Origin: an uncultured Holophagae bacterium
Lineage (GTDB): Bacteria; Acidobacteriota; Thermoanaerobaculia; Thermoanaerobaculales; Sulfomarinibacteraceae
Assembly: GCA_963801995.1 (NCBI GenBank)
Contig: CAWDGW010000014.1
Span: 643,393 to 707,392, forward strand
Reading direction: 5' to 3'
Length of the DNA stretch: 64,000 bases
The position numbers were made by a program, and so were the translations under genes. The notes beneath the pieces were generated by a model, which was not told the DNA's origin, did not search any database, and was given only the letters and a program-made list of their open reading frames with translations. This document shows, one piece after another, positions 1-64,000 of the stretch. Every line of letters starts with the position of its first letter. Positions within the stretch are counted from its first letter, which is position 1.

Positions 1-1121
1 AGGACCTGGCCGATGTTGGGGTAGATCTCGAAGGTCTCCTGCAGCTTGCCCACAAGGTGGGGTCGCGGATCGACGAACTGGGCAGCGCCGTATTTCTTGG
101 CCGCCACGGTACCGGCGCCGATCTTCATCTCTCCGTGGGTCAGGGTGGGACCATCTTCCACGATCAGGACCCTCTTGCCGCGAACCAGCTCGGGATCCTC
201 GAGCCGGAGCGTCGAGGCCGCGTCCACCACCGTCGCACCGGGGTTGACCTTGGCGATGTTGCCGCGCACCTCTTCGATGCCGGCCAGGTCGGCGCTGTCG
301 ATCTTGTTGATCACCACCACGTCCGCGCGACGCAGGCTGACCTCGCCCGGGTAGTACCGGAGCTCGTGACCGGGCCGGTGCGGGTCGGCCACCGTGATCG
401 CCAGATCGGAGGCGTAGAAGGAGAAGTCGTTGTTGCCGCCGTCCCACAGGATCACGTCACAGCCGTTGGGATCGATCTCGGCGGCCCGGAGAATCGCCTC
501 ATAGTCGACACCGGCGTAGATCACGTTGCCACGCACCACGTGGGGCTCGTACTCCTCCATCTCCTCGATGGTGCACTGGTGCCGTTCCAGGTCTTCCAGC
601 TCTGCGAAACGCTGGACCTTCTGAGCCACCAGGTCGCCGTAGGGCATGGGGTGGCGGATGGCGACCACCTTGAGTCCCTTGGCCATCAGCAGCTCGATCA
701 CCCTTCGCGAGGTCTGGCTCTTGCCGCAGCCGGTGCGCACCGCACAGACCGAGATCAGCGGCTTGGTGCTTTTGACCTCGGTGTCGTCCGGGCCCAGGAG
801 GTTGAAGGAGGCGCCGGCGGCCTGGACGATGGCGGCCACGCCCATGACGTGCTCGTAGCGCACGTCGGAGTATGAAAAGGAGCACTCGTTGACGTCGAGC
901 TCTTTGATGAGCCGGGGCAGTTCCTCTTCGGGGTGGATGGGAATGCCGTTCGGGTAGAGCGGGCCGGCGAGTTCCGCCGGGTAGGTCCGGTCGTCGATGC
1001 CGGGGATCTGCTCGGCGGTGAAGGCCACCACCTCGACCGACTCGTCGTCCCGGTACCGGGTGTTGAAGTTGTGGAAGTCGCGCCCAGCGGCGCCGATGAT
1101 GATGATTCTACGCTTGGCCAT
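1..1121 (-). CDS. COG2403-family P-loop GTPase-like protein (cyclic 2,3-diphosphoglycerate synthetase-like domain); C-terminus lies outside the window
   Basis: My own minus-strand translation from the ATG at 1121-1119 gives MAKRRIIIIGAAGRDFHNFN...CAVRTGCGKSQTSRR...ILWDGGNNDF...HRPGHELRYYPGE. The frame stays open to position 1, which is why it is absent from the ORF track. The family call is from recalled similarity. Confidence 0.6.
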   Translation of the reverse strand, partial: MAKRRIIIIGAAGRDFHNFNTRYRDDESVEVVAFTAEQIPGIDDRTYPAELAGPLYPNGIPIHPEEELPRLIKELDVNECSFSYSDVRYEHVMGVAAIVQAAGASFNLLGPDDTEVKSTKPLISVCAVRTGCGKSQTSRRVIELLMAKGLKVVAIRHPMPYGDLVAQKVQRFAELEDLERHQCTIEEMEEYEPHVVRGNVIYAGVDYEAILRAAEIDPNGCDVILWDGGNNDFSFYASDLAITVADPHRPGHELRYYPGEVSLRRADVVVINKIDSADLAGIEEVRGNIAKVNPGATVVDAASTLRLEDPELVRGKRVLIVEDGPTLTHGEMKIGAGTVAAKKYGAAQFVDPRPHLVGKLQETFEIYPNIGQV

Positions 1122-1178
1122 TCAATCCTCCAATAATTACGAGCTGCGCTCGGTCGGTCAATTTAGCACTGAATCGAA

Positions 1179-2330
1179 TCAATACCCTGGGATCTGCTTG
1201 GGGAAATAATCCTGCAGGGTTCCCTCCCGGTACACGTCGGCGGTGGCGCAGTGCAGCCCGCCACCGAAGGGCCCCACTCCCCAGAAGGGGACCGGGATGA
1301 CTTCGAATCCCAGCTTGTCGAACTGCTCTTGTTGGGCCTTTTCCTGTTCCTCGACGAAGATCGTTTTCTCGTCCAGGAGCAGGGTGTTCATGGACAACCA
1401 CACGCTGCAGAAGCACAGCGGCGGCTTCTTTTCCAGCGCCGGCTCCGCGCAGGGGACGATCTCCCAATCGTTCATGGCGAACAGACGCTTCATTTCGTCG
1501 GTCATCGGCACCCGCTGGCGGTTGCTGAGCGCCAGGCCGGGACGCAGGGGGATGAAGGTGGCGTCGATGTGCATCGGGTGGGCTTCGTAGAACAGCACCT
1601 CGTGGACTCGGTGATTCGAGAAGTGCCGTCGAAGCCAGTCGATGCCGGCGCCGTTGGTGGTTGTGGATCTTTGGACGAAGAGGTCCTTGCCGAAGCGGCC
1701 CACGTCAGCCGCGTCGAACAGGGGTTCCTCCTCGGTGAGATTCCACTGTTTCTTCATCGTGAATCGCTCGATCTGCTCCTCTTCGGGGAAGGACTCGGCG
1801 TAGTCCCAGAACTTGATACCGTCCACGTAGCTGCGTTCGGTGAGCCGAGGCTTCGGCGCGGCCTCCCACTTGAACTTGGGATCTTCCTTGAAGTAGCGCT
1901 GCAGCAGAGGCCGGTAGGCGAGGAACTCGAACCAGCGGCTGCGGCAGGACATGGTGGCTTCAATGATCTCGTTTCCCACCGTCAGCAGGAGATCCCGCGG
2001 CGGCATCACGCCGAACATGGAGTCCTGCTCCCAGTCGGGTGTGGAGACCTTTTGAGAAAAGTCCAGCGGAACCGGGCGATCGACCGTCACGCCGCGTTTT
2101 TCGAGCATTGCCGCGAAGTTGTCGAGCTGCTCGTTGGCGATGTCTTCCATCTCCTTGGGCAGCGGGCCATAGGTCCCCAACGGAAAACCGTACTCGGGCC
2201 AATCCCGCACACACGCCGGCTCCGGGGCCTGCACCATGGTGCCGTCGGCGCGGCCGACGATGACGTGCTTGAGCGGATCCCACTCGTTCCATGAATTGAC
2301 GACTGTCGGCATTTCTGTCCTCCTTGACAC
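1179..2330 (-). CDS. Amidinotransferase family protein (glycine / inosamine-phosphate amidinotransferase-like)
   Basis: 383-aa ORF. The N-terminal VNSWNEWDPLKHVIVG and the C-terminal GGGLHCATADV (catalytic Cys context) are typical of AGAT/StrB1-type amidinotransferases. Confidence 0.75.
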   Translation of the reverse strand: MSRRTEMPTVVNSWNEWDPLKHVIVGRADGTMVQAPEPACVRDWPEYGFPLGTYGPLPKEMEDIANEQLDNFAAMLEKRGVTVDRPVPLDFSQKVSTPDWEQDSMFGVMPPRDLLLTVGNEIIEATMSCRSRWFEFLAYRPLLQRYFKEDPKFKWEAAPKPRLTERSYVDGIKFWDYAESFPEEEQIERFTMKKQWNLTEEEPLFDAADVGRFGKDLFVQRSTTTNGAGIDWLRRHFSNHRVHEVLFYEAHPMHIDATFIPLRPGLALSNRQRVPMTDEMKRLFAMNDWEIVPCAEPALEKKPPLCFCSVWLSMNTLLLDEKTIFVEEQEKAQQEQFDKLGFEVIPVPFWGVGPFGGGLHCATADVYREGTLQDYFPKQIPGY

Positions 2331-2333
2331 GAG

Positions 2334-3944
2334 TCAGCTCTCGTAGTCGATGGCAGCGCCCCGTGTGGAAGAGGCAGCCAGCCGTCGGTAGATCGAGAGA
2401 TATCCTTTTTGCTCTGTCTCGGTCGGTGCGGTCCAGGCTTCGCGGCGGGCCGCGAGATCCTCCTCCGACACGAGCATGTTGAGGCTTCGAGCGGGTACGT
2501 CGATCTCCACCGTATCGCCGTCCTCGAGCAGAGCGATGGGGCCGCCCACCGCCGACTCGGGTGCGATGTGACCCACAGCGCAGCCCTTGTTGGTGCCCGA
2601 AAAACGACCGTCGGAGAGGAAGGCGATCCGATCTTGCAGCCCCTTGGCCGCCAGCTGCCACAGAAAACGCTGCAGCAGCCGCATCCCGGGGTCTCCCTTC
2701 GGGCCGGTGGAGCGAACGACGACCACGTCGCCGGCTTCGAGCTTGTCCTCGAGAAGGGCGTCGCAGGCCTCCTCCTCGGTGTCGAAGATGCGCGCCGGTC
2801 CTTTGTGCTGCAACATGCTCTCCGGAACCGCCGACTTCTTGATCAGCGCCCCTTCCGGTGCGAGATTGCCGTGCAGGAAGACCAGCCCGCCCTCGGGATC
2901 GAGGGGCTCTTGAAGCGAGCGAATCACGCGGCGGTTGCCCGGCCGCACCTGCTGAAGGTCCTCGGCGAGGGACCTGCCGGTCACCGTGATCACCCCGGTG
3001 TCGAGCAGAGGTTCGAGTTCCTTCATCACCGACGGCAACCCGCCGGCCTCGTCAAGATCCACCATCAGTTTGTCGCCGTTGGGTGCCACGTCGCAGATCA
3101 ACGGGGTGGCGCTGCTGATCCGGTTGAAGGCCTCGGCGTCGATGTCGAGGCCGAGCTCGGCGGCGATGGCCTGCAGGTGCAGGACCCCGTTGGTCGACCC
3201 GCCGGTGGCCATGAGGACTCGAATCGCATTTTCGAATGCGGCACGGGTCATGATCTTGGAAGGTGTGATGCCCTCCTTGTGGAGGTTTACGACCTGGCGA
3301 CCCGCATCGAAGGCGATGCGCATCAGCCGCGAATCGGCCCCCGGGGTTGCCGTGTTGCCCGGCAACGACATGCCGAGGGCCTCGGTCATGGCCGCCATGG
3401 TGTTGGCGGTGCCCATCACTGGGCAGGCGCCCATGCCGGGGCATCCGCGGTCCTGGATCTCGCAGAAGTCGTGCTCGGTCAGAGAACCGGCCTTGAACTT
3501 CGAGTAGTGGCTGCCGGCCACGTCGAGCGGGTCGACGGGATTGCTGCGGTACCTGTTGAGGCTCATGTAGCCGCCGGTGACCACCACGGCCGGCAGGTCG
3601 AGACGGCCTGCCGCCATGAGGTGGGCCGGCACCACGTCGTCGCACACGGTGACGAAGACCATGGCGTCGAAGAGGTTGGTCATGGCCACCGCTTCGATGT
3701 AGCCGGCCACCAGATCGCGGTGGGGGAGGTGGTAGTTGTCGTGGCCGGCCATGGAGGTGCACAGGGCGCTGATGACGAACTCCCGCGGCGTGCCGCCGGC
3801 CGACCACACCCCCGCCTTCGCCGCCTCGGTCACCTTGTCGAGGTTCATGGCCGCCGGGTTGATCTCGCCCCACGAGTTGACCACCCCGACCTGGATCGGT
3901 TTGATGGTCTCCTCCCCAAGGCCCGTGCCACGCATGAGCTGCAC
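2334..3944 (-). CDS. IlvD/Edd family dehydratase (dihydroxy-acid or sugar-acid dehydratase). The true start is probably the ATG at 3996, reached through a frameshift.
   Basis: 536-aa ORF with motifs KPIQVGVVNSW, CDDVVPAHLMAA, VVVTGG and CPGMGACPVMGTANTM. An upstream GAGGAG RBS plus ATG at 3996-3994 (MTTKRKIPG..) is one base out of frame with ..LPDYANVERVQLMRG. Confidence 0.8.
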   Translation of the reverse strand: MQLMRGTGLGEETIKPIQVGVVNSWGEINPAAMNLDKVTEAAKAGVWSAGGTPREFVISALCTSMAGHDNYHLPHRDLVAGYIEAVAMTNLFDAMVFVTVCDDVVPAHLMAAGRLDLPAVVVTGGYMSLNRYRSNPVDPLDVAGSHYSKFKAGSLTEHDFCEIQDRGCPGMGACPVMGTANTMAAMTEALGMSLPGNTATPGADSRLMRIAFDAGRQVVNLHKEGITPSKIMTRAAFENAIRVLMATGGSTNGVLHLQAIAAELGLDIDAEAFNRISSATPLICDVAPNGDKLMVDLDEAGGLPSVMKELEPLLDTGVITVTGRSLAEDLQQVRPGNRRVIRSLQEPLDPEGGLVFLHGNLAPEGALIKKSAVPESMLQHKGPARIFDTEEEACDALLEDKLEAGDVVVVRSTGPKGDPGMRLLQRFLWQLAAKGLQDRIAFLSDGRFSGTNKGCAVGHIAPESAVGGPIALLEDGDTVEIDVPARSLNMLVSEEDLAARREAWTAPTETEQKGYLSIYRRLAASSTRGAAIDYES

Positions 3945-4005
3945 GCGCTCGACGTTGGCGTAGTCGGGAAGCCCGGAATCTTTCTTTTTGTCGTCATGGC
4001 GCTCC

Positions 4006-5303
4006 TCAGCTCGTCAGCTCGGCAAAGGACTTGCCGAGCGACTCAAGGCCCTCGGCGACGAGCTCGTCAGTGATCGTGAGCGCAGGGATGAAGCGGATGA
4101 CGTTGCCACGAATACCGCACGAAAGGAGATCAGGCCGTGTTTGGCAGCGGTACCGAGCAGCTCTTTGGTGAGATCGGGATCAGGCTGGTTGGAATCGCCG
4201 TTCTTGACCAGTTCCATCGCGATCATGGCACCCCGCTCGGTGCGGATATCGCCGATCCGATCCGGGTAGGTCTGCTGGAGCGGCACGGAGCGTTATCGTC
4301 GAAGAGCGCTCCGATGGCCTGCGAACGCTCGAGCAGATTGTCATTCTCGAATGACTTCCAAGACCGCGAGTGCAGCCACGCAACCCAGAGGCGAAGCGGC
4401 GTAGGTTCCTCCGAGGCCGCCGGGCAGCGGAGCATCCATGATTTCCGCTTTGCCCACGACTGCGGCGATCGGGAATCCGCCGGCCATGCCTTTCGCAACT
4501 GTGGTCAGATCGGGCTCGACGCCGGAATATTCGATGGCAGAACACTTGCCGGTGCGGGCGAATCCGGTCTGGATTTCGTCGTTGATGAACACAATGCCGT
4601 GTTCGTCGCAGATATCGCGCAATGCCTGCAGGAACTCGTTCGGCGCAGGGTAGTAGCCGCCCTCACCGAGCACCGGCTCGACGATGATCGCCGCGACCTC
4701 ATCGGGGGCGATGTCGGTCAGCGAAGAATTGATTTCAGTGCCGCCACGTGTCGACTCCACCGAGATCCCGTGGTACTCGAATCGGGTACGGAGCGTGGTA
4801 AGATGTTGCCGGGGAAGGGTCCGAAGAGAGTTCTTGTAGGGGACGATCTTGCCGGTCAGACCGAGGGCGAACATGGTGCGCCCGTGGAACAGCCGTTGAA
4901 ACGCGATGACCCCTCGCCGACCGGTGTGGGCGCGAGCGATCTTGACTGCGTTCTCCACCGCTTCGGCGCCGGTGGTGGAGTAGGCGACTTTCTTTGGCGT
5001 CCGGAACCACGGGGCGACTTCGGTGAGCTTTTCGGCGAGGGCGACCAGAGAGTCATAGGGATTCACCATGGCGCAGGCGTGGCTGAAGCGGTCGAGTTGC
5101 TCTTTGACGGCGGCGACGATGCGCGGATTGACAGTGACCGGTACCGTTGACGGCAAGCCGCCTGCGAAATCGACATAGCGTTTGCCTTCAACATCCCACA
5201 GCTCGGCGTTGAGCGCGCGGTCGGCGAAGACCTGGTGGATGTTGCCGAACCCGCGCGCAAACACCTTGTTCTTGCGTTCTTGCATTTCATTGTTGGTGGT
5301 CAT
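4006..5303 (-). pseudogene. gabT: 4-aminobutyrate aminotransferase, broken by about 8 apparent single-base indels
   Basis: GabT-like peptides are spread over several frames: MTTNNEMQERKNKVFARGFGN..., FGPFPGNI, YHAPYPI, YHGISVEST, EPVLGEGG, DEIQTGFARTGK, NDNLLERSQAIGALF, IGDIRTERGAMIAMELV and LLSCGIRGNVIRFIPALTITDE..ELTS*. Confidence 0.8.
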
Positions 5304-5325
5304 GGTGTGCAATCCCCTTCCCTTC

Positions 5326-6784
5326 CTATTTGTCGATCGCGCCGATGCACATGTACTTGACCTCGACATAGTCATCGAGACCGTATTTGGAGCCCTCGCG
5401 GCCGTTGCCCGACTCCTTCATGCCGCCGAAGGGGGCCATGGTGTTTGAGATCATGCCCTCGTTGATGCCCACGATGCCGTACTCCAGGCCCTCGGCGACA
5501 CGCCAGATGCGACCCACGTCGCGGGCGCAGAAGTAAGCGGCAAGACCGAACTCGGTGTCATTGGCCATCGCGATAGCCTCGTCCTCGGTGCTGAAGGAAA
5601 CGAGAGGCGAGACTGGTCCGAAGATCTCCTCGCGGAAGACCCGCATGTCGTCGGTGACCCCCGACAGAATCGTCGGCTCGACAAAGCGGTTACCGAACTC
5701 GGAGCGGCCTCCGCCCGAGCACCACCTTGGCGCCCCTGGTGACGGCGTCGTCGATCATCGAACACACGGAATCGGCGGCGGTGTCGTCGATTAGCGGACC
5801 GATGGTCACGTCTTCATCGGCGCCGTTGCCAACCTTGAGCCCCTTGACGGCTTCGGCCAATTTTTGGGAGTACTCAGCCATGACCGTGTCCTGTACCAGG
5901 ATTCGGTTGGCACAGACGCAGGTTTGACCGGCGTTGCGATACTTGGTGACCATGGTGGCCTGCACCGCGTTGTCGAGATCGGCATCGTCGAAGACGATGA
6001 AGGGCGCGTTGCCGCCGAGCTCCATGGAGGTTCGCTTCATGGTCTGGGCGCAATCGGCCACCAGCTTCTTGCCAACTTCGGTGGAGCCGGTGAACGTCAG
6101 CTTGCGGACGATGGGGTTGGAGGTGAGCTCGTCGCCGATGGCGCCGGTGCGGCCGGCCAGGACGTTGATGACTCCCGCCGGGATACCGGCACGCTCGGCC
6201 AGTTCCACCATGGCGAACGCTGACAACGGAGTGGCGCTCGCCGGCTTGCAGACCGTGGTGCAGCCGGCCGCCAGGGCGGCACCCACTTTGCGGGTGAGCA
6301 TGGCGTTGGGGAAGTTCCAGGGCGTGATGCACGCGACGACGCCCACCGGCTGCTTGATGACCACGATGCGGCGGTCGTTGGCGGGCGGCGCGATGACGTC
6401 ACCATAGATCCGCTTGGCTTCCTCGGCGAACCACTCCACGAAGCTGGCGCCGTATGCGATTTCGCCGCGCGACTCGAAGAGTGGCTTGCCCTGCTCGGCG
6501 GTGAGAATCTGCGCCAGATCTTCCTGGGCCTCCATCATCAGGTTGAACCAGCGGCGCAAGAGGTTGGAGCGTTCGGTGGCCGTCTTCTGCCGCCACTGGA
6601 TCTGGGCCTTCTCGGCGGATTCGATGGCACGCCGGGTCTCGGCGCCGCCACAGCGGGCGACCTCGGCGATCACCTCGTCGTTGGCCGGGTTGGTGACGGC
6701 GAAGGTGCTGCCGTCGTCCGCGTCCGTCCATTGGCCGTCGATGTAGGCTTGGGTCTTCAGCAGTGAGTTGTCGGTCAGTTTCAC
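5326..6784 (-). pseudogene. gabD: Succinate-semialdehyde dehydrogenase (NAD(P)+) with one apparent frameshift
   Basis: ORFs 5690-6784 and 5326-5646 form one ALDH (motifs ITPWNFP, FTGSTEVGK, ELGGNAP, EEIFGPV). Removing one G from CTCGGGCGG (plus strand 5711-5719) restores ..VLGGGRSEFGNRFVEPTILSGVTDDMRV.. Confidence 0.8.
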
Positions 6785-6818
6785 GATTGCCTCCTTGAAC
6801 TGGTTTCAGCGCCGCCCA

Positions 6819-7508
6819 TCAGCCGACGGCGGATTGATCGTTTGTTTCTTCGGCGCCAAGCTTCCTGATGATCATTTGCGTACTGTCGTCGAGACTCTTC
6901 CATCGGGCCTCCTTGACCGCGGTGGCGTTCCCGGATCGCAGTGCTGCCAGAAGGCTCGAGTTTCCGAGGTCCACCTGGGAGGCGCCTTCCTCGCTGAAGA
7001 CCAGGGTCACCGATGGCCGAGCCAGCAGCCACAGCCGATCGAGGATCTCGAGAAAGATGGGAGCCTCAGCGGCCTCGAAGATCAAGAACATGAAGCGGTG
7101 GTCGAGGGAGACGGCGGTTCGGTAGTCGCCACGTTCGAGGGCCGCCTGATAGCGTTCCTCGATTCGCTCGAGCTCGGCGAGGTGTTGCGGCTGCATGCGT
7201 TCCAGAAACCGCTCCAAAGCCTCTCCCTCGAGGAATTTACGGACTGCCACAGCCTCGAGATACTCTTCCACGGAAAGAACTCGGACCCGGATGTCGCGCG
7301 CGCTTCTGAGATGGAGGGCGCCCTCGTTGACCAGCTGGAGGACGGCCTCTCGGACGGGGGTGACGCTGATGCCCATTTCCTCCGCGAGATCGCGCAGGCG
7401 GACCCGCTCGCCCGGTCGAAAGCGGCCGTCCATGAGGGCATCGCGCAACGCCAGATAGGCCCGCTGACCGAGATTTTCGTTTTCGATTGGGCGGAACCTC
7501 GAGGCCAT
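6819..7508 (-). CDS. GntR family transcriptional regulator (FadR/FCD subfamily)
   Basis: 229 aa. It has an N-terminal wHTH (LRDLAEEMGISVTPVREAVLQLVNEG) and a helical C-terminal domain. It is the first gene of the minus-strand operon. Confidence 0.8.
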   Translation of the reverse strand: MASRFRPIENENLGQRAYLALRDALMDGRFRPGERVRLRDLAEEMGISVTPVREAVLQLVNEGALHLRSARDIRVRVLSVEEYLEAVAVRKFLEGEALERFLERMQPQHLAELERIEERYQAALERGDYRTAVSLDHRFMFLIFEAAEAPIFLEILDRLWLLARPSVTLVFSEEGASQVDLGNSSLLAALRSGNATAVKEARWKSLDDSTQMIIRKLGAEETNDQSAVG

Positions 7509-7538
7509 CTGCGATCCTCCATTTCGGTGCCGTTAGAT

Positions 7539-7553
7539 GTTATAACATATAAC
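7539..7553. promoter_or_regulatory. Candidate GntR operator
   Basis: Perfect palindrome GTTATA-ACA-TATAAC, 31-45 nt upstream of the GntR start codon. It fits the GT-N(x)-AC pattern of GntR-family operators. Confidence 0.35.
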
Positions 7554-7565
7554 GAAACATCTGCC

Positions 7566-7596
7566 AATCTTCAATTTTCAATCTTCAATTTTCAAT
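7566..7596. repeat. Heptamer tandem repeat H1 (AATYTTC x 4.4)
   Basis: AATCTTCAATTTTCAATCTTCAATTTTCAAT, identical over 31 nt to 32984-33014. Confidence 0.95.
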
Positions 7597-7677
7597 TTCG
7601 CCCTGGGGGATCGGATACGATACCTCGCAGCACCGGGATCGGGACCCCAACGCCCGACCGGTGAAAAGGAGACGCCT

Positions 7678-8220
7678 GTGAAGAACCCGATTGTGATCAT
7701 GACGGTGCTGCTGCTGGCGGCGGTGCCCGCTGCGGCGCAGAAGGTCTACGTGGACTGGGACCCGACGGCTGACTTCGGCTCCTTCAAGACCTTCGCCTGG
7801 GCCAAGACCGCGCCCACCTCCTTGGAGGCCAACTACCCTTTGATCCACTCGTTCATCAAAAACTCGCTCGAGTACGAGTTGGCCTCAGGCGGACTGGTGG
7901 AGAACACCGACGATCCTGACGTCTGGGTCACCTACCACGCCTCCACGAAGCAGAGCATCCAGGTCATGACCTCCTCCTACGGCTACAGCTTCGGCCCATA
8001 TTGGGGTGGCGCTGGCGCGTCCTCTGCAATGGTGAACACCTATGACAAGGGCACGCTGGTCATCGACATCTGGGATGCGCGCAAGAAGGAGGCGATTATT
8101 CGAGGGACCGCCTCGAAGGTCTTCTCGGACGAAGAGAGCAAGGCCCTCAAGCAGATTGACAAATCGATCACCAAGATCGTCACCAAATTCCGCAAGATGC
8201 GCGAAAAGGAGTCTCGCTGA
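7678..8220 (+). CDS. DUF4136 domain protein with signal peptide (paralog 1 of 4)
   Basis: 180 aa. It has a signal peptide and the motifs VYVDWD..FKTFAW, PDVWVTYH and GTLVIDIWDARKKEAIIRG, shared with ORFs at 32344, 46995 and 59514. Confidence 0.7.
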   Translation: MKNPIVIMTVLLLAAVPAAAQKVYVDWDPTADFGSFKTFAWAKTAPTSLEANYPLIHSFIKNSLEYELASGGLVENTDDPDVWVTYHASTKQSIQVMTSSYGYSFGPYWGGAGASSAMVNTYDKGTLVIDIWDARKKEAIIRGTASKVFSDEESKALKQIDKSITKIVTKFRKMREKESR

Positions 8221-8225
8221 CCGTC

Positions 8226-9851
8226 GTGAGCCCTCGAAAGCAGCAGTGGATCGATGTGGTGATCCTGGGGGCGTTGTGCCTGCTGCTGTTCTTCTCGATG
8301 CTCGGCGACCGGCCGCTGTGGGATATCGACGAGGGGATGCACGCCCACACCTCCAAGGAGATGGTGCTCACCGGCGACTGGGTGACGCCCACCATGAACG
8401 GCGAGAGGTTCTACGACAAACCGCCCCTCTTCAACTGGCTGGTTTCCCTCGCCTTTCTGGTCTTCGGCTTCACCGAGTTTGCCTCGCGGCTGCCGGCCGG
8501 GGTGCTGGGGACGGGCACGGTGATGGCGACCTACGTCCTGGGAACACGGATGTTCCACCGCCGGGTCGGCCTGCTGGGGGGCGTGATCCTCGCCTCCAGC
8601 CTCGAGTTCCTGCTGATGTCCAGGGTGGTGGTTCACGACATCGCCTTGGCGTTCACCGTGACCCTGTCCCTGCTCTTCTTCTGGATCGCCTTCCACGACG
8701 AGCATCGACGCAGGGCCTCTCTGTTTGGTTTCTACGTCGCCGCCGGACTCGCCGTGGTGGCCAAGGGTCCGCTCGGTCTTGTGTTGGTGGGCCTGGTGGT
8801 GGGGCCGTGGTTGCTGATTCGCAGGCAAATGGGCTTTCTGAAGCACATGGGCCTCTGGTGGGGCGCCCCAGTGTTCCTGGCTGTGGCCGCCCCCTGGTAT
8901 GTGGCGGTGATGCGGGCCAACGCCGACTTCGGGGCCTATTTCTTTATCCAGCAGAACTTCATGAACTTCGCGTCGGCCGAGTCCCGTCATCCGGAAGCGT
9001 GGCATTTCTACGTTCCAGTCATGCTCGGCGGTTTCTTTCCCTGGACAGCCTTTCTTCCGGTGGCGGTGATCAATGCGGTCCGGCAACGGGCCAAGCAAGA
9101 TCCGGGACGGCTGCTGTACCTCGGCCTGTGGAGCGGGATGCCGTTTCTTTTCTTCTCGGTTGCGAGTTCGAAGCTGCCGTCCTACGTGCTGCCCCTTTTC
9201 CCGGCCCTCGCCCTGCTGGTTGGGGTTTTCTGGAGAGACCTCCTGGTGGATCGGGAGGGCCGGCTGCACCGCGGAGCCCTGGCGTCGATGGCGGTGCTGG
9301 CGGTCATCCTGGCGGCTGGTGTGGTCTACGGTCTGGTCTTCGAGCTGGCCGATGCACAGGCAAAATATCGGGTCGAAGCCTCGGTCTTTCTGCTGCCGAT
9401 CGCGGTGTTGGTGGCTGGGGTCGCACTGACCTTGGCGCTGTGTTGGAGGAAGCTCCACCGGGCGTGTTTCGTGTCCATCGCCGCGATGATCGTGGTGCTG
9501 ATTCTGACGGTCAATGTTGCCGTGGTCCCCGCCTTCAACACCTTCAGGTCCACCAGGGATCTCGGCAGGAGGCTCGATGCCGTCCTGCCCGAGGGTGAGC
9601 GTCTCGTCTTCCATTGGGATCTCAAGGACTCGACCCTGTTCTACACTCCGCGGCTGGGCACGACTCTCCACACCACGGTGGACGTCATGCGCCACATGGC
9701 CCAGGAGCGTCCGGCCCACTGCATGGTGGACATGGACAACTACGAAAGGGTGGACCCGCTGACCTGGACAGGAACCTGGGTCGTCGCCACTGACGGCGCC
9801 AAGATCGTCCTCGCCAACCGACCCACGCTCGGGGATCTCCAGCAGCCCTGA
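8226..9851 (+). CDS. ArnT-like glycosyltransferase family 39/83 (undecaprenyl-phosphate sugar : lipid A/protein transferase-like)
   Basis: 541-aa polytopic membrane protein. The motif DEGMHAHTSKEM..FYDKPPLFNWL is typical of the PMT_2/ArnT family. GTG start. Confidence 0.7.
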   Translation: MSPRKQQWIDVVILGALCLLLFFSMLGDRPLWDIDEGMHAHTSKEMVLTGDWVTPTMNGERFYDKPPLFNWLVSLAFLVFGFTEFASRLPAGVLGTGTVMATYVLGTRMFHRRVGLLGGVILASSLEFLLMSRVVVHDIALAFTVTLSLLFFWIAFHDEHRRRASLFGFYVAAGLAVVAKGPLGLVLVGLVVGPWLLIRRQMGFLKHMGLWWGAPVFLAVAAPWYVAVMRANADFGAYFFIQQNFMNFASAESRHPEAWHFYVPVMLGGFFPWTAFLPVAVINAVRQRAKQDPGRLLYLGLWSGMPFLFFSVASSKLPSYVLPLFPALALLVGVFWRDLLVDREGRLHRGALASMAVLAVILAAGVVYGLVFELADAQAKYRVEASVFLLPIAVLVAGVALTLALCWRKLHRACFVSIAAMIVVLILTVNVAVVPAFNTFRSTRDLGRRLDAVLPEGERLVFHWDLKDSTLFYTPRLGTTLHTTVDVMRHMAQERPAHCMVDMDNYERVDPLTWTGTWVVATDGAKIVLANRPTLGDLQQP

Positions 9852-10012
9852 AAATTCGATGTTGGCGTTTCACCTCGGCGTGTGATCAGGTGAGGGGATG
9901 ACCGATCCGCGAGAGCCGTTCGGCGCCTTGCTGTGGGACGCCAAACCCGAGATCGAACAGGGGTCGATCCGGCGCGGCCAAACACGACGGCTGACCGTGA
10001 GAGAATGCCCGC

Positions 10013-12007
10013 ATGTCCACTCGACCCGCGGTGTTGGAATCGGAGCTCCGTGACCGCCTTCGATTCGAATCGATGCTCGCCGACCTTTCGTCGAAGTTCG
10101 TCAACCTCGAGCCGGCGAAGGTGGACCGCGAGATCGAGGATGCCCAGCGCCGGGTCTGCGAGTGCCTCGGCCTCGACATGTCGGACCTCTGGCAGCTGTC
10201 CCCCGACGAGCCCGGACGTCCTCCGTATGACCCACATCTATCGGCCGCTGGGAGGGCCTCCGGTTCCAGATGATTTCGATCTTCGGGAGGTCGCCCCATG
10301 GGCCCTTGGGCGTGTCCTGGCGGGAGAGGTCGTCTCGCTGCCCAGCATCGATGATGCGCCGGCCCAGGCGGCCTCGGACCTCGCGACATGGCGGCATTTC
10401 GGCGTCAAATCGTTGTTCAGTTTTCCGCTCTCCACGGGAGGAGAATCGGCTTTCGGCGTCGTGAGCTTCCACACCGTCGGAGGAACGCTTGTGGCCCGAC
10501 GAGATCGTGCAGCGGCTACAGCTGGTGTCCCAGATCTTCGCCAACGCCCTGGTGCGCAAGCGGGCGGACGCGGCGCTGTGCGAGAGCGCGGAGCGGTTGA
10601 AGCTGGCCGCCGAGGCCGCCGAGGTCGGGATGTGGATGCTCGACGGAGAGCGCAGCCGGTTCTGGGCGACCAAGAGGGCGCGTGAGATCTTCGGGTACCA
10701 GCCAGACGTTGATATCACCTTGGAGCGGTTCCTGGAGTCGGTCCACCCCTCCTGCCGTGAGCTGGTCACGGAGGCGGTGCGGCGGGCGGTGGAGGACGGG
10801 CGCGAGGTGGACATCGAGTACCGGATCGTGCTCCCCGACGGTCGCGAGCGGTGGGTCCACTCCCGCGGACGGATGCAGCCGGCGTCGGCCACGAAACCGG
10901 CACGACTGCTCGGCGTGTCGGTGGACGTGACCGAGCGCAGACTCGCGGAAGAGGAGCTCAGACAATCGTACGAGGATGTGCAGAAGCTCCGGCGCCAGCT
11001 CGAGCTCGAGAACGCACTACCTTCAGGAGAAATACCAGCTCCGGCACGGGAGCGGCCACATCGTTGGCGAGAGCCCGGCCATCATGGGGGTTCTCGAGCT
11101 GGTCGAGCAGGTTGCCCAAATGGGGACGACGGTCCTGATTGAGGGCGAGACCGGCACCGGCAAGGAACTGATCGCCCAACGGATCCACGAGCTGAGCGCC
11201 CAGAGCGGCCGGCAGATCGTCAAGGTCAACTGCGCCGCACTGCCGGCGACCCTGGTGGAGAGTGAGCTGTTCGGACGCGAGAAGGGCGCCTACACCGGGG
11301 CGGTCTCGCGGGAGCCCGGGCGCTTCGAAGTGGCGGACGGCTCGACCATTTTCCTCGACGAGATCGCCGAGCTACCGCTCGAGCTGCAGGTGAAGCTGCT
11401 GCGGGTGCTGGAGGAGGGCCAGTTCGAACGGGTCGGCAGCTCGCGCACCTTGACCACCGATGTCCGGGTGATTGCCGCCACCAACCGTGATCTCCGAGCC
11501 GAGGTGGATGCGGGGCGTTTCCGTCGCGACCTCTTTTTCCGACTTGCCGTCTTCCCGATCCGGGTACCGCCGCTGCGCGAACGCCGAGGTGATGTGCCCC
11601 TCCTCGTGTGGGCGATTGTGCAGGAATTCAGTGCCGGGATGAACAAGGCTGTGGAGACAATCCGGCGTTCGGACATGGAGCGATTGCAGCGTTACAACTG
11701 GCCAGGCAACGTCCGCGAGCTGCGGAACGTGATCGAGCGGGCAATGATTCTCTGCGCCGGTCCGACCCTGCGGATCAAGCCGCCGTCCGGGACCGTGTCC
11801 GAAGACGGCGAGGACGGTGCAGTGCTTTCAATGGATGAGGTCCAGCGCCGCCATATCCTCAAGGTGGTCGAGACCGCGGGGGGTCGTATTCGAGGCTCCG
11901 GCGGAGCGGCCGAACTTCTGGGCCTGAAGCCCACCACCCTGCGTTCGAGGATGCAGCGCCTCGGGATCGACCCGCGGCGGCTGCGGGACGAACGATCGTC
12001 CCCCTGA
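10013..12007 (+). pseudogene. Sigma-54-dependent transcriptional activator (GAF-like, PAS, AAA+, HTH) with 3 apparent frameshifts
   Basis: The protein is split over 4 frames (ORFs 10013-10273, 9933-10685, 10489-11142, 10976-12007). The AAA+ part is intact (GETGTGKE, GAYTGA, GGTIFLDEI, RVIAATN, WPGNVRELRN) and a C-terminal Fis-type HTH follows. Frame switches fall near 10211-10217, 10490 and 11000. Confidence 0.8.
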
Positions 12008-12119
12008 CGATATTTCGTCCCGACAGGAAGAGGTCTTGCTGATCCAACCGCGCGGCTGACAACGCACATACCCCTACTGGACAAAGGAATACGGAACCAA
12101 CCCGGCGAATATGCCTCGA

Positions 12120-12135
12120 TGGCACGCGGTGTGCA
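12120..12135 (+). promoter_or_regulatory. Sigma-54 (-24/-12) promoter
   Basis: TGGCACGCGGTGTGCA has GG and GC at the canonical spacing of TGGCAC-N5-TTGCW. It lies about 100 nt upstream of the 12234 start, directly after the EBP gene. Confidence 0.6.
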
Positions 12136-12233
12136 GTTTGTTCGTCGGGTTGACCTTCGGCCTGAAAGAGGAATCACAACTATCCGGACGGCGGCCGAGG
12201 CGCCCGGGCCGGCTCGACACACTGAAGGAGGAA

Positions 12234-13067
12234 ATGATGTTGAGGCAAAATTCGCGTTTCGCTCGAGGAGTCCCCTGGGTCAGGACCATGGCGGGCCTCG
12301 GGGTCTTTACGGTGGCACTGGCCATCGCACTGGGATTGGCGCCGGGGGTCGCGTCTGCGGGCGATACCGGCAAGTGGGGAGGAGCCATCGACCCCGACGC
12401 ATTGCAGGTCCTGAAGGAGATGACCGATTACCTCGGTGGCCTTGAACGGTTTTCGATGCACACCGAGAACACCTACGACGACGTGCTCGCAACGGATCAT
12501 AAGATCCAGTTTGGTTTCTCGTCCGACATCGTCATTCAACGACCCGACGGGCTGCGCGCGCATCGCTCCGACGGTTCTGTGGACCAGTTCTTCGTTTACG
12601 ACGGCACAACGCTCACCGTTCACGATGGTCACCACGATCTCTATGCCAGCGTTGCCGGTCCGGAAAATTTGGACGATCTTCTCCACTTCGCGCGCGACTA
12701 CCTCGACCTCATTCCGCCAGCCGGCGACATGGTCTTCTCGAACGCCTTTGAACTGCTGACGAGTGGCATCACGTCTGGTTTTGTCGTGGGCACATCGTTC
12801 GTGGGCGACGTGAGCTGCACCCACCTCGCCTTCACCACTCCGGTCGTGGATTGGCAGGTGTGGATCGCCGACGGTGACTCACCGTTGCCGTACAAGTACG
12901 TGTTGACCACCCGGGATGACCCCGCGCAGCCACAGTTCATCACGCGAATCAGCAACTGGGACACCGATCCGAAGATCGGCGACGACACCTTCGCCTTCGA
13001 TCCTTCGCCCACCGCGATGGAGATCGATTTCCTTTTTGTCGATGCCGGCTACTCGTCGGTTCCCTGA
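12234..13067 (+). CDS. DUF2092 (LolA-like) periplasmic protein
   Basis: An RBS AAGGAGGA precedes ATGATG. It has a signal peptide and the motifs LKEMTDYLGGLERFS, YDGTTLTV, CTHLAF..VDWQVWI and PLPYKYV. I chose a start downstream of the sigma-54 promoter. Confidence 0.65.
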   Translation: MMLRQNSRFARGVPWVRTMAGLGVFTVALAIALGLAPGVASAGDTGKWGGAIDPDALQVLKEMTDYLGGLERFSMHTENTYDDVLATDHKIQFGFSSDIVIQRPDGLRAHRSDGSVDQFFVYDGTTLTVHDGHHDLYASVAGPENLDDLLHFARDYLDLIPPAGDMVFSNAFELLTSGITSGFVVGTSFVGDVSCTHLAFTTPVVDWQVWIADGDSPLPYKYVLTTRDDPAQPQFITRISNWDTDPKIGDDTFAFDPSPTAMEIDFLFVDAGYSSVP

Positions 13068-13086
13068 GCAGGGACGGAGGCACATC

Positions 13087-13521
13087 ATGAAAAAACTCAT
13101 CGGAATCTTCTGCATCGTCGCTGCAATTGCTCTCATATTCCTCGTCGACCTGATTCCGCTCGGGTTCGTGCAGGATGCCGAGGCCATCGCCGGCGTGCGG
13201 CGCCGGACGGCGCGCCGGACCGCCGTCGTGGTGGGGAGCGCCTCCGCCGCTCAAGTCTCCTCGCCAACAGCCCAGGCAGCGGCCGCCCAGCAGGAGGCAC
13301 GCCACCGCCGACGCCAACGCCGCGGCGGCACGCCAGGCGAAGCCAACAGCAGCGGCGCGCCGCGCAGCAGCAGGCCGCGCGCGCCCGCGCCGACGGCGAT
13401 GGTCGCTTCGCTGCCGGCGGGTTGCGTCTCGGCCGGTGCGGTCTTCCAGTGCGGGAACGTCTACTACAAGCCGTACATGTCGGGCAGCCAGATCGTCTAC
13501 GGCGTCGTGCCGGGGCCGTAG
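13087..13521 (+). CDS. Small membrane-anchored hypothetical protein
   Basis: It has one N-terminal TM helix (MKKLIGIFCIVAAIALIFLV), an Arg/Ala-rich middle and a C-terminal CGNVYYKPYMSGSQIVYGVV. The middle may hide indels. Confidence 0.4.
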   Translation: MKKLIGIFCIVAAIALIFLVDLIPLGFVQDAEAIAGVRRRTARRTAVVVGSASAAQVSSPTAQAAAAQQEARHRRRQRRGGTPGEANSSGAPRSSRPRAPAPTAMVASLPAGCVSAGAVFQCGNVYYKPYMSGSQIVYGVVPGP

Positions 13522-13674
13522 GCCCAACGGATCCACGGGGTGCCTTGGAGTGGGGAGACACGCCAGGCGTCGGTGCGGGCGCCGGGGGTGGGCGTGACCC
13601 CCATCGCCAGGGTTGGCGCGCGGCGATAGGATCCGCAAGCCCGAAAGGAACCCCCCCTCCGACCGGATCGTGAG

Positions 13675-14907
13675 TTGTCAGGCATCGAAAATGGAGAAAC
13701 GAATGGAGCTCCGGAGACTGATTGCGATGACAATACCGTGAATGAACAAGAGCGACCGGTGCCCGACATCGAGGGGCTGTTCGGGCTGGGCGGGGGGCGC
13801 GTCAGCCGTGGCCTGGAAAGACTGCAGCTGGCGCGTGGAGCCCGCCTTCGAGCCGGGCGGGTGGCGGTGCTTCTGGCAGCGGTGACGTGGGTTCCGCTGC
13901 TGGTCCTGGCGGCCATCGAAGGCGTCGCCTGGGGCGGCGCGGTCCAGGTGCCCCTGGTGCGGGACTATCTGCCATATGGACAACTCCTGATCGCGGTTCC
14001 GGTGCTGGTTCTCGGTGAGTTGGCAGTCGGGCGATACCTCATCCGGGCAGTGGCGGAGCTGCGGACCTCCGAGGTCCTCGATCCCAAGGACACGCCCGCT
14101 CTGGACGCGGTCCTGACGAGCACCGCCCGGCGCTGGCGCGGACGGAGCGTCGACCTCGTGCTTCTGTTCCTGACCTGCGCCGCAACCGTGGTGTCGTTGT
14201 GGGGAGCGAAGGAATGGCTCACCGGCGGGTGGCAGGTCGCCGGCGAAGGAATGACCCTGGCGGGGTGGTGGTACCTGCTGATCAGCCTGCCGGTGATGCG
14301 CTTTCTCGCCCTGCGCTGGCTGTGGCGGCTGCTGCTGTGGGCGTGGGTCCTGTGGAGGGTCTCGCGTCTCGAGCTGCACCCGCGCCCGGCCCACCCCGAC
14401 CGGGCGGGTGGCCTCGGCTTTCTGGGCGGGACGCAGGCAGCGTTCGGGGTGTTCGTGTTCGCCTTCGGGGTGCAGCTGTCGTGTCTCATCGCCGACGCGG
14501 TCCATTTTCGGGGAGCGGAGATGGTGGCCTTCCGCGGGCAGGTGATCGCCTTCGTGGTGATCGTGGTCGTGGTGCTGCTGATGCCGTTGCTGGTCTTCGC
14601 GCCAAAGCTGGTTCGGGCGCGGGAGGAGCAGCTGCTGTTTCTGAGCGGCAGCGGGCACCGCGGCGCGGGCGATCTGGACCGGAAGCTGCGCGCGAGCCGG
14701 GCCGGGGAACTCCCGTCGGAGGCCGTCTCGGGGCTGACCGACTTCAGCGTCTTGTACGAAAACGCGCGCCTGATGAAGCCCGTACCGCTCGAGATGCAAC
14801 ACCTTTTGGCGCTGGTGTTGGCGGCGGTGGCGCCCTTCCTGCCACTGGTCTTCCTGGCCATGCCGGCCCGGGAGGTTGTGCGAACGCTGGTCAGGTTGGT
14901 CTTTTGA
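13675..14907 (+). CDS. Hypothetical polytopic membrane protein
   Basis: 410-aa ORF with several hydrophobic helices, in the same operon direction as DUF2092. The start (TTG at 13675) is uncertain. Confidence 0.45.
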   Translation: MSGIENGETNGAPETDCDDNTVNEQERPVPDIEGLFGLGGGRVSRGLERLQLARGARLRAGRVAVLLAAVTWVPLLVLAAIEGVAWGGAVQVPLVRDYLPYGQLLIAVPVLVLGELAVGRYLIRAVAELRTSEVLDPKDTPALDAVLTSTARRWRGRSVDLVLLFLTCAATVVSLWGAKEWLTGGWQVAGEGMTLAGWWYLLISLPVMRFLALRWLWRLLLWAWVLWRVSRLELHPRPAHPDRAGGLGFLGGTQAAFGVFVFAFGVQLSCLIADAVHFRGAEMVAFRGQVIAFVVIVVVVLLMPLLVFAPKLVRAREEQLLFLSGSGHRGAGDLDRKLRASRAGELPSEAVSGLTDFSVLYENARLMKPVPLEMQHLLALVLAAVAPFLPLVFLAMPAREVVRTLVRLVF

Positions 14908-15064
14908 TGGTGTGGTCACGAATCGCCTCGGGACGATTCCACTTCGATCGAACGATATTTCGTCTCCGGCATCCGCAGCGCGCCGGAGGAGCCCGTTGCC
15001 GATTCTCAATTCATCTTTCTGCATCACAAAGAGTTCGGAGACGTCGCGTGAGTGGAGCGCCGGG

Positions 15065-15080
15065 TGGCACAATTCGTGCG
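15065..15080 (+). promoter_or_regulatory. Sigma-54 (-24/-12) promoter
   Basis: TGGCACAATTCGTGCG has GG and GC at canonical spacing, about 75 nt upstream of the 15155 start. Confidence 0.6.
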
Positions 15081-15154
15081 GTAGTCGGCAGACACGAGGT
15101 GCGTTCCGGGTTCGCGGGACTTCCGCACCGGAGGAAGTTCTGGGAGGTGAGTCA

Positions 15155-15898
15155 ATGAAATCATGGTCAGCTTTGGCGGCGATTGCGGCAGCCGTCGTTG
15201 TCCTGGTCGCACCACAGGCGGCGGCCCAGTCGAGCTCGAATGAATGGCAATTCGCCCTCGCACCCTACCTGTGGGCGGCGGGCATCGACGGTTCGATCAC
15301 CGTCGCGGACAGCGAGGCGGACATCGATGCCCCGTTCAGTACCATCATCGACAATCTGGACTTCGCTCTGATGGGCCATTTCGATATGAGGAACGACCGC
15401 TGGGTGCTCTCTTCGGACCTGATCTTCGTGGATCTGGAGCACAGCGAGGACGTCACCGAAGGGACGGTGAAAGCGGGCATGGACATGACCCTGGTCGAGG
15501 TCGCCGGCGGCTATCGCGTCTCGTCCGCCGTCGCCCTTCTCGCTGGCGCCCGCTGGGTCGACATAGGGACCAGTCTTCGCTACACCGGAGAGTTCGAAGA
15601 CGATGAGGCCAAGGCGGGCAAGAGCTGGATCGATCCGCTGGTGGGCGTCAACGTGTTCGCGCCGCTGTCCGAGCGATGGTGGCTCGGTCTCCGCGGCGAT
15701 GTCGGCGGCTTTGGCGTCGGGTCGGAGCTGACCTGGCAGGCATACGCCGACATCGGCTTCAAGGCTTCCGATCTGGTGTCGATCATCCTCGGCTATCGTG
15801 CCATCGACATGGACTACGAGGACGGCAGCGGGCTCCACCATGTCGCCCTCGACATTCTGATGTCCGGCCCGCAACTCGGCGTGGCCTTCACCTTCTGA
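15155..15898 (+). CDS. Outer-membrane beta-barrel protein
   Basis: RBS GGGAGGTGA, a signal peptide ending in AAAQ, an alternating beta-strand pattern, and a C-terminal ..LGVAFTF with terminal Phe. Confidence 0.6.
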   Translation: MKSWSALAAIAAAVVVLVAPQAAAQSSSNEWQFALAPYLWAAGIDGSITVADSEADIDAPFSTIIDNLDFALMGHFDMRNDRWVLSSDLIFVDLEHSEDVTEGTVKAGMDMTLVEVAGGYRVSSAVALLAGARWVDIGTSLRYTGEFEDDEAKAGKSWIDPLVGVNVFAPLSERWWLGLRGDVGGFGVGSELTWQAYADIGFKASDLVSIILGYRAIDMDYEDGSGLHHVALDILMSGPQLGVAFTF

Positions 15899-15935
15899 GA
15901 CGGCCCCAAGGGAAGAGGAAAGGAGGCACCGCGAC

Positions 15936-16292
15936 ATGCTCATCTTTCGATTGCACATGGAGTTCGCGCCGCATGCCCGTGACGAGGCGGCCGCGGTACT
16001 GCGCTCCCTGGTCGGGCCGATCCGGTCCGAACCCGGCTGCAGCGCGACGCGGCTCCTGATGGACACTGAAGACGGCCCCGGGCTCACCTGGGCTGAGGAG
16101 TGGCGCAGCGTCGAGGATTTCGAGCAGCACCTCCGGACGACAGCCTTCCGCCAGATCCTGGCGGTCATCGAACTGGCCGCCGAGCCGCCGGTGGTCGAGA
16201 TCGACGACGTGACCTCACGGCGTGGCTTCGAGCTCGTCGAGGAGATCCTCGGTCTGACCCCGGCCGAGCGCACCCGGCATGAAACCGCCTGA
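15936..16292 (+). CDS. ABM-like (dimeric alpha/beta-barrel) small protein, paralog of 45168-45518
   Basis: 118 aa. The pattern GC..trl...........W.EEWRS.EDFEQHLRT.AFRQILAVIEL is shared with the second copy (WHQWWRSERQLENHLGSVAFRTLLGAIKTL). Confidence 0.45.
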   Translation: MLIFRLHMEFAPHARDEAAAVLRSLVGPIRSEPGCSATRLLMDTEDGPGLTWAEEWRSVEDFEQHLRTTAFRQILAVIELAAEPPVVEIDDVTSRRGFELVEEILGLTPAERTRHETA

Positions 16293-16332
16293 CGTGACGA
16301 TGATCGATCTCGAGACGAAAGGGAGAACAGAC

Positions 16333-16809
16333 ATGGGTACCACAGGACGATGGGGGCGCGAGGTTGTGGTCGCGGTTTTCGCGGTGGCGCTGGGGTTTTC
16401 GGCCCGGGTGCTGGTGGCAGACGACCTCACCGGGTCTGCCCGTTTCCTATGCGTCCCCGTCCAGGCTACGGTGTGCGTCGAGGACGGCGAATGCGCGGTC
16501 GACCTGCCGTGGAACCTCAACATCCCGCAGTTCATCGAGGTGGACCTCGAGGCGAAGTGGCTCTCCACAACCACGGCCAGCGGCCAAAACCGGGCCACGC
16601 CCATCGAGCACCTGAGCCGGGGCAGCGGGACCATCGTCTTCCACGGCTTCGAGATGGGACGGGCTTTCAGCTGGGTGATCAGCGAGGGAACCGGCCGGGT
16701 CACGGCCGCCGTCGCGACCGATGGTATTGCGGTCGCTGTGTTCGGCGCCTGCACGCCGCTGGCGGAGGCCTCCCAGCCCGACGGCACGAGAAAGGACGCG
16801 ACGCGATGA
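16333..16809 (+). CDS. Hypothetical secreted protein
   Basis: An RBS-like AAGGGAGAA lies upstream of the ATG. There is an N-terminal hydrophobic segment. I recognise no family. Confidence 0.35.
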   Translation: MGTTGRWGREVVVAVFAVALGFSARVLVADDLTGSARFLCVPVQATVCVEDGECAVDLPWNLNIPQFIEVDLEAKWLSTTTASGQNRATPIEHLSRGSGTIVFHGFEMGRAFSWVISEGTGRVTAAVATDGIAVAVFGACTPLAEASQPDGTRKDATR

Positions 16810-17378
16810 ATTTCAAAACCGCATTCGTCGCCGGGTTGATCGCTGCGTTCGTCGGGTCAGCCACGGCGCAGACCCAACAGGCGTCCTCCCAGCCGGCGCA
16901 GCAGAAGAGCCTCGCCGCGACCATCAACGTCTACGTCTTCCCCACCGAGGGACAGACGCCCGAGCAGCAGTCGACCGAGGAGGCCGCGTGTTACAGCTGG
17001 GCGGTCCAGAACACCGGCAGCGATCCCTTCGCGCTGCAGAAACAGTCGCAGCAGCAGCAGCAACAGGCCGATCAGGCGCAGCAGCAGATCGCCCAGTCCG
17101 GCAAGGGCGCTGGTGCCGTGGGCGCAGTGGGTGGGGCGGCCGCGGGAGCGCTGATCGGCGAAATCGCCAGCGACGATGCCGGCAAGGGCGCCGCCTACGG
17201 TGCGGCAGCCGGCCTCATCATCGCCCGCCGCAGGGCACGCATGGCGAAGAGCGAGGCCAGCCAGCAGGTCGAACAGCAAAGTCAGCAGGCGCAGCAGGCC
17301 ACGGCCGAGCAGATCGAGAACTTCAAGAAGGCCTTCAGCGTTTGTCTGGAGGCCAAGAAATATATGGTCAAGTACTGA
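16806..17378 (+). CDS. Glycine-zipper (YMGG-like) protein with signal peptide
   Basis: ATGA overlap with the previous gene. It has a signal peptide, a Gln-rich linker and the glycine zipper GAGAVGAVGGAAAGALIGEI..GKGAAYGAAAGLII. Confidence 0.5.
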   Translation: MNFKTAFVAGLIAAFVGSATAQTQQASSQPAQQKSLAATINVYVFPTEGQTPEQQSTEEAACYSWAVQNTGSDPFALQKQSQQQQQQADQAQQQIAQSGKGAGAVGAVGGAAAGALIGEIASDDAGKGAAYGAAAGLIIARRRARMAKSEASQQVEQQSQQAQQATAEQIENFKKAFSVCLEAKKYMVKY

Positions 17379-17457
17379 ACCGGCCGCGTGGGCTCGAAAC
17401 TCGCGGGAAACTCCGCTCGCTTCGACGCCAGCCCACCCGGCAGAGGAGGAGGTCAGA

Positions 17458-19974
17458 ATGAAAAGACGTGCATTTCTGTACAGGTTCGTGGTGCTCGGAT
17501 TATTGATGGTCCTCGCGACCGCGCTCCCGGCCAGCGCCCAGGAAGTGACGGGCACGCCCGGCTCGCCCAGCGCCACCACGACCATCGACGGCAAACAGCT
17601 GCCGCCGCCGCCCGACACGGCGTTCGGCGGCAAGATTGAACGCAATGTTATTGATTCGACACCCTACTGGCCGCCTCGTGTGGTGCCGCCGAAGGGTGCG
17701 CCCAACATTCTTCTGATCATGACCGACGACGCGGGTTATGGTGTGTCCAGCACCTTCGGGGGCGTCATCCCCACGCCGGCAATGGATCGTATTGCCGACA
17801 ATGGTCTCCGCTACACCCACTTCCATTCCACGTCTGTGTGCTCGCCGACGCGGGCGGCGCTCATCACGGGGCGGAACCATCACCAGGTTGGCACTGGTTC
17901 GATTCCGGAGTTGTCGACCGGCTACCCCGGCTACAACAGCATCATGACCAAGGACAAGGCGACGATTGCCAGAATCCTCAAGGGTCACGGCTACGTGACG
18001 TCCTGGTTCGGCAAGAATCACAATACGCCGGATCTCCAGGTCAGCAAGATCGGGCCGTATGATCAGTGGCCCATCGGTCTGGGCTTCGATTATTTCTACG
18101 GGTTCATGGGCGGTGATACCAGCCAGTGGCAGCCGGGCAATCTGGTCCGCAACACGACCTATATCTACCCATTCGATGACGATCCCGACTTCAACCTGGT
18201 CACGGCAATGGCGGATGACGCGATTGACTACATGAAGACCGTTGATGCGCTCAATCCGGATCAACCCTTCTTCATTTATTATGCGCCCGGCGCAACCCAT
18301 GCGCCGCATCACCCGACACCGGAGTGGATCGAAAAGATCAGCGAGATGCACCTTTTCGACGATGGCTGGCACAAGCTGCGCGAAACGATCTTCGCCAACC
18401 AGAAGAGGCTCGGTGTGATACCGGCGGATGCCAAGCTGACGCCGTGGCCCAAGGATCTGATCAAGGAATGGGATCAGCTCTCAGACCTCGAGAAGAAGCT
18501 GTTCATCAAACAGGCGGATGTATTCGCCGCCTACGTTGCCTACACCGATCATGAAATCGGTCGCGTGATCCAGACGGTCGAGGATTTGGGCAAGCTCGAC
18601 AACACCCTGATCATCTACATCACCGGCGACAACGGCACCAGCTCGGAAGGCGGGCTGACCGGTACGCCGAACGAAGTCGCATCGGTTCAGGGCGTGCATC
18701 TGCCGGTGGAGGCGCAGATGCAATTCTACGACGCGTGGGGGTCAGACAGGACCTACCCGCACATGTCGGTGGGCTGGACCTGGGCCTTTGGCACGCCGTT
18801 CTCGTGGACCAAGATGGTGAGCTCGCACTTTGGCGGCACCAAACAGGGCACGGCCATTTCCTGGCCGAAGGTGATCAAGGACAAGGGCGGCATCCGCAAC
18901 CAGTTCCATCATGTCGTTGACATTGCACCGACCCTTCTCGAAGCGACCGGGATTCCACTGCCCGAGGTGGTTGACGGCATCAAGCAGAATCCCATGGAAG
19001 GCGTCAGCATGGTCTACACCTTCGATGAGAAGAACGCGGATGCGCCCTCAACGCACACAACCCAGTATTTCGAGATGATCGGTGACCACGCGATCTACCA
19101 CGATGGCTGGATCCTCAGCACCAAGGTCATGCGTGTCCCGTGGGACAACAGCGGAACGGCCGACAAGGATCCTGCATCCTGGCCGTGGGAACTGTACGAC
19201 CTCAGCAAGGACTGGACACAGTACAACGATGTGTCGGCTCAGTATCCTGAAAAAGTCAAGGAGCTGGAAAAACTGTTCTGGGAGGAAGCGGAGCGGAATC
19301 AGGTGTTGCCGATGGATACCACCACTTTCACCCGTTCGATTCTGCCTCGGCCCAACCTGACGGCCGGCCGCACTGTTTTTACCTATGCCGGGGAAGTCAC
19401 GGGCACGCCCAACGGCAATGCGCCGAATGTTCTGGCCTCCTCCTACAACATCAAGGCCGAGGTCGAGGTTCCCGAGGGTGGTGCCGAAGGCATGCTGGTG
19501 ACCCATGGCGGCCGCTTTACCGGCTACGGTTTCTATTTGCTGAACGGCAAGCCGGTCTATACCTGGAACCTGATGGGACTCAAGTTGGTCAAGTGGGAAG
19601 GCCCGGACGTGCTGGCCCCCGGCAAGCACACGCTTGAATTCGACTTCAAATACGATGGTTTGGGCGCCGCCACACTGCAGTACGGAAGCCCCAGCGGCCT
19701 GGGCCGCAGCGGAACCGGCGAACTCAAGGTGGACGGGAAAGTCGTTGCGACGCAGAAGATGGAAAAGACCGTGCCGATGCTCATGCAATGGTGCGAAAAT
19801 TTCGACGTGGGGGCCGATACCGGCTCGCCGGTCGCCGACGAGGACTATCAGCCTCCGTTCCGGTTTACCGGCAAGCTCGACAAGCTGACGCTGACCATCG
19901 ACCGGCCGAAGCTCTCGCCGGAGGACATCAAGAAGCTCGAGACGGCCATGCACAACAACTCGGCGAGCGACTAG
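17458..19974 (+). CDS. Arylsulfatase (formylglycine-dependent sulfatase family), Tat-type signal
   Basis: RBS GGAGGAGG. The signal is MKRRAFLYRF (twin-Arg). Motifs include ILLIMTDDAGYG, the active-site motif SVCSPTRAALITGRN and GKNHN. 838 aa counted from this start. Confidence 0.85.
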   Translation: MKRRAFLYRFVVLGLLMVLATALPASAQEVTGTPGSPSATTTIDGKQLPPPPDTAFGGKIERNVIDSTPYWPPRVVPPKGAPNILLIMTDDAGYGVSSTFGGVIPTPAMDRIADNGLRYTHFHSTSVCSPTRAALITGRNHHQVGTGSIPELSTGYPGYNSIMTKDKATIARILKGHGYVTSWFGKNHNTPDLQVSKIGPYDQWPIGLGFDYFYGFMGGDTSQWQPGNLVRNTTYIYPFDDDPDFNLVTAMADDAIDYMKTVDALNPDQPFFIYYAPGATHAPHHPTPEWIEKISEMHLFDDGWHKLRETIFANQKRLGVIPADAKLTPWPKDLIKEWDQLSDLEKKLFIKQADVFAAYVAYTDHEIGRVIQTVEDLGKLDNTLIIYITGDNGTSSEGGLTGTPNEVASVQGVHLPVEAQMQFYDAWGSDRTYPHMSVGWTWAFGTPFSWTKMVSSHFGGTKQGTAISWPKVIKDKGGIRNQFHHVVDIAPTLLEATGIPLPEVVDGIKQNPMEGVSMVYTFDEKNADAPSTHTTQYFEMIGDHAIYHDGWILSTKVMRVPWDNSGTADKDPASWPWELYDLSKDWTQYNDVSAQYPEKVKELEKLFWEEAERNQVLPMDTTTFTRSILPRPNLTAGRTVFTYAGEVTGTPNGNAPNVLASSYNIKAEVEVPEGGAEGMLVTHGGRFTGYGFYLLNGKPVYTWNLMGLKLVKWEGPDVLAPGKHTLEFDFKYDGLGAATLQYGSPSGLGRSGTGELKVDGKVVATQKMEKTVPMLMQWCENFDVGADTGSPVADEDYQPPFRFTGKLDKLTLTIDRPKLSPEDIKKLETAMHNNSASD

Positions 19975-19986
19975 CTCGATGAACCG

Positions 19987-20009
19987 CTCTCGGCGCTGTG
20001 CGCCGAGAG
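19987..20009 (+). terminator. Stem-loop downstream of the sulfatase gene
   Basis: CTCTCGGCGC-TGT-GCGCCGAGAG forms a 10-bp perfect stem. No U-tract follows. Confidence 0.35.
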
Positions 20010-20173
20010 CCTCATGAAAGGGAGACCAACAGCGGCTCTGGAGAACTCGAATTGACAGCCGGCGTGGGGCGCCCCGGTTGCAGGAACTCTTCGCGTCCGA
20101 CATTCAGATGGTGTCGGGTCCACGGGTTTGGCCACGCGTGGACGATGGTCCACCGAGTCTGGAAGGAGGCATC

Positions 20174-21439
20174 ATGTTCGATACAAAAATCTCGCATATG
20201 CGGACATGGGCCTGGATCGTGTCCGCCCTGTCGTCCCGCCGAGCAACCGCCATAACCCTCGCGTTCATTCTGACGATGGGAGTCGCGGCTCCGAGCATCC
20301 ATGCTCAGGAGAATGAGGAGTCGGCGACCGGCGATAACACGGCCACCGAGGCCACCAAGCCCGAAACCAGCGGTGAAAAAGAAGAGGCCACGAAGAAAAA
20401 GAAGGGTCCGCCTTTCATCGCCATTCCCATCTTCATCACCGAACCGGCGGTGGGCTACGGTCTCGGCGGCGCCGTTGGCTACTTCCACAAGAAGAAGCAC
20501 CACACCGACTCGGGCGGAGGATCACCATCCCCGATCCTCACTGCCGACACCGCGCCGAAGGCCGGCAAACAGCAAAAGGTCCCGCCGACCATCACCGGAT
20601 TTGCCGCGGCCTACACCGAAAACGGGACATGGGGCCTCGGTGTTGCCCACACCGGATCATGGAAGAAGGACAGGATCCGTTACACGGGCGCCATCGGGTA
20701 CGCCCACGTGGTCTCCACCTTCTACTTCAACAACCAGCCAGTCGACTTCAAGCTCGACACCGGTCTGCTCTACCAGGACATCAAGTTCCGGATCAAATCC
20801 AGCGACATTTTTGTCGGCGGCAGGCTCGTCTACCTCGCTCCCGAACTCCTGTTCGATGAGGACACCAGCGGCTATCCCGTGGAGAGCGACGGGATCAAGC
20901 TCAACGATTTCGGCCTTGCGCTGCAGGCGGAGTACGACGGTCGTGACAACAAGATGACCCCGAATCGGGGCCAGTACGTCGAGTTCGTGGCGTGGAAGCA
21001 TCTCGAAGTGCTGGGTGGGGACACCGACTACTGGAAGATCAGTTTCATGGTGGATTCCTTCCACGAGATGATGAACAAGAAGCTCGTGCTCGGGCTCCAC
21101 CTCGATCTCGACACCGCCGGCGGCGATCCCCCGCTCTGGGGCTACCCCTACATCACCATGCGCGGGATCCCCGCTCTTCGGTATCAGAACGAGAGCACCG
21201 CGGTGGCCGAGACCGAGCTCCGGTGGAACCTCGCCTCGCGATGGGCGGCGGTCGGATTCATCGGTGTCGCCGCGACCCGGGGCGACGTGCCGGTGTTCGA
21301 GGACGAGAGTGGGATCGTCGCGGGCGGCGTCGGCGGGCGGTTTCTCTTTCGGCCCCAGGATAGCCTGTGGGTCGGTATCGATGTCGCCAAGGGACCGGAG
21401 GACTACGTCCTCTACATCGTGGCCGGCCACAAGTGGTGA
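20174..21439 (+). CDS. Omp85/BamA-type (bacterial surface antigen D15) beta-barrel protein without POTRA domains
   Basis: It has a signal peptide, a Lys/Glu-rich linker, and a C-terminal barrel with MRGIPALRYQ, AETELRWNL and GGVGGRFLF..VGIDVAKG. Confidence 0.6.
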   Translation: MFDTKISHMRTWAWIVSALSSRRATAITLAFILTMGVAAPSIHAQENEESATGDNTATEATKPETSGEKEEATKKKKGPPFIAIPIFITEPAVGYGLGGAVGYFHKKKHHTDSGGGSPSPILTADTAPKAGKQQKVPPTITGFAAAYTENGTWGLGVAHTGSWKKDRIRYTGAIGYAHVVSTFYFNNQPVDFKLDTGLLYQDIKFRIKSSDIFVGGRLVYLAPELLFDEDTSGYPVESDGIKLNDFGLALQAEYDGRDNKMTPNRGQYVEFVAWKHLEVLGGDTDYWKISFMVDSFHEMMNKKLVLGLHLDLDTAGGDPPLWGYPYITMRGIPALRYQNESTAVAETELRWNLASRWAAVGFIGVAATRGDVPVFEDESGIVAGGVGGRFLFRPQDSLWVGIDVAKGPEDYVLYIVAGHKW

Positions 21440-21506
21440 TTTCTTTGTTCGCAGGGTGTCGACGAGGCTGTGTGAAACGCAATTATCGAGCAAGAACCGA
21501 TTCTGT

Positions 21507-23205
21507 TCAGGGGCCACGGACAACGATATAGTGGTCGTTCCCGATCCACAGATCGCGAACAATGCGGGGCTGCCACGCGTCAGGGTCGTCACCGAAGATC
21601 CAGTCGGCTTCGTCCTGCTCGATGAGCACGATGGATCGGGGATAGACCTGGAAGAACCGCTCCACCTGGGAGGGGCTCTCCAACAGCTCCACCCGGGCGT
21701 CGGCGTAGAGGCCGAATGAACCCATCTTCCGGAAACCGTAGGCGCTCCGGTTGTAGACGAGCCCCATGTGGGTCTCGTCGCCCATCTGCTCCCGGATCCA
21801 GCGCCCCTGGACCTTGGTGGACTTGATGGGATTGGCCGCCGGCAGGACCCAGGCGAGCAACATCAGGTAGACGATGATGTGGGTCGCGCCGGTGCGCACC
21901 AGGGTGCCTCTGGCGTTTCGACGCCAAGCTGCCAACCCCACCCACAAACCGCCGACGGCCAGGGCTGCGCCCAACACCGTGACCGGGACTCTCAGGTCGC
22001 GAATCGCTCGGACCACGTCGGAGGATGGTTCAGTGGGATCCACGACAGCCAAGAGACCAGTACCGACCGCTGCCAAAACGCCTCCGATGACGACGAGCAG
22101 AATGGCCGTCAACCAGCCGTAGATGTGGACGGGACGGGGAGACGGGGTTTCTGCCGAGGATGTGGTGGAGCCGAGCATTGCCGCAATCCACAGTCCCAAC
22201 ACGAGGGCGACTACGGGATAGGCCGGCAGCATGTAGAGCTGTCGTTTGGTCGCCGCCAGGGAGAGAAATACGAAGAAGGCACCGAACCACCAAAGCAGGA
22301 GCTGAGTGTTTCGATCGCGCCAGAGCTTGGCGCGGTGGACCCACACCGCGGCAAAGGGGATCAGGAGAGACCACGGCGCGAGGTCTCCCCAGATGTTCAC
22401 CAGGTAGTAGTGGATCGGTTTGCCGTGGCCTCGATCCGCGCCGGCGAAACGGGCGAAGTTCTGGGCGTAGAGTTCGTAGAGGATGTTCTCAGAGCCCATG
22501 GCCCGGGCACAGGCGATGAACCACGGCAGGTAGACCGCCAGCGAAACCAACGCAAGAGGAGCCAGCTCCAACAAACGCCGCCACTCTTTTCTGGTAGCCG
22601 TGCCAAAGGGTCAGCACCAGACCCGGCAGCAGCACGCCGAGGGGGCCTTTGACGAGCATGGCGACGCCGAACAGGGCGAATCCGGCCACCCGAAGCAACC
22701 ACCGAGGGCGGTCGCCGGCACCGGCCGCATACAGCAGGAATCCCGCGGTCATGGCCAGGCCGAATTGCATGTCGGGTCGATAACCCACTGCCTGGAAGAC
22801 GAACTGCTGGATGGTCAGGAGGATGAAGCCGGCCCACAGACCGGTCTGAGGGTCGTACCACCGGGATCCGATCCAGCAAGTGAGGAGCACCAGTGCGACC
22901 GCCGAAAGAGCCGTGGGCAGGCGCAGGGCAAATTCGGTGAATCCCCCCAGCGCGTGGGCCGATACCAAACCGGTCCAGTAGATCATGGGAGGGTAATCGA
23001 CCCAGGGAACCCCGATGCGTTTGGGTGTCACCCAGTCACCGCTTTGGTACATGGTGAGGGCGGCTTCGGCGATGTCGGGCTCGTCGGCGTACCACATGTC
23101 GCGCAGGCCGTTGAACGGCACGAAGAGGGTCAGGCCGATGAGCCCCAGCAACAGCATCCTGTGGCGGATGGCCATTGACGTCATCGCCGAGGTGTTCGGA
23201 TTCAT
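21507..23205 (-). pseudogene. Second ArnT-like GT39/83 glycosyltransferase with one apparent frameshift
   Basis: ORFs 22489-23205 and 21507-22574 are contiguous parts of one membrane GT (DEPDIAEAALTM..VDYPPMIYW). Removing one A from CAGAAAAGAG (plus-strand T-run 22587-22590) joins ..LWHGYQKEWRRLLELAPLAL.. Confidence 0.7.
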
Positions 23206-23211
23206 GGCAGT

Positions 23212-24462
23212 TTATCCGGGAGCTTGGTGGTCGCCCGGAATCGCATCCAGCTCAGTGACCGCCCTCCGCACCCGGTCGGCGATCCAGTCGATTTGTTTGG
23301 AACTGAGCTCGGGGTATGCAGGCAGGTGAAGCACCTCTCGCTCTGCCCTGGCTGCGTTTGGGAACGAACCGCCGCCGTCGCCGATGTTGGTGCAATCTCG
23401 CATGTAGTGGTGTTTGGAGTCCACACCGAGCTCCAGCAGCCTGGTGGCCACTTCGTGCAACCTGGGCATGAGGGCGGTCACCAACATGTAGTTGGAGCGG
23501 ACATCCGGATCGTCGCTGCGTTGGAAGCGAACCACATCGTCAAGGTGGTGCATCAATCGCTCGGCGTTGGCGATCCGCGTTTCCACCTGGGGGCCCACAG
23601 TCTTCATCTGGTCCAATCCAAGGGCCGCCTGGTAGGGCGTGTAGCGTCCCATCCTGCCTTCCATGGTGGTTTCGTCGGGCTGGTAGCCCGAGGCGAACCG
23701 CTCAGAGTCCTCTTTCTTCGCAAGCACCCGGAGGGCCGGATAGACCCCCAGATTGAAGGTCAGAGGATTGGTCACGACGGCCTCAAAGGTGGTTTTCATG
23801 AGTCGTTTGCGGAGCCACGAACCGGACTTTGGATCCTGGGCCCTGGCCACCTCTCTCACCCGATCCGCCAGGGTCGGGTCCGAGACCGTGACCATGCCGC
23901 CGCCCATGGTGTTGACCGGCTTGGAGGTTTCGAAGCTGAAGTAGCCATAGGTGCCGAAGGAGCCGGCCGATTGGCCGGAAACCGAAGCGCCGTAGCAGTG
24001 GGCGCAGTCCTCGATCAGTACGGCCCCGTGGGCCTTGGCGATCTCGCGAATATCTCGGATCCGGCACGGCACCCCATAGAGATGGGTAGCGATCACCACA
24101 CTGGTGCGGTCCGAGATCATATCCTTCAGCGCCTCGGGGTCCATGCCCAGGGTGTCGAGCTCGCAGTCCGCGAATCGCACCGAGTAGCCGAGGGTGTGGG
24201 CGAGATATGGGACCACCGGGTAGGCGAAGGCCGAGCAGATCACCTCCGCTCCGGGCTCGAGGTCGAGGGCGTCGATGGTGAACCGAAGTCCGGCCCGTCC
24301 CGATGGAACAGCCACCGCGGCCGGAGCTCCGATGAACTCGGCAAAGGCGTGTTCGATTCGGTCGATGGCCTCGGGCCCACCCTTGTGGTCGTTGAATCCG
24401 GCGCCGATGGCACGCCTCCAGGCTCGCGGCGGAAGATGGATGCGTTGTCGGGCGATAGCCAT
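23212..24462 (-). CDS. DegT/DnrJ/EryC1/StrS family aminotransferase (ArnB-like sugar aminotransferase)
   Basis: 416 aa. The motifs VPSGRAGL, THLYGVP and FSFETSKPVNTMGGGMV (PLP-lysine context) support the call. It ends 6 nt upstream of the GT39 gene. Confidence 0.75.
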   Translation of the reverse strand: MAIARQRIHLPPRAWRRAIGAGFNDHKGGPEAIDRIEHAFAEFIGAPAAVAVPSGRAGLRFTIDALDLEPGAEVICSAFAYPVVPYLAHTLGYSVRFADCELDTLGMDPEALKDMISDRTSVVIATHLYGVPCRIRDIREIAKAHGAVLIEDCAHCYGASVSGQSAGSFGTYGYFSFETSKPVNTMGGGMVTVSDPTLADRVREVARAQDPKSGSWLRKRLMKTTFEAVVTNPLTFNLGVYPALRVLAKKEDSERFASGYQPDETTMEGRMGRYTPYQAALGLDQMKTVGPQVETRIANAERLMHHLDDVVRFQRSDDPDVRSNYMLVTALMPRLHEVATRLLELGVDSKHHYMRDCTNIGDGGGSFPNAARAEREVLHLPAYPELSSKQIDWIADRVRRAVTELDAIPGDHQAPG

Positions 24463-24525
24463 GGTCAGTCCTTTACGGGTGATCCGGTCGATCAGCGGCG
24501 ACCGGGACGGGGCATTATATATAGG

Positions 24526-24813
24526 GATTGAAAATTGAAAATCGAAGATTGAAGATTCCGCCCGCCCACCCAGGGGAGAAGGGGAGAAGGGGAGAAGGTG
24601 AGAAGGGGAGAGGTCCCCTGCCCACCCACAGGAAATGTGGAATGTGGAAACCTGGATCGGTGTGTGGCGTTGTTACCTGGACGTGCAGGGGACGTTGGAC
24701 TTTCGACTTTTGACTTTGGACTCGTTCGGACGCAGACACGGACGAGGGTGGGTGGGGGAACTGCTACCTGCCAACTGCTAACTGCCAACTGCTACCTGCC
24801 AACTGCCAACTGG
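24526..24813. repeat. Five concatenated short-tandem-repeat blocks filling a divergent intergenic region
   Basis: The blocks are: 24526-24557 (GATTGAA-type, H1 reverse); 24573-24613 (GGGGAGAA x5, flanked by GCCCACCCA direct repeats); 24631-24656 (GGAAATGT/GGAATGT); 24697-24723 (GGACTTT-type); 24761-24813 (CTGCYAM x7, H3). Confidence 0.95.
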
Positions 24814-24866
24814 TTGGGGCGTGCCGAATTGACTCTCGACCGCCGCGACCCGTAAGATCGGACGCC

Positions 24867-25955
24867 GTGACCGAACCGGATTTCTCCCCGACCGTCGCAT
24901 CCGACGAAAGCCAAAGCCTCGGCGACATGTCGTCAGCCGGTGACGCGGAAGCTCAATCGCCAAACCTCGAGGGCGAGATCCAGCCGGAACCCGTGTCCGG
25001 GTGGCAGCGGTGGGCGCGGTGGGTCGGGTTCGCGATTCTGGTGGTGGTCTCGGCCCACGGGATCCGCCAGTTCGTCAACGGAGATGCGACGGCGGTGACG
25101 GCCTACTGGAGCCAGCGCTACACCATCCTTCCCATGGTGTTGATCTTCGCCATGACCGACGTGGCCGTGGAAATGATTGCCTGGATGTGGGTTTACACCC
25201 GGTTCGGGATGAAAGCCATCGACCGTGTGGGGTTGGCGGTGGGGCTGTCCGGCAAGGCCGGGCTGCTGCTTCCCGCCCAGCTCGGCCGGCTGGTCCGCCC
25301 GGACGAAATGGTGCGGCTGGGCCGGGGCACCCTGCCCCAGTGCCTCAAGGCCGAGGCAGTGGTCTTCGTCCTCGATTCCATTTCGGTGCTGGCTTTGTTC
25401 GCGTTCCTGGTGGCTTATCGGGTCCACGGGCTGTTGGCGCCGCTGGCGGGGGGCGCAGTCATCGGAACAGCGCTTCTGATGGGTAACTGGCTGTTGAAGT
25501 TGCTGTCGGGAACCAAGCTCGAATTGCCGAGGGGGTTCTGGTGGAGCTGGGTCACCTTCCTGATCGTGGTCGTCCAGTCCACCGGTTGGATCGCCCACGG
25601 TCTCGCCTTCTTCATGCTGGCCTCCGATCTGCCGGGAAACGTCGGCTTATGGGACGCGCTCTTCCTGGCGCCCGGCTCGGCGGTGCTCGGACTGGGCAGC
25701 GGCGTGCCCGGCGGAATCGGTGCCACAGAGGCCCTTCTTGGCGCGTCCATGGGGTTCAAAGGGGTTCCCCAGGAACACCTGGCCATGGGGGTCGCGGCCT
25801 TCCGGATCGTGACCTTCTGGTTGCTGCTGCCCCTCGGTTGGCTGGCCCTGGCCTACGTCGGCCGTCAGGTTCGAAAACAGCGCGCCGACGCCCTCCATGC
25901 CGAGACATCGACCCCCGAATCCCGAACTCCGAACCCCGAGGAAAGCGCCCGATGA
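24867..25955 (+). CDS. Flippase-like / lysylphosphatidylglycerol-synthase-TM-region (UPF0104) family membrane protein
   Basis: 362-aa polytopic protein. The C-terminal motif GSGVPGGIGATEALL is typical of the family. GTG start, uncertain. Confidence 0.5.
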   Translation: MTEPDFSPTVASDESQSLGDMSSAGDAEAQSPNLEGEIQPEPVSGWQRWARWVGFAILVVVSAHGIRQFVNGDATAVTAYWSQRYTILPMVLIFAMTDVAVEMIAWMWVYTRFGMKAIDRVGLAVGLSGKAGLLLPAQLGRLVRPDEMVRLGRGTLPQCLKAEAVVFVLDSISVLALFAFLVAYRVHGLLAPLAGGAVIGTALLMGNWLLKLLSGTKLELPRGFWWSWVTFLIVVVQSTGWIAHGLAFFMLASDLPGNVGLWDALFLAPGSAVLGLGSGVPGGIGATEALLGASMGFKGVPQEHLAMGVAAFRIVTFWLLLPLGWLALAYVGRQVRKQRADALHAETSTPESRTPNPEESAR

Positions 25956-27106
25956 ACAACGATCGAGAGAGCACCCGCTATCCCATAGCGGCGATTCGAG
26001 AACGGGTTCGACGTCACGGCGGACCGGTGTTGGATTTTGCGGTGGGCAGACACCGTGAGGAACCGCCGGCGGCCCTCGGTGAACTGTTCGCGCATCAGGG
26101 TGACCGAGCGCTCCTGACTCCGTGCAGCGCCGACGAGTTGGAGTCGTTTTCCAGTGCCGCAGCGGCCATGCTCAACCGGGTGTATGGACTGGACGTCGCG
26201 TCCACGTCGGTTATGGCCGTGCCGGGTGGACGGACCGCCATGAGTTTCTTGGCTTCAACCCTGATCCGACCCGGCGACGATGTCGTGGTGGTCGAGCCGG
26301 CCTATCCGGCGTTTGCCCGAGTCGCCCGTCAGATCCACGCCAGGGTCCACGACGTGCCGCTTGATTCTCGCCGGGATTTCGAACCCGATCCCAACGCTCT
26401 GAGTGCGGAGGAGCGCGAACAGATTTCATTCGTGGCTCTGAACTACCCCAACAACCCTACCGGTGCGGTGATCCCCTCGGCGGCGCTTGCCGAATTCCTC
26501 GAGTATTTCGAACCCGGGACCATCGTGTTCAACGACGCCACCTATGGGCCGCTGGTCTTCGACCGGCCACCCTGGTCCATGCTCGCCGAAGCTGGCGCGA
26601 TGGACGGCAGCCTGCGATTCGTGGAGCTTCACTCTCTGGCCAAGCTCTTTGCTCTGGGTCCACTGGCGGTGTCGTTTCTGGTGGGCGAAGAGCGGATCAT
26701 GGCTGAACTTCGGGAGTACTCGGAATATGCCTGGTCCGACCAAAGCTCGCTCCATATTCAGGTCGCCCTCCAGTGCTTGGGCGACGGCGACCGATTCGAG
26801 CACGTTCGCCAGGTGTATTCGCAGCGGTTGGATCGGCTGCGCACGACTCTGACAGGGCTGGGGTTCGAGCCGTTTCCCGCGGCATCGGGTATGTACATCG
26901 TATGTCGCACTCCGTTGGCCATCGGAGGGAAGCCGGTTGCCGATGCCGGCGAGGCGGCCGAGTTGCTGTTGAAGGACCACGGTGTTGCCATCGTGCCGTG
27001 GGAAGTCCGCCCCACCAGCTATCTTCGCTTTTCCTCGCAATACAGCGAAGACGATCTCGCCGCCCTCCAAGCGTTGGGGCAGCGCGGACCGATTGCTGCC
27101 TATTAG
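25952..27106 (+). CDS. PLP-dependent aminotransferase, class I/II
   Basis: ATGA-type overlap with the previous gene. Motifs include NYPNNPTG and HSLAKLFAL (Lys) plus a C-terminal RFS. 384 aa. Confidence 0.6.
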   Translation: MNNDRESTRYPIAAIRERVRRHGGPVLDFAVGRHREEPPAALGELFAHQGDRALLTPCSADELESFSSAAAAMLNRVYGLDVASTSVMAVPGGRTAMSFLASTLIRPGDDVVVVEPAYPAFARVARQIHARVHDVPLDSRRDFEPDPNALSAEEREQISFVALNYPNNPTGAVIPSAALAEFLEYFEPGTIVFNDATYGPLVFDRPPWSMLAEAGAMDGSLRFVELHSLAKLFALGPLAVSFLVGEERIMAELREYSEYAWSDQSSLHIQVALQCLGDGDRFEHVRQVYSQRLDRLRTTLTGLGFEPFPAASGMYIVCRTPLAIGGKPVADAGEAAELLLKDHGVAIVPWEVRPTSYLRFSSQYSEDDLAALQALGQRGPIAAY

Positions 27107-27143
27107 GTGCGGGTTTGCGAAAACACCTGGATGACGCCGGCCG

Positions 27144-27175
27144 CGCAATTCACATCGCGCCGCTCGTGAATTGCG
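27144..27175. terminator. Stem-loop in a convergent intergenic region
   Basis: CGCAATTCAC-N12-GTGAATTGCG forms a 10-bp stem. There is no clear U-tract. Confidence 0.3.
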
Positions 27176-27228
27176 ATAATCAGGACATATTTACTGAATA
27201 GGAAAGTCTGGGTGTTGTGTTCTGAATA

Positions 27229-27253
27229 TCTCAATTCTCGCAGCGAATTGAGA
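27229..27253. terminator. Stem-loop in a convergent intergenic region
   Basis: TCTCAATTC-TCGCAGC-GAATTGAGA forms a 9-bp stem. It lies between gene ends at 27106 (+) and 27283 (-). Confidence 0.3.
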
Positions 27254-27282
27254 GGCTAGCGAGATTCTCCTTGCACCGAAAT

Positions 27283-28500
27283 CTAGGTTGGCGTGGATCG
27301 CCGTGCCTCGTACACTCGGCAGACAGTTGCAAACACTTCGTCAACGCTGATTCGTTCCATGCAGATGTTTCGGGTACAGGCCGACTGCCGGTCGTTGAAG
27401 GCGTTGACGCACGGGCTGCACACCAGATTGGCCCACAGCAGGTGGCTGCGGGGGGTCCGGGCGCCAAAGACGGCCGGTGTTTCGGGGCCGAAGAGGGTGA
27501 CCACGTCGATCGATGTCAGGGTTGCGTAGTGGGCGGGTCCGCTGTCGTTGGTGACCATCAATTCGGACAAGCCATAGAGCACCATGAGCTGGCGAAGGGT
27601 GGTGCGACCGGCGAAGCTGCGACATCGGTGGGATGCGATCTCGGCCGCCAGGGCTTCGGCTTCAGGGGCTTCCCCGGGAGCCCCGGTGAGGACGATGCGC
27701 ACCTCGGGGTAGCGGTCGAGGATTTTTCGGGCCAGGTCCACGTAACGATCGTTGGACCAGCGTCGCAGCGGCAGCAAATCGCCGCAGTTGGCGTTGAGCA
27801 GGATCACCGGTGGTGGTTGATCCACCGCAAAGGCATGGCAGAGCATCCCGCTGACCTCGGCTTTTTCGTCGGGAGCGGGGTCGAGACGGGGAAGGGGAAG
27901 GTCCTCGGGCGGTGTCAGGTCACAGGCTGGAAAAACGGCCGCCGGGTGACGGAGTGCGTCCACCAGGACCTGGAACATTTCGCTGGCGTGGAGGAACGGA
28001 TTGAGCGACAGCCGGTGGGTCATCAGGTCGCCCCGATAGGAGGCTTCCCCGAAAGAGGCGTGGTATCCGGAACGCGCACGAGCTCCGCTGAGGTAGGAGA
28101 GGATTGCCGACGATCGGGCAAAGAACTCGAAATCCACGGTGGCGTCGATATGCTCGCGGCGCATCCGGAAGACCGCGCGCAGGGTGTCGAGGACGAGCCG
28201 CACCAGCCCGTCGGTACGGATTGAGATGACGTTTTTCGACGGCACCACGTCGAGCAGGTCCAGGATGAAGCGGTTCTCCGAGAACACGACGAAGAAGAGG
28301 TTGTTTTCGCCCACCATTTCGCGTGCCCGAACCAGAGCTGAGTAGGCGATCACCGTGGCGCCCTGCTCGGCGAGTTTGATCACGGCGATCTTTTTTGGAT
28401 GCTCTGAAGGGGTGCGGCGGAGCAGCAGATCGTCGAGCCTTCGGACCAGGGTGAGCAGCGCGCACACCGGCGCACCGACCCAGCCATCGACCCGGCGCAT
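27283..28500 (-). CDS. Glycosyltransferase family 9 (ADP-heptose:LPS heptosyltransferase-like)
   Basis: It starts at MRRVDGWVG.. The motifs KIAVIKLAEQGATV and a C-terminal LMVTNDSGPAHYA..VVTLFGPE are typical of GT9. The upstream part of ORF 27283-29265 overlaps hldD antisense, so I rejected it. Confidence 0.75.
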   Translation of the reverse strand: MRRVDGWVGAPVCALLTLVRRLDDLLLRRTPSEHPKKIAVIKLAEQGATVIAYSALVRAREMVGENNLFFVVFSENRFILDLLDVVPSKNVISIRTDGLVRLVLDTLRAVFRMRREHIDATVDFEFFARSSAILSYLSGARARSGYHASFGEASYRGDLMTHRLSLNPFLHASEMFQVLVDALRHPAAVFPACDLTPPEDLPLPRLDPAPDEKAEVSGMLCHAFAVDQPPPVILLNANCGDLLPLRRWSNDRYVDLARKILDRYPEVRIVLTGAPGEAPEAEALAAEIASHRCRSFAGRTTLRQLMVLYGLSELMVTNDSGPAHYATLTSIDVVTLFGPETPAVFGARTPRSHLLWANLVCSPCVNAFNDRQSACTRNICMERISVDEVFATVCRVYEARRSTPT

Positions 28501-28623
28501 TGTGGTCACCTTCAACGCGATCACGCCTCCCGCCGGCGGCAAATTTATCACGGCGTTCGATTCAATTCTCACGCGCCGCTGCACTAGAATGCGGGTGAGC
28601 CCAAAGGGAGGGAACCCGAAATC

Positions 28624-29619
28624 GTGACGACGAAAACCTACTTGGTGACTGGGGGCGCGGGCTTCATCGGCTCCAACATCGTGGCGGCCCTCTGCGAAAG
28701 GGGCGACTCGGTGGCGGTGTGCGACCGCCTGCGTCAGGGGGAGAAGTGGCGCAACCTGGCCAAGCGAGAGCTCGAGGACATTGTGGCCCCGGAGATGCTG
28801 CTTTCCTGGCTCGGGGACCACGGCGAGGTGCTCGACGGCGTGGTCCACATGGGGGCGATCTCCTCCACCACCGAGACCGACGCTGATCTCATCGTCGAGG
28901 TCAATTTCAGGCTCTCGCTGGATCTTTGGCGGTGGTGCTCCTCCACAGGCACCCCCTTCATCTACGCGTCGTCGGCCGCCACCTATGGCGACGGCGCCCA
29001 GGGCTTCGACGACGACTGTTCGTTGGAGGCGCTGGCTCGGCTCAGGCCGCTCAACGCCTATGGCTGGAGCAAGAACCTCTTCGACCGGCGGGTGATCGGG
29101 TCCATCGAGCGGGGGGGTCCTGCGCCGCCGCAGTGGGTCGGCCTCAAGTTCTTCAACGTTTACGGTCCCAACGAGTATCACAAGGGGACCATGAGAAGCG
29201 TGGTTGCCCAGAAATACCCCCTGGCCGCGGAAGGCCGGCCGGTGACTCTCTTCCGTTCCCACCACCCCGACTACCCCGACGGTGGGCAGCGGCGGGACTT
29301 CGTGTTCGTCGACGATTGCGCGGACGTGGTTTTGTGGCTGCTGGATCGACCCGAGGTGAGCGGGATCTTCAACCTCGGGACCGGCGAGTCGCGGACCTTC
29401 GAGGATCTGGCGAGGGCGGTGTGCGCCGCGGCGGGCTCCGATTCAAAGATCGAGTTCATCGAAATGCCGGCCGCCATCCGGGACCGGTACCAGTACTTCA
29501 CCCAGGCCCGCATGGACCGGCTTCGGGAGGCCGGTTACGATCGGCCGTTCACCTCGCTGGAAGAGGGTGTTCGCGCCTACGTGCAGGGATTCCTTGCCCA
29601 GCCCGACCCCTTCCGCTAG
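28624..29619 (+). CDS. hldD: ADP-L-glycero-D-manno-heptose 6-epimerase
   Basis: 331 aa. Motifs include LVTGGAGFIGSN, ASSAATYG, NAYGWSK and FFNVYGPNEYHKG. Confidence 0.85.
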   Translation: MTTKTYLVTGGAGFIGSNIVAALCERGDSVAVCDRLRQGEKWRNLAKRELEDIVAPEMLLSWLGDHGEVLDGVVHMGAISSTTETDADLIVEVNFRLSLDLWRWCSSTGTPFIYASSAATYGDGAQGFDDDCSLEALARLRPLNAYGWSKNLFDRRVIGSIERGGPAPPQWVGLKFFNVYGPNEYHKGTMRSVVAQKYPLAAEGRPVTLFRSHHPDYPDGGQRRDFVFVDDCADVVLWLLDRPEVSGIFNLGTGESRTFEDLARAVCAAAGSDSKIEFIEMPAAIRDRYQYFTQARMDRLREAGYDRPFTSLEEGVRAYVQGFLAQPDPFR

Positions 29620-29627
29620 GAGACTGT

Positions 29628-30176
29628 GTGTCGATCCGCCATGTGATTCTGGACCGTGACGGCGTGCTCAACCGCGAGGCGCCCGACGGCGGCTGGGTGA
29701 CCCGCCCCGAGGACTGGGCCTGGGAGCCGGGCGCCCTGGACGGCCTGCGCCGTCTCGCGGAGGCCGGAATCCTGATCACCGTGGCCACCAACCAGTCGGG
29801 AGTGGGCCGTGGCGTCATGGACATGGAGGCGGTCGATCGGGTCAACGACGTCATGCTCTCGGAGGCGGAAATCGCCGGTGCGCCCATCGCCGCTGTCTTC
29901 GTGTGTTCTCACGCCCCGGGCGAGGGCTGCCCATGCCGGAAGCCGGAGCCGGGATTGATCGAAGATGCGGTGCTGTTCTCCGGAGTGCCACTGGCCGAGA
30001 CGGTGGCTGTGGGAGACGCGTCGCGGGACCTCGAGGCAGCTCGAAACGCCGGGGTGCGGGCGATCCTGGTGCGCACGGGCAAGGGCCGGGACACCGAGGA
30101 TCGGATGGGAGACGGGGGTGTTGCGGTGTACGATGACCTGCGGTGCGCCGCCGAGGCCATCGTGGCGGAGGCATGA
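29628..30176 (+). CDS. gmhB: D-glycero-D-manno-heptose 1,7-bisphosphate phosphatase
   Basis: GTG start 6 nt after RBS AGGAG. It has the HAD motifs ILDRDGVLN, TNQSGVGRG, CxCRKPxPG and VGDASRD. Confidence 0.8.
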   Translation: MSIRHVILDRDGVLNREAPDGGWVTRPEDWAWEPGALDGLRRLAEAGILITVATNQSGVGRGVMDMEAVDRVNDVMLSEAEIAGAPIAAVFVCSHAPGEGCPCRKPEPGLIEDAVLFSGVPLAETVAVGDASRDLEAARNAGVRAILVRTGKGRDTEDRMGDGGVAVYDDLRCAAEAIVAEA

Positions 30177-30781
30177 TGACCCAATCTGACCAGCCAAGTG
30201 TGCAGTCGACCATCGTCGGCAGCTTCGAGGAGCACGGCCGTGTCATGGCCGAAGCTGCCCGGTCCCTTCCCGCGGTGCTCGAGCAGGTGGTGGAGGCGGC
30301 TGTGGGGTGCGTCAAGGGCGGGGGCAAGATTCTGGTGTGCGGCAACGGCGGCAGCGCCGCTGACGCCCAACACCTCGCCGCCGAGCTGGTGTGCCGTTTT
30401 CGGTTCGACCGGGCGGCGATTCCTGCGGTCGCACTGACCACCGACACCTCCAGCCTGACCGCGATCGCCAATGACTACGGATTCGACCGGGTCTTCGCCC
30501 GTCAAGTGGAGGCTCTGGCGCGGCGCGGCGATCTGCTGGTGGCGATCAGCACCAGCGGCAACTCGCCCAACGTGATCGAGGCGGCAGTCCAGGCGCGGGC
30601 CATGGGGTGCACGGTCGTGGCGCTCACAGGTCGCGGTGGCGGTCGGCTCGCGGAACACGCCGACTATCTTGTGGCGGCGCCGTCAGACACCGTGGCGAGG
30701 ACCCAGGAGGTGCATGAGCTCTGCATTCATGTGCTGGCCCAGGCGATGGAAGATTCCGCTCGAAAGGCCGACGAATCATGA
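30173..30781 (+). CDS. gmhA: D-sedoheptulose 7-phosphate isomerase (phosphoheptose isomerase)
   Basis: ATGA overlap with gmhB. It has the SIS-domain motifs CGNGGSAADAQHLAAEL and AISTSGNSPNV. Confidence 0.85.
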   Translation: MMTQSDQPSVQSTIVGSFEEHGRVMAEAARSLPAVLEQVVEAAVGCVKGGGKILVCGNGGSAADAQHLAAELVCRFRFDRAAIPAVALTTDTSSLTAIANDYGFDRVFARQVEALARRGDLLVAISTSGNSPNVIEAAVQARAMGCTVVALTGRGGGRLAEHADYLVAAPSDTVARTQEVHELCIHVLAQAMEDSARKADES

Positions 30782-32247
30782 CTCTCGAACAGCGTGCTGA
30801 CGGGCTCGCCGAGATCATTGGCCGCTTTCGCGGTCTGCGAGTCTGGGTTGCCGGCGACATCATGCTCGACGAGTACGTGCTCGGGGAAGTGGGTCGCATC
30901 TCCCCCGAGGCGCCGGTTCCGGTGGTCCACGTCCGGGAACGAATGTCCCGACTGGGGGGCGCCACCAACGTCGCCCGGCAGATCGCCGCCCTGGGGGCGG
31001 AGGTCAGCCTGTGTGGGGTGATCGGCACCGATGCTGCCGGTGACACCGTGCTGAGTGCGTGTGCCGAAAACGCCATCGACACCCGCGCGGTTGGCCGGCT
31101 CGAGGACACACCCACCACCCACAAGATTCGGGTGCTCGGCCACCGGCAGCAGTTGATCCGACTCGATTGGGAGCAGACCGGCCCGTGTGCTGCCGAGGTT
31201 GTGGCTGGTCTCATCGGCAGGCTGCGGGAATGCGGAGCCCCCGACGTCCTCATCCTCAGCGACTATGCCAAAGGGCTTCTCACTGATGAGAACGTGCACG
31301 CCCTGATCACCCTCGCTGGAGATAACGACGCCCCGGTCCTGGTGGACCCAAAGCGGCTGGACCTGGCCGGCTACCGTGGCGCCAACGTGGTCACGCCGAA
31401 TCTGCGCGAGCTGGAAGCAGCCACGGGGCTCGACCTGGCGAATGCCGACGACGCGACGATTGCCAAAGCCGCACGGAAGATCGTGACCGAGGGGGGGTTC
31501 CAGGCGCTGGTCGTCACTCTCGGAGAGCGCGGCATGCTGGTGGTGCCCGCCAACGGGGACCACACGACCATCCGTGCCCAGCGTCGCGCGGTCTTCGACG
31601 TCACCGGCGCCGGGGATACGGCGGTCGCCGTGCTGGCCCTCGGAATCGGCGCAGGTGCGAGGCTCGCCGATGCCGTCCGGCTGGCCAACCTGGCCGCCGG
31701 CATCGCGGTGGGGGAGGTGGGTACCGCTGCGGTGCCAGCCGCCGACCTGCTGGCCGCACTCGACGGTCGGACTCAGGGCAAGGTGATGACCCGTAGTGGG
31801 CTGGCCGCCCAGGTGGAGTCCTGGCGGATGCAGGGCAAGCGGGTGGTTTTCACCAACGGTTGCTTCGACCTGCTCCACGTTGGGCATTTGGCGCTGTTGC
31901 GGGAGGCGGCCCAATTGGGAGATGTGCTGGTGTTGGCCATCAACAGTGATGCGTCGGTCGGACGACTCAAGGGGGACGACAGGCCCCTGATGCCCCAGGC
32001 TGACCGGGCGACCCTGCTGGCGGCGTTGGACTGTGTCGATGCGGTCACCATTTTCGATGAGGAAACGCCGCTCGAAACCCTCCAGCAGGTCCGGCCGGAT
32101 ATCCTGGTCAAAGGACAGGACTATCAGATCCACGAGGTGGTGGGTCGTGAGCTGGTGGAATCCTACGGCGGCAGGGTGGAGCTCGTGGCGCTGTTGCCCG
32201 AGCGGTCCACCACCGCCTTGATCGATCGGATTCGAAAGACGAAATAG
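30778..32247 (+). CDS. hldE: Bifunctional D-beta-D-heptose 7-phosphate kinase / D-beta-D-heptose 1-phosphate adenylyltransferase
   Basis: 489 aa, with ATGA overlap with gmhA. The N-terminal part is a ribokinase-like domain (DVTGAGDT). The C-terminal part is a cytidylyltransferase domain (FTNGCFDLLHVGH). Confidence 0.85.
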   Translation: MTLEQRADGLAEIIGRFRGLRVWVAGDIMLDEYVLGEVGRISPEAPVPVVHVRERMSRLGGATNVARQIAALGAEVSLCGVIGTDAAGDTVLSACAENAIDTRAVGRLEDTPTTHKIRVLGHRQQLIRLDWEQTGPCAAEVVAGLIGRLRECGAPDVLILSDYAKGLLTDENVHALITLAGDNDAPVLVDPKRLDLAGYRGANVVTPNLRELEAATGLDLANADDATIAKAARKIVTEGGFQALVVTLGERGMLVVPANGDHTTIRAQRRAVFDVTGAGDTAVAVLALGIGAGARLADAVRLANLAAGIAVGEVGTAAVPAADLLAALDGRTQGKVMTRSGLAAQVESWRMQGKRVVFTNGCFDLLHVGHLALLREAAQLGDVLVLAINSDASVGRLKGDDRPLMPQADRATLLAALDCVDAVTIFDEETPLETLQQVRPDILVKGQDYQIHEVVGRELVESYGGRVELVALLPERSTTALIDRIRKTK

Positions 32248-32343
32248 AACTGGATTGGACCACGGCCGAGAGTGGCATGCGGAAAGGCTCCGAGTGAGGG
32301 GTCGAGGACGTTCCGGACTACAGGCTTTTCAAGGGAGGACACG

Positions 32344-32925
32344 GTGAAAAGAGGACTTGGATTTGGACTGGCGGTACTGCTGTTCGCAATGCCCGCCGCC
32401 GCGTTGGATGTCTACGTGGATTACGATCGCTCGGTGGATTTTTCGGCCTACAAGACCTTCAAGTGGGGCCGCACCCCCAACACGTCTCTGAGCGGCCAGT
32501 CCCCCTTGATGCACTCGCGGATCAAGAACGGCATCGAGTTCTACCTGGTGGAGGGCGGAAAAATCGAAGTCGATGAGGATCCTGACCTCTACGTGACCTA
32601 CCACACCTCCACCTCCGACGAAACGCAGTTTTCGATCTCGGGCATGGGCTATGGATTCAGCACCGGCTGGTCCTGGGACCCCTATTGGGGAGGTACGTCG
32701 GGAATGAGCGGTGGAGGCGCAAACACCACGACCAATGTGTCCACCTATAAGTCGGGGACACTGGTGATCGACATCTGGGATGCCAGAACCAAGAACATCG
32801 TTTGGCGGGGTACCGCAGAGTCCGCCATTCCGGAGAATCCGAAGAAGGCCGCCAAAAAGATCGAGAAGATCTTGCAGCAGATGGTCGACCGCTTTGCCAA
32901 GATGAAGGCCGAAGCGGCCAAGTAA
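32344..32925 (+). CDS. DUF4136 domain protein with signal peptide (paralog 2 of 4)
   Basis: GTG start after GGAGGA. Motifs: VYVDYDRSVDFSAYKTFKW, PDLYVTYH and GTLVIDIWDARTKNIVWRG. Confidence 0.7.
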   Translation: MKRGLGFGLAVLLFAMPAAALDVYVDYDRSVDFSAYKTFKWGRTPNTSLSGQSPLMHSRIKNGIEFYLVEGGKIEVDEDPDLYVTYHTSTSDETQFSISGMGYGFSTGWSWDPYWGGTSGMSGGGANTTTNVSTYKSGTLVIDIWDARTKNIVWRGTAESAIPENPKKAAKKIEKILQQMVDRFAKMKAEAAK

Positions 32926-32983
32926 CATGATCGCTACCGCCCAAAACTAGCAATTCGCAGCGGTGGATGGGGTGGGGGGGGGA

Positions 32984-33014
32984 AATCTTCAATTTTCAAT
33001 CTTCAATTTTCAAT
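32984..33014. repeat. Heptamer tandem repeat H1 (AATYTTC x 4.4)
   Basis: 31 nt identical to 7566-7596. It is flanked by G-runs (GGGGGGGG on the 5' side, GGGGG on the 3' side) and ends 17 nt before the CDF start codon. Confidence 0.95.
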
Positions 33015-33031
33015 CCGATAGGGGGTTGGTG

Positions 33032-33931
33032 ATGGACAAGGAACGTCGCGCGCTGACGATGTCAGTGGTGGGCGCCCTGTTCATGGCGGCGCTGGGCTTC
33101 GGATTCTTCCTCTTGACAGACTCCGAGGCTGTCCTGCTCGACGGCTTCTTCTCGCTGGTGGGATTCGTCATGGGCCTGTTGACCCTTCGGGTGGCCCGGC
33201 TGGTGACCGAACCGGGCGACGAGCACTTCCAGTTCGGCTATATGGCCTTTGAACCCATGCTCAACACGGTCAAGGGGTTCATCATCCTCGCAGTGTGCGG
33301 TTTCGCGTGCGCCTCAGCGGTGGGAGCGGTGCTGGTGGGCGGACGGCACATCAATGCAGGGTGGGGGGTGGCCTACGCCGCGATCGCCACGGTGGGGTGC
33401 TTCGCCATCGCGCTCTTCCAGTTGAGGACGGCCAAGGTCACCGGATCCCAGTTGGTGGCGGTGGACGCGCGGACGTGGCTGGTGGACGGGTTCATGAGCC
33501 TGGTTGTGGCCGCGGCGTTCGGTGTGGCCTACGCCCTCACCGGAACGCGATTCGAACACCTGGTGCCCTACGTTGACCCGGGTTTGGTAATCGCGTTGAC
33601 GATTCTCATGCTCCCCGTGCCGATTCGGATCGTGATGGGGGGAGTGGGGGAGTTGCTCATGGTGGCGCCGGAGAGGTCTGTTCGACGGGAGGTTCGGTCC
33701 CGGGTCGAAGGGGCGCTGGACGCGGCGGAGATGCCCGATCGTGTGATCCGTATGGTGCGTATCGGCCGCGAATTCTGGGTGCTCGTCCACGTGCTGGTGG
33801 ATGCTGAACGGGCGATTGGTACCGTTGCTGCGCTGGACGAGGTCCGCGCCCGGATCCGCGCTGCGGTGTCCGAGGTGGAGCCCCGGATGGTGGTGGACGT
33901 CATGTTCACGGGGAATCGTGAGTGGACATAA
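33032..33931 (+). CDS. Cation diffusion facilitator-like transporter
   Basis: 299 aa with 6 predicted TM helices and a C-terminal cytoplasmic domain (..VHVLVD..). The canonical His/Asp metal motifs are not obvious. Confidence 0.5.
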   Translation: MDKERRALTMSVVGALFMAALGFGFFLLTDSEAVLLDGFFSLVGFVMGLLTLRVARLVTEPGDEHFQFGYMAFEPMLNTVKGFIILAVCGFACASAVGAVLVGGRHINAGWGVAYAAIATVGCFAIALFQLRTAKVTGSQLVAVDARTWLVDGFMSLVVAAAFGVAYALTGTRFEHLVPYVDPGLVIALTILMLPVPIRIVMGGVGELLMVAPERSVRREVRSRVEGALDAAEMPDRVIRMVRIGREFWVLVHVLVDAERAIGTVAALDEVRARIRAAVSEVEPRMVVDVMFTGNREWT

Positions 33932-34051
33932 CTATCGGGTTTGCTGGTCGCCCAATTCCACCTCGCATGGTCAGTTTTTGCATTTCCAGAACCGACGCGA
34001 GAGCGAAGCGGAATTGGGTTGATTTTTCTGAATTTTAGTAGGCTGGTCACG

Positions 34052-34867
34052 ATGAGATCGTCCCGGATCGCAGTGCTGGTGTGTTTGGCGGTGATGGCGG
34101 TGGGTGCACCTGTCTTGGCGATGGATGAAGATGTGGATCTCGCGCTGCTCCGAAAGACTTCGGGGGCCATCATCGAGGATGCCGAAGCGAGGTCGATTCA
34201 GGTCTACCGGATCCCCATCTCCTTCCACCTTCGGCGGCTCGATGAACACCCGTGGGGATTGCGGCTCTACGTACCCCTGTCGCTGGGATCCTACGAGTTG
34301 GAAGCCATTACCGACGTGGGAGATTTTTTCACCAAGGTGCAGTCGGTCGCCATCGTTCCCGGTGTGGAGTTCCTGGTGCCGGTGGGTGATCGATGGGTGC
34401 TCAAGCCCTTTGGCGAGGTGGGTGTGGGTGACGATTCGGCCACCGGAGATCTCAGCCTGTTGTATTCGGCTGGACTCCGGGCGAGGGGTGAGTACGGGGC
34501 TCGACCCTTCGACGTCATGGTGGGCGGGGCCCTCAGATACCGCAACAACACCACCTCCCAGGCGGTCAATAACTGGTATTCGACGGTGGAATTCGGGGTC
34601 GATTCCCAGCTGCCGCTTGGGTTTTCGTTGGGATCGAAGGCAGCCAGCGGCGGGGCTTACGTGATCCTCCGTCATTACCCAAATCTGGATTTCGAGCTCA
34701 TCACCGCCGATTCGTTCTCGGTGAGATGGAATTACGAGGTCGGCCTCAGCTTTTCCACCGATCCCATCCTCAAACTGTGGTTCGTCAAGATGCCGTGGAT
34801 CGGGCTCGGCTATCGGTGGGGCGATGGCGTGCAGGGCGTTCGGCTCAACTTTAACTTCCCGTTTTAG
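34052..34867 (+). CDS. Hypothetical outer-membrane beta-barrel protein
   Basis: It has a signal peptide MRSSRIAVLVCLAVMAVGAPVLA, an alternating strand pattern, and a C-terminal ..VRLNFNFPF with terminal Phe. Confidence 0.45.
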   Translation: MRSSRIAVLVCLAVMAVGAPVLAMDEDVDLALLRKTSGAIIEDAEARSIQVYRIPISFHLRRLDEHPWGLRLYVPLSLGSYELEAITDVGDFFTKVQSVAIVPGVEFLVPVGDRWVLKPFGEVGVGDDSATGDLSLLYSAGLRARGEYGARPFDVMVGGALRYRNNTTSQAVNNWYSTVEFGVDSQLPLGFSLGSKAASGGAYVILRHYPNLDFELITADSFSVRWNYEVGLSFSTDPILKLWFVKMPWIGLGYRWGDGVQGVRLNFNFPF

Positions 34868-34886
34868 TTCTGTTGGCCGTTGCTCG

Positions 34887-35081
34887 CAATGGGTCATTCC
34901 GAACGAGGCCATAAGGCCGAGGAGGAATCTGGTCAATCTCGAGGAACGCCCGTCTCGAAACGGATCGAATTGTGTTCATTGTTGTACCCTGTCGGACTCA
35001 CATCAAGGGCACCGAATCAACTGCTGCCCCAGATTCCTCGTCGTCGCCCCGCCGGGGCTCCTCGCTCGGAATGACCCATTG
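34887..35081. repeat. 195-bp element bounded by 22-nt inverted repeats (MITE-like element or long hairpin RNA)
   Basis: CAATGGGTCATTCCGAACGAGG (34887-34908) pairs with CCTCGCTCGGAATGACCCATTG (35060-35081) at 21/22 complementary positions. An inner complementary pair GAGGAATCTGG/CCAGATTCCTC also exists. It sits between convergent gene ends. Confidence 0.7.
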
Positions 35082-35108
35082 AGGCCGTGCCTTGGGTGGG
35101 TGGTGGAA

Positions 35109-35125
35109 CTGCCAACTGCCTACTG
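35109..35125. repeat. Heptamer repeat H3 (CTGCCAA-type, 2.4 units)
   Basis: CTGCCAACTGCCTACTG overlaps the AsmA stop codon. Confidence 0.7.
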
Positions 35126-38100
35126 TCTCGCGGCCTTCTTCGCCTTCTTCTCCAGTTGTTTTTCAGCCTTCTTGAGAGCTTTCTCGCAGACCTTCTGCTC
35201 AGACGTGATCCGGTCCAACAAGCCCTGGCCGAGGATCGACAACCCACCGGTGGCCACCGCGAGGCCAGTTGACGCCGCCGCCTCGAGAGGTTTCATTTCC
35301 ATTGAGGGTTTGGACAGGGTGCCGCCGACCTTGATGTACGGGTTGACGATGAGGCTGGCGCTGACGCCGATCCCCTTGCGGGGTTTTGTGACCCAGTCAA
35401 AAGACATCTTTTCGGTTGAAAAGTCGATGTGTCCGTCTGCGAGAACGGTCAGGGTGTCGGTCTGGACCGCCAACGGATTCACGGTGGCGACGCCATCCAC
35501 GATGTCCACCACCATCACCGCACAATTGAGCATGCCGGCGGGGCTCTCGCTCGTGAACGGGTTGAGTATTTCGAGAATCCTGACAAGGACATCGACACTC
35601 AGAATGTCAACCAACGATTTCTCGATCACCCCCTCACCGGCGATCACCTTGATGCGGCCGTTCGCCGCAGCCGCCAACTCGTGAAGTGAGCCACCGGTGG
35701 TGTCGATATTGATCGCGAAATCGAAGATGGGCCAGACGCTCGGGTCGTCGTGGCTCGTGGACAGATCTACTCGGGCCTGCTCGAGGGTGTAGTCGGTCGC
35801 CACGCGGTAATCGTTGCCGACCGGTTCCAGGAGGAGGGTTCCGCGCAGCACGCCGCCATATTGACCCTTGCCCGAAACCGGATCGACCTCCAGACGCCCG
35901 TTTCTCAGCGTGCCGGTGGCCTGAATGCCGCTCAGGCTGTTGTGGGGCATGATCAGCTCATCGATGGAGACGGAGATCTCGCCATCAGCGGCGTTGAGTA
36001 TGCTCAGATTAAACGGCGTGTCGGAAAGCACGAACCCGCCCTGAGCTGAGGGCGTTTCCGGCGCTTCGGGTTGGTCAAAATCGGGCTCACTGACGGGAAA
36101 CATCTCGGCGGAATCGAGTCTGTTGGAGTGGAATGTACCGCTGAGCTCGGGCCGATCCTGCACATCGAGACGAAACGACGCCGCAAGGTCGCTCGAACCG
36201 AGAGTCGCGGTCAATTGCTCGCTCTTGAAGCGGCGGGGATTGCCGTTGAACGATCCGGCCACGCTGAAAGGAAGATCCGGAAGGGCCGCGATTTTTGCCA
36301 ACTCCGAGATCAGCAGGAGGCTTGGGCCGGTGGCTTCGACTTCGATGTCGGTGCCGATCAGTTTTGGGGGTTCACCAAGGAATCCGTCGGCGGCGGCGCG
36401 ATACTCGCCGAGTTGGACCCGAACATCATGGAATTGAAATCCCTCACCGGGCCGTTCAACCCTGCCGTTGAATCGAAACGGGGCCACCGGGATCGAGACT
36501 CCGGTTACGGCGGTGAAGAGCGAGGCGTCGGGACCGTTCACGTCGATGGTGAGGTCGGTGCCGTGGAGCTCCGGCCACCTTCCGACTGTACCGTTGATGG
36601 CGGCGCTGGCTTCTCCGAGGGTGCCGTGGAGGTCGCGCAGCTCGACAGTGGCCTCGTCGATCCGGATTCCTCCCGAGATCGATGCCGGTTTGACGGGTAG
36701 GGCCGGCAGTTCGACCAGCCCCGTGGACGATATGAGTTTCCCCACCTCGTCGAAGTGAGGCATGGTGAGCTCGATGTCCACCTCGGTTCCAACGAGAGTG
36801 GCGGTAGGCACCATCGTTCCGTTGAGAGTGAGGTTGGTGTCACCGAGCAGGGCCTGAAAGCCGTCGAATCGCAATCCTGCACCTTCGACTGCCAGGACGC
36901 CCGAAAGGGAGAGCGGGACGTCGGGAAGACTGAGCTGCTCCACAAGGCCGTCGATCGACGCGAGGCTCGGAGCGTGAGCCTCCACCGTCAACTCGGTGCC
37001 TTCGAGAGCGGGCAGGCCGCCGAGCCTGCCCGAAACCTGAGCTTCGGCGTCACCCACGTGGATCTGGACTCCGTCCAATCGGTTCCCGGAATCCACCCGC
37101 CTCAGCCGGCCCTCGATTTTGAATGGATCGTGTGGTGCCCCCTCGAGACCGAAGAGCGCCGCCGGTATCGAGATGTCCGGACCCGCGGCGACCACGTCGA
37201 GGGTCGTTCCCCTGAAATCCGGAGGTTTCCCGATTCGGCCGTCGGCGCCGACGGTGGACTCGCCAATGCTGCCCTTGACTCCCCTGAGCCGGTATCCGTT
37301 CTCCGCGACCTCCACCCCACCCTCGAGCCGGTATGGCCTGGTGGGGATACCTTCGAACCCGGCAATCGCGGCGAGCCACGACAGGTCCGGGCCCTCCGCC
37401 ATCACATCGAGTCGGGTCCCAACGTGGTCGACGGTGGTGGCGAAGCTGCCCTCGAGTCGCGCGGTGTTCGGTCCAAGGCCCACCGAAACCGCTTCGAGAG
37501 CGATCGAATCACCGTCGGGTATGAGTCGGCCGGCGGCCTCGAAGGGCAGGCTTGGAAGGTCGGTGCCAGCGAGGCCGGAGAAGGCGGCAAGATCTGGCCC
37601 TTTGGCGTCGATGTGGAGGTCGGTTCCGGCATATGTGGGTGGGTCGCCCAGACTGCCATCGACGCGAAGGCGGTTTGGACCGATTGAGGCCTCGATATTT
37701 TCGATGCCGACGCCGCTCTCCAGGCGGACCAGCCGTCCCGTCACCCGGAAACTCTCGGCGGGGAGATCGATTCCGCCGAGCAGGGCCAGGGCCGACACAT
37801 CCGGTCCAACGGCATCGAATCCGAAATCGGTGCCGAGCATGGTGGGCGGCTGGCCCAGAGTGCCGTCGAGTGAAACGGTATTGCTGCCCACCGAGGCCTC
37901 GACATTCGAAAACTCGATGGGGAATCCCTCCCAGCGGAGGTGGCCCGAGGCCGAAAACGGTTCGTCTACCACGTCTCGGATTCCGGCCAACGCGGCGACC
38001 GCCGCCATGCTGGGACCCGAGGTGCGGAACTCGAGGTCGATGATTTCGGGTGCCAGAAGGGCGTCGGTGTTTCCCGAGGCCGCCGCGGTGACTTCTCCCA

Positions 38101-38983
38101 GCGTACAGGCCAGGGAGAGGGACGACAGATCACCCGACGGCGCAGTGACGGCTTCGACGTGAAATGGGCCGGCACCAAGGCTGGGAAGGCCCAGGAGGTC
38201 GGTCATCTCGGACATTGTCGGGCCGTCCGCTGTGAGCTCGACGTCGGCGCCACGCAATGTCGCCAGGTCGCCGATCTTGCCGATCAACGCGACCTCCACG
38301 TTTCCCAGACTGAGGTCGAGGTTGTGGGACACGCTGCCGAGCGCGAGAATTTCGGCAAGGGTACCCACGCGTCCTCCGATGGTGAGGTCCGATCCGTTGA
38401 GATTGCCCTCCAGTTGAATGGCCAGCTCATCGGACGCATCCGACCGGACGTCGAGTCGATCGAGGACAAGGCTCAAGGGGCGGTCCAGCGAGGGTGTGCG
38501 AAGGTCGAGGAGGGATCCGGTAATTCCAACTCGACCCACCGATAGGCGAAGGGGACCGGAGGGTTCGCCGGGTTCGTTGTCTCCCGTCTCGAACCGCCAG
38601 TTGGCCCGGCCGTCCCCGGTGGTCTCGAGCAGTACCGTGGCGCCGTCGATCTCCAGCTCGTTGATCCGGGTTGGTTTGAAGATCAGTGAGGCAAGGTTGA
38701 TCTCCAGCGCCAGTCGGTCGACGGCGACCATCGACGGCTCTTCAGTCCACTCCGGGTTGGCGAGGGTGATTTTGGTGGCCTTGATCCTCGAATCGAAACC
38801 GAAGTCGACTTCGAAGTCGCCGGCGATGCGGACCTCTCTTCCGGTTGCGTCCGTGAGCAGGTTCTCGACCGTGCCCCGATACCGGCCAAGATCGCCGAAG
38901 TTCAGATAGAGAAGGGCCAGAAGAACGACCGCCAGGAAGAGTCCGGCGCTGATGGCGAGGGCAATCAGGAGTTTGCGGGGCAT
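35120..38983 (-). CDS. AsmA family protein (large envelope-spanning protein)
   Basis: The start is MPRKLLIALAISAGLFLAVVLL.., followed by YRGTVENLLTDATGREVRIAGDFEVDFG (AsmA N-terminus). A long repetitive beta-rich body follows. 1288 aa. The 5' 315 nt of the ORF-track entry is rejected. Confidence 0.75.
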   Translation of the reverse strand: MPRKLLIALAISAGLFLAVVLLALLYLNFGDLGRYRGTVENLLTDATGREVRIAGDFEVDFGFDSRIKATKITLANPEWTEEPSMVAVDRLALEINLASLIFKPTRINELEIDGATVLLETTGDGRANWRFETGDNEPGEPSGPLRLSVGRVGITGSLLDLRTPSLDRPLSLVLDRLDVRSDASDELAIQLEGNLNGSDLTIGGRVGTLAEILALGSVSHNLDLSLGNVEVALIGKIGDLATLRGADVELTADGPTMSEMTDLLGLPSLGAGPFHVEAVTAPSGDLSSLSLACTLGEVTAAASGNTDALLAPEIIDLEFRTSGPSMAAVAALAGIRDVVDEPFSASGHLRWEGFPIEFSNVEASVGSNTVSLDGTLGQPPTMLGTDFGFDAVGPDVSALALLGGIDLPAESFRVTGRLVRLESGVGIENIEASIGPNRLRVDGSLGDPPTYAGTDLHIDAKGPDLAAFSGLAGTDLPSLPFEAAGRLIPDGDSIALEAVSVGLGPNTARLEGSFATTVDHVGTRLDVMAEGPDLSWLAAIAGFEGIPTRPYRLEGGVEVAENGYRLRGVKGSIGESTVGADGRIGKPPDFRGTTLDVVAAGPDISIPAALFGLEGAPHDPFKIEGRLRRVDSGNRLDGVQIHVGDAEAQVSGRLGGLPALEGTELTVEAHAPSLASIDGLVEQLSLPDVPLSLSGVLAVEGAGLRFDGFQALLGDTNLTLNGTMVPTATLVGTEVDIELTMPHFDEVGKLISSTGLVELPALPVKPASISGGIRIDEATVELRDLHGTLGEASAAINGTVGRWPELHGTDLTIDVNGPDASLFTAVTGVSIPVAPFRFNGRVERPGEGFQFHDVRVQLGEYRAAADGFLGEPPKLIGTDIEVEATGPSLLLISELAKIAALPDLPFSVAGSFNGNPRRFKSEQLTATLGSSDLAASFRLDVQDRPELSGTFHSNRLDSAEMFPVSEPDFDQPEAPETPSAQGGFVLSDTPFNLSILNAADGEISVSIDELIMPHNSLSGIQATGTLRNGRLEVDPVSGKGQYGGVLRGTLLLEPVGNDYRVATDYTLEQARVDLSTSHDDPSVWPIFDFAINIDTTGGSLHELAAAANGRIKVIAGEGVIEKSLVDILSVDVLVRILEILNPFTSESPAGMLNCAVMVVDIVDGVATVNPLAVQTDTLTVLADGHIDFSTEKMSFDWVTKPRKGIGVSASLIVNPYIKVGGTLSKPSMEMKPLEAAASTGLAVATGGLSILGQGLLDRITSEQKVCEKALKKAEKQLEKKAKKAARQ

Positions 38984-39128
38984 ATCGATCTCCGATTTCT
39001 TGAAACAGACGATATCACTTCGGAGCAGGTGCTCGCCGGTTCGTTGGGCCGATGTGATCAGAGGGTCCCCGGGCTGTCCGGACCGACTGAAATCCACGCT
39101 GATAGACTTCGGATTCGAGGAGGCTGAA

Positions 39129-40274
39129 ATGGCTGCCAAAGGCTGGAAGATCCACAACCCCTCGGGGAAACGACGGGTCGTTGTGACGAAAGAGCTGCCG
39201 GGCGACCGGTGGCTGAAGATCCTGGCCCAGGCGGGTGCGAGGGTCGAGTATGGGACTGAGACCAGGATCCTGAGAGTGGGCGAGATCAAGGCCGCCATCG
39301 GCGAACGATGCGACGGCGCGATCGGACAGTTGACAGAAGACTGGGGAGACGCCTTGTTCGAGGCCCTGCGGAAAGCGGGAGGAACGGCCTACAGCAACTG
39401 TGCCGTGGGCTACAACAACGTGGATGTCGACGCGGCGACGATGCGGGGGATTCCGGTGGGCAATACGCCCGGGGTGCTCACCGAGACCACCGCGGAGATG
39501 GCCGTAGCGCTCACTTTTGCGGCGGCCAGGCGAGTCCCCGAAGCCGATGTCTACATGCGTGGCGGCACGTACAAAGGCTGGCTTCCCACGCTGTTCCTGG
39601 GAGAGTTGCTCACACGAAAGACCGTCGGCGTGATTGGTGCGGGGCGCATCGGGGTCGCGTACGCGAAGATGATGGTCGAAGGCTTCAAGATGGATGTCAT
39701 CTACTACGACGTCCATCCGAACCGGGGCCTGGAGAAGTACTTTCGAGAATACTCGAAGTTCCTGAAAACTCAGGGCGAGCCGCCCGTGACGGTGACCCGT
39801 GCCAAGACCGTGGAAGAGGTGCTCAAGAAGGCCGATGTGGTCAGCCTCCATCCACTGCTGGACGAGACCACCCATCACCTGATGAACGCGAAGCGGCTCC
39901 GCCTGATGAAGAAGAACGCGGTCCTGGTCAACACGGCTCGCGGACCGGTGATCGACGAAGCGGCCCTGGTGGCGCACTGCAAGCGGAACCCGGAGTTCAA
40001 GGCCGGGCTGGACGTGTTCGAGGACGAGCCGAAGATGAAGCCGGGCCTGAGCAGGTTGAGCAATGTGGTGATCGTGCCGCACATCGCGTCGGCCACGCAG
40101 TGGACCCGGCAAGGGATGGCCACGCTTGCTGCGTTGAACGTGGCGGGGATCTTGCGCGGATGGCCCGTCTCGACGGATCCGAGCCGGATTCTGGAGTTCG
40201 TCGAGGGCAAGGGGCCCAAGGCAGCACCGAGTATCGTGAACGCCAAAGAACTGGGATTGCCGACGCTCGAGTAG
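39129..40274 (+). CDS. Hydroxypyruvate reductase / glycerate dehydrogenase (D-2-hydroxyacid dehydrogenase, plant HPR1-like)
   Basis: 381 aa. Long stretches match my recollection of plant HPR1: GQLTEDWG, AVGYNNVDV, VGNTPGVLTETTAE, VGVIGAGRIG.AYA.MMVEGFKM, GLDVFEDEP.MKPGL, VPHIASA and PSIVNAK.LGLP. Confidence 0.8.
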   Translation: MAAKGWKIHNPSGKRRVVVTKELPGDRWLKILAQAGARVEYGTETRILRVGEIKAAIGERCDGAIGQLTEDWGDALFEALRKAGGTAYSNCAVGYNNVDVDAATMRGIPVGNTPGVLTETTAEMAVALTFAAARRVPEADVYMRGGTYKGWLPTLFLGELLTRKTVGVIGAGRIGVAYAKMMVEGFKMDVIYYDVHPNRGLEKYFREYSKFLKTQGEPPVTVTRAKTVEEVLKKADVVSLHPLLDETTHHLMNAKRLRLMKKNAVLVNTARGPVIDEAALVAHCKRNPEFKAGLDVFEDEPKMKPGLSRLSNVVIVPHIASATQWTRQGMATLAALNVAGILRGWPVSTDPSRILEFVEGKGPKAAPSIVNAKELGLPTLE

Positions 40275-40533
40275 CGTGCGTGGCGTGCTCAACGGAACCA
40301 AGAAGACGGGTCGGCCGGCCCGAATTCGACCTTTGACGGCCCGCGCTCAACCTTCGAGGGAAACGCCTCCCTTGACCAGTACTTCCCGGAGAGTGGGGTA
40401 TGTGAGATCCCGCGTGCAGCACTTCCTTGTGGCACAGAGGTCCGCAGTTGCGCCCGTCGCGTGTCCCTGTCCCATGCAGCTCACCGAGCTCCGCCGCTCG
40501 CCTGCAAGGAACCGCAAAGAGTGGAGTCGAAGG

Positions 40534-40583
40534 TTGACACCCTTCGAATATCATAGTACTATTACGTCAGGTTGAGTAGTACT
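40534..40583 (+). promoter_or_regulatory. Sigma-70-type promoter with a candidate operator for the TA operon
   Basis: TTGACA (40534-40539), 17 nt, then TACTAT (40557-40562). Direct repeats TAGTACTA sit at 40554-40561 and 40576-40583, each containing the palindromic AGTACT, and overlap the -10 element. Confidence 0.5.
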
Positions 40584-40586
40584 AAA

Positions 40587-41159
40587 ATGTTGAAATCCAA
40601 CGATGCCTTGCCATCCGGTCGATTCGTCCTGCGGATCGATCCGGGTTTGCACCGTTCGCTGCGACGATCAGCCGACCAGCAGGAGATGTCGCTCAACCAG
40701 TACTGTGCCCGCACGCTGGCCATGCCGATCGGAGGGTCGATCGACTGGGCACCGGGTGTCGAGGCGGTGCAGCGTGCGGCCCTCATCGTTGGTGGCGGTC
40801 TGGTGGGGGTCGTTCTCTTTGGTTCGTGGGCACGGTCAGAGGTGCACGACGGATCGGACATCGACGTTTTGGTGGTGGTGGACCGTTCGACCCCGGTGAA
40901 CCGGAGCCTCTATCAGAAGTGGGACAGGGACCCGATCATCGAGGAGGGTCATCGATTGGAACCGCACTTTGTCCACTTGCCGGAGCAGGGCCGGGTGCCT
41001 ATCGGTCTGTGGGCCGAGGTGGCGGTGGACGGGATCATCTTGTTCAGCCGCGACCTCGAGCTTCCGGCGCGATTGGCCGACATCCGAAGGGACATCGCTG
41101 ACGGGCGCATCATCCGCAGGTTTTCACACGGCCAACCGTACTGGGTAGGAGCGGCCTGA
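40587..41159 (+). CDS. Fusion of an RHH/HicB-like DNA-binding domain and a minimal nucleotidyltransferase (MNT, MntA-like antitoxin)
   Basis: The N-terminal part is GRFVLRIDPGLHRSLRRSADQQEMSLNQYCARTL (ribbon-helix-helix-like). It is followed by LFGSWARSEVHDGSDIDVLVVV (the GS-x10-DxD NTase motif). An alternative TTG start lies at 40572. Confidence 0.7.
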   Translation: MLKSNDALPSGRFVLRIDPGLHRSLRRSADQQEMSLNQYCARTLAMPIGGSIDWAPGVEAVQRAALIVGGGLVGVVLFGSWARSEVHDGSDIDVLVVVDRSTPVNRSLYQKWDRDPIIEEGHRLEPHFVHLPEQGRVPIGLWAEVAVDGIILFSRDLELPARLADIRRDIADGRIIRRFSHGQPYWVGAA

Positions 41160-41161
41160 TC

Positions 41162-41572
41162 ATGCGGAACCTCGATCTTGCCAATGATCATGTTCGACGC
41201 GCCGAAATCCGGCTGAAGATACTCGACGTCCTGTTCGACGCGGCAAGCTGGGCCGATGTGGTCCGAGAGTCGCAGGAGGTGGTCGAGTTGGCCTTGAAGG
41301 GACTTCTGCGCGCCCATGGCGTCGAGCCACCCAGGGTCCACGACGTGTCGGACGTGCTTTTGGCAGAGTCGGACAGGCTTCCGGTGGTGTTGCACCCAGA
41401 CCTGGATGAACTGGCGGAGATCTCGCGGAATCTGCGCCGAGACCGCGAGCTCGCCTTCTACGGCGCGGAGGATCTAACACCTTCCGGCTTTTACACCCGC
41501 AAAGACGCTGAACGAGCCCGGGATGGGGCACGCCGAACGGTGGGCTGTGTGGTCGGGGTCATCGACGGGTGA
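41162..41572 (+). CDS. HEPN domain protein (partner of the MNT)
   Basis: 136 aa, helical, starting 3 nt after the MNT stop. It has WADVVRESQEVVELALKGLL and the conserved R..R(E/D)...YG region (RNLRRDRELAFYG). Confidence 0.65.
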   Translation: MRNLDLANDHVRRAEIRLKILDVLFDAASWADVVRESQEVVELALKGLLRAHGVEPPRVHDVSDVLLAESDRLPVVLHPDLDELAEISRNLRRDRELAFYGAEDLTPSGFYTRKDAERARDGARRTVGCVVGVIDG

Positions 41573-41684
41573 AGCCTGGAGGCGGTGAGCAGGCCCCCGG
41601 CCGTCCCGGTTGCTGGACTCGGTCGTGGAGTCAGCAGGCTAGGGCCCATGGAGGACAAGCCCCCTCAGCGTCGCCCGAGTTTCC

Positions 41685-42557
41685 TCAGGCCGGTTCCTCG
41701 GATGGTGTGCCGCGCCTGTCCGGTCTCTCCTCATCTCGAACCGAGTAGTGGACCTCGGTCGGCAACGCCATTCGCGTGCCCGAGTTCTCGACGATTTCCA
41801 TCACCTTCAGGAGGATGTCCTCGCGGATCTGGAGGAACTCCGGCCAGGCGTCGGTCATGGCGTAGCCGTAGAGCTCGACCTCCAGATAGTGCTCACCGAA
41901 GCCGGTGAAGCGCACCCGCAGCGGCTCCTCGGCGATCCGATCGTGGTTTCTGAGCATGGACTCCAGGTCAGACATCAGCTCTTTCAGCTGCTCTTGTGTT
42001 GTCTCGTACCGCAGGCGGAGGTTCTCGCGGAGCAGGACCCGGTCGCGCTCGGCGAGGTTCTCCAACTGCAGCCTGGCGAAGTCGGCGTTGGGCACGGTGA
42101 CGATGGTGCGATCGAGGGTGCGGATCTTGACAGAGCGCAGACCCACGTCCTCGACCATGCCGCGCCGCTCGCCGAACTTGCAGAAATCACCGACCTTCAC
42201 GCCATCGGGCACCTCGTCCCACGGAGGCAGCTCAATTCGGTCGAGGACCTCCTTGAGGACGAGCGTTCTCTTTTCCGAGACCTCCTCGAAGACCAGGGGC
42301 GGGACCTCGATCAGGTCCAGACTTTCTTTGGCCTTGCGAAAGGGCTCCTGGAAGCCCGGATCACCGTCCGAGTACAGCTCCCACGCCAGGTCGACCGACT
42401 CGAGGAAAGTCGTCAAGGTGGCCCTCGGGCTCGAGCGGTCGGGCGGCTCGAGGGGGTGCTCGGGGAGCGATGCCGCCGCGGGCAGGGCCGCCGCGAGGAT
42501 TCCCACCAGTATCTCGAGCGGACCAATGATTCGCGACCGCTGCGATACACGTTTCAT
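41685..42557 (-). CDS. MscS-family protein remnant lacking the transmembrane pore region
   Basis: A strong RBS GGAGGAGGAAAACG precedes the ATG. The N-terminal part (SPRATLTTFLESV..LKEVLDRIELPPWDEVPDG) is joined directly to the MscS beta-domain (VKVGDFCKFGERRGMVEDVGLRSVKIRTLDRTIVTVPNADF). There are no TM helices between them. Confidence 0.55.
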   Translation of the reverse strand: MKRVSQRSRIIGPLEILVGILAAALPAAASLPEHPLEPPDRSSPRATLTTFLESVDLAWELYSDGDPGFQEPFRKAKESLDLIEVPPLVFEEVSEKRTLVLKEVLDRIELPPWDEVPDGVKVGDFCKFGERRGMVEDVGLRSVKIRTLDRTIVTVPNADFARLQLENLAERDRVLLRENLRLRYETTQEQLKELMSDLESMLRNHDRIAEEPLRVRFTGFGEHYLEVELYGYAMTDAWPEFLQIREDILLKVMEIVENSGTRMALPTEVHYSVRDEERPDRRGTPSEEPA

Positions 42558-42785
42558 CGTTTTCCTCCTCCGGCCCCGGGGTGGAGCGTCCGGTTCAATG
42601 GTCCCGAGTCGCGGCCCTTCGGCTGACGGCGGGCGATGCTCTCTTAGGAGAGCTCGTGATTCATCTGCGGTGCCCGGTCCGTTTTCCGATATTCCGGACC
42701 CCAAAGTACCATGCGCCCTTGCCTGCTACGAAAATGGGGATCGGTTGCGCTAAAGTACTTCGGTGATTTCTGGAGTTCGCAGGAC

Positions 42786-44975
42786 ATGACCCCGCTCGCC
42801 ATCGCCTACGTGGCCATCACGGCCGTGTGCATCGTCGTCGCGCTGGAGCGCGTCACGGTATGGCTGCGGGTGCCCGGACGGGGGTTCGAGCTCCTGCTCG
42901 CTGCGGCGGCGTTGGCGGTCGCGGGCGACTCCGTCGTCTGCATCTACCTGTATCAGGCGAACACACCCAGGCAGTTCCTCGTCGGTCTCGCGTGGAGCGG
43001 ATTCTTCCTGGGCGCCGTCGTGGGGTTGCTTTCGTGGTTCGTCGACCTCCGTACTCGAGCCGCGCGCCGGTGGCTGGTAGTCGCGGAAACGGTTGTGGCA
43101 GCCGTGACGATTGTGTTCAGTCTCTCGGTGGGAATAGTCTACACGGAGGTCGTTGAGCTGCGGTCGGTGACATTGCCATGGGGCGAGGTCATTCGCATGG
43201 GGATCGGTCCCACATCGCCGTGGAGGTGGATCGGCGACCTCGCCAACGTCGGTTTTCTCGCGCTGCTGATCGACACCACGCTTCGCCTGGCGCGCCGCGG
43301 TGTCCCACGCGTATCGTGGCTCGTGGGCGGCAGCCTGGTGGTGTTCAGCATGGCGCTGTTGTTCATCATTCCCATTGATTTCGGCGTGATCGAGTTGCCG
43401 GGACCTCACACCTTTGCATTCCTGCTGATCATCGTCGCCGGGGCCTGGGACCTCTCCGACGAGGTCGCGAGCGCTGCGGTCCTCTCGCGTCAGGTTCGGT
43501 CCGCCGGGCGACGATGGAGTCAGCTGCTCGACAACGTCCAGCTGCTCGTGGTCGGTCTCGACCGAGACGGTGTGATCACCTCCATGAACCGTCACGCCGA
43601 GCAGGTGACGGGGTACTCGGTGAAGCAGATGGTCGGTCGGCACTACCTCGATTTCGTTCCCGAGACCGTGCGCGACGAGGTGCGGTCAGAGGTCGACCGG
43701 GGTTTGCGCGGCGACCCCCCTTCGAGAAACGAGCGACCTCTGATCACCCGAGATGGCGAGCGGCGACTCATTCTGTGGCGCAGCGTGGTGTTGTGGGATG
43801 CCGACGGGGCGGTGGAGGGTTTGCTCAGCGTCGGCGCCGATGTCACCGAACAGCGTGAGTCTGAAGGGGACGCTCGGAGGACCGCCGCCGAGCTCGAGGG
43901 CGCCGTCGCCGAACTCGAGGATCTCAAAGGACGTCTCGAGGAGGAGAACCTCTACCTGCGGGAGGAGATCCGAGCCGAACACGGCTTCGAGAACATCATC
44001 GGAGGCTCCGATCCGCTGCTGTACGTACTGCACAAGGTGCGCCAGGTGGCACCGAACGACACCTCGGTGCTGATCCTCGGCGAAACAGGGGTCGGCAAGG
44101 AGCTCATCGCCCGCACCATCCATGACGAGAGCCCGCGTTCGAGCGGACCTTTCGTGGTCGTCAACTGTGCGGCTCTGCCACCCAACCTCATCGAGAGCGA
44201 GCTCTTCGGCCACGAGCGGGGAGCCTTCACCGGTGCCGAGCGGCAGCGGCGGGGCCGCTTCGAGCTTGCCCATGGCGGCACGATCTTCCTCGACGAAATC
44301 GGCGAGCTGTCGCTCGAGATGCAGCCCAAGCTACTGCGGGTCCTGCAGGAAGGCCAGCTGGAGCGGGTCGGCGGTACCGAGACCGTCGCCGTCGACGTGC
44401 GGGTGATCGCGGCCACCAACCGCAACCTCAGCCTGGACATGGAGGCGGGCCGCTTCCGCGAAGACCTCTTCTACCGCATCGCCGTTTACCCCATCACCGT
44501 GCCGCCGCTGGGCGCCAGGCGCGAGGACATTCCGCTCCTGGTCGAACATTTCGTTCAACACTTCGCGCAACGCCGTGGCCTCCGCATCGACGAGATCCCG
44601 GCGGAGGTTATGCGGCACCTCCGGGCGTACGACTGGCCCGGCAACGTGCGTGAGCTGCAGAACGTGATCGAGCGCGCGGTACTGACCACCAAAGATCGGG
44701 TGCTGCGCCTGGCCGAGCCCCTGAAGAGCAACGCCGTCGTCAACGCCCCGACTCACGAGAACGGGCTGGAGACCCCCAGCTTGACCCTCGACGAGGTCGA
44801 ACGCCGCTACATCGTTCGCGTCCTCGAAGCTGTTGAGGGCCAGGTTTCCGGGGCGGGTGGTGCGGCCGAGATCCTCGGTCTCCATGCCAACACCCTGCGC
44901 TATCGGATGAAGAAACTCGGCATCTCCGTCAGTCGAAAAACGGGCACCGTCAGCATCGATTCCAGATCCGAATAG
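42786..44975 (+). CDS. Sigma-54-dependent transcriptional activator with a membrane-embedded N-terminal sensor and a PAS domain
   Basis: It has about 7 hydrophobic helices and a PAS domain (VVGLDRDGVITSMNRHAEQVTGY). The AAA+ domain carries GETGVGKE, GAFTGA, GGTIFLDEI and WPGNVRELQN, and an HTH follows. The start could be 42711. Confidence 0.8.
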   Translation: MTPLAIAYVAITAVCIVVALERVTVWLRVPGRGFELLLAAAALAVAGDSVVCIYLYQANTPRQFLVGLAWSGFFLGAVVGLLSWFVDLRTRAARRWLVVAETVVAAVTIVFSLSVGIVYTEVVELRSVTLPWGEVIRMGIGPTSPWRWIGDLANVGFLALLIDTTLRLARRGVPRVSWLVGGSLVVFSMALLFIIPIDFGVIELPGPHTFAFLLIIVAGAWDLSDEVASAAVLSRQVRSAGRRWSQLLDNVQLLVVGLDRDGVITSMNRHAEQVTGYSVKQMVGRHYLDFVPETVRDEVRSEVDRGLRGDPPSRNERPLITRDGERRLILWRSVVLWDADGAVEGLLSVGADVTEQRESEGDARRTAAELEGAVAELEDLKGRLEEENLYLREEIRAEHGFENIIGGSDPLLYVLHKVRQVAPNDTSVLILGETGVGKELIARTIHDESPRSSGPFVVVNCAALPPNLIESELFGHERGAFTGAERQRRGRFELAHGGTIFLDEIGELSLEMQPKLLRVLQEGQLERVGGTETVAVDVRVIAATNRNLSLDMEAGRFREDLFYRIAVYPITVPPLGARREDIPLLVEHFVQHFAQRRGLRIDEIPAEVMRHLRAYDWPGNVRELQNVIERAVLTTKDRVLRLAEPLKSNAVVNAPTHENGLETPSLTLDEVERRYIVRVLEAVEGQVSGAGGAAEILGLHANTLRYRMKKLGISVSRKTGTVSIDSRSE

Positions 44976-44987
44976 TCGACTCAATCC

Positions 44988-45012
44988 CCAATATTCGTCA
45001 CCAATATTGGTG
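44988..45012. promoter_or_regulatory. Candidate enhancer (UAS) or stem-loop
   Basis: CCAATATT occurs twice (44988, 45001). The second copy lies inside the perfect 14-bp palindrome CACCAATATTGGTG (44999-45012), about 105 nt upstream of the putative -24/-12 element. Confidence 0.3.
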
Positions 45013-45117
45013 AAGTTGCGGTATGTTGTGTTTCCCCATGGTGTCACGATTGGTCGGTGCTGGTCCTATCTCCCTTGTTTCTGGATCTTCAATCAATTTC
45101 CCTCGCAAAGGCATCAT

Positions 45118-45133
45118 TGGCACGAATTGTGAA
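45118..45133 (+). promoter_or_regulatory. Possible sigma-54 promoter (weak -12)
   Basis: TGGCACGAATTGTGAA has the same TGGCAC-N5-GTG layout as the promoters at 12120 and 15065, but the -12 element is GA rather than GC. It lies 35 nt upstream of the ABM-like gene. Confidence 0.35.
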
Positions 45134-45167
45134 GTAGTGATCATCCAATAATGGAGAAATCCAGCCA

Positions 45168-45518
45168 ATGATTGGACTCGAACTCTCGGTGACGTCGAAT
45201 GACAGCCATCACACGGAGCTGCTCCAGACCCTCGAGGACCTCTCCCACGACCAGGCTCGAACAGGAGACTGTCTGGAGTGCCGGGTCTTCGAACGGATGC
45301 CACGATCGAACGATTTCATGTGGCACCAGTGGTGGCGCTCCGAGCGCCAGCTCGAAAACCACCTCGGATCGGTGGCTTTTCGCACCCTGCTCGGCGCGAT
45401 CAAGACCCTGGGAACGCTCGAATCGGCGCGGATTGTCGAGCTCCAGGACTCGACGTCGGTTCTGGGGGCATTCTTAACGGACCGGGTGGAGGTCTCAGAA
45501 CCTGCGCCCGAGATCTGA
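45168..45518 (+). CDS. ABM-like small protein, paralog of 15936-16292
   Basis: 116 aa. The central W..WWRSERQLENHLGSVAFRTLLGAIKTL matches the other copy. Confidence 0.45.
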   Translation: MIGLELSVTSNDSHHTELLQTLEDLSHDQARTGDCLECRVFERMPRSNDFMWHQWWRSERQLENHLGSVAFRTLLGAIKTLGTLESARIVELQDSTSVLGAFLTDRVEVSEPAPEI

Positions 45519-45601
45519 GGGAGCCTCAAATGGTTGAACGACCGCCAAAGAAAACCATCGATCGGAACCGATGGCTCGGATCCAAAAGGGAGAAACAAAC
45601 G

Positions 45602-46513
45602 ATGAAATCAGATTTTCCTGAACTGCGGGCACCTCGCCGGGCCTGTTGGATGGTTGCGATCACGGCAATCCTGGCCCTATTCCTGATTGTTGGAGCCGCC
45701 CCGCTGCTGGCCCAGGAAGCCGAGGAGACCGAGGAAACCGAGGAAAAGGGCAGTGATGCCCTTGGCGGTCAGAGCTTGGAATCTGCGGCCAACGACGCGA
45801 CCGCGTCCATGTGGACCTTCCAGCTCTCACTTGAGGGCCGGACGTGGCTGGACGAGGATGGACCCACCGGCCAGCCCCGGCCGGAGGGCAACCGCGACCA
45901 GTTCATGCTCCGTTTTGTGGCTCCGGTGCCGCTGGGCAAGAACCTCAAGCTCATCAACCGGTTCACCATGCGCAACAACGAGGCGGTCGACCAGTCATCC
46001 GGCGCGGGCGACGCCGAGTACTTTGCGCTCTTTATCCCCTTCGAGTGGGCCACCGGCCGTTGGGGAATCGGACCGCAGGTAAACTTCCCAGCCGAGAGCT
46101 CAAAGTTTGGGAGCGAGAAGTGGCGATACGGATTTGCCTCGGCCTGGTTGGAGCGCGTCGGGGACAAAGTAATGACCGGCATCCTGGTACAGCAGGTCTG
46201 GGGCAAGACCGACCCCAACGATTCCGATCGTGAGGTGGCACAACCCGTTTCCATCCAGCCGGTCTTCAACTACTCGCTCAAGAACGGTTACTACATCAAC
46301 ATCGGCGAGACCGCGTTCAGCTACAACTGGGATGCCGGCGCCTGGTCGATTCCCCTCGGCTTCCGCTTCGGCAAGGTCTTTATCACCGACCAGGGTTCCA
46401 CCTGGAACCTGTATGGCGAGATCCGCAAGACCGTGTATTACAGCAGCGATTGGCCGGGCAGTGTGCTCGACACCGCGGTGCGGGTCAATTTGTCGTATGC
46501 GTTTCCAATGTAA
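45602..46513 (+). CDS. Outer-membrane beta-barrel (MetA-pathway/transport-type family)
   Basis: It has a signal peptide ..APLLAQE and an acidic linker. There are Trp/Tyr-rich strands and the C-terminus is RVNLSYAFPM. Confidence 0.55.
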   Translation: MKSDFPELRAPRRACWMVAITAILALFLIVGAAPLLAQEAEETEETEEKGSDALGGQSLESAANDATASMWTFQLSLEGRTWLDEDGPTGQPRPEGNRDQFMLRFVAPVPLGKNLKLINRFTMRNNEAVDQSSGAGDAEYFALFIPFEWATGRWGIGPQVNFPAESSKFGSEKWRYGFASAWLERVGDKVMTGILVQQVWGKTDPNDSDREVAQPVSIQPVFNYSLKNGYYINIGETAFSYNWDAGAWSIPLGFRFGKVFITDQGSTWNLYGEIRKTVYYSSDWPGSVLDTAVRVNLSYAFPM

Positions 46514-46520
46514 CGTTGAA

Positions 46521-46650
46521 AGATCCAATATCCAAGTTCCAGGATGCGAGATGCGAGATGCGAGATGCGTCATTCGGAATGGAAAGAGTTGGAGCGATGA
46601 TCTCGGTGCATCCAGCATCCAGCATCCAGCATCGAATATCGAGATGTGAA
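46521..46650. repeat. Cluster of heptamer tandem repeats
   Basis: The cluster comprises: ATCCAAT/ATCCAAG/TTCCAGG at 46521-46543; GATGCGA x4 at 46543-46570; CATCCAG x3, then CATCGAA/TATCGAG/ATGTGAA, at 46609-46650. Confidence 0.95.
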
Positions 46651-46661
46651 AGGACTGTGAG

Positions 46662-46931
46662 ATGAGACCGAACGCGTTCAAGATTGTGATCGGGTGTGCA
46701 TGTGTTCTGCTGGCCGTCGGGATGATCGAAGCGGCGGACAAGGAGTTTCAGGGAACAATCGGCACGACGCTGGCCGACTCCGAGGAGTGGTGGCCGGCGC
46801 CGGTGGCGCCGCCCGAGGGTGCGCCCAACGTTTTGATCTGGCTCATCGACGACATGGGCTACGGTCACTCGATCGCCTTCGGCGGGCTGACCCCCATGCC
46901 GACTATTGATGGTCGGCTGCGCGGAGATTGA
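46662..46931 (+). pseudogene. N-terminal fragment of an arylsulfatase, truncated before the catalytic Cys
   Basis: The 89-aa ORF ..WWPAPVAPPEGAPNVLIWLIDDMGYGHSIAFGGLTPMPTID parallels residues of the 17458 sulfatase (YWPPRVVPPKGAPNILLIMTDDAGYGVSSTFGGVIPTPAMD). It then stops. Confidence 0.7.
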
Positions 46932-46994
46932 AGCAAAGATTCATTGGTGACGACATGGTTTTTCGTCAATAACCAGAGAGAAAAGGAGAGGAAC

Positions 46995-47588
46995 ATGAGG
47001 AGAGTTTTTGGAATCGCCGTTGTCGCGATATTGATCGCCCTGCCCGGCTTCGCACAGACGATCCAGATCGACTACGCCCACGATTTCGACTTCGAAGGCG
47101 CTACGACGTTTCAGTATGCCGTGAACGAGGAGAGCGGCATCAAGGACAATGCCATGATGGCCGACCGGGTGGTCGAACTGATCAAGAAGGAGCTCGGCGA
47201 GGGCGGTCTCCGGGAGGTCCAACAAGATCCGGACCTCTACGTGACCTACCACTTCACGAGCGAGGAACAGAAGAGCCTCAGCACCACCTCGTCGGGTTTT
47301 GGAGGCTACGGCGGCTACGGCGGCTACGGGGATGGCTGGGACGGCTGGGGCGGGTATGACGCCTTCGGCGGTCCCATGATGGGATCTTCGGTCACCCGAG
47401 AGTACTCCTACGAAGTGGGAACCCTGATCATCGACGCCTACGATTCCAAGGAGAAGAAGCTGGTTTGGCGCGGTTGGGGTACGGTGACCGTCAAAGACAA
47501 GCCCGACAAGCAGGTCAAACAGATCGAGAAGATCCTCAAGAAGCTCGGCAGCAAGTGGGACAAGATCCTGGCCGGCAAGGGGAAGTGA
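46995..47588 (+). CDS. DUF4136 domain protein with signal peptide (paralog 3 of 4)
   Basis: RBS AAGGAGAGG. Motifs: IQIDYAHDFDFEGATTFQY, PDLYVTYH and GTLIIDAYDSKEKKLVWRG. It carries an internal GYGGYGGYG insert. Confidence 0.65.
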   Translation: MRRVFGIAVVAILIALPGFAQTIQIDYAHDFDFEGATTFQYAVNEESGIKDNAMMADRVVELIKKELGEGGLREVQQDPDLYVTYHFTSEEQKSLSTTSSGFGGYGGYGGYGDGWDGWGGYDAFGGPMMGSSVTREYSYEVGTLIIDAYDSKEKKLVWRGWGTVTVKDKPDKQVKQIEKILKKLGSKWDKILAGKGK

Positions 47589-47590
47589 GG

Positions 47591-47630
47591 CACCGCGGTG
47601 CGGGTGAACCTGTCGTATGCGTTTCCGATG
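47591..47630 (+). pseudogene. Orphan duplicate of the 3' end of the barrel gene 45602-46513
   Basis: CACCGCGGTGCGGGTGAACCTGTCGTATGCGTTTCCGATG matches 46471-46510 at 36 of 40 positions. All 4 differences are synonymous third positions. It encodes TAVRVNLSYAFPM. Confidence 0.8.
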
Positions 47631-47718
47631 CAGGCCGGATGGACGAAGGAAGACCCGAATCACGCGGCACGCGGAATTCCGCTGCCGAATCGTTGTTGAA
47701 GAGACAAAAGGAGAAAAC

Positions 47719-49275
47719 ATGAAGAAAACACACCTCGTACTCATGGTTGCAGTCGTGGCGTTTGCCGCCGCAGTGCTGCCGGCTGAGGCCGCCGACAAAC
47801 CCAACATCCTGGTTTTATGGGGTGATGATATTGGCATGGAGAATATCAGCCATAACACTCGCGGCATGATGGGTTATATGACGCCCAACATTGACCGTAT
47901 CGCCAAAGAAGGCATAGGTTTCACTGACTATTACGCTCAACAAAGTTGCACGGCAGGTCGAGCGGCTTTTGTCGGCGGTAGTGTCCCTGTCCGTAATGGT
48001 ATGACCAAGGTCGGTTTACCCGGTGCGAAGGAAGGCTGGCAGAAAACGGATGTGACGATGGCCACGGTACTAAAAAGCCAGGGTTACGCCACCGGCCAGT
48101 TTGGCAAAAATCACTTAGGCGATCTCGATGAGCATCTGCCGACGATGCACGGCTTCGACGAATTCATGGGCAATCTCTATCATTTGAATGCCGAAGAAGA
48201 ACCGGAGCACAGAGACTATCCGAAAGATCCCGAGTTTCGCAAAAAGTTTGGCCCGCGCGGGGTGATCCATTCCTGGGCTGATGGCAAGGGTGGACAGAAG
48301 ATTGAAGACACTGGCCTGCTGACCATAAAGCGCATGGAAACAGTTGATGATGAAACTGCAGCAGCTGCTATGAGGTTTATTAGAGAGCAGGTCAGTGCTG
48401 ACATACCATTTTTTGTTTGGTGGAACGGCACGCGCATGCACTTTCGCACCCACTTAAAGGAAGAACATATAGGTATTTCGGGGCAAGATGAATACGGCGA
48501 CGGCATGGTTGAACACGATATGCATGTTGGCGAGTTCCTCAAATTACTGGATGAGCTGGGTGTTGCCGATAACACGATTGTTCAGTATTCCACCGATAAC
48601 GGCGTGCACTACAATTCCTGGCCCGATGCAGGCACCACGCCATTCCGCAGTGAAAAGAACACCAACTGGGAAGGCGCTTACCGTGTGCCTGCCTTTATTC
48701 GTTGGCCCGGTCATTTCCCTGCAGGCGTAACCCTCAATGGTATCGTTTCACACGAAGATTGGCTGCCTACCTTTGCTGCTATCGCCGGTGCGCCCGACAT
48801 CAAGGAAAAGCTTTTGAAGGGTGTAGAGCTCAATGGTCGCACTTACAGAAACTTCATTGATGGCTATAACCAGCTCGATTACCTGACGGGCACGGTGAAA
48901 GAGTCGCCACGCCTTGAGTTCGTCTATGTAAATGATACCGCCGAGATTGTTGCTGTCCGCTGGAACGACTGGAAGATTACCTTCCAGGTGATGCGTGCTA
49001 AAACAATGGCTCTCTGGCTGGAACCATTTGTCACATTGCGCGCCCCATTGATTTTCAATCTGCGACGCGATCCGTATGAAAGAGCCCAGGAAAACTCGAA
49101 CACCTATTACGACTGGTGGCTCGATCACGCTTTTGCCATTGCGCCAAGCGCCGCACTGGTTGGGGAGTTCCTCATGACCTTCAAGGACTACCCGCCCAGC
49201 CAAACAGCAGGTTCGTTCAATTTGACGAAGATGCAGCAACAGATCGAAGAAATGAATAAGGGCACCACGCACTAG
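47719..49275 (+). CDS. Arylsulfatase (formylglycine-dependent family, C-T-A-G-R active-site variant), Sec signal; compositionally atypical
   Basis: RBS AAAGGAGAAAAC. Motifs: NILVLWGDDIG, QQSCTAGRAAF, GKNHLGD and YSTDNG. It is visibly lower in GC than its neighbours (hand counts of 27/60 and 31/60 in two sequence lines). Confidence 0.85.
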   Translation: MKKTHLVLMVAVVAFAAAVLPAEAADKPNILVLWGDDIGMENISHNTRGMMGYMTPNIDRIAKEGIGFTDYYAQQSCTAGRAAFVGGSVPVRNGMTKVGLPGAKEGWQKTDVTMATVLKSQGYATGQFGKNHLGDLDEHLPTMHGFDEFMGNLYHLNAEEEPEHRDYPKDPEFRKKFGPRGVIHSWADGKGGQKIEDTGLLTIKRMETVDDETAAAAMRFIREQVSADIPFFVWWNGTRMHFRTHLKEEHIGISGQDEYGDGMVEHDMHVGEFLKLLDELGVADNTIVQYSTDNGVHYNSWPDAGTTPFRSEKNTNWEGAYRVPAFIRWPGHFPAGVTLNGIVSHEDWLPTFAAIAGAPDIKEKLLKGVELNGRTYRNFIDGYNQLDYLTGTVKESPRLEFVYVNDTAEIVAVRWNDWKITFQVMRAKTMALWLEPFVTLRAPLIFNLRRDPYERAQENSNTYYDWWLDHAFAIAPSAALVGEFLMTFKDYPPSQTAGSFNLTKMQQQIEEMNKGTTH

Positions 49276-49307
49276 TAGTTGCAAACAGCATGCACATCTG
49301 GACCCAC

Positions 49308-49334
49308 CCCGGGGGCCGTGTGGCCCCCGGGTTT
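49308..49334 (+). terminator. Rho-independent terminator
   Basis: CCCGGGGGCC-GTGT-GGCCCCCGGG forms a 10-bp GC stem followed by TTT. It lies 33 nt after the sulfatase stop. Confidence 0.7.
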
Positions 49335-49406
49335 GATGCTCCCGGCGTCGATTCGGCCTCGGTTCGAACCGTTGCCGAGGCCCGACTCTGAGGGAAGGAA
49401 GAACAC

Positions 49407-50270
49407 ATGAAATCAGCGATAGCTGCCCTGCTTTTTACCACGCTGTCCATGCTGCCGGCTCTGCCCGGCTGGTCGGACGAGCCGACCCCGGGCGACGGTT
49501 CCCACGCTTCCCACGCTTCCGGGCACGAGGCTGACCACGCCGAGCCGAATCGAGGCTTCCGGCTTGGACGGCAGGCAAGCTGGATATTCGGCAGCTTCCT
49601 GGAGGACGAAAGCGGCGACAACCTTACCCTCGGGCTCGAGTTCGAATCGTACTTCAGTCTCGGGGGCTACGAGGTCAAGAATATCTCCTATTTCGAGGTG
49701 GCGAGCTATGCCCGAGGGGTGCCGGGGCAACCAGCGGGCAACCCCGAACCCGGCGTCGAACCGGCCGATGGGATCACCGATCTGCTGACCGCGTTCTGGT
49801 TTTCAAAAAAGGGTGCGCACCACGGCAAGCACCACTTTTCACTGGGTTTTGCGGCGCAGTTTCCGACCGCCGCCGACGTCACTCTCGGCAGCGGCAAGTA
49901 CTCGCTCGGTCCGAGCTTCGACTACGAGTACTCCAGCGGCCGCTGGTTCGCCGGCGCCATTGCGCTGCAGCTGTGGTCGGTGGCCGGAGACGAAAATCGC
50001 AAGAGCCTCAGCATGCTCATGATCAAGCCGTTCGCCTACTTCACCATCAACGAACGATGGGATCTGATGTACGTGCCCTACGGAATTCAGGTCTACTGGA
50101 ACAAGGCGTCGGGCGACAAGGTCTATCTGCCCGTCGGCGGCGGGGCTCAGCGGAAGATCAACCTCGGATCGACGCAGATGGATCTCGGCCTGGCTGCGTA
50201 CTACAACGTGATCCGACCAACGAAAGGCACTGTATGGGATCTCCGGCTGCTCGTCGAATTCAACTTTTGA
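49407..50270 (+). CDS. Outer-membrane beta-barrel (same family as 50285-51115)
   Basis: It has a signal peptide and the motif FPTAADVTLGSGKYSLGP. The C-terminus is LRLLVEFNF. Confidence 0.55.
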   Translation: MKSAIAALLFTTLSMLPALPGWSDEPTPGDGSHASHASGHEADHAEPNRGFRLGRQASWIFGSFLEDESGDNLTLGLEFESYFSLGGYEVKNISYFEVASYARGVPGQPAGNPEPGVEPADGITDLLTAFWFSKKGAHHGKHHFSLGFAAQFPTAADVTLGSGKYSLGPSFDYEYSSGRWFAGAIALQLWSVAGDENRKSLSMLMIKPFAYFTINERWDLMYVPYGIQVYWNKASGDKVYLPVGGGAQRKINLGSTQMDLGLAAYYNVIRPTKGTVWDLRLLVEFNF

Positions 50271-50284
50271 AGAGGGACGAAGTC

Positions 50285-51115
50285 GTGCGCAGCAGTCATC
50301 GGCACGAGGTTGCGTTCGGCCGATGGCTCGTTTCGCTTGTGGTGCTGGTGGCGTTGTGGATCCCGGCGGCCGGCGCGAAAGACGGTGAGGCACGGCTCTG
50401 GGTGCTGCCGTTCGAGGTCGATGCCGATTCCGGCGCCGCCAACGGTGATGCCGTCATCGGCCGCTTTCTGCCGCTCAACACGATCTATATCAGCGAAGAC
50501 TGGAAGCTGGTCAACATTGCCATCGTGACGGTTGCTGACGCCCCAGGAGGGCGGCCCGGCCAGCCCGGTAATCCTGATCCAGTGCCCGGACCCAAGGTCT
50601 TCGGGCTCGGCGATTTCACCGATGCCGTCTTGCTGTCTCCAAACACGACGCGCAAGTTCCAGTGGAGCGTCGGCTTCGCCCTCGGAGTTCCCACCGCCAC
50701 CGACCCCGCCCTCGGCAGCGGCAAGTGGCAGGCCGGGCCGGCCGTTCGGCTGAGCTACGTGACGGGCGGTTGGAGGTTCGGGTTGTTGGCCACCAATCGG
50801 TGGTCGTTTGCGGGCGATTCGGAGCGCGCTGACACCGACCAGCTGCTGGCACGCGGTCTTGTCCGATGGGCGTTCGTGGGGCGCTGGTTCCTGGTTTCCA
50901 CGCCCATGATTACCTCCAATTGGAACGCAGCGTCCGGCCAGCAGTGGCTGATTCCTCTCGGTGGTGGAGTCGGGCGGAGCTTTCCTCTTCGTGTCGGGAG
51001 CGTGAATGTTTCGCTGCAGGCCTATGCCAACGTCGTCAAACCGGAAGGGGCGCCGGACTCGGTGCTCAGGCTGGGCGTGACCTTGCCATTCAAGCTGCCC
51101 GATCGAGATCGCTAG
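50285..51115 (+). CDS. Outer-membrane beta-barrel (paralog of 49407-50270)
   Basis: The motif VPTATDPALGSGKWQAGP parallels the neighbouring gene. The GTG start is uncertain. Confidence 0.45.
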   Translation: MRSSHRHEVAFGRWLVSLVVLVALWIPAAGAKDGEARLWVLPFEVDADSGAANGDAVIGRFLPLNTIYISEDWKLVNIAIVTVADAPGGRPGQPGNPDPVPGPKVFGLGDFTDAVLLSPNTTRKFQWSVGFALGVPTATDPALGSGKWQAGPAVRLSYVTGGWRFGLLATNRWSFAGDSERADTDQLLARGLVRWAFVGRWFLVSTPMITSNWNAASGQQWLIPLGGGVGRSFPLRVGSVNVSLQAYANVVKPEGAPDSVLRLGVTLPFKLPDRDR

Positions 51116-51211
51116 CTGGTTCATCGTGGTTCTCCGATACCCTCGTGGCCGTGTCCATCGTCGTCAAACGGTGGGGCCCCCGGGAGTACCAATGTCCGAG
51201 AGGAGCTTCCA

Positions 51212-51841
51212 ATGAGCGACAACATCCATATCGCGACATCTCGCAACCAGCTCGTGCGATTGGCGACCCTGACCGACGTGGTCTACGCGGTGGGTCTGGT
51301 ACTGGTCATCCAGTGGCTGCCCATGCCCGAAGAGAGTCACTCGGGCGGTGTGGTCTGGCTGATGGACCTGTTTGCGGAGTACACGACAAACATCGTGGCG
51401 GTTTTGATCGGTCTGGTCTTCGTCATTCTCTACTGGATCCGCTCCAACACCCTGCTCTCCGCCCTCGACTGCACCGACGGCGTGCACACCGGCCTGTCCA
51501 TCGCCTCGGTCTTCTTCCTCCTCCTGCTGCTCTACATAGTGCGTGTAAGCGCCGAGGTGGCGGCGCCGAGCCGCCGGGCGGGTGAGAGTGTTGCCGTGGC
51601 CTTGATCGGCATCGCGGCGGGTTTGGCGTGGTGGTGGGCGCGCAGGAAGAAGTTGGTCCGCGAGGGATCCACCTACGAGGAACGGGTGGGCGTTCAGCTC
51701 GAGGCCTTCTCCGAACCGGTGGCCGCGCTGATCAGCCTGCCCTTCGCCTTTGTCGGTGAGCTGGCTTGGAATCTCTCGTGGCTGGTCATCATCCCGGTGA
51801 CGGCGGTTCTGCGACGCAGGGCGCGCCGGATGTTGTCGTGA
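51212..51841 (+). CDS. TMEM175/DUF1211-family putative potassium channel
   Basis: 209 aa with about 6 TM helices. The TM1 motif RLATLTDVVYAVGLVLVI resembles the family signature R...FSDGVFAIAITLL. Confidence 0.5.
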   Translation: MSDNIHIATSRNQLVRLATLTDVVYAVGLVLVIQWLPMPEESHSGGVVWLMDLFAEYTTNIVAVLIGLVFVILYWIRSNTLLSALDCTDGVHTGLSIASVFFLLLLLYIVRVSAEVAAPSRRAGESVAVALIGIAAGLAWWWARRKKLVREGSTYEERVGVQLEAFSEPVAALISLPFAFVGELAWNLSWLVIIPVTAVLRRRARRMLS

Positions 51842-51926
51842 CGGGTAGCTCTTGGCGTCGAGGTCTGAAACCGGCTTAGAATGACTCGTACGGCATGACA
51901 GCAAGACCAGAGAGAAGGAGATCCTT

Positions 51927-52643
51927 ATGAAATCGTCGGCCAGATTCCGAGTCGCCTTTGTTGCCTGTATCGCGCTGGCGACGTTCATCACCGCCCCGGC
52001 CGAGGCGCAACGCACCTTCGAGCCGCTCTTCGACAAGTTCAACGTCTCGGCGCAATTCAGCTGGGTCGACCTCAGCACCGAGATCGGCCTCGACTCCGAG
52101 ACTCTCGGCACGGGCACGACGCTCAAGTTCGAGGATCAACTCGGGTTGGCATCCTCCAAGGCGGTCCCGACCCTCGCCTTCGAGTGGCAGATCGCCCGCA
52201 AGCACCGCCTCGCGGTGCGCTGGCAAGACATCACCCGCGGCTCCACAGCGCAGGCTCTGACCGAGATCCAGTGGGGCGACGAGATCATCCCCGTCGATGC
52301 GGGGATCACCCTCGCCTTCGACATGACCCAGTACTTCATCGATTACACCTACTACCCGTGGGTCAAGGAGAAGTGGGCGCTCGGCTTTGGACTCGGAATC
52401 CGATGGATGGACCTGAAGGCCGAGCTGCAGTGGGAAGAAGCGACCCTCGGGATGGGTTTTGGACTCATCGTTCCGACGGGTGATCCTGCCAAGGGTACCG
52501 GCGCCGACCGGTGGGTTGCGATCCCGACTCTGGGATGGGTCTTTCCCATCGGCGAGAGGTTCGCGATCCAGCAGGGCGGCTTCGTCAGGGACTCGGACCA
52601 GTTCGGCGAGATCACCTTGCACTTCGTGCTGCCGTGGGGATGA
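51927..52643 (+). CDS. Chimeric outer-membrane barrel gene (N-terminal ~170 aa paralogous to 54218-55078, with an unrelated C-terminus)
   Basis: Residues 1-~172 align with the 54218 protein (AEAQR.FEPLFDKFN...TGTTLKFED...AFEWQI.R.HRL.VRWQDI.RGS.AQALTEI.WGDEIIP.DA). The tail GFGLIVPTGDPAKGTGADRWVAIPTLG resembles the mid-region of the 49407/50285 family. Confidence 0.55.
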   Translation: MKSSARFRVAFVACIALATFITAPAEAQRTFEPLFDKFNVSAQFSWVDLSTEIGLDSETLGTGTTLKFEDQLGLASSKAVPTLAFEWQIARKHRLAVRWQDITRGSTAQALTEIQWGDEIIPVDAGITLAFDMTQYFIDYTYYPWVKEKWALGFGLGIRWMDLKAELQWEEATLGMGFGLIVPTGDPAKGTGADRWVAIPTLGWVFPIGERFAIQQGGFVRDSDQFGEITLHFVLPWG

Positions 52644-52665
52644 AACCACCCTGGACTCCCTCGGG

Positions 52666-53721
52666 TCACTGCCACAGGAACGACAGCACACCGACCAGAA
52701 CCACCAGGATCGGGAAAATCCACCGCATCACCAAATCGACCCGCCGGGCCGTCGCCGTCCGTCCCGTCTTGGCCAGGTGCGAGGTAATCACCACCTCCAC
52801 CAGGCCGACCGCCACCATGACGGTGGAGACCAGGATGAAAATATCCATACGCGTGAGGTAGGGAATCTTCGGCAGATCGGCCCCGATCGCGAACCGGTAG
52901 GCGATCAGCGTCAGCATCGCGCTCGACGCCACGCCGATCTGGACGCCGCCCTCCTCAGGATCGATCCAGAACACCGACGTGGCCATGATCAGGATCATCA
53001 GCAACGGGATGATCACCTTGATGGCGTAGTAGTTGGACTCCCGGCTCGCGACAAAGGAGAAGGTCCAGGCCGATGTTCCCGTGTCCCCGGGTATCGGTTC
53101 GTAAACCCCGGCTCGGACCTTCCACGAATCGAGCGCCCAATCTTGAAGCGACAGGACCTGGGCAACGCCGCTGGCCCGCAGGGGGCTTTGCACAAAGGCC
53201 ACCTCGGAGGTAGGAGATTCCACCGCACCGAACACAATGTCGAATTGCTGGGTGTCGAAAGGGAACGCCCGCAGGTCAAGCCGCTGGGAGAAAGCCCCCC
53301 ACGCGCGCTGCCGATAGGTTACGGTTCCGTCCCGCTGCACCTCTACCACCGAGGGCATGCTCTCCCAGAGCTTCTGCTGGTTCACTAATTGAACATTCGG
53401 ATTCCATACGCTGCCGAGGGAATATCTTCGAACCCCTGCGGAGGCATGGGTCAGGCGCGGGTCCTTCCAGCTCAGGTCATAGTAGAGGTTGACGGTGAAG
53501 GCCTGCTCGGCGCTGTCTATTTCATCGATATCCACCAGGAAGACGCTGACCTCGACCTCGGTGGGACCGCCGGATTCCGGCGCCGGCCGTGAGACGTCGA
53601 GGTCGGCAAAACACGGGTTGAGCCATGCGAGCCATGACACCACGATCACGAGGAGGCTTCGCCCCCGCACCCGGTTAGTGATTCCATTTATACCGTTCAT
53701 CGCTCCCCACCTTCGCGCCAC
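52666..53721 (-). CDS. Prokaryotic pentameric ligand-gated ion channel (Cys-loop receptor superfamily, GLIC/ELIC-like)
   Basis: It has a signal peptide and a beta-rich extracellular domain with FLVDIDEIDSAEQAFTVNLYYDLSWKDPRL and the loop-7 FPFDTQ motif. Four TM helices follow, with a short M3-M4 loop. Confidence 0.8.
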   Translation of the reverse strand: MARRWGAMNGINGITNRVRGRSLLVIVVSWLAWLNPCFADLDVSRPAPESGGPTEVEVSVFLVDIDEIDSAEQAFTVNLYYDLSWKDPRLTHASAGVRRYSLGSVWNPNVQLVNQQKLWESMPSVVEVQRDGTVTYRQRAWGAFSQRLDLRAFPFDTQQFDIVFGAVESPTSEVAFVQSPLRASGVAQVLSLQDWALDSWKVRAGVYEPIPGDTGTSAWTFSFVASRESNYYAIKVIIPLLMILIMATSVFWIDPEEGGVQIGVASSAMLTLIAYRFAIGADLPKIPYLTRMDIFILVSTVMVAVGLVEVVITSHLAKTGRTATARRVDLVMRWIFPILVVLVGVLSFLWQ

Positions 53722-53794
53722 CCCGGCCGCATGTCAATTGCGACCCAGCCGAACAAGAGCTGTCACCGGCGACGAATCCGGTAGGGCGGGAAGC

Positions 53795-53869
53795 TGGACG
53801 GCCGGTCGGGCTGCTTTCATCACAGGACAGACACCGATGCGTACCGGTCTGACCAGGGTGGGCTTGACT
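53795..53869 (+). pseudogene. 25-codon sulfatase active-site remnant
   Basis: WTAGRAAFITGQTPMRTGLTRVGLT resembles SCTAGRAAFVGGSVPVRNGMTKVGL of the 47719 sulfatase. The catalytic Cys codon now reads TGG. Confidence 0.5.
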
Positions 53870-53947
53870 GCTGCGCGTCGGTCTTCAGAAAGAAGATCCG
53901 AGGCCGACGGCGTCCAGCGCGACACCATCCAGCGGAACTGGCGGATC

Positions 53948-54082
53948 TTCGCCATGGTGGCCTATCCCATCACGCCGACCCAGGGTGTGAGCCTGTCTAT
54001 CGGCAGCGGGGGCAACGCCGGCGCGGGAACCGACTTCGACGCCATTACGCTCGGCTATCAGGTGGCGTGGGGGGGCGGATGA
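53948..54082 (+). pseudogene. Possible C-terminal fragment of an OM barrel gene
   Basis: FAMVAYPITPTQGVSLSIGSGGNAGAGTDFDAITLGYQVAWGGG* is a beta-strand-like terminus with no upstream gene body. Confidence 0.3.
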
Positions 54083-54084
54083 AA

Positions 54085-54114
54085 CCGTATCCGTACCCGT
54101 ACCCGTTCCCGAAC
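54085..54114. repeat. Hexamer tandem repeat (CCGTAC-type x5)
   Basis: CCGTAT CCGTAC CCGTAC CCGTTC CCGAAC. Confidence 0.9.
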
Positions 54115-54217
54115 AATCCCCTTCCAGAACAGCCCGAGGTTGCTGTAAAGTCGGTACCGAGATCGCAGGACGCGGTATGATGGGCCGACACGACGGACCG
54201 AACAGAAGGAGTCAGTT

Positions 54218-55078
54218 TTGAAATATTCAATCAAAAATCTGGTGGTATCGACTGCCTGCTTCGCGATGATCCTCGTGGTCACTGCACCGGCCGAGGCCCA
54301 GCGCGATTTCGAGCCACTGTTCGACAAGTTCAACCTCAGGCTCGAGGGCAGCTGGGTTGGGTTGTCGACCGAGATCCGACTCGACTCGGAGGCCCTTGGC
54401 ACAGGAACCACCCTCAAGTTCGAGGATGATCTCAATCTTGCCAGCAGCAAGACCATTCCCTCGTTGGCCTTCGAGTGGCAGATCAGCCGTCGTCACCGTC
54501 TCGGCGTCCGATGGCAGGACATCAATCGTGGTTCTTCGGCTCAAGCCTTGACTGAGATCATATGGGGCGATGAGATCATCCCCATTGACGCGCAGATCGG
54601 GCTGGGCTTCGATGTGACCCAGTTCTTTGTCGACTGGACCTACTATCCCTGGGTCAAGGAGCGGTGGGCTGCGGGTTTTGGCCTGGGTCTTCGTGTCATG
54701 GAGTTGTCGGCGACTCTAGCCTGGAACCTGGACCAGGGCGATAACCAAGGCGAGGGAACTTCCGACGTGGCGGGCACCGGTCCGCTGCCCTATATCAATT
54801 TCGAGTACCGGAGGCTGTTCTCCGATCACTGGCGATTCACGGCCGGGCTTGGTTGGCTGTACGTCAGTATCGAAGACATTTCGGGTGGCCAGTGGATCGG
54901 TCGCCTCGGCATCGAGTATCTGCTGGGCAGACACTGGGGCTTCGGCGCCGCGGTCAACCTCGCCACCATCGATGTGGACTGGGACGGAATCGACACCGAA
55001 CAAAACGGCAGTCTTTTGAGCGCATCCATCGCGTACGACATCAACGATTTCAGCGTGTTCGTACGGTTTCGATTCTGA
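54218..55078 (+). CDS. Outer-membrane beta-barrel protein (full-length paralog of 51927)
   Basis: TTG start after AAGGAG. It has a signal peptide ..APAEAQ and a C-terminal FSVFVRFRF. Confidence 0.6.
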   Translation: MKYSIKNLVVSTACFAMILVVTAPAEAQRDFEPLFDKFNLRLEGSWVGLSTEIRLDSEALGTGTTLKFEDDLNLASSKTIPSLAFEWQISRRHRLGVRWQDINRGSSAQALTEIIWGDEIIPIDAQIGLGFDVTQFFVDWTYYPWVKERWAAGFGLGLRVMELSATLAWNLDQGDNQGEGTSDVAGTGPLPYINFEYRRLFSDHWRFTAGLGWLYVSIEDISGGQWIGRLGIEYLLGRHWGFGAAVNLATIDVDWDGIDTEQNGSLLSASIAYDINDFSVFVRFRF

Positions 55079-55238
55079 GCCGCCGATGGGCTGAGTTTCG
55101 AACCCTCGATACTCGATTTTGGATGCCGGATCCCCCGCCCGTCCATCTCTGGTGGCCGGATTTTTCCGGTGTGCCGGTCGCTGGCCGCTAGCCCGACCAT
55201 TCCGCAGAGCTTGATTTGAGCGTGAAGGAGGGAATCGG

Positions 55239-55790
55239 ATGAGGATGCGATCTTTGTTGATGGCCGTCGTCGGCGTTGCGGGCTTGGCAATGATGATTGC
55301 GTGTGCGGCTCCGGTTCCGCCGGACACGCCCGAACTGCGAATCGAAAAGGCGGGCGAACTGGCCGCGCTCGAACTCAACGACGGCGGCGGCTACGAGGAG
55401 ACCCTCGATCTCGGCGCCTCATTCGCTGGGGACGCCACCAGTGATGCGCTCGTACTCGAACTGGGGAGAGAGCTCACCGACGAAGAGGAACTCCAGGTCC
55501 GTGCGGTGATGCGAAACGCCCTCGCCGAGGTTCTGACACCGGAGGAATGGCAACGGGCAGCCGCCGGAATCTACGCCGCGAACTTCACAGTGGCTGAGCT
55601 CGACGCCGCCATCGACTTCTACACGTCGCCAGTTGGGGCCAAGGTGCTCGGTTTGCAGAACACGCTGGATCAACAAATGGGCGATGCCGTCGACATCGTG
55701 ATCGATGCTCGTCTCGATGAGCTGACCGCAAAAATCGATGGCGGTCTGGCCGAACTCTTCCCGGATCTCGATGAAGGGGCGGAGGGATGA
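55239..55790 (+). CDS. DUF2059 domain lipoprotein
   Basis: It has a lipobox-like LAMMIAC and the DUF2059 core YAANFTVAELDAAIDFYTSPVGAKVL. Confidence 0.55.
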   Translation: MRMRSLLMAVVGVAGLAMMIACAAPVPPDTPELRIEKAGELAALELNDGGGYEETLDLGASFAGDATSDALVLELGRELTDEEELQVRAVMRNALAEVLTPEEWQRAAAGIYAANFTVAELDAAIDFYTSPVGAKVLGLQNTLDQQMGDAVDIVIDARLDELTAKIDGGLAELFPDLDEGAEG

Positions 55791-56272
55791 ACCGGGTCGG
55801 CAAATCAAACCGTTGCACTCCGAGCTTCGGTGTCGCCGTCTTGTTGATGGCCACATGGGCTGTAGTGGTCCCGGCGGCTGTCGATGCACAATCCGGGACC
55901 ATGCAGAGGATTCAGTATGGTGAGGTGGTGTCGGCCCAACAGGTCGTCATCCGAGATCAGGCCACCGGCCGGGGCGCCCAGACGGGCGCAACCGTTGGCG
56001 CGATCGCAGGCTATGCCTTGGCCGACCGGGGGGACCGTTGGATCGGTAGCTTGCTCGGCGGGGTCTTGGGTGGTGCCGCGGGCCATGGGGCCGAGAAGGC
56101 GGCCAACAAGAGACCCGGGTGGGAGCTGATCGTTCGCCTCGACAATGGCGAGGAGGTGGGTGTCCAGGTGCCGTCGCCAAGGAAGAAAAGGGACCGTCAG
56201 ACCTTCAGGCCTGGCGACCGAGTGCGCATGATGACCGGCCCCAACGGACAGACTCAGGTCACGCCCGCCTGA
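55787..56272 (+). CDS. Glycine-zipper (SlyB/17-kDa-antigen-like) outer-membrane protein
   Basis: ATGA overlap with the previous gene. It carries GATVGAIAGYALA..IGSLLGGVLGGAAG. Confidence 0.5.
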   Translation: MNRVGKSNRCTPSFGVAVLLMATWAVVVPAAVDAQSGTMQRIQYGEVVSAQQVVIRDQATGRGAQTGATVGAIAGYALADRGDRWIGSLLGGVLGGAAGHGAEKAANKRPGWELIVRLDNGEEVGVQVPSPRKKRDRQTFRPGDRVRMMTGPNGQTQVTPA

Positions 56273-56413
56273 ACGGATCACGTCAGATTTGGTTCCGCGA
56301 TTGGAGAACCCGCCCCCATTCAGATCCTCCAGCTCACCGCGCGCGAATCTCCCGGTTCTCTGGTGTGCAATGCAATTCTCCCGGTATGATGGCGTTTTAG
56401 GGAGGGCCATAGA

Positions 56414-57286
56414 GTGATTTCCAGGTTCATGCGTCAGCCGGTGGTGCACGTAGCCATCCTCGGTGTGGTCGTAGCAGCAGCCATTTTGATCGTCAAGGGT
56501 CCTCCAACCGGTGATGAGGCGAAAAGGGTGGTGGTCACGGGTGCTGATGTGATGCAGCTCCGGGCCGGCTTCATGCGCACCTGGCAGCGAGAGCCCACTC
56601 CGGTGGAACTGCGCGGAGAGCTCGAGAAATTTATCCGCCAGGAGGTGCTCTACCGCGAGGCCCTGGCCCGAGGCTACGACCGTGACGATCTGGTGGTGCG
56701 CCGAGCCATGCAGCAGAAGATGGAGTTTCTGGCGGCATCCCAGGCGCTTCGGACGCCGCCCACCGATGACGAGATCGAGGCCTACTTTTCGCTGCGGCAG
56801 GAGCGCTATCGCGAGCCGGCGGTGGTGGCTCTTGCCCAGGTCTATGTCAGCACCGATCGCCGAGGGGACAGTGCGGACGAGGATGCGCGGGAGCTTTTGG
56901 GGCGACTCCAAGGCGTCGATCCGGAGTTGACCGATCTCGAGACCTGGGGCGATCCGATCATGTTGCCATTCATTGCCTCCGGCCTCACCGAACAGGATCT
57001 GCGATCCACATTTGGCGAGGAATTCGCGGCGTCGGTCCTCGACCTTCCGGTCGCTACCTGGGTAGGGCCCATTCGTTCCGGTTACGGCTTCCATCTCGTC
57101 CATGTACTTAGCAAGCAAGATTCGCGAATCCCTGACGTGAAGGATGTCGCTCCAAGGGTGATCAACGACATGGAGTTTGAAGCCCGAAATGCGGCCCGAG
57201 AACAGCTCTACCAGGAAATCGCCCAGACCTACCAGATCATGCTCGACCGGCCGGTGCGGGAGCTTTTGGCGGCCACCACCGGATGA
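56414..57286 (+). CDS. Peptidyl-prolyl isomerase-like (parvulin/PpiC-type) periplasmic protein
   Basis: It has an N-terminal TM anchor, a SurA-N-like helical part, and a C-terminal GPIRSGYGFHLVHV. Confidence 0.5.
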   Translation: MISRFMRQPVVHVAILGVVVAAAILIVKGPPTGDEAKRVVVTGADVMQLRAGFMRTWQREPTPVELRGELEKFIRQEVLYREALARGYDRDDLVVRRAMQQKMEFLAASQALRTPPTDDEIEAYFSLRQERYREPAVVALAQVYVSTDRRGDSADEDARELLGRLQGVDPELTDLETWGDPIMLPFIASGLTEQDLRSTFGEEFAASVLDLPVATWVGPIRSGYGFHLVHVLSKQDSRIPDVKDVAPRVINDMEFEARNAAREQLYQEIAQTYQIMLDRPVRELLAATTG

Positions 57287-59430
57287 GTCATCTGAGGATC
57301 TCCCTGATACTGGCGATCCTGTGTGTCATCGCCGGAACCACCTTCGGTGATGTGGCGTTTCCTGCGCGGATGGTGATCGAAGAGACCGCTCCCGGCAGGT
57401 ATGACGTCATCTTCACCCTCCCAATCGTGGAAGGGCGCAAGCTGCGGGCCCAACCAATTCTGCCCCCGATCTGCAGCGACGCCACCGACCGCGAGATTTC
57501 GGTGTCCGGCGTGGGCCACACAACCTCGTGGACGGTGATGTGCGATCCGCAGTCCCTTGAAGGTGAAGCGGTCCTCATTGAAGGTCTGCTCGGAACCCAG
57601 ACCGATCTCGCCTTCACGCTCACCACCCTCGACGGCAGGGTCTTTTCCGAGATTCTGAGACCTTCTCGGCCCGGCTTTCTGGTGCCGTCGCCGCCGTCGC
57701 CCCTGAATCTGGGTGGACGTGCCGTGGTCGAGGGCATGCGGCGCGTGCTCCAACAGCTCCCATTGTGGCTGTTGATGGCTGTCGTGGTGGTACGTGGCGC
57801 CGGTTGGAGGGAGCTGTTTGCAGGCGGGGTCGGATTCTCTTTTGCGCACGGTTTGGCTCAGTGGCTTGGCGGTCACGGATGGTTGCTGGTGTCGCCGCTG
57901 GTTCGAGATTTTTTCGTTCTCGGCTTGGCCGTATCCCTCGCAGTGGCACTGATTGATGGGGAGCGTGGCGGACGCCGTTGGATGCCGGCCGCCGGGCCGG
58001 CGGCTCTGTTGACCGGACTGCTCTATGGGGGCGCAGAGCCCGAGGCAATCCCGGCTGCCGGCCTGTCCAGCGTCGAGCAAAGTCTGGCGCTAGTCCTGTT
58101 CGCCATCGGTGCCGGAGCAGGGTTGTTGTTGATCGCTCTGGTGGCCGCCGAGATCCGAACGATATTGAAGACGTTTGGCGGCGGGAAATTCTGGTCCCCG
58201 GCGATGAGGTTTTTCGGCTATGGGATCGGCGGCCTCGCCACCGGGATGTTGCTCGCCCGACTTGTGAGCCTGGGTTTGCTGGCCGGCGACGTCCAGCGGA
58301 CGACGGTCGAGCTGGCTCTGTTGGCTCTGGTGCTTGGCCCGACCCTGACGTGGGTCGGCCTGGGAGGTGGCCGGGCCCTTCTCTCTTTTGTGGTCTTGGC
58401 GGTAGCGGCGCTGGGTCCGGGGTTGTCGGGTATCCCCATACCTCTGGCCGCGGTGGTGGCGACCGGTTCGCTCATGCTGTTGGGCGGGACATTGGCCTTC
58501 GGGTGGCCGCTTGCAACGCGGTGGGTCGCCGCGGCGGGCGTGGTGGCGGTCATCTTCCATTCGTGGTCCACGGGCCTCCAGCTTCTCGAAAACGTATCCA
58601 AGTCCACAGGTGCAGCTGCGGGAGCTGTGCTGGTCGCGACCTGTGTCCTGTTCGCCGGTTTGTCAATGGTTCGGGCGATCAGGCCGGAGCCCCTTGGCGT
58701 TGGAATCAGGGGGATGGGTGGGGCGGTCGCCGTGGCAGCGATTTTGTCGCGGTTGGCCGATTACCGGGTCTGGTTTGACACCCAGTTCGCTACCGAAGCC
58801 GCTCTCGGGCTGATCCAGTTTCCTGCACTGTTCGTTGGACTCGTCATCGCCGCCCTGGTGGTCTGGTCGCGGAATCGCCGTGCCTCGAACGAGCCTGGAG
58901 TGATGCAGCGAACCCGCGTCGCCCACTGGGTTCTTCTTGGTCTCGCTTTTCTGTTGGTTCCCCATGGTACGTGGGGCCTGCCCAATCCGTTCTTCAGACC
59001 ACATGCGCCCGAGGGGGAGGACGCTCGCCGAGTGGTCACCAGCGTGCTGTGGGAAACCTACCGCGCCTTCAACCTGAGTGACGAAGACGAGCTGTACGAC
59101 AGGCTCGCCGAAAATGTGAGTGGCGATCTCGTAAACGATATCTACCTGGACAGCCGCCGAAGGCTGATGGCCGGGACCCGTGAGGGAGCCGTGGTGACCG
59201 TTCGTGAGGTGGAGGTACTGGACATCGGTGCGCCGCGGGAGACAGCTGGGTTCACCTACGATTGTCGATGGGCGGTCACGGCACGTGTGAGCCACCTGAA
59301 GCACGTCCACCTTCGGCAGAACACCTACAGCGGCATGCTCACCCTGATCGTGGAGGGTGACCGTTGGAAGATCGGCGGGATAGAGCTCGAGAGCGAGGAT
59401 CGGGTGGTGTTGTGGGCGTCGTCGCGTTGA
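57283..59430 (+). CDS. Large polytopic membrane protein, hypothetical
   Basis: 715 aa, with ATGA overlap with the PPIase-like gene. It has an N-terminal periplasmic domain, about 12 hydrophobic helices, and a soluble C-terminal domain of about 130 aa. Confidence 0.45.
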   Translation: MSHLRISLILAILCVIAGTTFGDVAFPARMVIEETAPGRYDVIFTLPIVEGRKLRAQPILPPICSDATDREISVSGVGHTTSWTVMCDPQSLEGEAVLIEGLLGTQTDLAFTLTTLDGRVFSEILRPSRPGFLVPSPPSPLNLGGRAVVEGMRRVLQQLPLWLLMAVVVVRGAGWRELFAGGVGFSFAHGLAQWLGGHGWLLVSPLVRDFFVLGLAVSLAVALIDGERGGRRWMPAAGPAALLTGLLYGGAEPEAIPAAGLSSVEQSLALVLFAIGAGAGLLLIALVAAEIRTILKTFGGGKFWSPAMRFFGYGIGGLATGMLLARLVSLGLLAGDVQRTTVELALLALVLGPTLTWVGLGGGRALLSFVVLAVAALGPGLSGIPIPLAAVVATGSLMLLGGTLAFGWPLATRWVAAAGVVAVIFHSWSTGLQLLENVSKSTGAAAGAVLVATCVLFAGLSMVRAIRPEPLGVGIRGMGGAVAVAAILSRLADYRVWFDTQFATEAALGLIQFPALFVGLVIAALVVWSRNRRASNEPGVMQRTRVAHWVLLGLAFLLVPHGTWGLPNPFFRPHAPEGEDARRVVTSVLWETYRAFNLSDEDELYDRLAENVSGDLVNDIYLDSRRRLMAGTREGAVVTVREVEVLDIGAPRETAGFTYDCRWAVTARVSHLKHVHLRQNTYSGMLTLIVEGDRWKIGGIELESEDRVVLWASSR

Positions 59431-59460
59431 GGCGGCGGTTCGGTGGTTGAGGGGTGGGAC

Positions 59461-59485
59461 AAATCGAACGTCGAAAATCGAAAAC
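59461..59485. repeat. Heptamer repeat (AAATCGA-type x3.5)
   Basis: AAATCGA ACGTCGA AAATCGA AAAC, about 30 nt upstream of the DUF4136 start. Confidence 0.8.
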
Positions 59486-59513
59486 CCGGTTGAATGAACC
59501 AAGGAGAGACAGC

Positions 59514-60077
59514 ATGAGGATCCTGCTCGTTTTTGCCATGCTCGCAACGCTCGGCGTTGCGCCTGCCGGTGCCCAGACGGTGTACGTGGACTACGACCGG
59601 GGGGTCGAGCCTGGTACGTTCACGTCGTTTGACTGGGTGCCGACGCCGGAGACCTCGCTTCAAGACGTCGACCCGCAGCTCCACTCGCAGGTGAAGAACG
59701 CCATCGAGTACTACCTCACCAAGGGCGGCCTGACACAGGTGGACATGACCCCCGAGCTGCTGGTCACCTACCACACCGAAGTGGCCGGGTTGGTGAGGCT
59801 CGATGCCACCAGCTACGGTTACGACTACGGGCCTGGATGGACCTGGGACCCGGATTGGGGCGAGGAGGCCGGGGATTACAGCAAGAAGGTCCGGACCTAT
59901 CCCCGAGGCACCCTGATCATCGACATCTGGGACATGGCCACCGGCATGGTGGTGTGGCGGGGGACTGTGGTGGGCATCGTCGCCGAAACGCCGTCAGATG
60001 CGGTCGACGAGCTCGACGAGGCCCTGCGCGCCATGGTCGCGAAATGGCAGGAGATCTCCCGGGGAACTCAAGATTGA
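59514..60077 (+). CDS. DUF4136 domain protein with signal peptide (paralog 4 of 4)
   Basis: RBS AAGGAGAG. Motifs: VYVDYDRGVEPGTFTSFDW, ELLVTYH and GTLIIDIWDMATGMVVWRG. Confidence 0.7.
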   Translation: MRILLVFAMLATLGVAPAGAQTVYVDYDRGVEPGTFTSFDWVPTPETSLQDVDPQLHSQVKNAIEYYLTKGGLTQVDMTPELLVTYHTEVAGLVRLDATSYGYDYGPGWTWDPDWGEEAGDYSKKVRTYPRGTLIIDIWDMATGMVVWRGTVVGIVAETPSDAVDELDEALRAMVAKWQEISRGTQD

Positions 60078-60088
60078 AAATTGAAGAT
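60071..60088. repeat. H1 heptamer repeat, reverse orientation (2.5 units)
   Basis: AGATTGAAAATTGAAGAT contains the DUF4136 stop codon and is followed by CCCCCC. Confidence 0.8.
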
Positions 60089-60122
60089 CCCCCCACCGCC
60101 CGGTCGGTCGGGTCGCGGAGAT

Positions 60123-60209
60123 GTGCAGCCAAGATGGCCGCACCACAATTTGGCACAGCCGATACGAAGGGCGAATCAGCACGGCGGATTTGTGGTGCGG
60201 GCTTCCAGC

Positions 60210-60220
<11 letters not shown>
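60123..60220. repeat. Inverted, diverged copy of the junction module of the 162-bp array
   Basis: GTGCAGCCAAGATGGCCGCACCACAAT, a 39-nt loop, then ATTTGTGGTGCGGGCTTCCAGCCTGCACAGCTCC. This is the reverse complement of the array segments ..GGAGCTGTGCAGGCTGGAAGCCCGCACCACAAT and ATTGTGGTGCAGCCATCTTGGCTGCAC. Confidence 0.85.
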
Positions 60221-60270
<50 letters not shown>

Positions 60271-60321
60271 GCCTGCCGGGTTCGCGGAGCAGAAACGCAG
60301 GGGGACAAAGGGGCAGAGGAG

Positions 60322-60990
60322 ATTGTGGTGCAGCCATCTTGGCTGCACACCACCACGGTCGTGTCAGCAGGCTGGAAGCCCGCACCACCATGGGCCCTGC
60401 CATCCTGGCGTTGGAGCTGTGCAGGCTGGAAGCCCGCACCACAATCTGGCCCAGCTGATTGCAGGAGCGAGTCGGCGGGAGAAATTGTGGTGCAGCCATC
60501 TTGGCTGCACACCACCACGGTCGTGTCAGCAGGCTGGAAGCCCGCACCACCATGGCCCCTGCCATCCTGGCGTTGGAGCTGTGCAGGCTGGAAGCCCGCA
60601 CCACAATCTGGCCCAGCTGATTGCAGGAGCGAGTCGGCGGGAGAAATTGTGGTGCAGCCATCTTGGCTGCACATCTCCACGGTCGTGTCAGCAGGCCAGA
60701 GGCCCGCACCACCATGGCCCCTGCCATCCTGGCGTCGGAGCTGTGCAGGCTGGAAGCCCGCACCACAATCTGGCCCAGCTGATTGCAGGAGCGAGTCGGC
60801 GGGAGAAATTGTGGTGCAGCCATCTTGGCTGCACATCTCCACGGTCGTGTCAGCAGGCCAGAGGCCCGCACCACCATGGCCCCTGCCATCCTGGCGTTGG
60901 AGCTGTGCAGGCTGGAAGCCCGCACCACAATCTGGCCCAGCTGATTGCAGGAGCGAGTCGGCGGGAGAAATTGTGGTGCAGCCATCTTGG

Positions 60991-60996
<6 letters not shown>
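60322..60996. repeat. 162-bp tandem repeat array, ~4.2 copies, hairpin-rich, apparently non-coding
   Basis: Units start at 60322, 60484, 60646 and 60808, with a partial unit at 60970 (exact 162-nt spacing). Copies are near-identical, with a few shared variants in copies 3-4. Confidence 0.95.
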
Positions 60997-61049
<53 letters not shown>

Positions 61050-61051
<2 letters not shown>

Positions 61052-61080
61052 CCAACTGCCAACTGCCACCTGCCAACTGC
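61050..61080. repeat. Heptamer repeat H3 (TGCCAAC-type x4.4)
   Basis: TGCCAAC TGCCAAC TGCCACC TGCCAAC TGC, abutting the VWA gene stop codon. Confidence 0.9.
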
Positions 61081-62748
61081 TCACTGCGTTGCTTGGGCCT
61101 CCGCCTTGGTGATGGTGTTCGTATACGTCCTGCCGCCGTAGACGTCGTACAACGCCATTGAGACGCGCTCGGTGTTCTTGCGCAGCTTGAGTGTCACGGT
61201 GTGGGCCACCAATCCGTTGACCGGGAACGGACTCGGGCTCGACAGCAACAGCGGAATTGCCGGTACCTCGCTGCGACCGCCCGAGGCATCGAGGGCGGCA
61301 ACGAAGAGGACGGCTTCGGCGTCGAAACCGGTCTCCGACTTTTGGATCGTGAGGGCACCGATGGGAATGGACATGTCGATGTCCACGTGGAACAGCCCGC
61401 GGCCCGCCTCTTCCACCGACCCGAGTTTCATCTGCAGCTCGGAAGACGGGCGTCCCATTCCGAAGAGCAGCGAGCTTTCCACCGCCATGGCGACCTGGGT
61501 CTGGGCGGCCAGGTCGAGGTAGCCCGATCGGGTGCGCAAGAACACGTCGTCCCGTGATACCTCGACCCGGATGGAGTGCCGTTCGTCGTTCCGATTCCAC
61601 TCCGGCGTGAATCCGAGCCAGTAGAAGGACTCCACGTCCTTGCGGACTTCGCCCAGCGCGCTGATGCGCCGGTCGTTGATGAGAGCCATGCCGCCGGTCT
61701 CGGCAGACATGAATCGGAGCGAACTGTGGAGGTCATCCTCCAGGAAAAACTCGGTGCTGCCGTAGGCGGCTCCGCGGCCGGAAGCCATCGCGGCGTCGCT
61801 GCCGCCGGACTGCATGAAGCCGGGTATGTCAATTCCGTAGATGCTGTAACCGAGCAGGTTCGCGGTTTCGGCGAGGGGTCCGTAGAGATCCGCCCCCGAT
61901 GGAATCTGTCCCTCCTGGATCGACCGGGTGGCGCTCCGGCCGACCCAGTCGTCCACGTTCATGGGCCAGCCGCCGGCCAGCAGCAGCAGGGCCTTGCGGC
62001 CGGGGATGACGTCGAGGCCGCGCATGGCTGACGCGGCCGCGCCCACGGTGCCCTGGAGCTGGCCCACCAGCATGTCGGCGTAGATCCTCTCCTGGGTACC
62101 CAGCCGGTAACGGTCACCGCCGCCGAATGCCGCCGAGGCCCCGAGGTCTGACGGATCGAGGGTCACGCTGTACTGCTTTCTTTCGAGTTGTCGGGTGAGT
62201 CCCTGTGCGGGTCGTCGCAGCGCCTCGTCGATGGCGGCAAGCGCTGTCGCCTTGTCGTTGGTCCAGTCGGTGAGAACACTGACCCCGGTGCCGTTCCAGG
62301 CGACAACGGCCACCCGGTCCTGGGGCCGCCACTCCCCGGAGGCCTGGACTCGCTCCTTCAGCGCCGTGAGCACCTGTTTCTTGTCGCGGGCGATGGGGAA
62401 GAACTCGTCGATGAAGACGAGAAAGCTGGTACCGGACGGGCCGCCCGCCACCACGCCGTAGTCCGCATACCGCTCGACGGTGTCCACATAGGCACCCTCG
62501 CGAACCTCGGTGAAGTACTCGATGGGCGCTTTCACGTCGTCCACATAGAGCGTGAAATCGTCCTTGGTGAGGCCCGGGATCCGTTGTCCGTCTCGATCCG
62601 AAATGACGACTTCGAAGTTGAGGACCTTCACCTCGAGGGTGTCCGCGTAGGTCCTCGTGGGCTGCTGCGCCCCCACCGTGCCGACCCCAACCGCAACCGT
62701 CACTGCCATCGCACCGAGTGCCAAGGCCTTGAGTGGAAATGCTCTCAT
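61081..62748 (-). CDS. VWA domain protein of the acidobacterial VWFA-related type (TIGR03436-like)
   Basis: 555 aa. After a signal peptide comes LEVKVLNFEVVISDRDGQRIPGLTKDDFTLYVDDVKAPIEYF, the typical N-terminus of this family. VWA-like FLVFIDEF.. and LLLLAGGWP follow. Confidence 0.65.
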   Translation of the reverse strand: MRAFPLKALALGAMAVTVAVGVGTVGAQQPTRTYADTLEVKVLNFEVVISDRDGQRIPGLTKDDFTLYVDDVKAPIEYFTEVREGAYVDTVERYADYGVVAGGPSGTSFLVFIDEFFPIARDKKQVLTALKERVQASGEWRPQDRVAVVAWNGTGVSVLTDWTNDKATALAAIDEALRRPAQGLTRQLERKQYSVTLDPSDLGASAAFGGGDRYRLGTQERIYADMLVGQLQGTVGAAASAMRGLDVIPGRKALLLLAGGWPMNVDDWVGRSATRSIQEGQIPSGADLYGPLAETANLLGYSIYGIDIPGFMQSGGSDAAMASGRGAAYGSTEFFLEDDLHSSLRFMSAETGGMALINDRRISALGEVRKDVESFYWLGFTPEWNRNDERHSIRVEVSRDDVFLRTRSGYLDLAAQTQVAMAVESSLLFGMGRPSSELQMKLGSVEEAGRGLFHVDIDMSIPIGALTIQKSETGFDAEAVLFVAALDASGGRSEVPAIPLLLSSPSPFPVNGLVAHTVTLKLRKNTERVSMALYDVYGGRTYTNTITKAEAQATQ

Positions 62749-62840
62749 CTCGTCCCCCCTCTGGTTCTTCAGAAAACCCGTCCGGTCAATTCAAGGTCCG
62801 ATCGAGGCCGAACATTCCCATTCGTGCCGGATCATGGTTT

Positions 62841-62872
<32 letters not shown>

Positions 62873-62906
62873 AACCGGTGTTGCTCCAGAAAACTACCGC
62901 CCACCC

Positions 62907-64000
62907 TCAGAAGTGATCCCCAATCGCGAAGTAAAACCTGTCCCTTCCGCCCTCGGTAAACCCCCAGGCGAAATAGGCGGGGCCGAGAGGTGTGTCCGCT
63001 CCGACAAAGACGGCCCCGCCGGTCAGCAGGCTGTCGAGTGCGACGGTTTCTTGCCGGCTGTAGGTGTTGCCGGCTTCCAGCGATAACCCCGCCAAGAACC
63101 GTACCCTGAGCCCGGCGACCTCCATGCGCCACAGTCGGCGGTAGGTGAGAAGTCTCGCGAGGGCAACCTTTTCGCCGAGCAGCTCGTCAGTTCCCAGACC
63201 GGAGAGTCGGCCGATGCCGCCCAGACCGAAAAGGTCGAGGACATTGTTCGAGGTGAGCAAGTTTTCGCCGTACTCCAGGTAGGGCACAAGGGTATATTTG
63301 CCGGTGCTCCAGGCGTGTTCCGCCGCCACCCACACGTGCTTGAAGTCACTCTCGGCGCCCAGCGCATCCGACGATTGGGTGTATCGGGCCCGGACCTCCG
63401 AACCCGAATTGGGGAACGCCACCTCATCCACCGTGTCGATGCGGAACTCGAGCTCGCCTCCGCCCCTGATCTCCTGGTCAGAAGGAAAGGACGGGTCGCC
63501 AATCCGAGGAGAACCGGAGACCTCGGAGGTGAAGGCGGTCAGTCGAATCTCGCCCCATTTGCCCAGGACCCGACCGGCAGCGAGGTTCAGCCGAGCGGTG
63601 TCGATGACGTACTCGGCGACCGGTTGCCCGTCGTCCCAGAACTCGAAGAGGGAGCGACCAAACCCCGCAGAGGGTTCCACGAACCACCGCATTCCAGCAT
63701 CGAGAGGCTGATAGAACTCGGTGGCCACCAGACTGTCGGTGCCCAGCTGGATCATGTTCTGCCACTCTCCGCCGCGCCGGTTGGCCGGGAGAAACTGGTG
63801 GCGGGCCAGCAGGAGGTAGCCGGACCCTCCCCTGAAGTCGTCGAGGAATCCGATGCCGAACTGGAGCGATCCCCGGCCGTGGGGCGGCGGTGGGGTTTCC
63901 ACCACGAGGGTGTTCCCTTCCGGCGATTGATCGATCATGAAGCCGATCGAGCCGAAGTACCGGGAGTTGTAGAGCTCGAGCAATTCCTGGCCGAGCTTTT
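62907..64000 (-). CDS. Omp85/bacterial-surface-antigen beta-barrel domain protein, C-terminal part (N-terminus outside the window; possibly a patatin-like type Vd protein)
   Basis: The frame stays open to position 64000 (..KLGQELLELYNSRYFG..). The barrel motifs are GIGRLSGLGTDELLG, AGLSLEAGN and a C-terminal RFYFAIGDHF. Confidence 0.5.
   Translation of the reverse strand, partial: KLGQELLELYNSRYFGSIGFMIDQSPEGNTLVVETPPPPHGRGSLQFGIGFLDDFRGGSGYLLLARHQFLPANRRGGEWQNMIQLGTDSLVATEFYQPLDAGMRWFVEPSAGFGRSLFEFWDDGQPVAEYVIDTARLNLAAGRVLGKWGEIRLTAFTSEVSGSPRIGDPSFPSDQEIRGGGELEFRIDTVDEVAFPNSGSEVRARYTQSSDALGAESDFKHVWVAAEHAWSTGKYTLVPYLEYGENLLTSNNVLDLFGLGGIGRLSGLGTDELLGEKVALARLLTYRRLWRMEVAGLRVRFLAGLSLEAGNTYSRQETVALDSLLTGGAVFVGADTPLGPAYFAWGFTEGGRDRFYFAIGDHF

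Follow-up and report, generated by a model that had tools for sequence, protein, structure and literature searches.

Heptamer-type tandem arrays are probably a lineage-wide trait of an uncultured acidobacterial clade, similar to the bacterial repeats known as STRR and LSSR, which in the locus studied here are piled up between two predicted divergent promoters and might at most tune the expression of the flanking genes. Because repeats of the same kind occur in non-coding DNA across the lineage, the arrays in the 404-bp gap between an ArnB-like and a flippase-like gene do not constitute a dedicated switch for the genes on either side. Throughout the text, the window denotes the whole stretch of 64,000 nucleotides that was analysed. 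Heptanucleotide repeats of bacteria have been on record since 1990 and the subject of surveys since 2007, and to our knowledge neither a function nor an origin has been established for them. The clade described here adds a new phylum-level host to this class of repeats.

Five consecutive repeat blocks had been described in the gap by a sequence-only reading, and Tandem Repeats Finder (TRF) agrees with this description, placing four arrays with 7-nt units and one with 8-nt units between window positions 24527 and 24812 (Table 1). Head-to-tail copies of 7-nt units were also seen with our own tract finder. At a score of at least 8 in our tract finder, the gap contains three period-7 tracts and one period-8 tract, compared with a mean of about 0.003 per period in 300 dinucleotide shuffles. 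The direct repeats said to flank the octamer block were also located, with GCCCACCCA at 24564 and 24620. The claim that repeats make up almost the entire gap was overstated. The arrays account for 181 of the 404 bp, or for about 55% of the gap together with three G/C boxes of the type (GGGY)n that sit between the arrays (hereafter G-boxes), and the remaining DNA holds the two core promoters, the leader of the ArnB-like gene and spacers without repeats. The octamer array is a polypurine/polypyrimidine tract of 40 nt, and the AACTGCC array was additionally called by TRF as a 14-mer super-unit in 3.4 copies. Three small open reading frames in the gap (24492-24788 on the minus strand, 24528-24713 and 24598-24855 on the plus strand) were rejected as coding sequences because the indels of 7, 14, 16 and 4 nt in the sister contig L143 would break any frame.

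Table 1. Features of the gap and its borders, in window coordinates.
Feature	Position	Strand	Basis and remarks
ArnB-like DegT aminotransferase gene	23212-24462	minus	followed by an ArnT-like glycosyltransferase gene on the same strand
Start codon ATG of the ArnB-like gene	24460-24462	minus	
Leader of the ArnB-like gene	24463-24513	minus	from the downstream side of the -10 box to the ATG; sequence and orthologs
-10 box TATAAT, predicted promoter of the ArnB-like gene	24514-24519	minus	scan: TTTTCA / 16 nt / TATAAT, 10/12 matches
Proximal AT-rich heptamer array, ATTGAAA x4.4	24527-24557	minus	TRF
G-box 1, TGGGTGGGCGGGCGG	24558-24572	minus	sequence; (GGGY)n abutting the 5' end of the proximal array
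Octamer array, AGGGGAGA x5.0 (plus-strand reading), TCTCCCCT (minus-strand reading)	24572-24611		TRF score 73
G-box 2, GTGGGTGGGCAGGGGACC	24612-24629	minus	sequence; holds the second GCCCACCCA copy
Short heptamer array, AATGTGG x2.3-3 (plus), TTCCACA (minus)	24630-24652		TRF x2.3 at 24634-24649
Non-repeat spacer	24653-24689		one mismatch relative to L143
Heptamer array, GACTTTY ~x4 (plus), GTCNAAA (minus)	24690-24722		TRF GACTTTC x3.6 at 24698-24722
G-box 3, GGGTGGGTGGGGG	24746-24758	plus	sequence; abutting the 5' end of the AACTGCC array
Heptamer array, AACTGCC / AACTGCT / ACCTGCC x7.7	24759-24812	plus	TRF scores 73-101
Predicted core promoter (sigma70-like) for the flippase-like operon, TTGACT / 18 nt / TAAGAT	24829-24858	plus	scan, 9/12 matches
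GTG start, longest open reading frame of the flippase-like gene (uncertain)	24867-24869	plus	8 nt past the -10 box
Flippase-like / MprF-N-like membrane protein gene	24867-25955	plus	followed by a class I/II aminotransferase gene

The flanking genes had been taken for two LPS-modification operons, an assignment that is plausible but unspecific because all of their family matches fall below the equivalog cut-offs. A promoter scan of the gap recovered both predicted promoters (0.2 expected), which are sigma70-like, face outward and thereby bracket the arrays. At the ArnB-like gene, all eight orthologs agree in the CTATA..ATG columns, and the leader, identical in the window and L143, is partly conserved in eight orthologs, the conserved parts including CCGGTC and the ribosome-binding region GAAGAGGA. 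On the opposite side, the hexamers TTGACT and TAAGAT are kept, as judged by eye, in the orthologous contigs L142, L003 and L002. The start of the flippase-like gene might also be the ATG at 24927; in L003, the matching GTG is out of frame with a conserved SGWQRW segment when the sequence is read by eye. The promoter positions and any effect on expression discussed below are predictions from sequence. Promoters of the ECF type (GGAAC-N16/17-CGTT or TCAAA) formed by a G-box and AAC units were considered and dropped as numerology because, by hand count, units phased at 7 nt allow spacers of 6, 13, 14 or 20 nt but none of 16-17.

On the gene strand, the array closest to the ArnB-like gene reads AATCTTC twice, then GATTTTC, AATTTTC and a final AAT, and the -35-like hexamer TTTTCA (24536-24541) falls inside it. 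This hexamer differs between species, and relatives lacking the array have an ordinary -35 element, TTGCAG or TTGCGA. In the window, L143, L142, L001 and L003, the proximal array consists of four units; the L063 group has three, L152 ends at a contig edge and the array of L149 is degenerate. In the ortholog comparison, its units are homogenised within each lineage with an invariant T every 7 nt. Because the predicted minus-strand -10 box is anchored where the array ends on its 3' side, insertion or deletion of a unit cannot alter the spacing between the -35 and -10 elements. Orthologous promoter regions carry 0, 2, 5 and at least 6 arrays, and the distance between the two -10 boxes tracks the array content, from 70 bp with no array and 138 bp with two arrays to 340 bp here and 376 bp in L142.

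A search for differences in repeat number between sister genomes, which had been suggested as a check, was positive for two pairs of contigs, the window and L143 as well as L063 and L145. Between the window and L143, whole-unit indels affect three arrays and one G-box: unit numbers in the window and L143, respectively, are 5 and 3 for the octamer array, 2 and 4 for the AATGTGG array, and 4 and 3 for the GACTTTY array, and G-box 1 has one GGGT unit fewer in L143. As the contigs are metagenome assemblies, some unit counts could be consensus or assembly choices, although the arrays are shorter than one sequencing read. Of 267 aligned positions of non-repeat intergenic DNA in this pair, 256 are identical, and every one of the 41 gap positions in the alignment belongs to a whole unit (7 + 14 + 16 + 4 nt). 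The alignment of L063 with L145 has 1,732 matches, 5 mismatches and a single indel of one 7-nt unit over 1,744 columns. The coding sequence of L143 is only about 91% identical to that of the window, and L143 is therefore a sister lineage rather than a member of the same population. For a second sister-genome comparison at a DUF4136 locus, a relative with more than 79% identity was sought and none was found.

Such arrays are not peculiar to the gap between the ArnB-like and flippase-like genes. Period-7 tracts occur throughout the window: we counted 11 of them, with none in shuffles and no tract of period 4-6 or 10-12. The closest relatives, which are genomes of uncultured Acidobacteriota assembled from metagenomes with an ArnB-like protein at least about 80% identical, carry period-7 tracts as well, with 10 per 21 kb in L003, 10 per 20.5 kb in L148, 4 in L001 and 3 in L002, which amounts to 3-10 for every 21 kb or so. 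Period-7 arrays are essentially absent from more distant loci (about 1.5 Mb); the remaining 58 genome loci have two tracts and 79 metagenome loci (458 kb) have four. The location of the arrays is strongly biased to non-coding DNA. The called gaps between the genes of L148 amount to 20% of the locus and hold all ten of its arrays, and about 45 of 52 arrays overall are intergenic, the intergenic fraction being about 18% with a crude gene map. Across the lineage, the arrays neighbour genes for a GntR regulator, DUF4136 lipoproteins, a cation-efflux protein, an AsmA/YhdP-like protein and proteins of unknown function. Units recur at unlinked loci and form three superfamilies, with 97 array pairs agreeing within one mismatch compared with a null mean of 23 (maximum 40). 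The AACTGCC family, for instance, has further members at window positions 35107 and 61049, and it recurs in L003 (three times), L002 and, by reading the sequence, L142. The most common copy number is four (21 of 49 arrays).

These observations bear directly on the proposal that slipped-strand phase variation operates at this locus, of which one half stood: the unit indels between sister contigs speak for hypermutability, whereas the occurrence of arrays beside unrelated genes speaks against a dedicated surface-gene switch. We consider it unlikely that the gap is a classical contingency locus, where slippage in the promoter region would reversibly turn the envelope-modification operons on and off as at hmw1A/hmw2A and other promoter SSRs. 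The neighbouring genes plausibly modify envelope glycans or lipids, unit numbers do differ, albeit between sister contigs only, and the hmw system offers a precedent for heptamers with a nearby G-rich segment (PMC12721329). However, the arrays are lineage-wide and their varied neighbours, including GntR and cation-efflux genes, show no concentration at surface or host-interaction genes. Judged from the predicted promoters, a change of unit number would alter neither the -35/-10 spacing nor a 5'-UTR or reading frame: no repeat reaches into the plus-strand core promoter, the -10 box of the ArnB-like gene keeps its place at the edge of a proximal array whose unit number is largely conserved, and both transcription starts are predicted downstream of the arrays, whereas the hmw repeats are in the 5'-UTR. 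There are also only 2-8 copies here, compared with at least 11 in natural hmw strains (PMC12721329).

The alternative offered by the sequence-only reading, a sponge small RNA of the CsrA/Rsm type transcribed from the repeat region with the GGA units as multiple binding sites, found no support and appears extremely improbable. On the plus strand GGA shows a modest enrichment (18 observed, 10.4 +/- 2.8 expected), but ANGGA does not (2 observed, 2.3 expected), and the GGA density is not kept in L142, L003 or L001. The motifs are lost through unit indels and through other units in orthologs. The scan of the gap gave no inward-facing promoter or terminator, both predicted promoters firing away from the repeats; Rfam yielded nothing, whether at the gathering threshold or at E<=1; and the fold z-scores were -1.58 and 0.03. 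A CsrA homolog was sought by tblastn in the window and L001-L003 (about 127 kb of clade sequence) and none was found, which is weak evidence. Single arrays folded as RNA no better than shuffles (z -0.73 to +2.53), with the AACTGCC array at the upper end, being less structured than its shuffles (z +2.53). G·U-rich hairpins from (GGCAGUU)n or (UUCCGAA)n, for example as terminators after stop codons, were likewise rejected (z +0.78, -0.68 and -0.73).

Slippage alone, acting on random seeds, leaves three features unexplained, namely the recurrence of a few unit families at unlinked loci and across genomes, the abutment of arrays by G-boxes, and the mode of four units. A G-box comparable to G-box 1 is found in seven orthologs, and the pairing of a G-box with an AACTGCC-type array is seen again at 35094-35125. 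Arrays adjoin all but one of the window's five intergenic G-boxes, which is suggestive, though the numbers are small, and 7 of 32 G-boxes lie within 45 nt of an array, a zone comprising 3.3% of the sequence, an excess much of which may reflect only the intergenic location of both. A replication-strand bias of G-box orientation was considered and rejected, as four boxes face plus and four face minus while the cumulative GC skew rises steadily.

A G-box with about four AAT-phased heptads might be read as a functional promoter-upstream module, in which a cis-element specific to the lineage makes contact with RNA polymerase or a dedicated DNA-binding protein, replaces a canonical -35 element and has its length held by selection. 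We regard this as possible but not likely. Its position is conserved in eight orthologs despite the turnover of units around the periodic T, four units are the mode, array-less relatives use an ordinary -35 element, and most intergenic G-boxes of the window adjoin arrays as described above. Another G-box with an AATCTTC/AATTTTC array lies just upstream of a gene start at 32963-33014, and an array of the same type occurs without a G-box at 7565-7598. On the other hand, the binding protein and the transcription start are both putative, similar arrays are found at the 3' ends of convergent genes (35107, 61049 and 60072), a location in which a promoter would not be expected, G-boxes without arrays are numerous, and the periodic T could stem from common descent of one ancestral array. 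Somewhat more speculatively, the combination of a G-box and about four AAT-phased heptads could be an evolvable cis-element of the lineage, a platform for RNA polymerase or a heptad-reading protein, which is kept constant in length while its sequence turns over by concerted evolution, such that the arrays across the genome would be a family of elements and not slippage debris. If true, this would provide a comparative handle on the purpose of bacterial heptamers, on why they have seven bases and on why there are four units.

The arrays lie exactly between back-to-back predicted promoters, which might also suggest a role in DNA topology. Here, H-DNA at the octamer tract, G-quadruplexes at the (GGGY)n boxes and slipped repeats would absorb the negative supercoiling generated by the divergent polymerases and thereby couple or insulate the two promoters. 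The 40-nt polypurine tract and the three G-boxes would suit such a buffer, and G-quadruplex-forming heptamers with a preference for four units are documented in Xanthomonas and Nostoc (PMC4692102). However, most units here have no G-tracts, the boxes have only about three G-runs, the non-B forms are themselves predicted, and the Xanthomonas heptamers are rarer than expected between divergent open reading frames (PMC4692102). We find this explanation quite improbable.

Returning to heptamer arrays as a lineage-wide trait, the locus can be viewed as follows. Whole units have evidently been gained and lost between close relatives, and units have been homogenised within each array by concerted evolution, matching what replication slippage predicts. 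Array content evidently fixes the distance between the two -10 boxes, and the array beside the ArnB-like -10 box retains about four units in most orthologs as the sequence of its units changes. For the most part, the distal arrays would be slippage products tolerated in DNA that is not transcribed. With a transcription start about 7 nt past the -10 box, the proximal array, preceded by its G-box, would be placed at about -20 to -50 and might act as the -35/UP-like upstream half of the ArnB-like promoter with its length held. Unit changes would at most tune both operons quantitatively, rather than switch them on and off. With array numbers from 0 to at least 6, whole-unit differences between sisters and one array kept in length, this single locus provides a natural series in which neutral slippage and selection on length can be compared. 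For annotation, such arrays in this clade should not be read as locus-specific phase switches or as small-RNA genes.

Several known systems resemble these arrays in part. The (ATCTTTC)n repeats of H. influenzae hmw1A/hmw2A are likewise pyrimidine-rich heptamers with a nearby G-rich segment, located upstream of a surface-structure operon and changing in unit number by slippage; however, they comprise at least 11 repeats that are transcribed in the 5'-UTR, pair with a G-rich arm and are cut by RNase III (PMC12721329), whereas the arrays here have 2-8 units, lie upstream of predicted starts and are genome-wide. The TAACTGA repeats of marine Beggiatoaceae, some Cyanobacteria and some Bacteroidetes are closer in that two to six heptamer copies are found in intergenic DNA, often shortly upstream of start codons, with no functional pattern among the downstream genes (PMC4679880). 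One dominant unit prevails there, compared with at least three unit superfamilies here, and those repeats are proposed to act in mRNA (PMC4679880), whereas both transcription starts at the gap are predicted downstream of its arrays.

The GGGAATC heptamers of Xanthomonas and the GGGGAYT heptamers of Nostoc are intergenic, occur genome-wide without a link to gene classes, vary in length and sequence at the same loci between close relatives and prefer four units (PMC4692102), and all of this has a counterpart here, including the mode of four units. Their four-unit preference is attributed to a G-tract within every unit (PMC4692102). In contrast, AATCTTC, AACTGCC, GACTTTC and AATGTGG have no G-tract of at least three, only the 8-mer GGGGAGAA has one, and the G-runs are found instead in the adjoining box. 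Such heptamers are also, as described for Xanthomonas, under-represented between divergent open reading frames (PMC4692102), whereas the arrays here pile up between divergent genes.

The host lineage is new, and a search of the literature accessible to us for heptamer repeats in this uncultured Acidobacteriota clade found nothing. Heptanucleotide units are the commonest class of long SSRs, for which polymerase slippage has been proposed as the cause (Mrazek 2007, as cited in PMC4679880 and PMC4692102). The closest likeness is to the LSSR and STRR repeats, including those of Calothrix and Nostoc. Tandem units of 7 nt (one of the five gap blocks having 8-nt units), an excess of period 7 (in this genome from 64 kb), a bias to non-coding DNA, units shared between loci and variation between relatives are all found here. 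As those repeats are summarised in the accounts cited, they too are over-represented at period 7, intergenic, of several unit types per genome and variable between relatives, with high-GC free-living hosts, no known function and slippage as the proposed origin. Relative to the same accounts, the acidobacterial arrays differ in that a separate (GGGY)n box usually abuts them and in that several different arrays are stacked in a single gap.

The repeats of the 404-bp gap (24463-24866) are real and statistically solid: Tandem Repeats Finder (TRF) recovered five arrays, and three tracts of period 7 and one of period 8 exceeded the threshold of our tract finder, against about 0.003 per period in dinucleotide shuffles of the gap. 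The octamer block is flanked on either side by GCCCACCCA (24564 and 24620). The sequence-only reading was right about the five arrays; its wording that the gap consists almost entirely of repeats is overstated because the arrays cover 181 of the 404 bp. In the direction of each gene, the gap divides into modules in which a (GGGY)n tract (G-box) precedes an array. This pairing recurs elsewhere in the window and repeatedly in the related loci L148, L003, L142, and L063. All family matches of the flanking genes lie under the equivalog cut-offs, so that envelope glycan or lipid modification is a plausible, but not a specific, assignment. The ArnT-like gene consists of two overlapping ORFs matching positions 5-208 and 208-429 of the ArnT profile, whereas its orthologs are intact (566-574 aa); the split marks a pseudogene with a frameshift or else an indel from assembly.

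Features of the gap and of array-bearing sites elsewhere (window positions unless a related locus is named)
Feature	Position	Strand or direction	Remark
DegT/ArnB-like aminotransferase gene	23212-24462	minus	then ArnT-like glycosyltransferase
ArnT-like glycosyltransferase	21507-23205	minus	ORFs 22489-23205 and 21507-22574
Flippase-like/MprF-N-like membrane protein gene	24867-25955	plus	then class I/II aminotransferase
ATTGAAA x4.4 (proximal array)	24527-24557		TRF
AGGGGAGA x5.0 (octamer)	24572-24611		TRF
AATGTGG x2.3	24634-24649		TRF
GACTTTC x3.6	24698-24722		TRF
AACTGCC x7.7	24759-24812		TRF
TTTTCA, 16 nt, TATAAT	24541-24536, 24519-24514	minus	predicted promoter, scan
TTGACT, 18 nt, TAAGAT	24829-24834, 24853-24858	plus	predicted promoter, scan
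G-box, then AATYTTC array	24572-24558	towards minus-strand gene
G-box, then TCTCCCCT array	24629-24612	towards minus-strand gene
G-box, then AACTGCC array	24746-24758	towards plus-strand gene
Other G-box and array pairs	32963-33014, 35094-35125, 59445-59484
AATCTTC/AATTTTC	7565, 32984		TRF
AACTGCC	35107, 61049		TRF
TTCCGAA	60238, 61019, 62841		TRF
GATGCGA and GCATCCA	46543 and 46608		TRF
DUF4136 genes near arrays	7678-8220, 32272-32925, 59514-60077; L148 915-1487, 10001-10564; L146 7001-7576
AACTGCC/CCAACGG arrays at gene 3' ends	35107-35125, 61049-61080; L003 17354-17435, 17960-18016

Arrays of the same kind, often with identical units, were found by TRF in many other gaps of the window. The tract finder counted 11 period-7 tracts in the window, against none in shuffles, and no tracts with periods of 4-6 or 10-12. 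The adjoining genes are functionally unrelated, encoding a GntR regulator, DUF4136 lipoproteins, a cation-efflux protein, an AsmA/YhdP-like protein, and proteins without assigned function. The nearest relatives of the ArnB-like protein (81-83% identity) belong to uncultured Acidobacteriota MAGs recorded as Holophagae or Thermoanaerobaculia, and their loci are just as rich in period-7 arrays, with 10 per 21 kb in L003, 4 in L001, and 3 in L002. L148, another piece (20.5 kb) of the genome that contains L001, has 10, all of them in called intergenic gaps making up 20% of the locus. More distant loci are essentially without such arrays, with two tracts among the 58 remaining genome loci (about 1 Mb in total) and four in 79 metagenome loci (458 kb), three of these four in the clade members L063 and L122. 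Among 49 arrays collected from 155 kb of clade sequence, four copies are the commonest (21 arrays), then three (14 arrays). The units are not used at random: 97 array pairs differ by at most one mismatch, whereas the null averages 23 and reaches 40 at most. The units fall into three superfamilies, AATYTTC/AACTTTC/AACGTTC, AACTGCC/CCAACGG, and TTCCGAA/GAATTCN/AACTCAG. The arrays are a lineage-wide intergenic population and not a property of the gap locus. Only one period-7 array of the window is clearly coding: (CCGAAYC), in about four copies at 25909-25939, lies within the last 45 nt or so of ORF 24867-25955, just 5' of the overlapping ATG of the next gene (25952).

Arrays differ by whole units among close relatives, which bears out the slipped-strand variability proposed from the sequence. 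Between the window and L143, an Illumina contig of 1.8 kb that comes from a different sample and whose protein shares a 90% cluster with that of the window, the leader is identical, the non-repeat spacers match at 256 of 267 positions, and all 41 alignment-gap positions are whole repeat units. The window has four GTCNAAA, two TTCCACA, and five TCTCCCCT units, compared with three, four, and three in L143, and the G-box differs by one GGGT. The proximal array has four units in both, arranged in a different order of unit variants. Likewise, five substitutions and a single 7-nt unit separate L063 from L145 over 1,744 aligned columns. Two arrays are stable between L001 and L002, being identical or one base apart.

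The promoter scan returned two sites in the gap against 0.2 expected, both facing outwards from the repeats, and no terminator-like site was found in a scan of the gap. In an alignment of eight orthologous upstream regions, the CTATA..ATG columns of the ArnB-like -10 box are invariant and are followed by a leader of about 50 nt that is conserved in part and includes the ribosome-binding region GAAGAGGA; the plus-strand hexamers are kept, by eye, in L142, L003, and L002, array-less relatives included. A marine-metagenome ortholog (L152 37-69) has a 16-nt tandem duplication (ATGCCCCGTCCCGGTC x2) in this leader, directly 3' of the -10 box. Where the flippase-like gene begins is uncertain, as the GTG of the longest ORF (24867) lies only 8 nt past the TAAGAT box and would mean a leaderless mRNA, with ATG 24927 as the alternative; the equivalent GTG in L003 does not share the reading frame of the conserved SGWQRW segment. 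At four loci, the distance between the two -10 boxes follows the array content, from 70 bp without arrays (L002) through 138 bp with two (L003) and 340 bp with five (window) to 376 bp with at least six (L142). The arrays lengthen DNA, predicted to be untranscribed, between two conserved core promoters.

The proximal array occupies the same position, from G-box to -10 box, in every ortholog compared. It has four units in the window, L143, L142, L001, and L003, three in L063, L145, and L150, and at least three in L152, where the contig end cuts it; in L149 the stretch is degenerate but about as long. Its units are homogenised per lineage (AATCTTC/AATTTTC in the window, GTTCTTC in L142, AATTCGC in L063, AATCTGC in L003, mixed in L001), a pattern that is the signature of concerted evolution, in which the array repeatedly contracts and expands and returns to about four units. 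Replication slippage probably creates and turns over the arrays, and seven nucleotides have been proposed as favoured through polymerase-DNA interaction (Mrazek 2007, cited by PMC4679880 and PMC4692102). Most of the arrays in the gap are probably tolerated filler. The AT-rich proximal array may supply the upstream half of the ArnB-like promoter, in the manner of a -35/UP element; with a transcription start some 7 nt past the -10 box, it would lie at about -20 to -50. This role would explain why its length is kept and its sequence is not. With the -10 box anchored at the 3' edge of this array, no unit indel in it can alter the distance between -35 and -10, and any regulatory effect of unit changes would probably be graded tuning rather than switching. 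The dedicated phase switch for surface genes advanced by the sequence-only reading is unsupported because of the lineage-wide arrays, this promoter geometry, and the conserved proximal unit number. It seems rather improbable that a G-box with four heptads constitutes a functional, evolvable cis-element, a reading kept in play by three observations: unlinked loci and different genomes share the same few unit families, the arrays adjoin (GGGY)n boxes, and four is the commonest unit number although the units contain no G-tracts.

A CsrA/Rsm-type sponge RNA had also been suggested, for which the sole support is a modest excess of GGA (18 against 10.4 +/- 2.8) that comes from the repeat units themselves. 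ANGGA is not enriched in the gap, an Rfam search of the gap gave no match, folding of the repeat region was not significant (z -1.58 and 0.03), the scan showed no terminator, and the CsrA-type motifs are not kept in orthologous regions. No CsrA homolog was found in about 127 kb of clade sequence, which is weak evidence. The locus-specific interpretations were mostly wrong.

Several other repeats accompany the arrays. A heptamer array lies within about 100 bp of the start or stop of every DUF4136 lipoprotein gene seen, an adjacency noticed post hoc that extends to L146 and L147, loci otherwise almost without arrays. Directly after one DUF4136 stop codon (60072-60100), a short module ATTGAAAATTGAAGAT and then a C-box CCCCCCACCGCCC fall below the TRF threshold. 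At 60121-61009, a 162-bp unit is repeated 4.2 times with 98% identity; it is made of REP-like palindromes (TTGTGGTGCAGCC-ATCTT-GGCTGCACA and the inverted variant TGTGCAGGCTGGAAGCCCGCACCACAA), and identical (TTCCGAA)x4.9 arrays at 60235 and 61016 bracket the block. A related palindrome precedes a DUF4136 gene in L148 (about 9900-9935). Arrays of the AACTGCC/CCAACGG family often abut gene 3' ends, with GGCAGTT or GGCCGTT on the sense strand right after the stop codon; those folded from the window gave no RNA structure. At 46540-46633, (GATGCGA)x4 and (GCATCCA)x4, 38 nt apart, form an imperfect inverted pair 5' of a small ORF at 46662; as RNA, the two arrays are predicted to make a single long hairpin with interruptions (-39.4 kcal/mol, z -2.63). 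The space between a GntR-family regulator gene (6819-7508, minus) and the heptamer array at 7565 holds the inverted repeat AGATGTTATAACATATAACGAAACATCT (7533-7562), which contains the palindrome GTTATAAC and resembles an operator of that regulator.

Our literature search found no paper tying such heptamer repeats to Acidobacteria. The present arrays share every descriptive feature of heptanucleotide LSSRs and cyanobacterial STRRs, and the TAACTGA repeats of Beggiatoaceae are among the closest known kinds (PMC4679880). The GGGAATC repeats of Xanthomonas and GGGGAYT repeats of Nostoc are likewise intergenic, differ among close relatives, favour four units, and are tied to no class of genes (PMC4692102), but these quadruplex repeats carry a G-tract inside the unit, which the present arrays do not. 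The arrays also lack the positional hallmarks of contingency loci. The nearest mechanistic case, a heptamer array with a G-rich partner, is (ATCTTTC)n 5' of Haemophilus hmw1A, which is transcribed, has at least 11 units, and is RNase III-dependent (PMC12721329). The feature is a new lineage with a known, poorly understood class of bacterial repeats, for which the orthologous series offers a useful comparative system.
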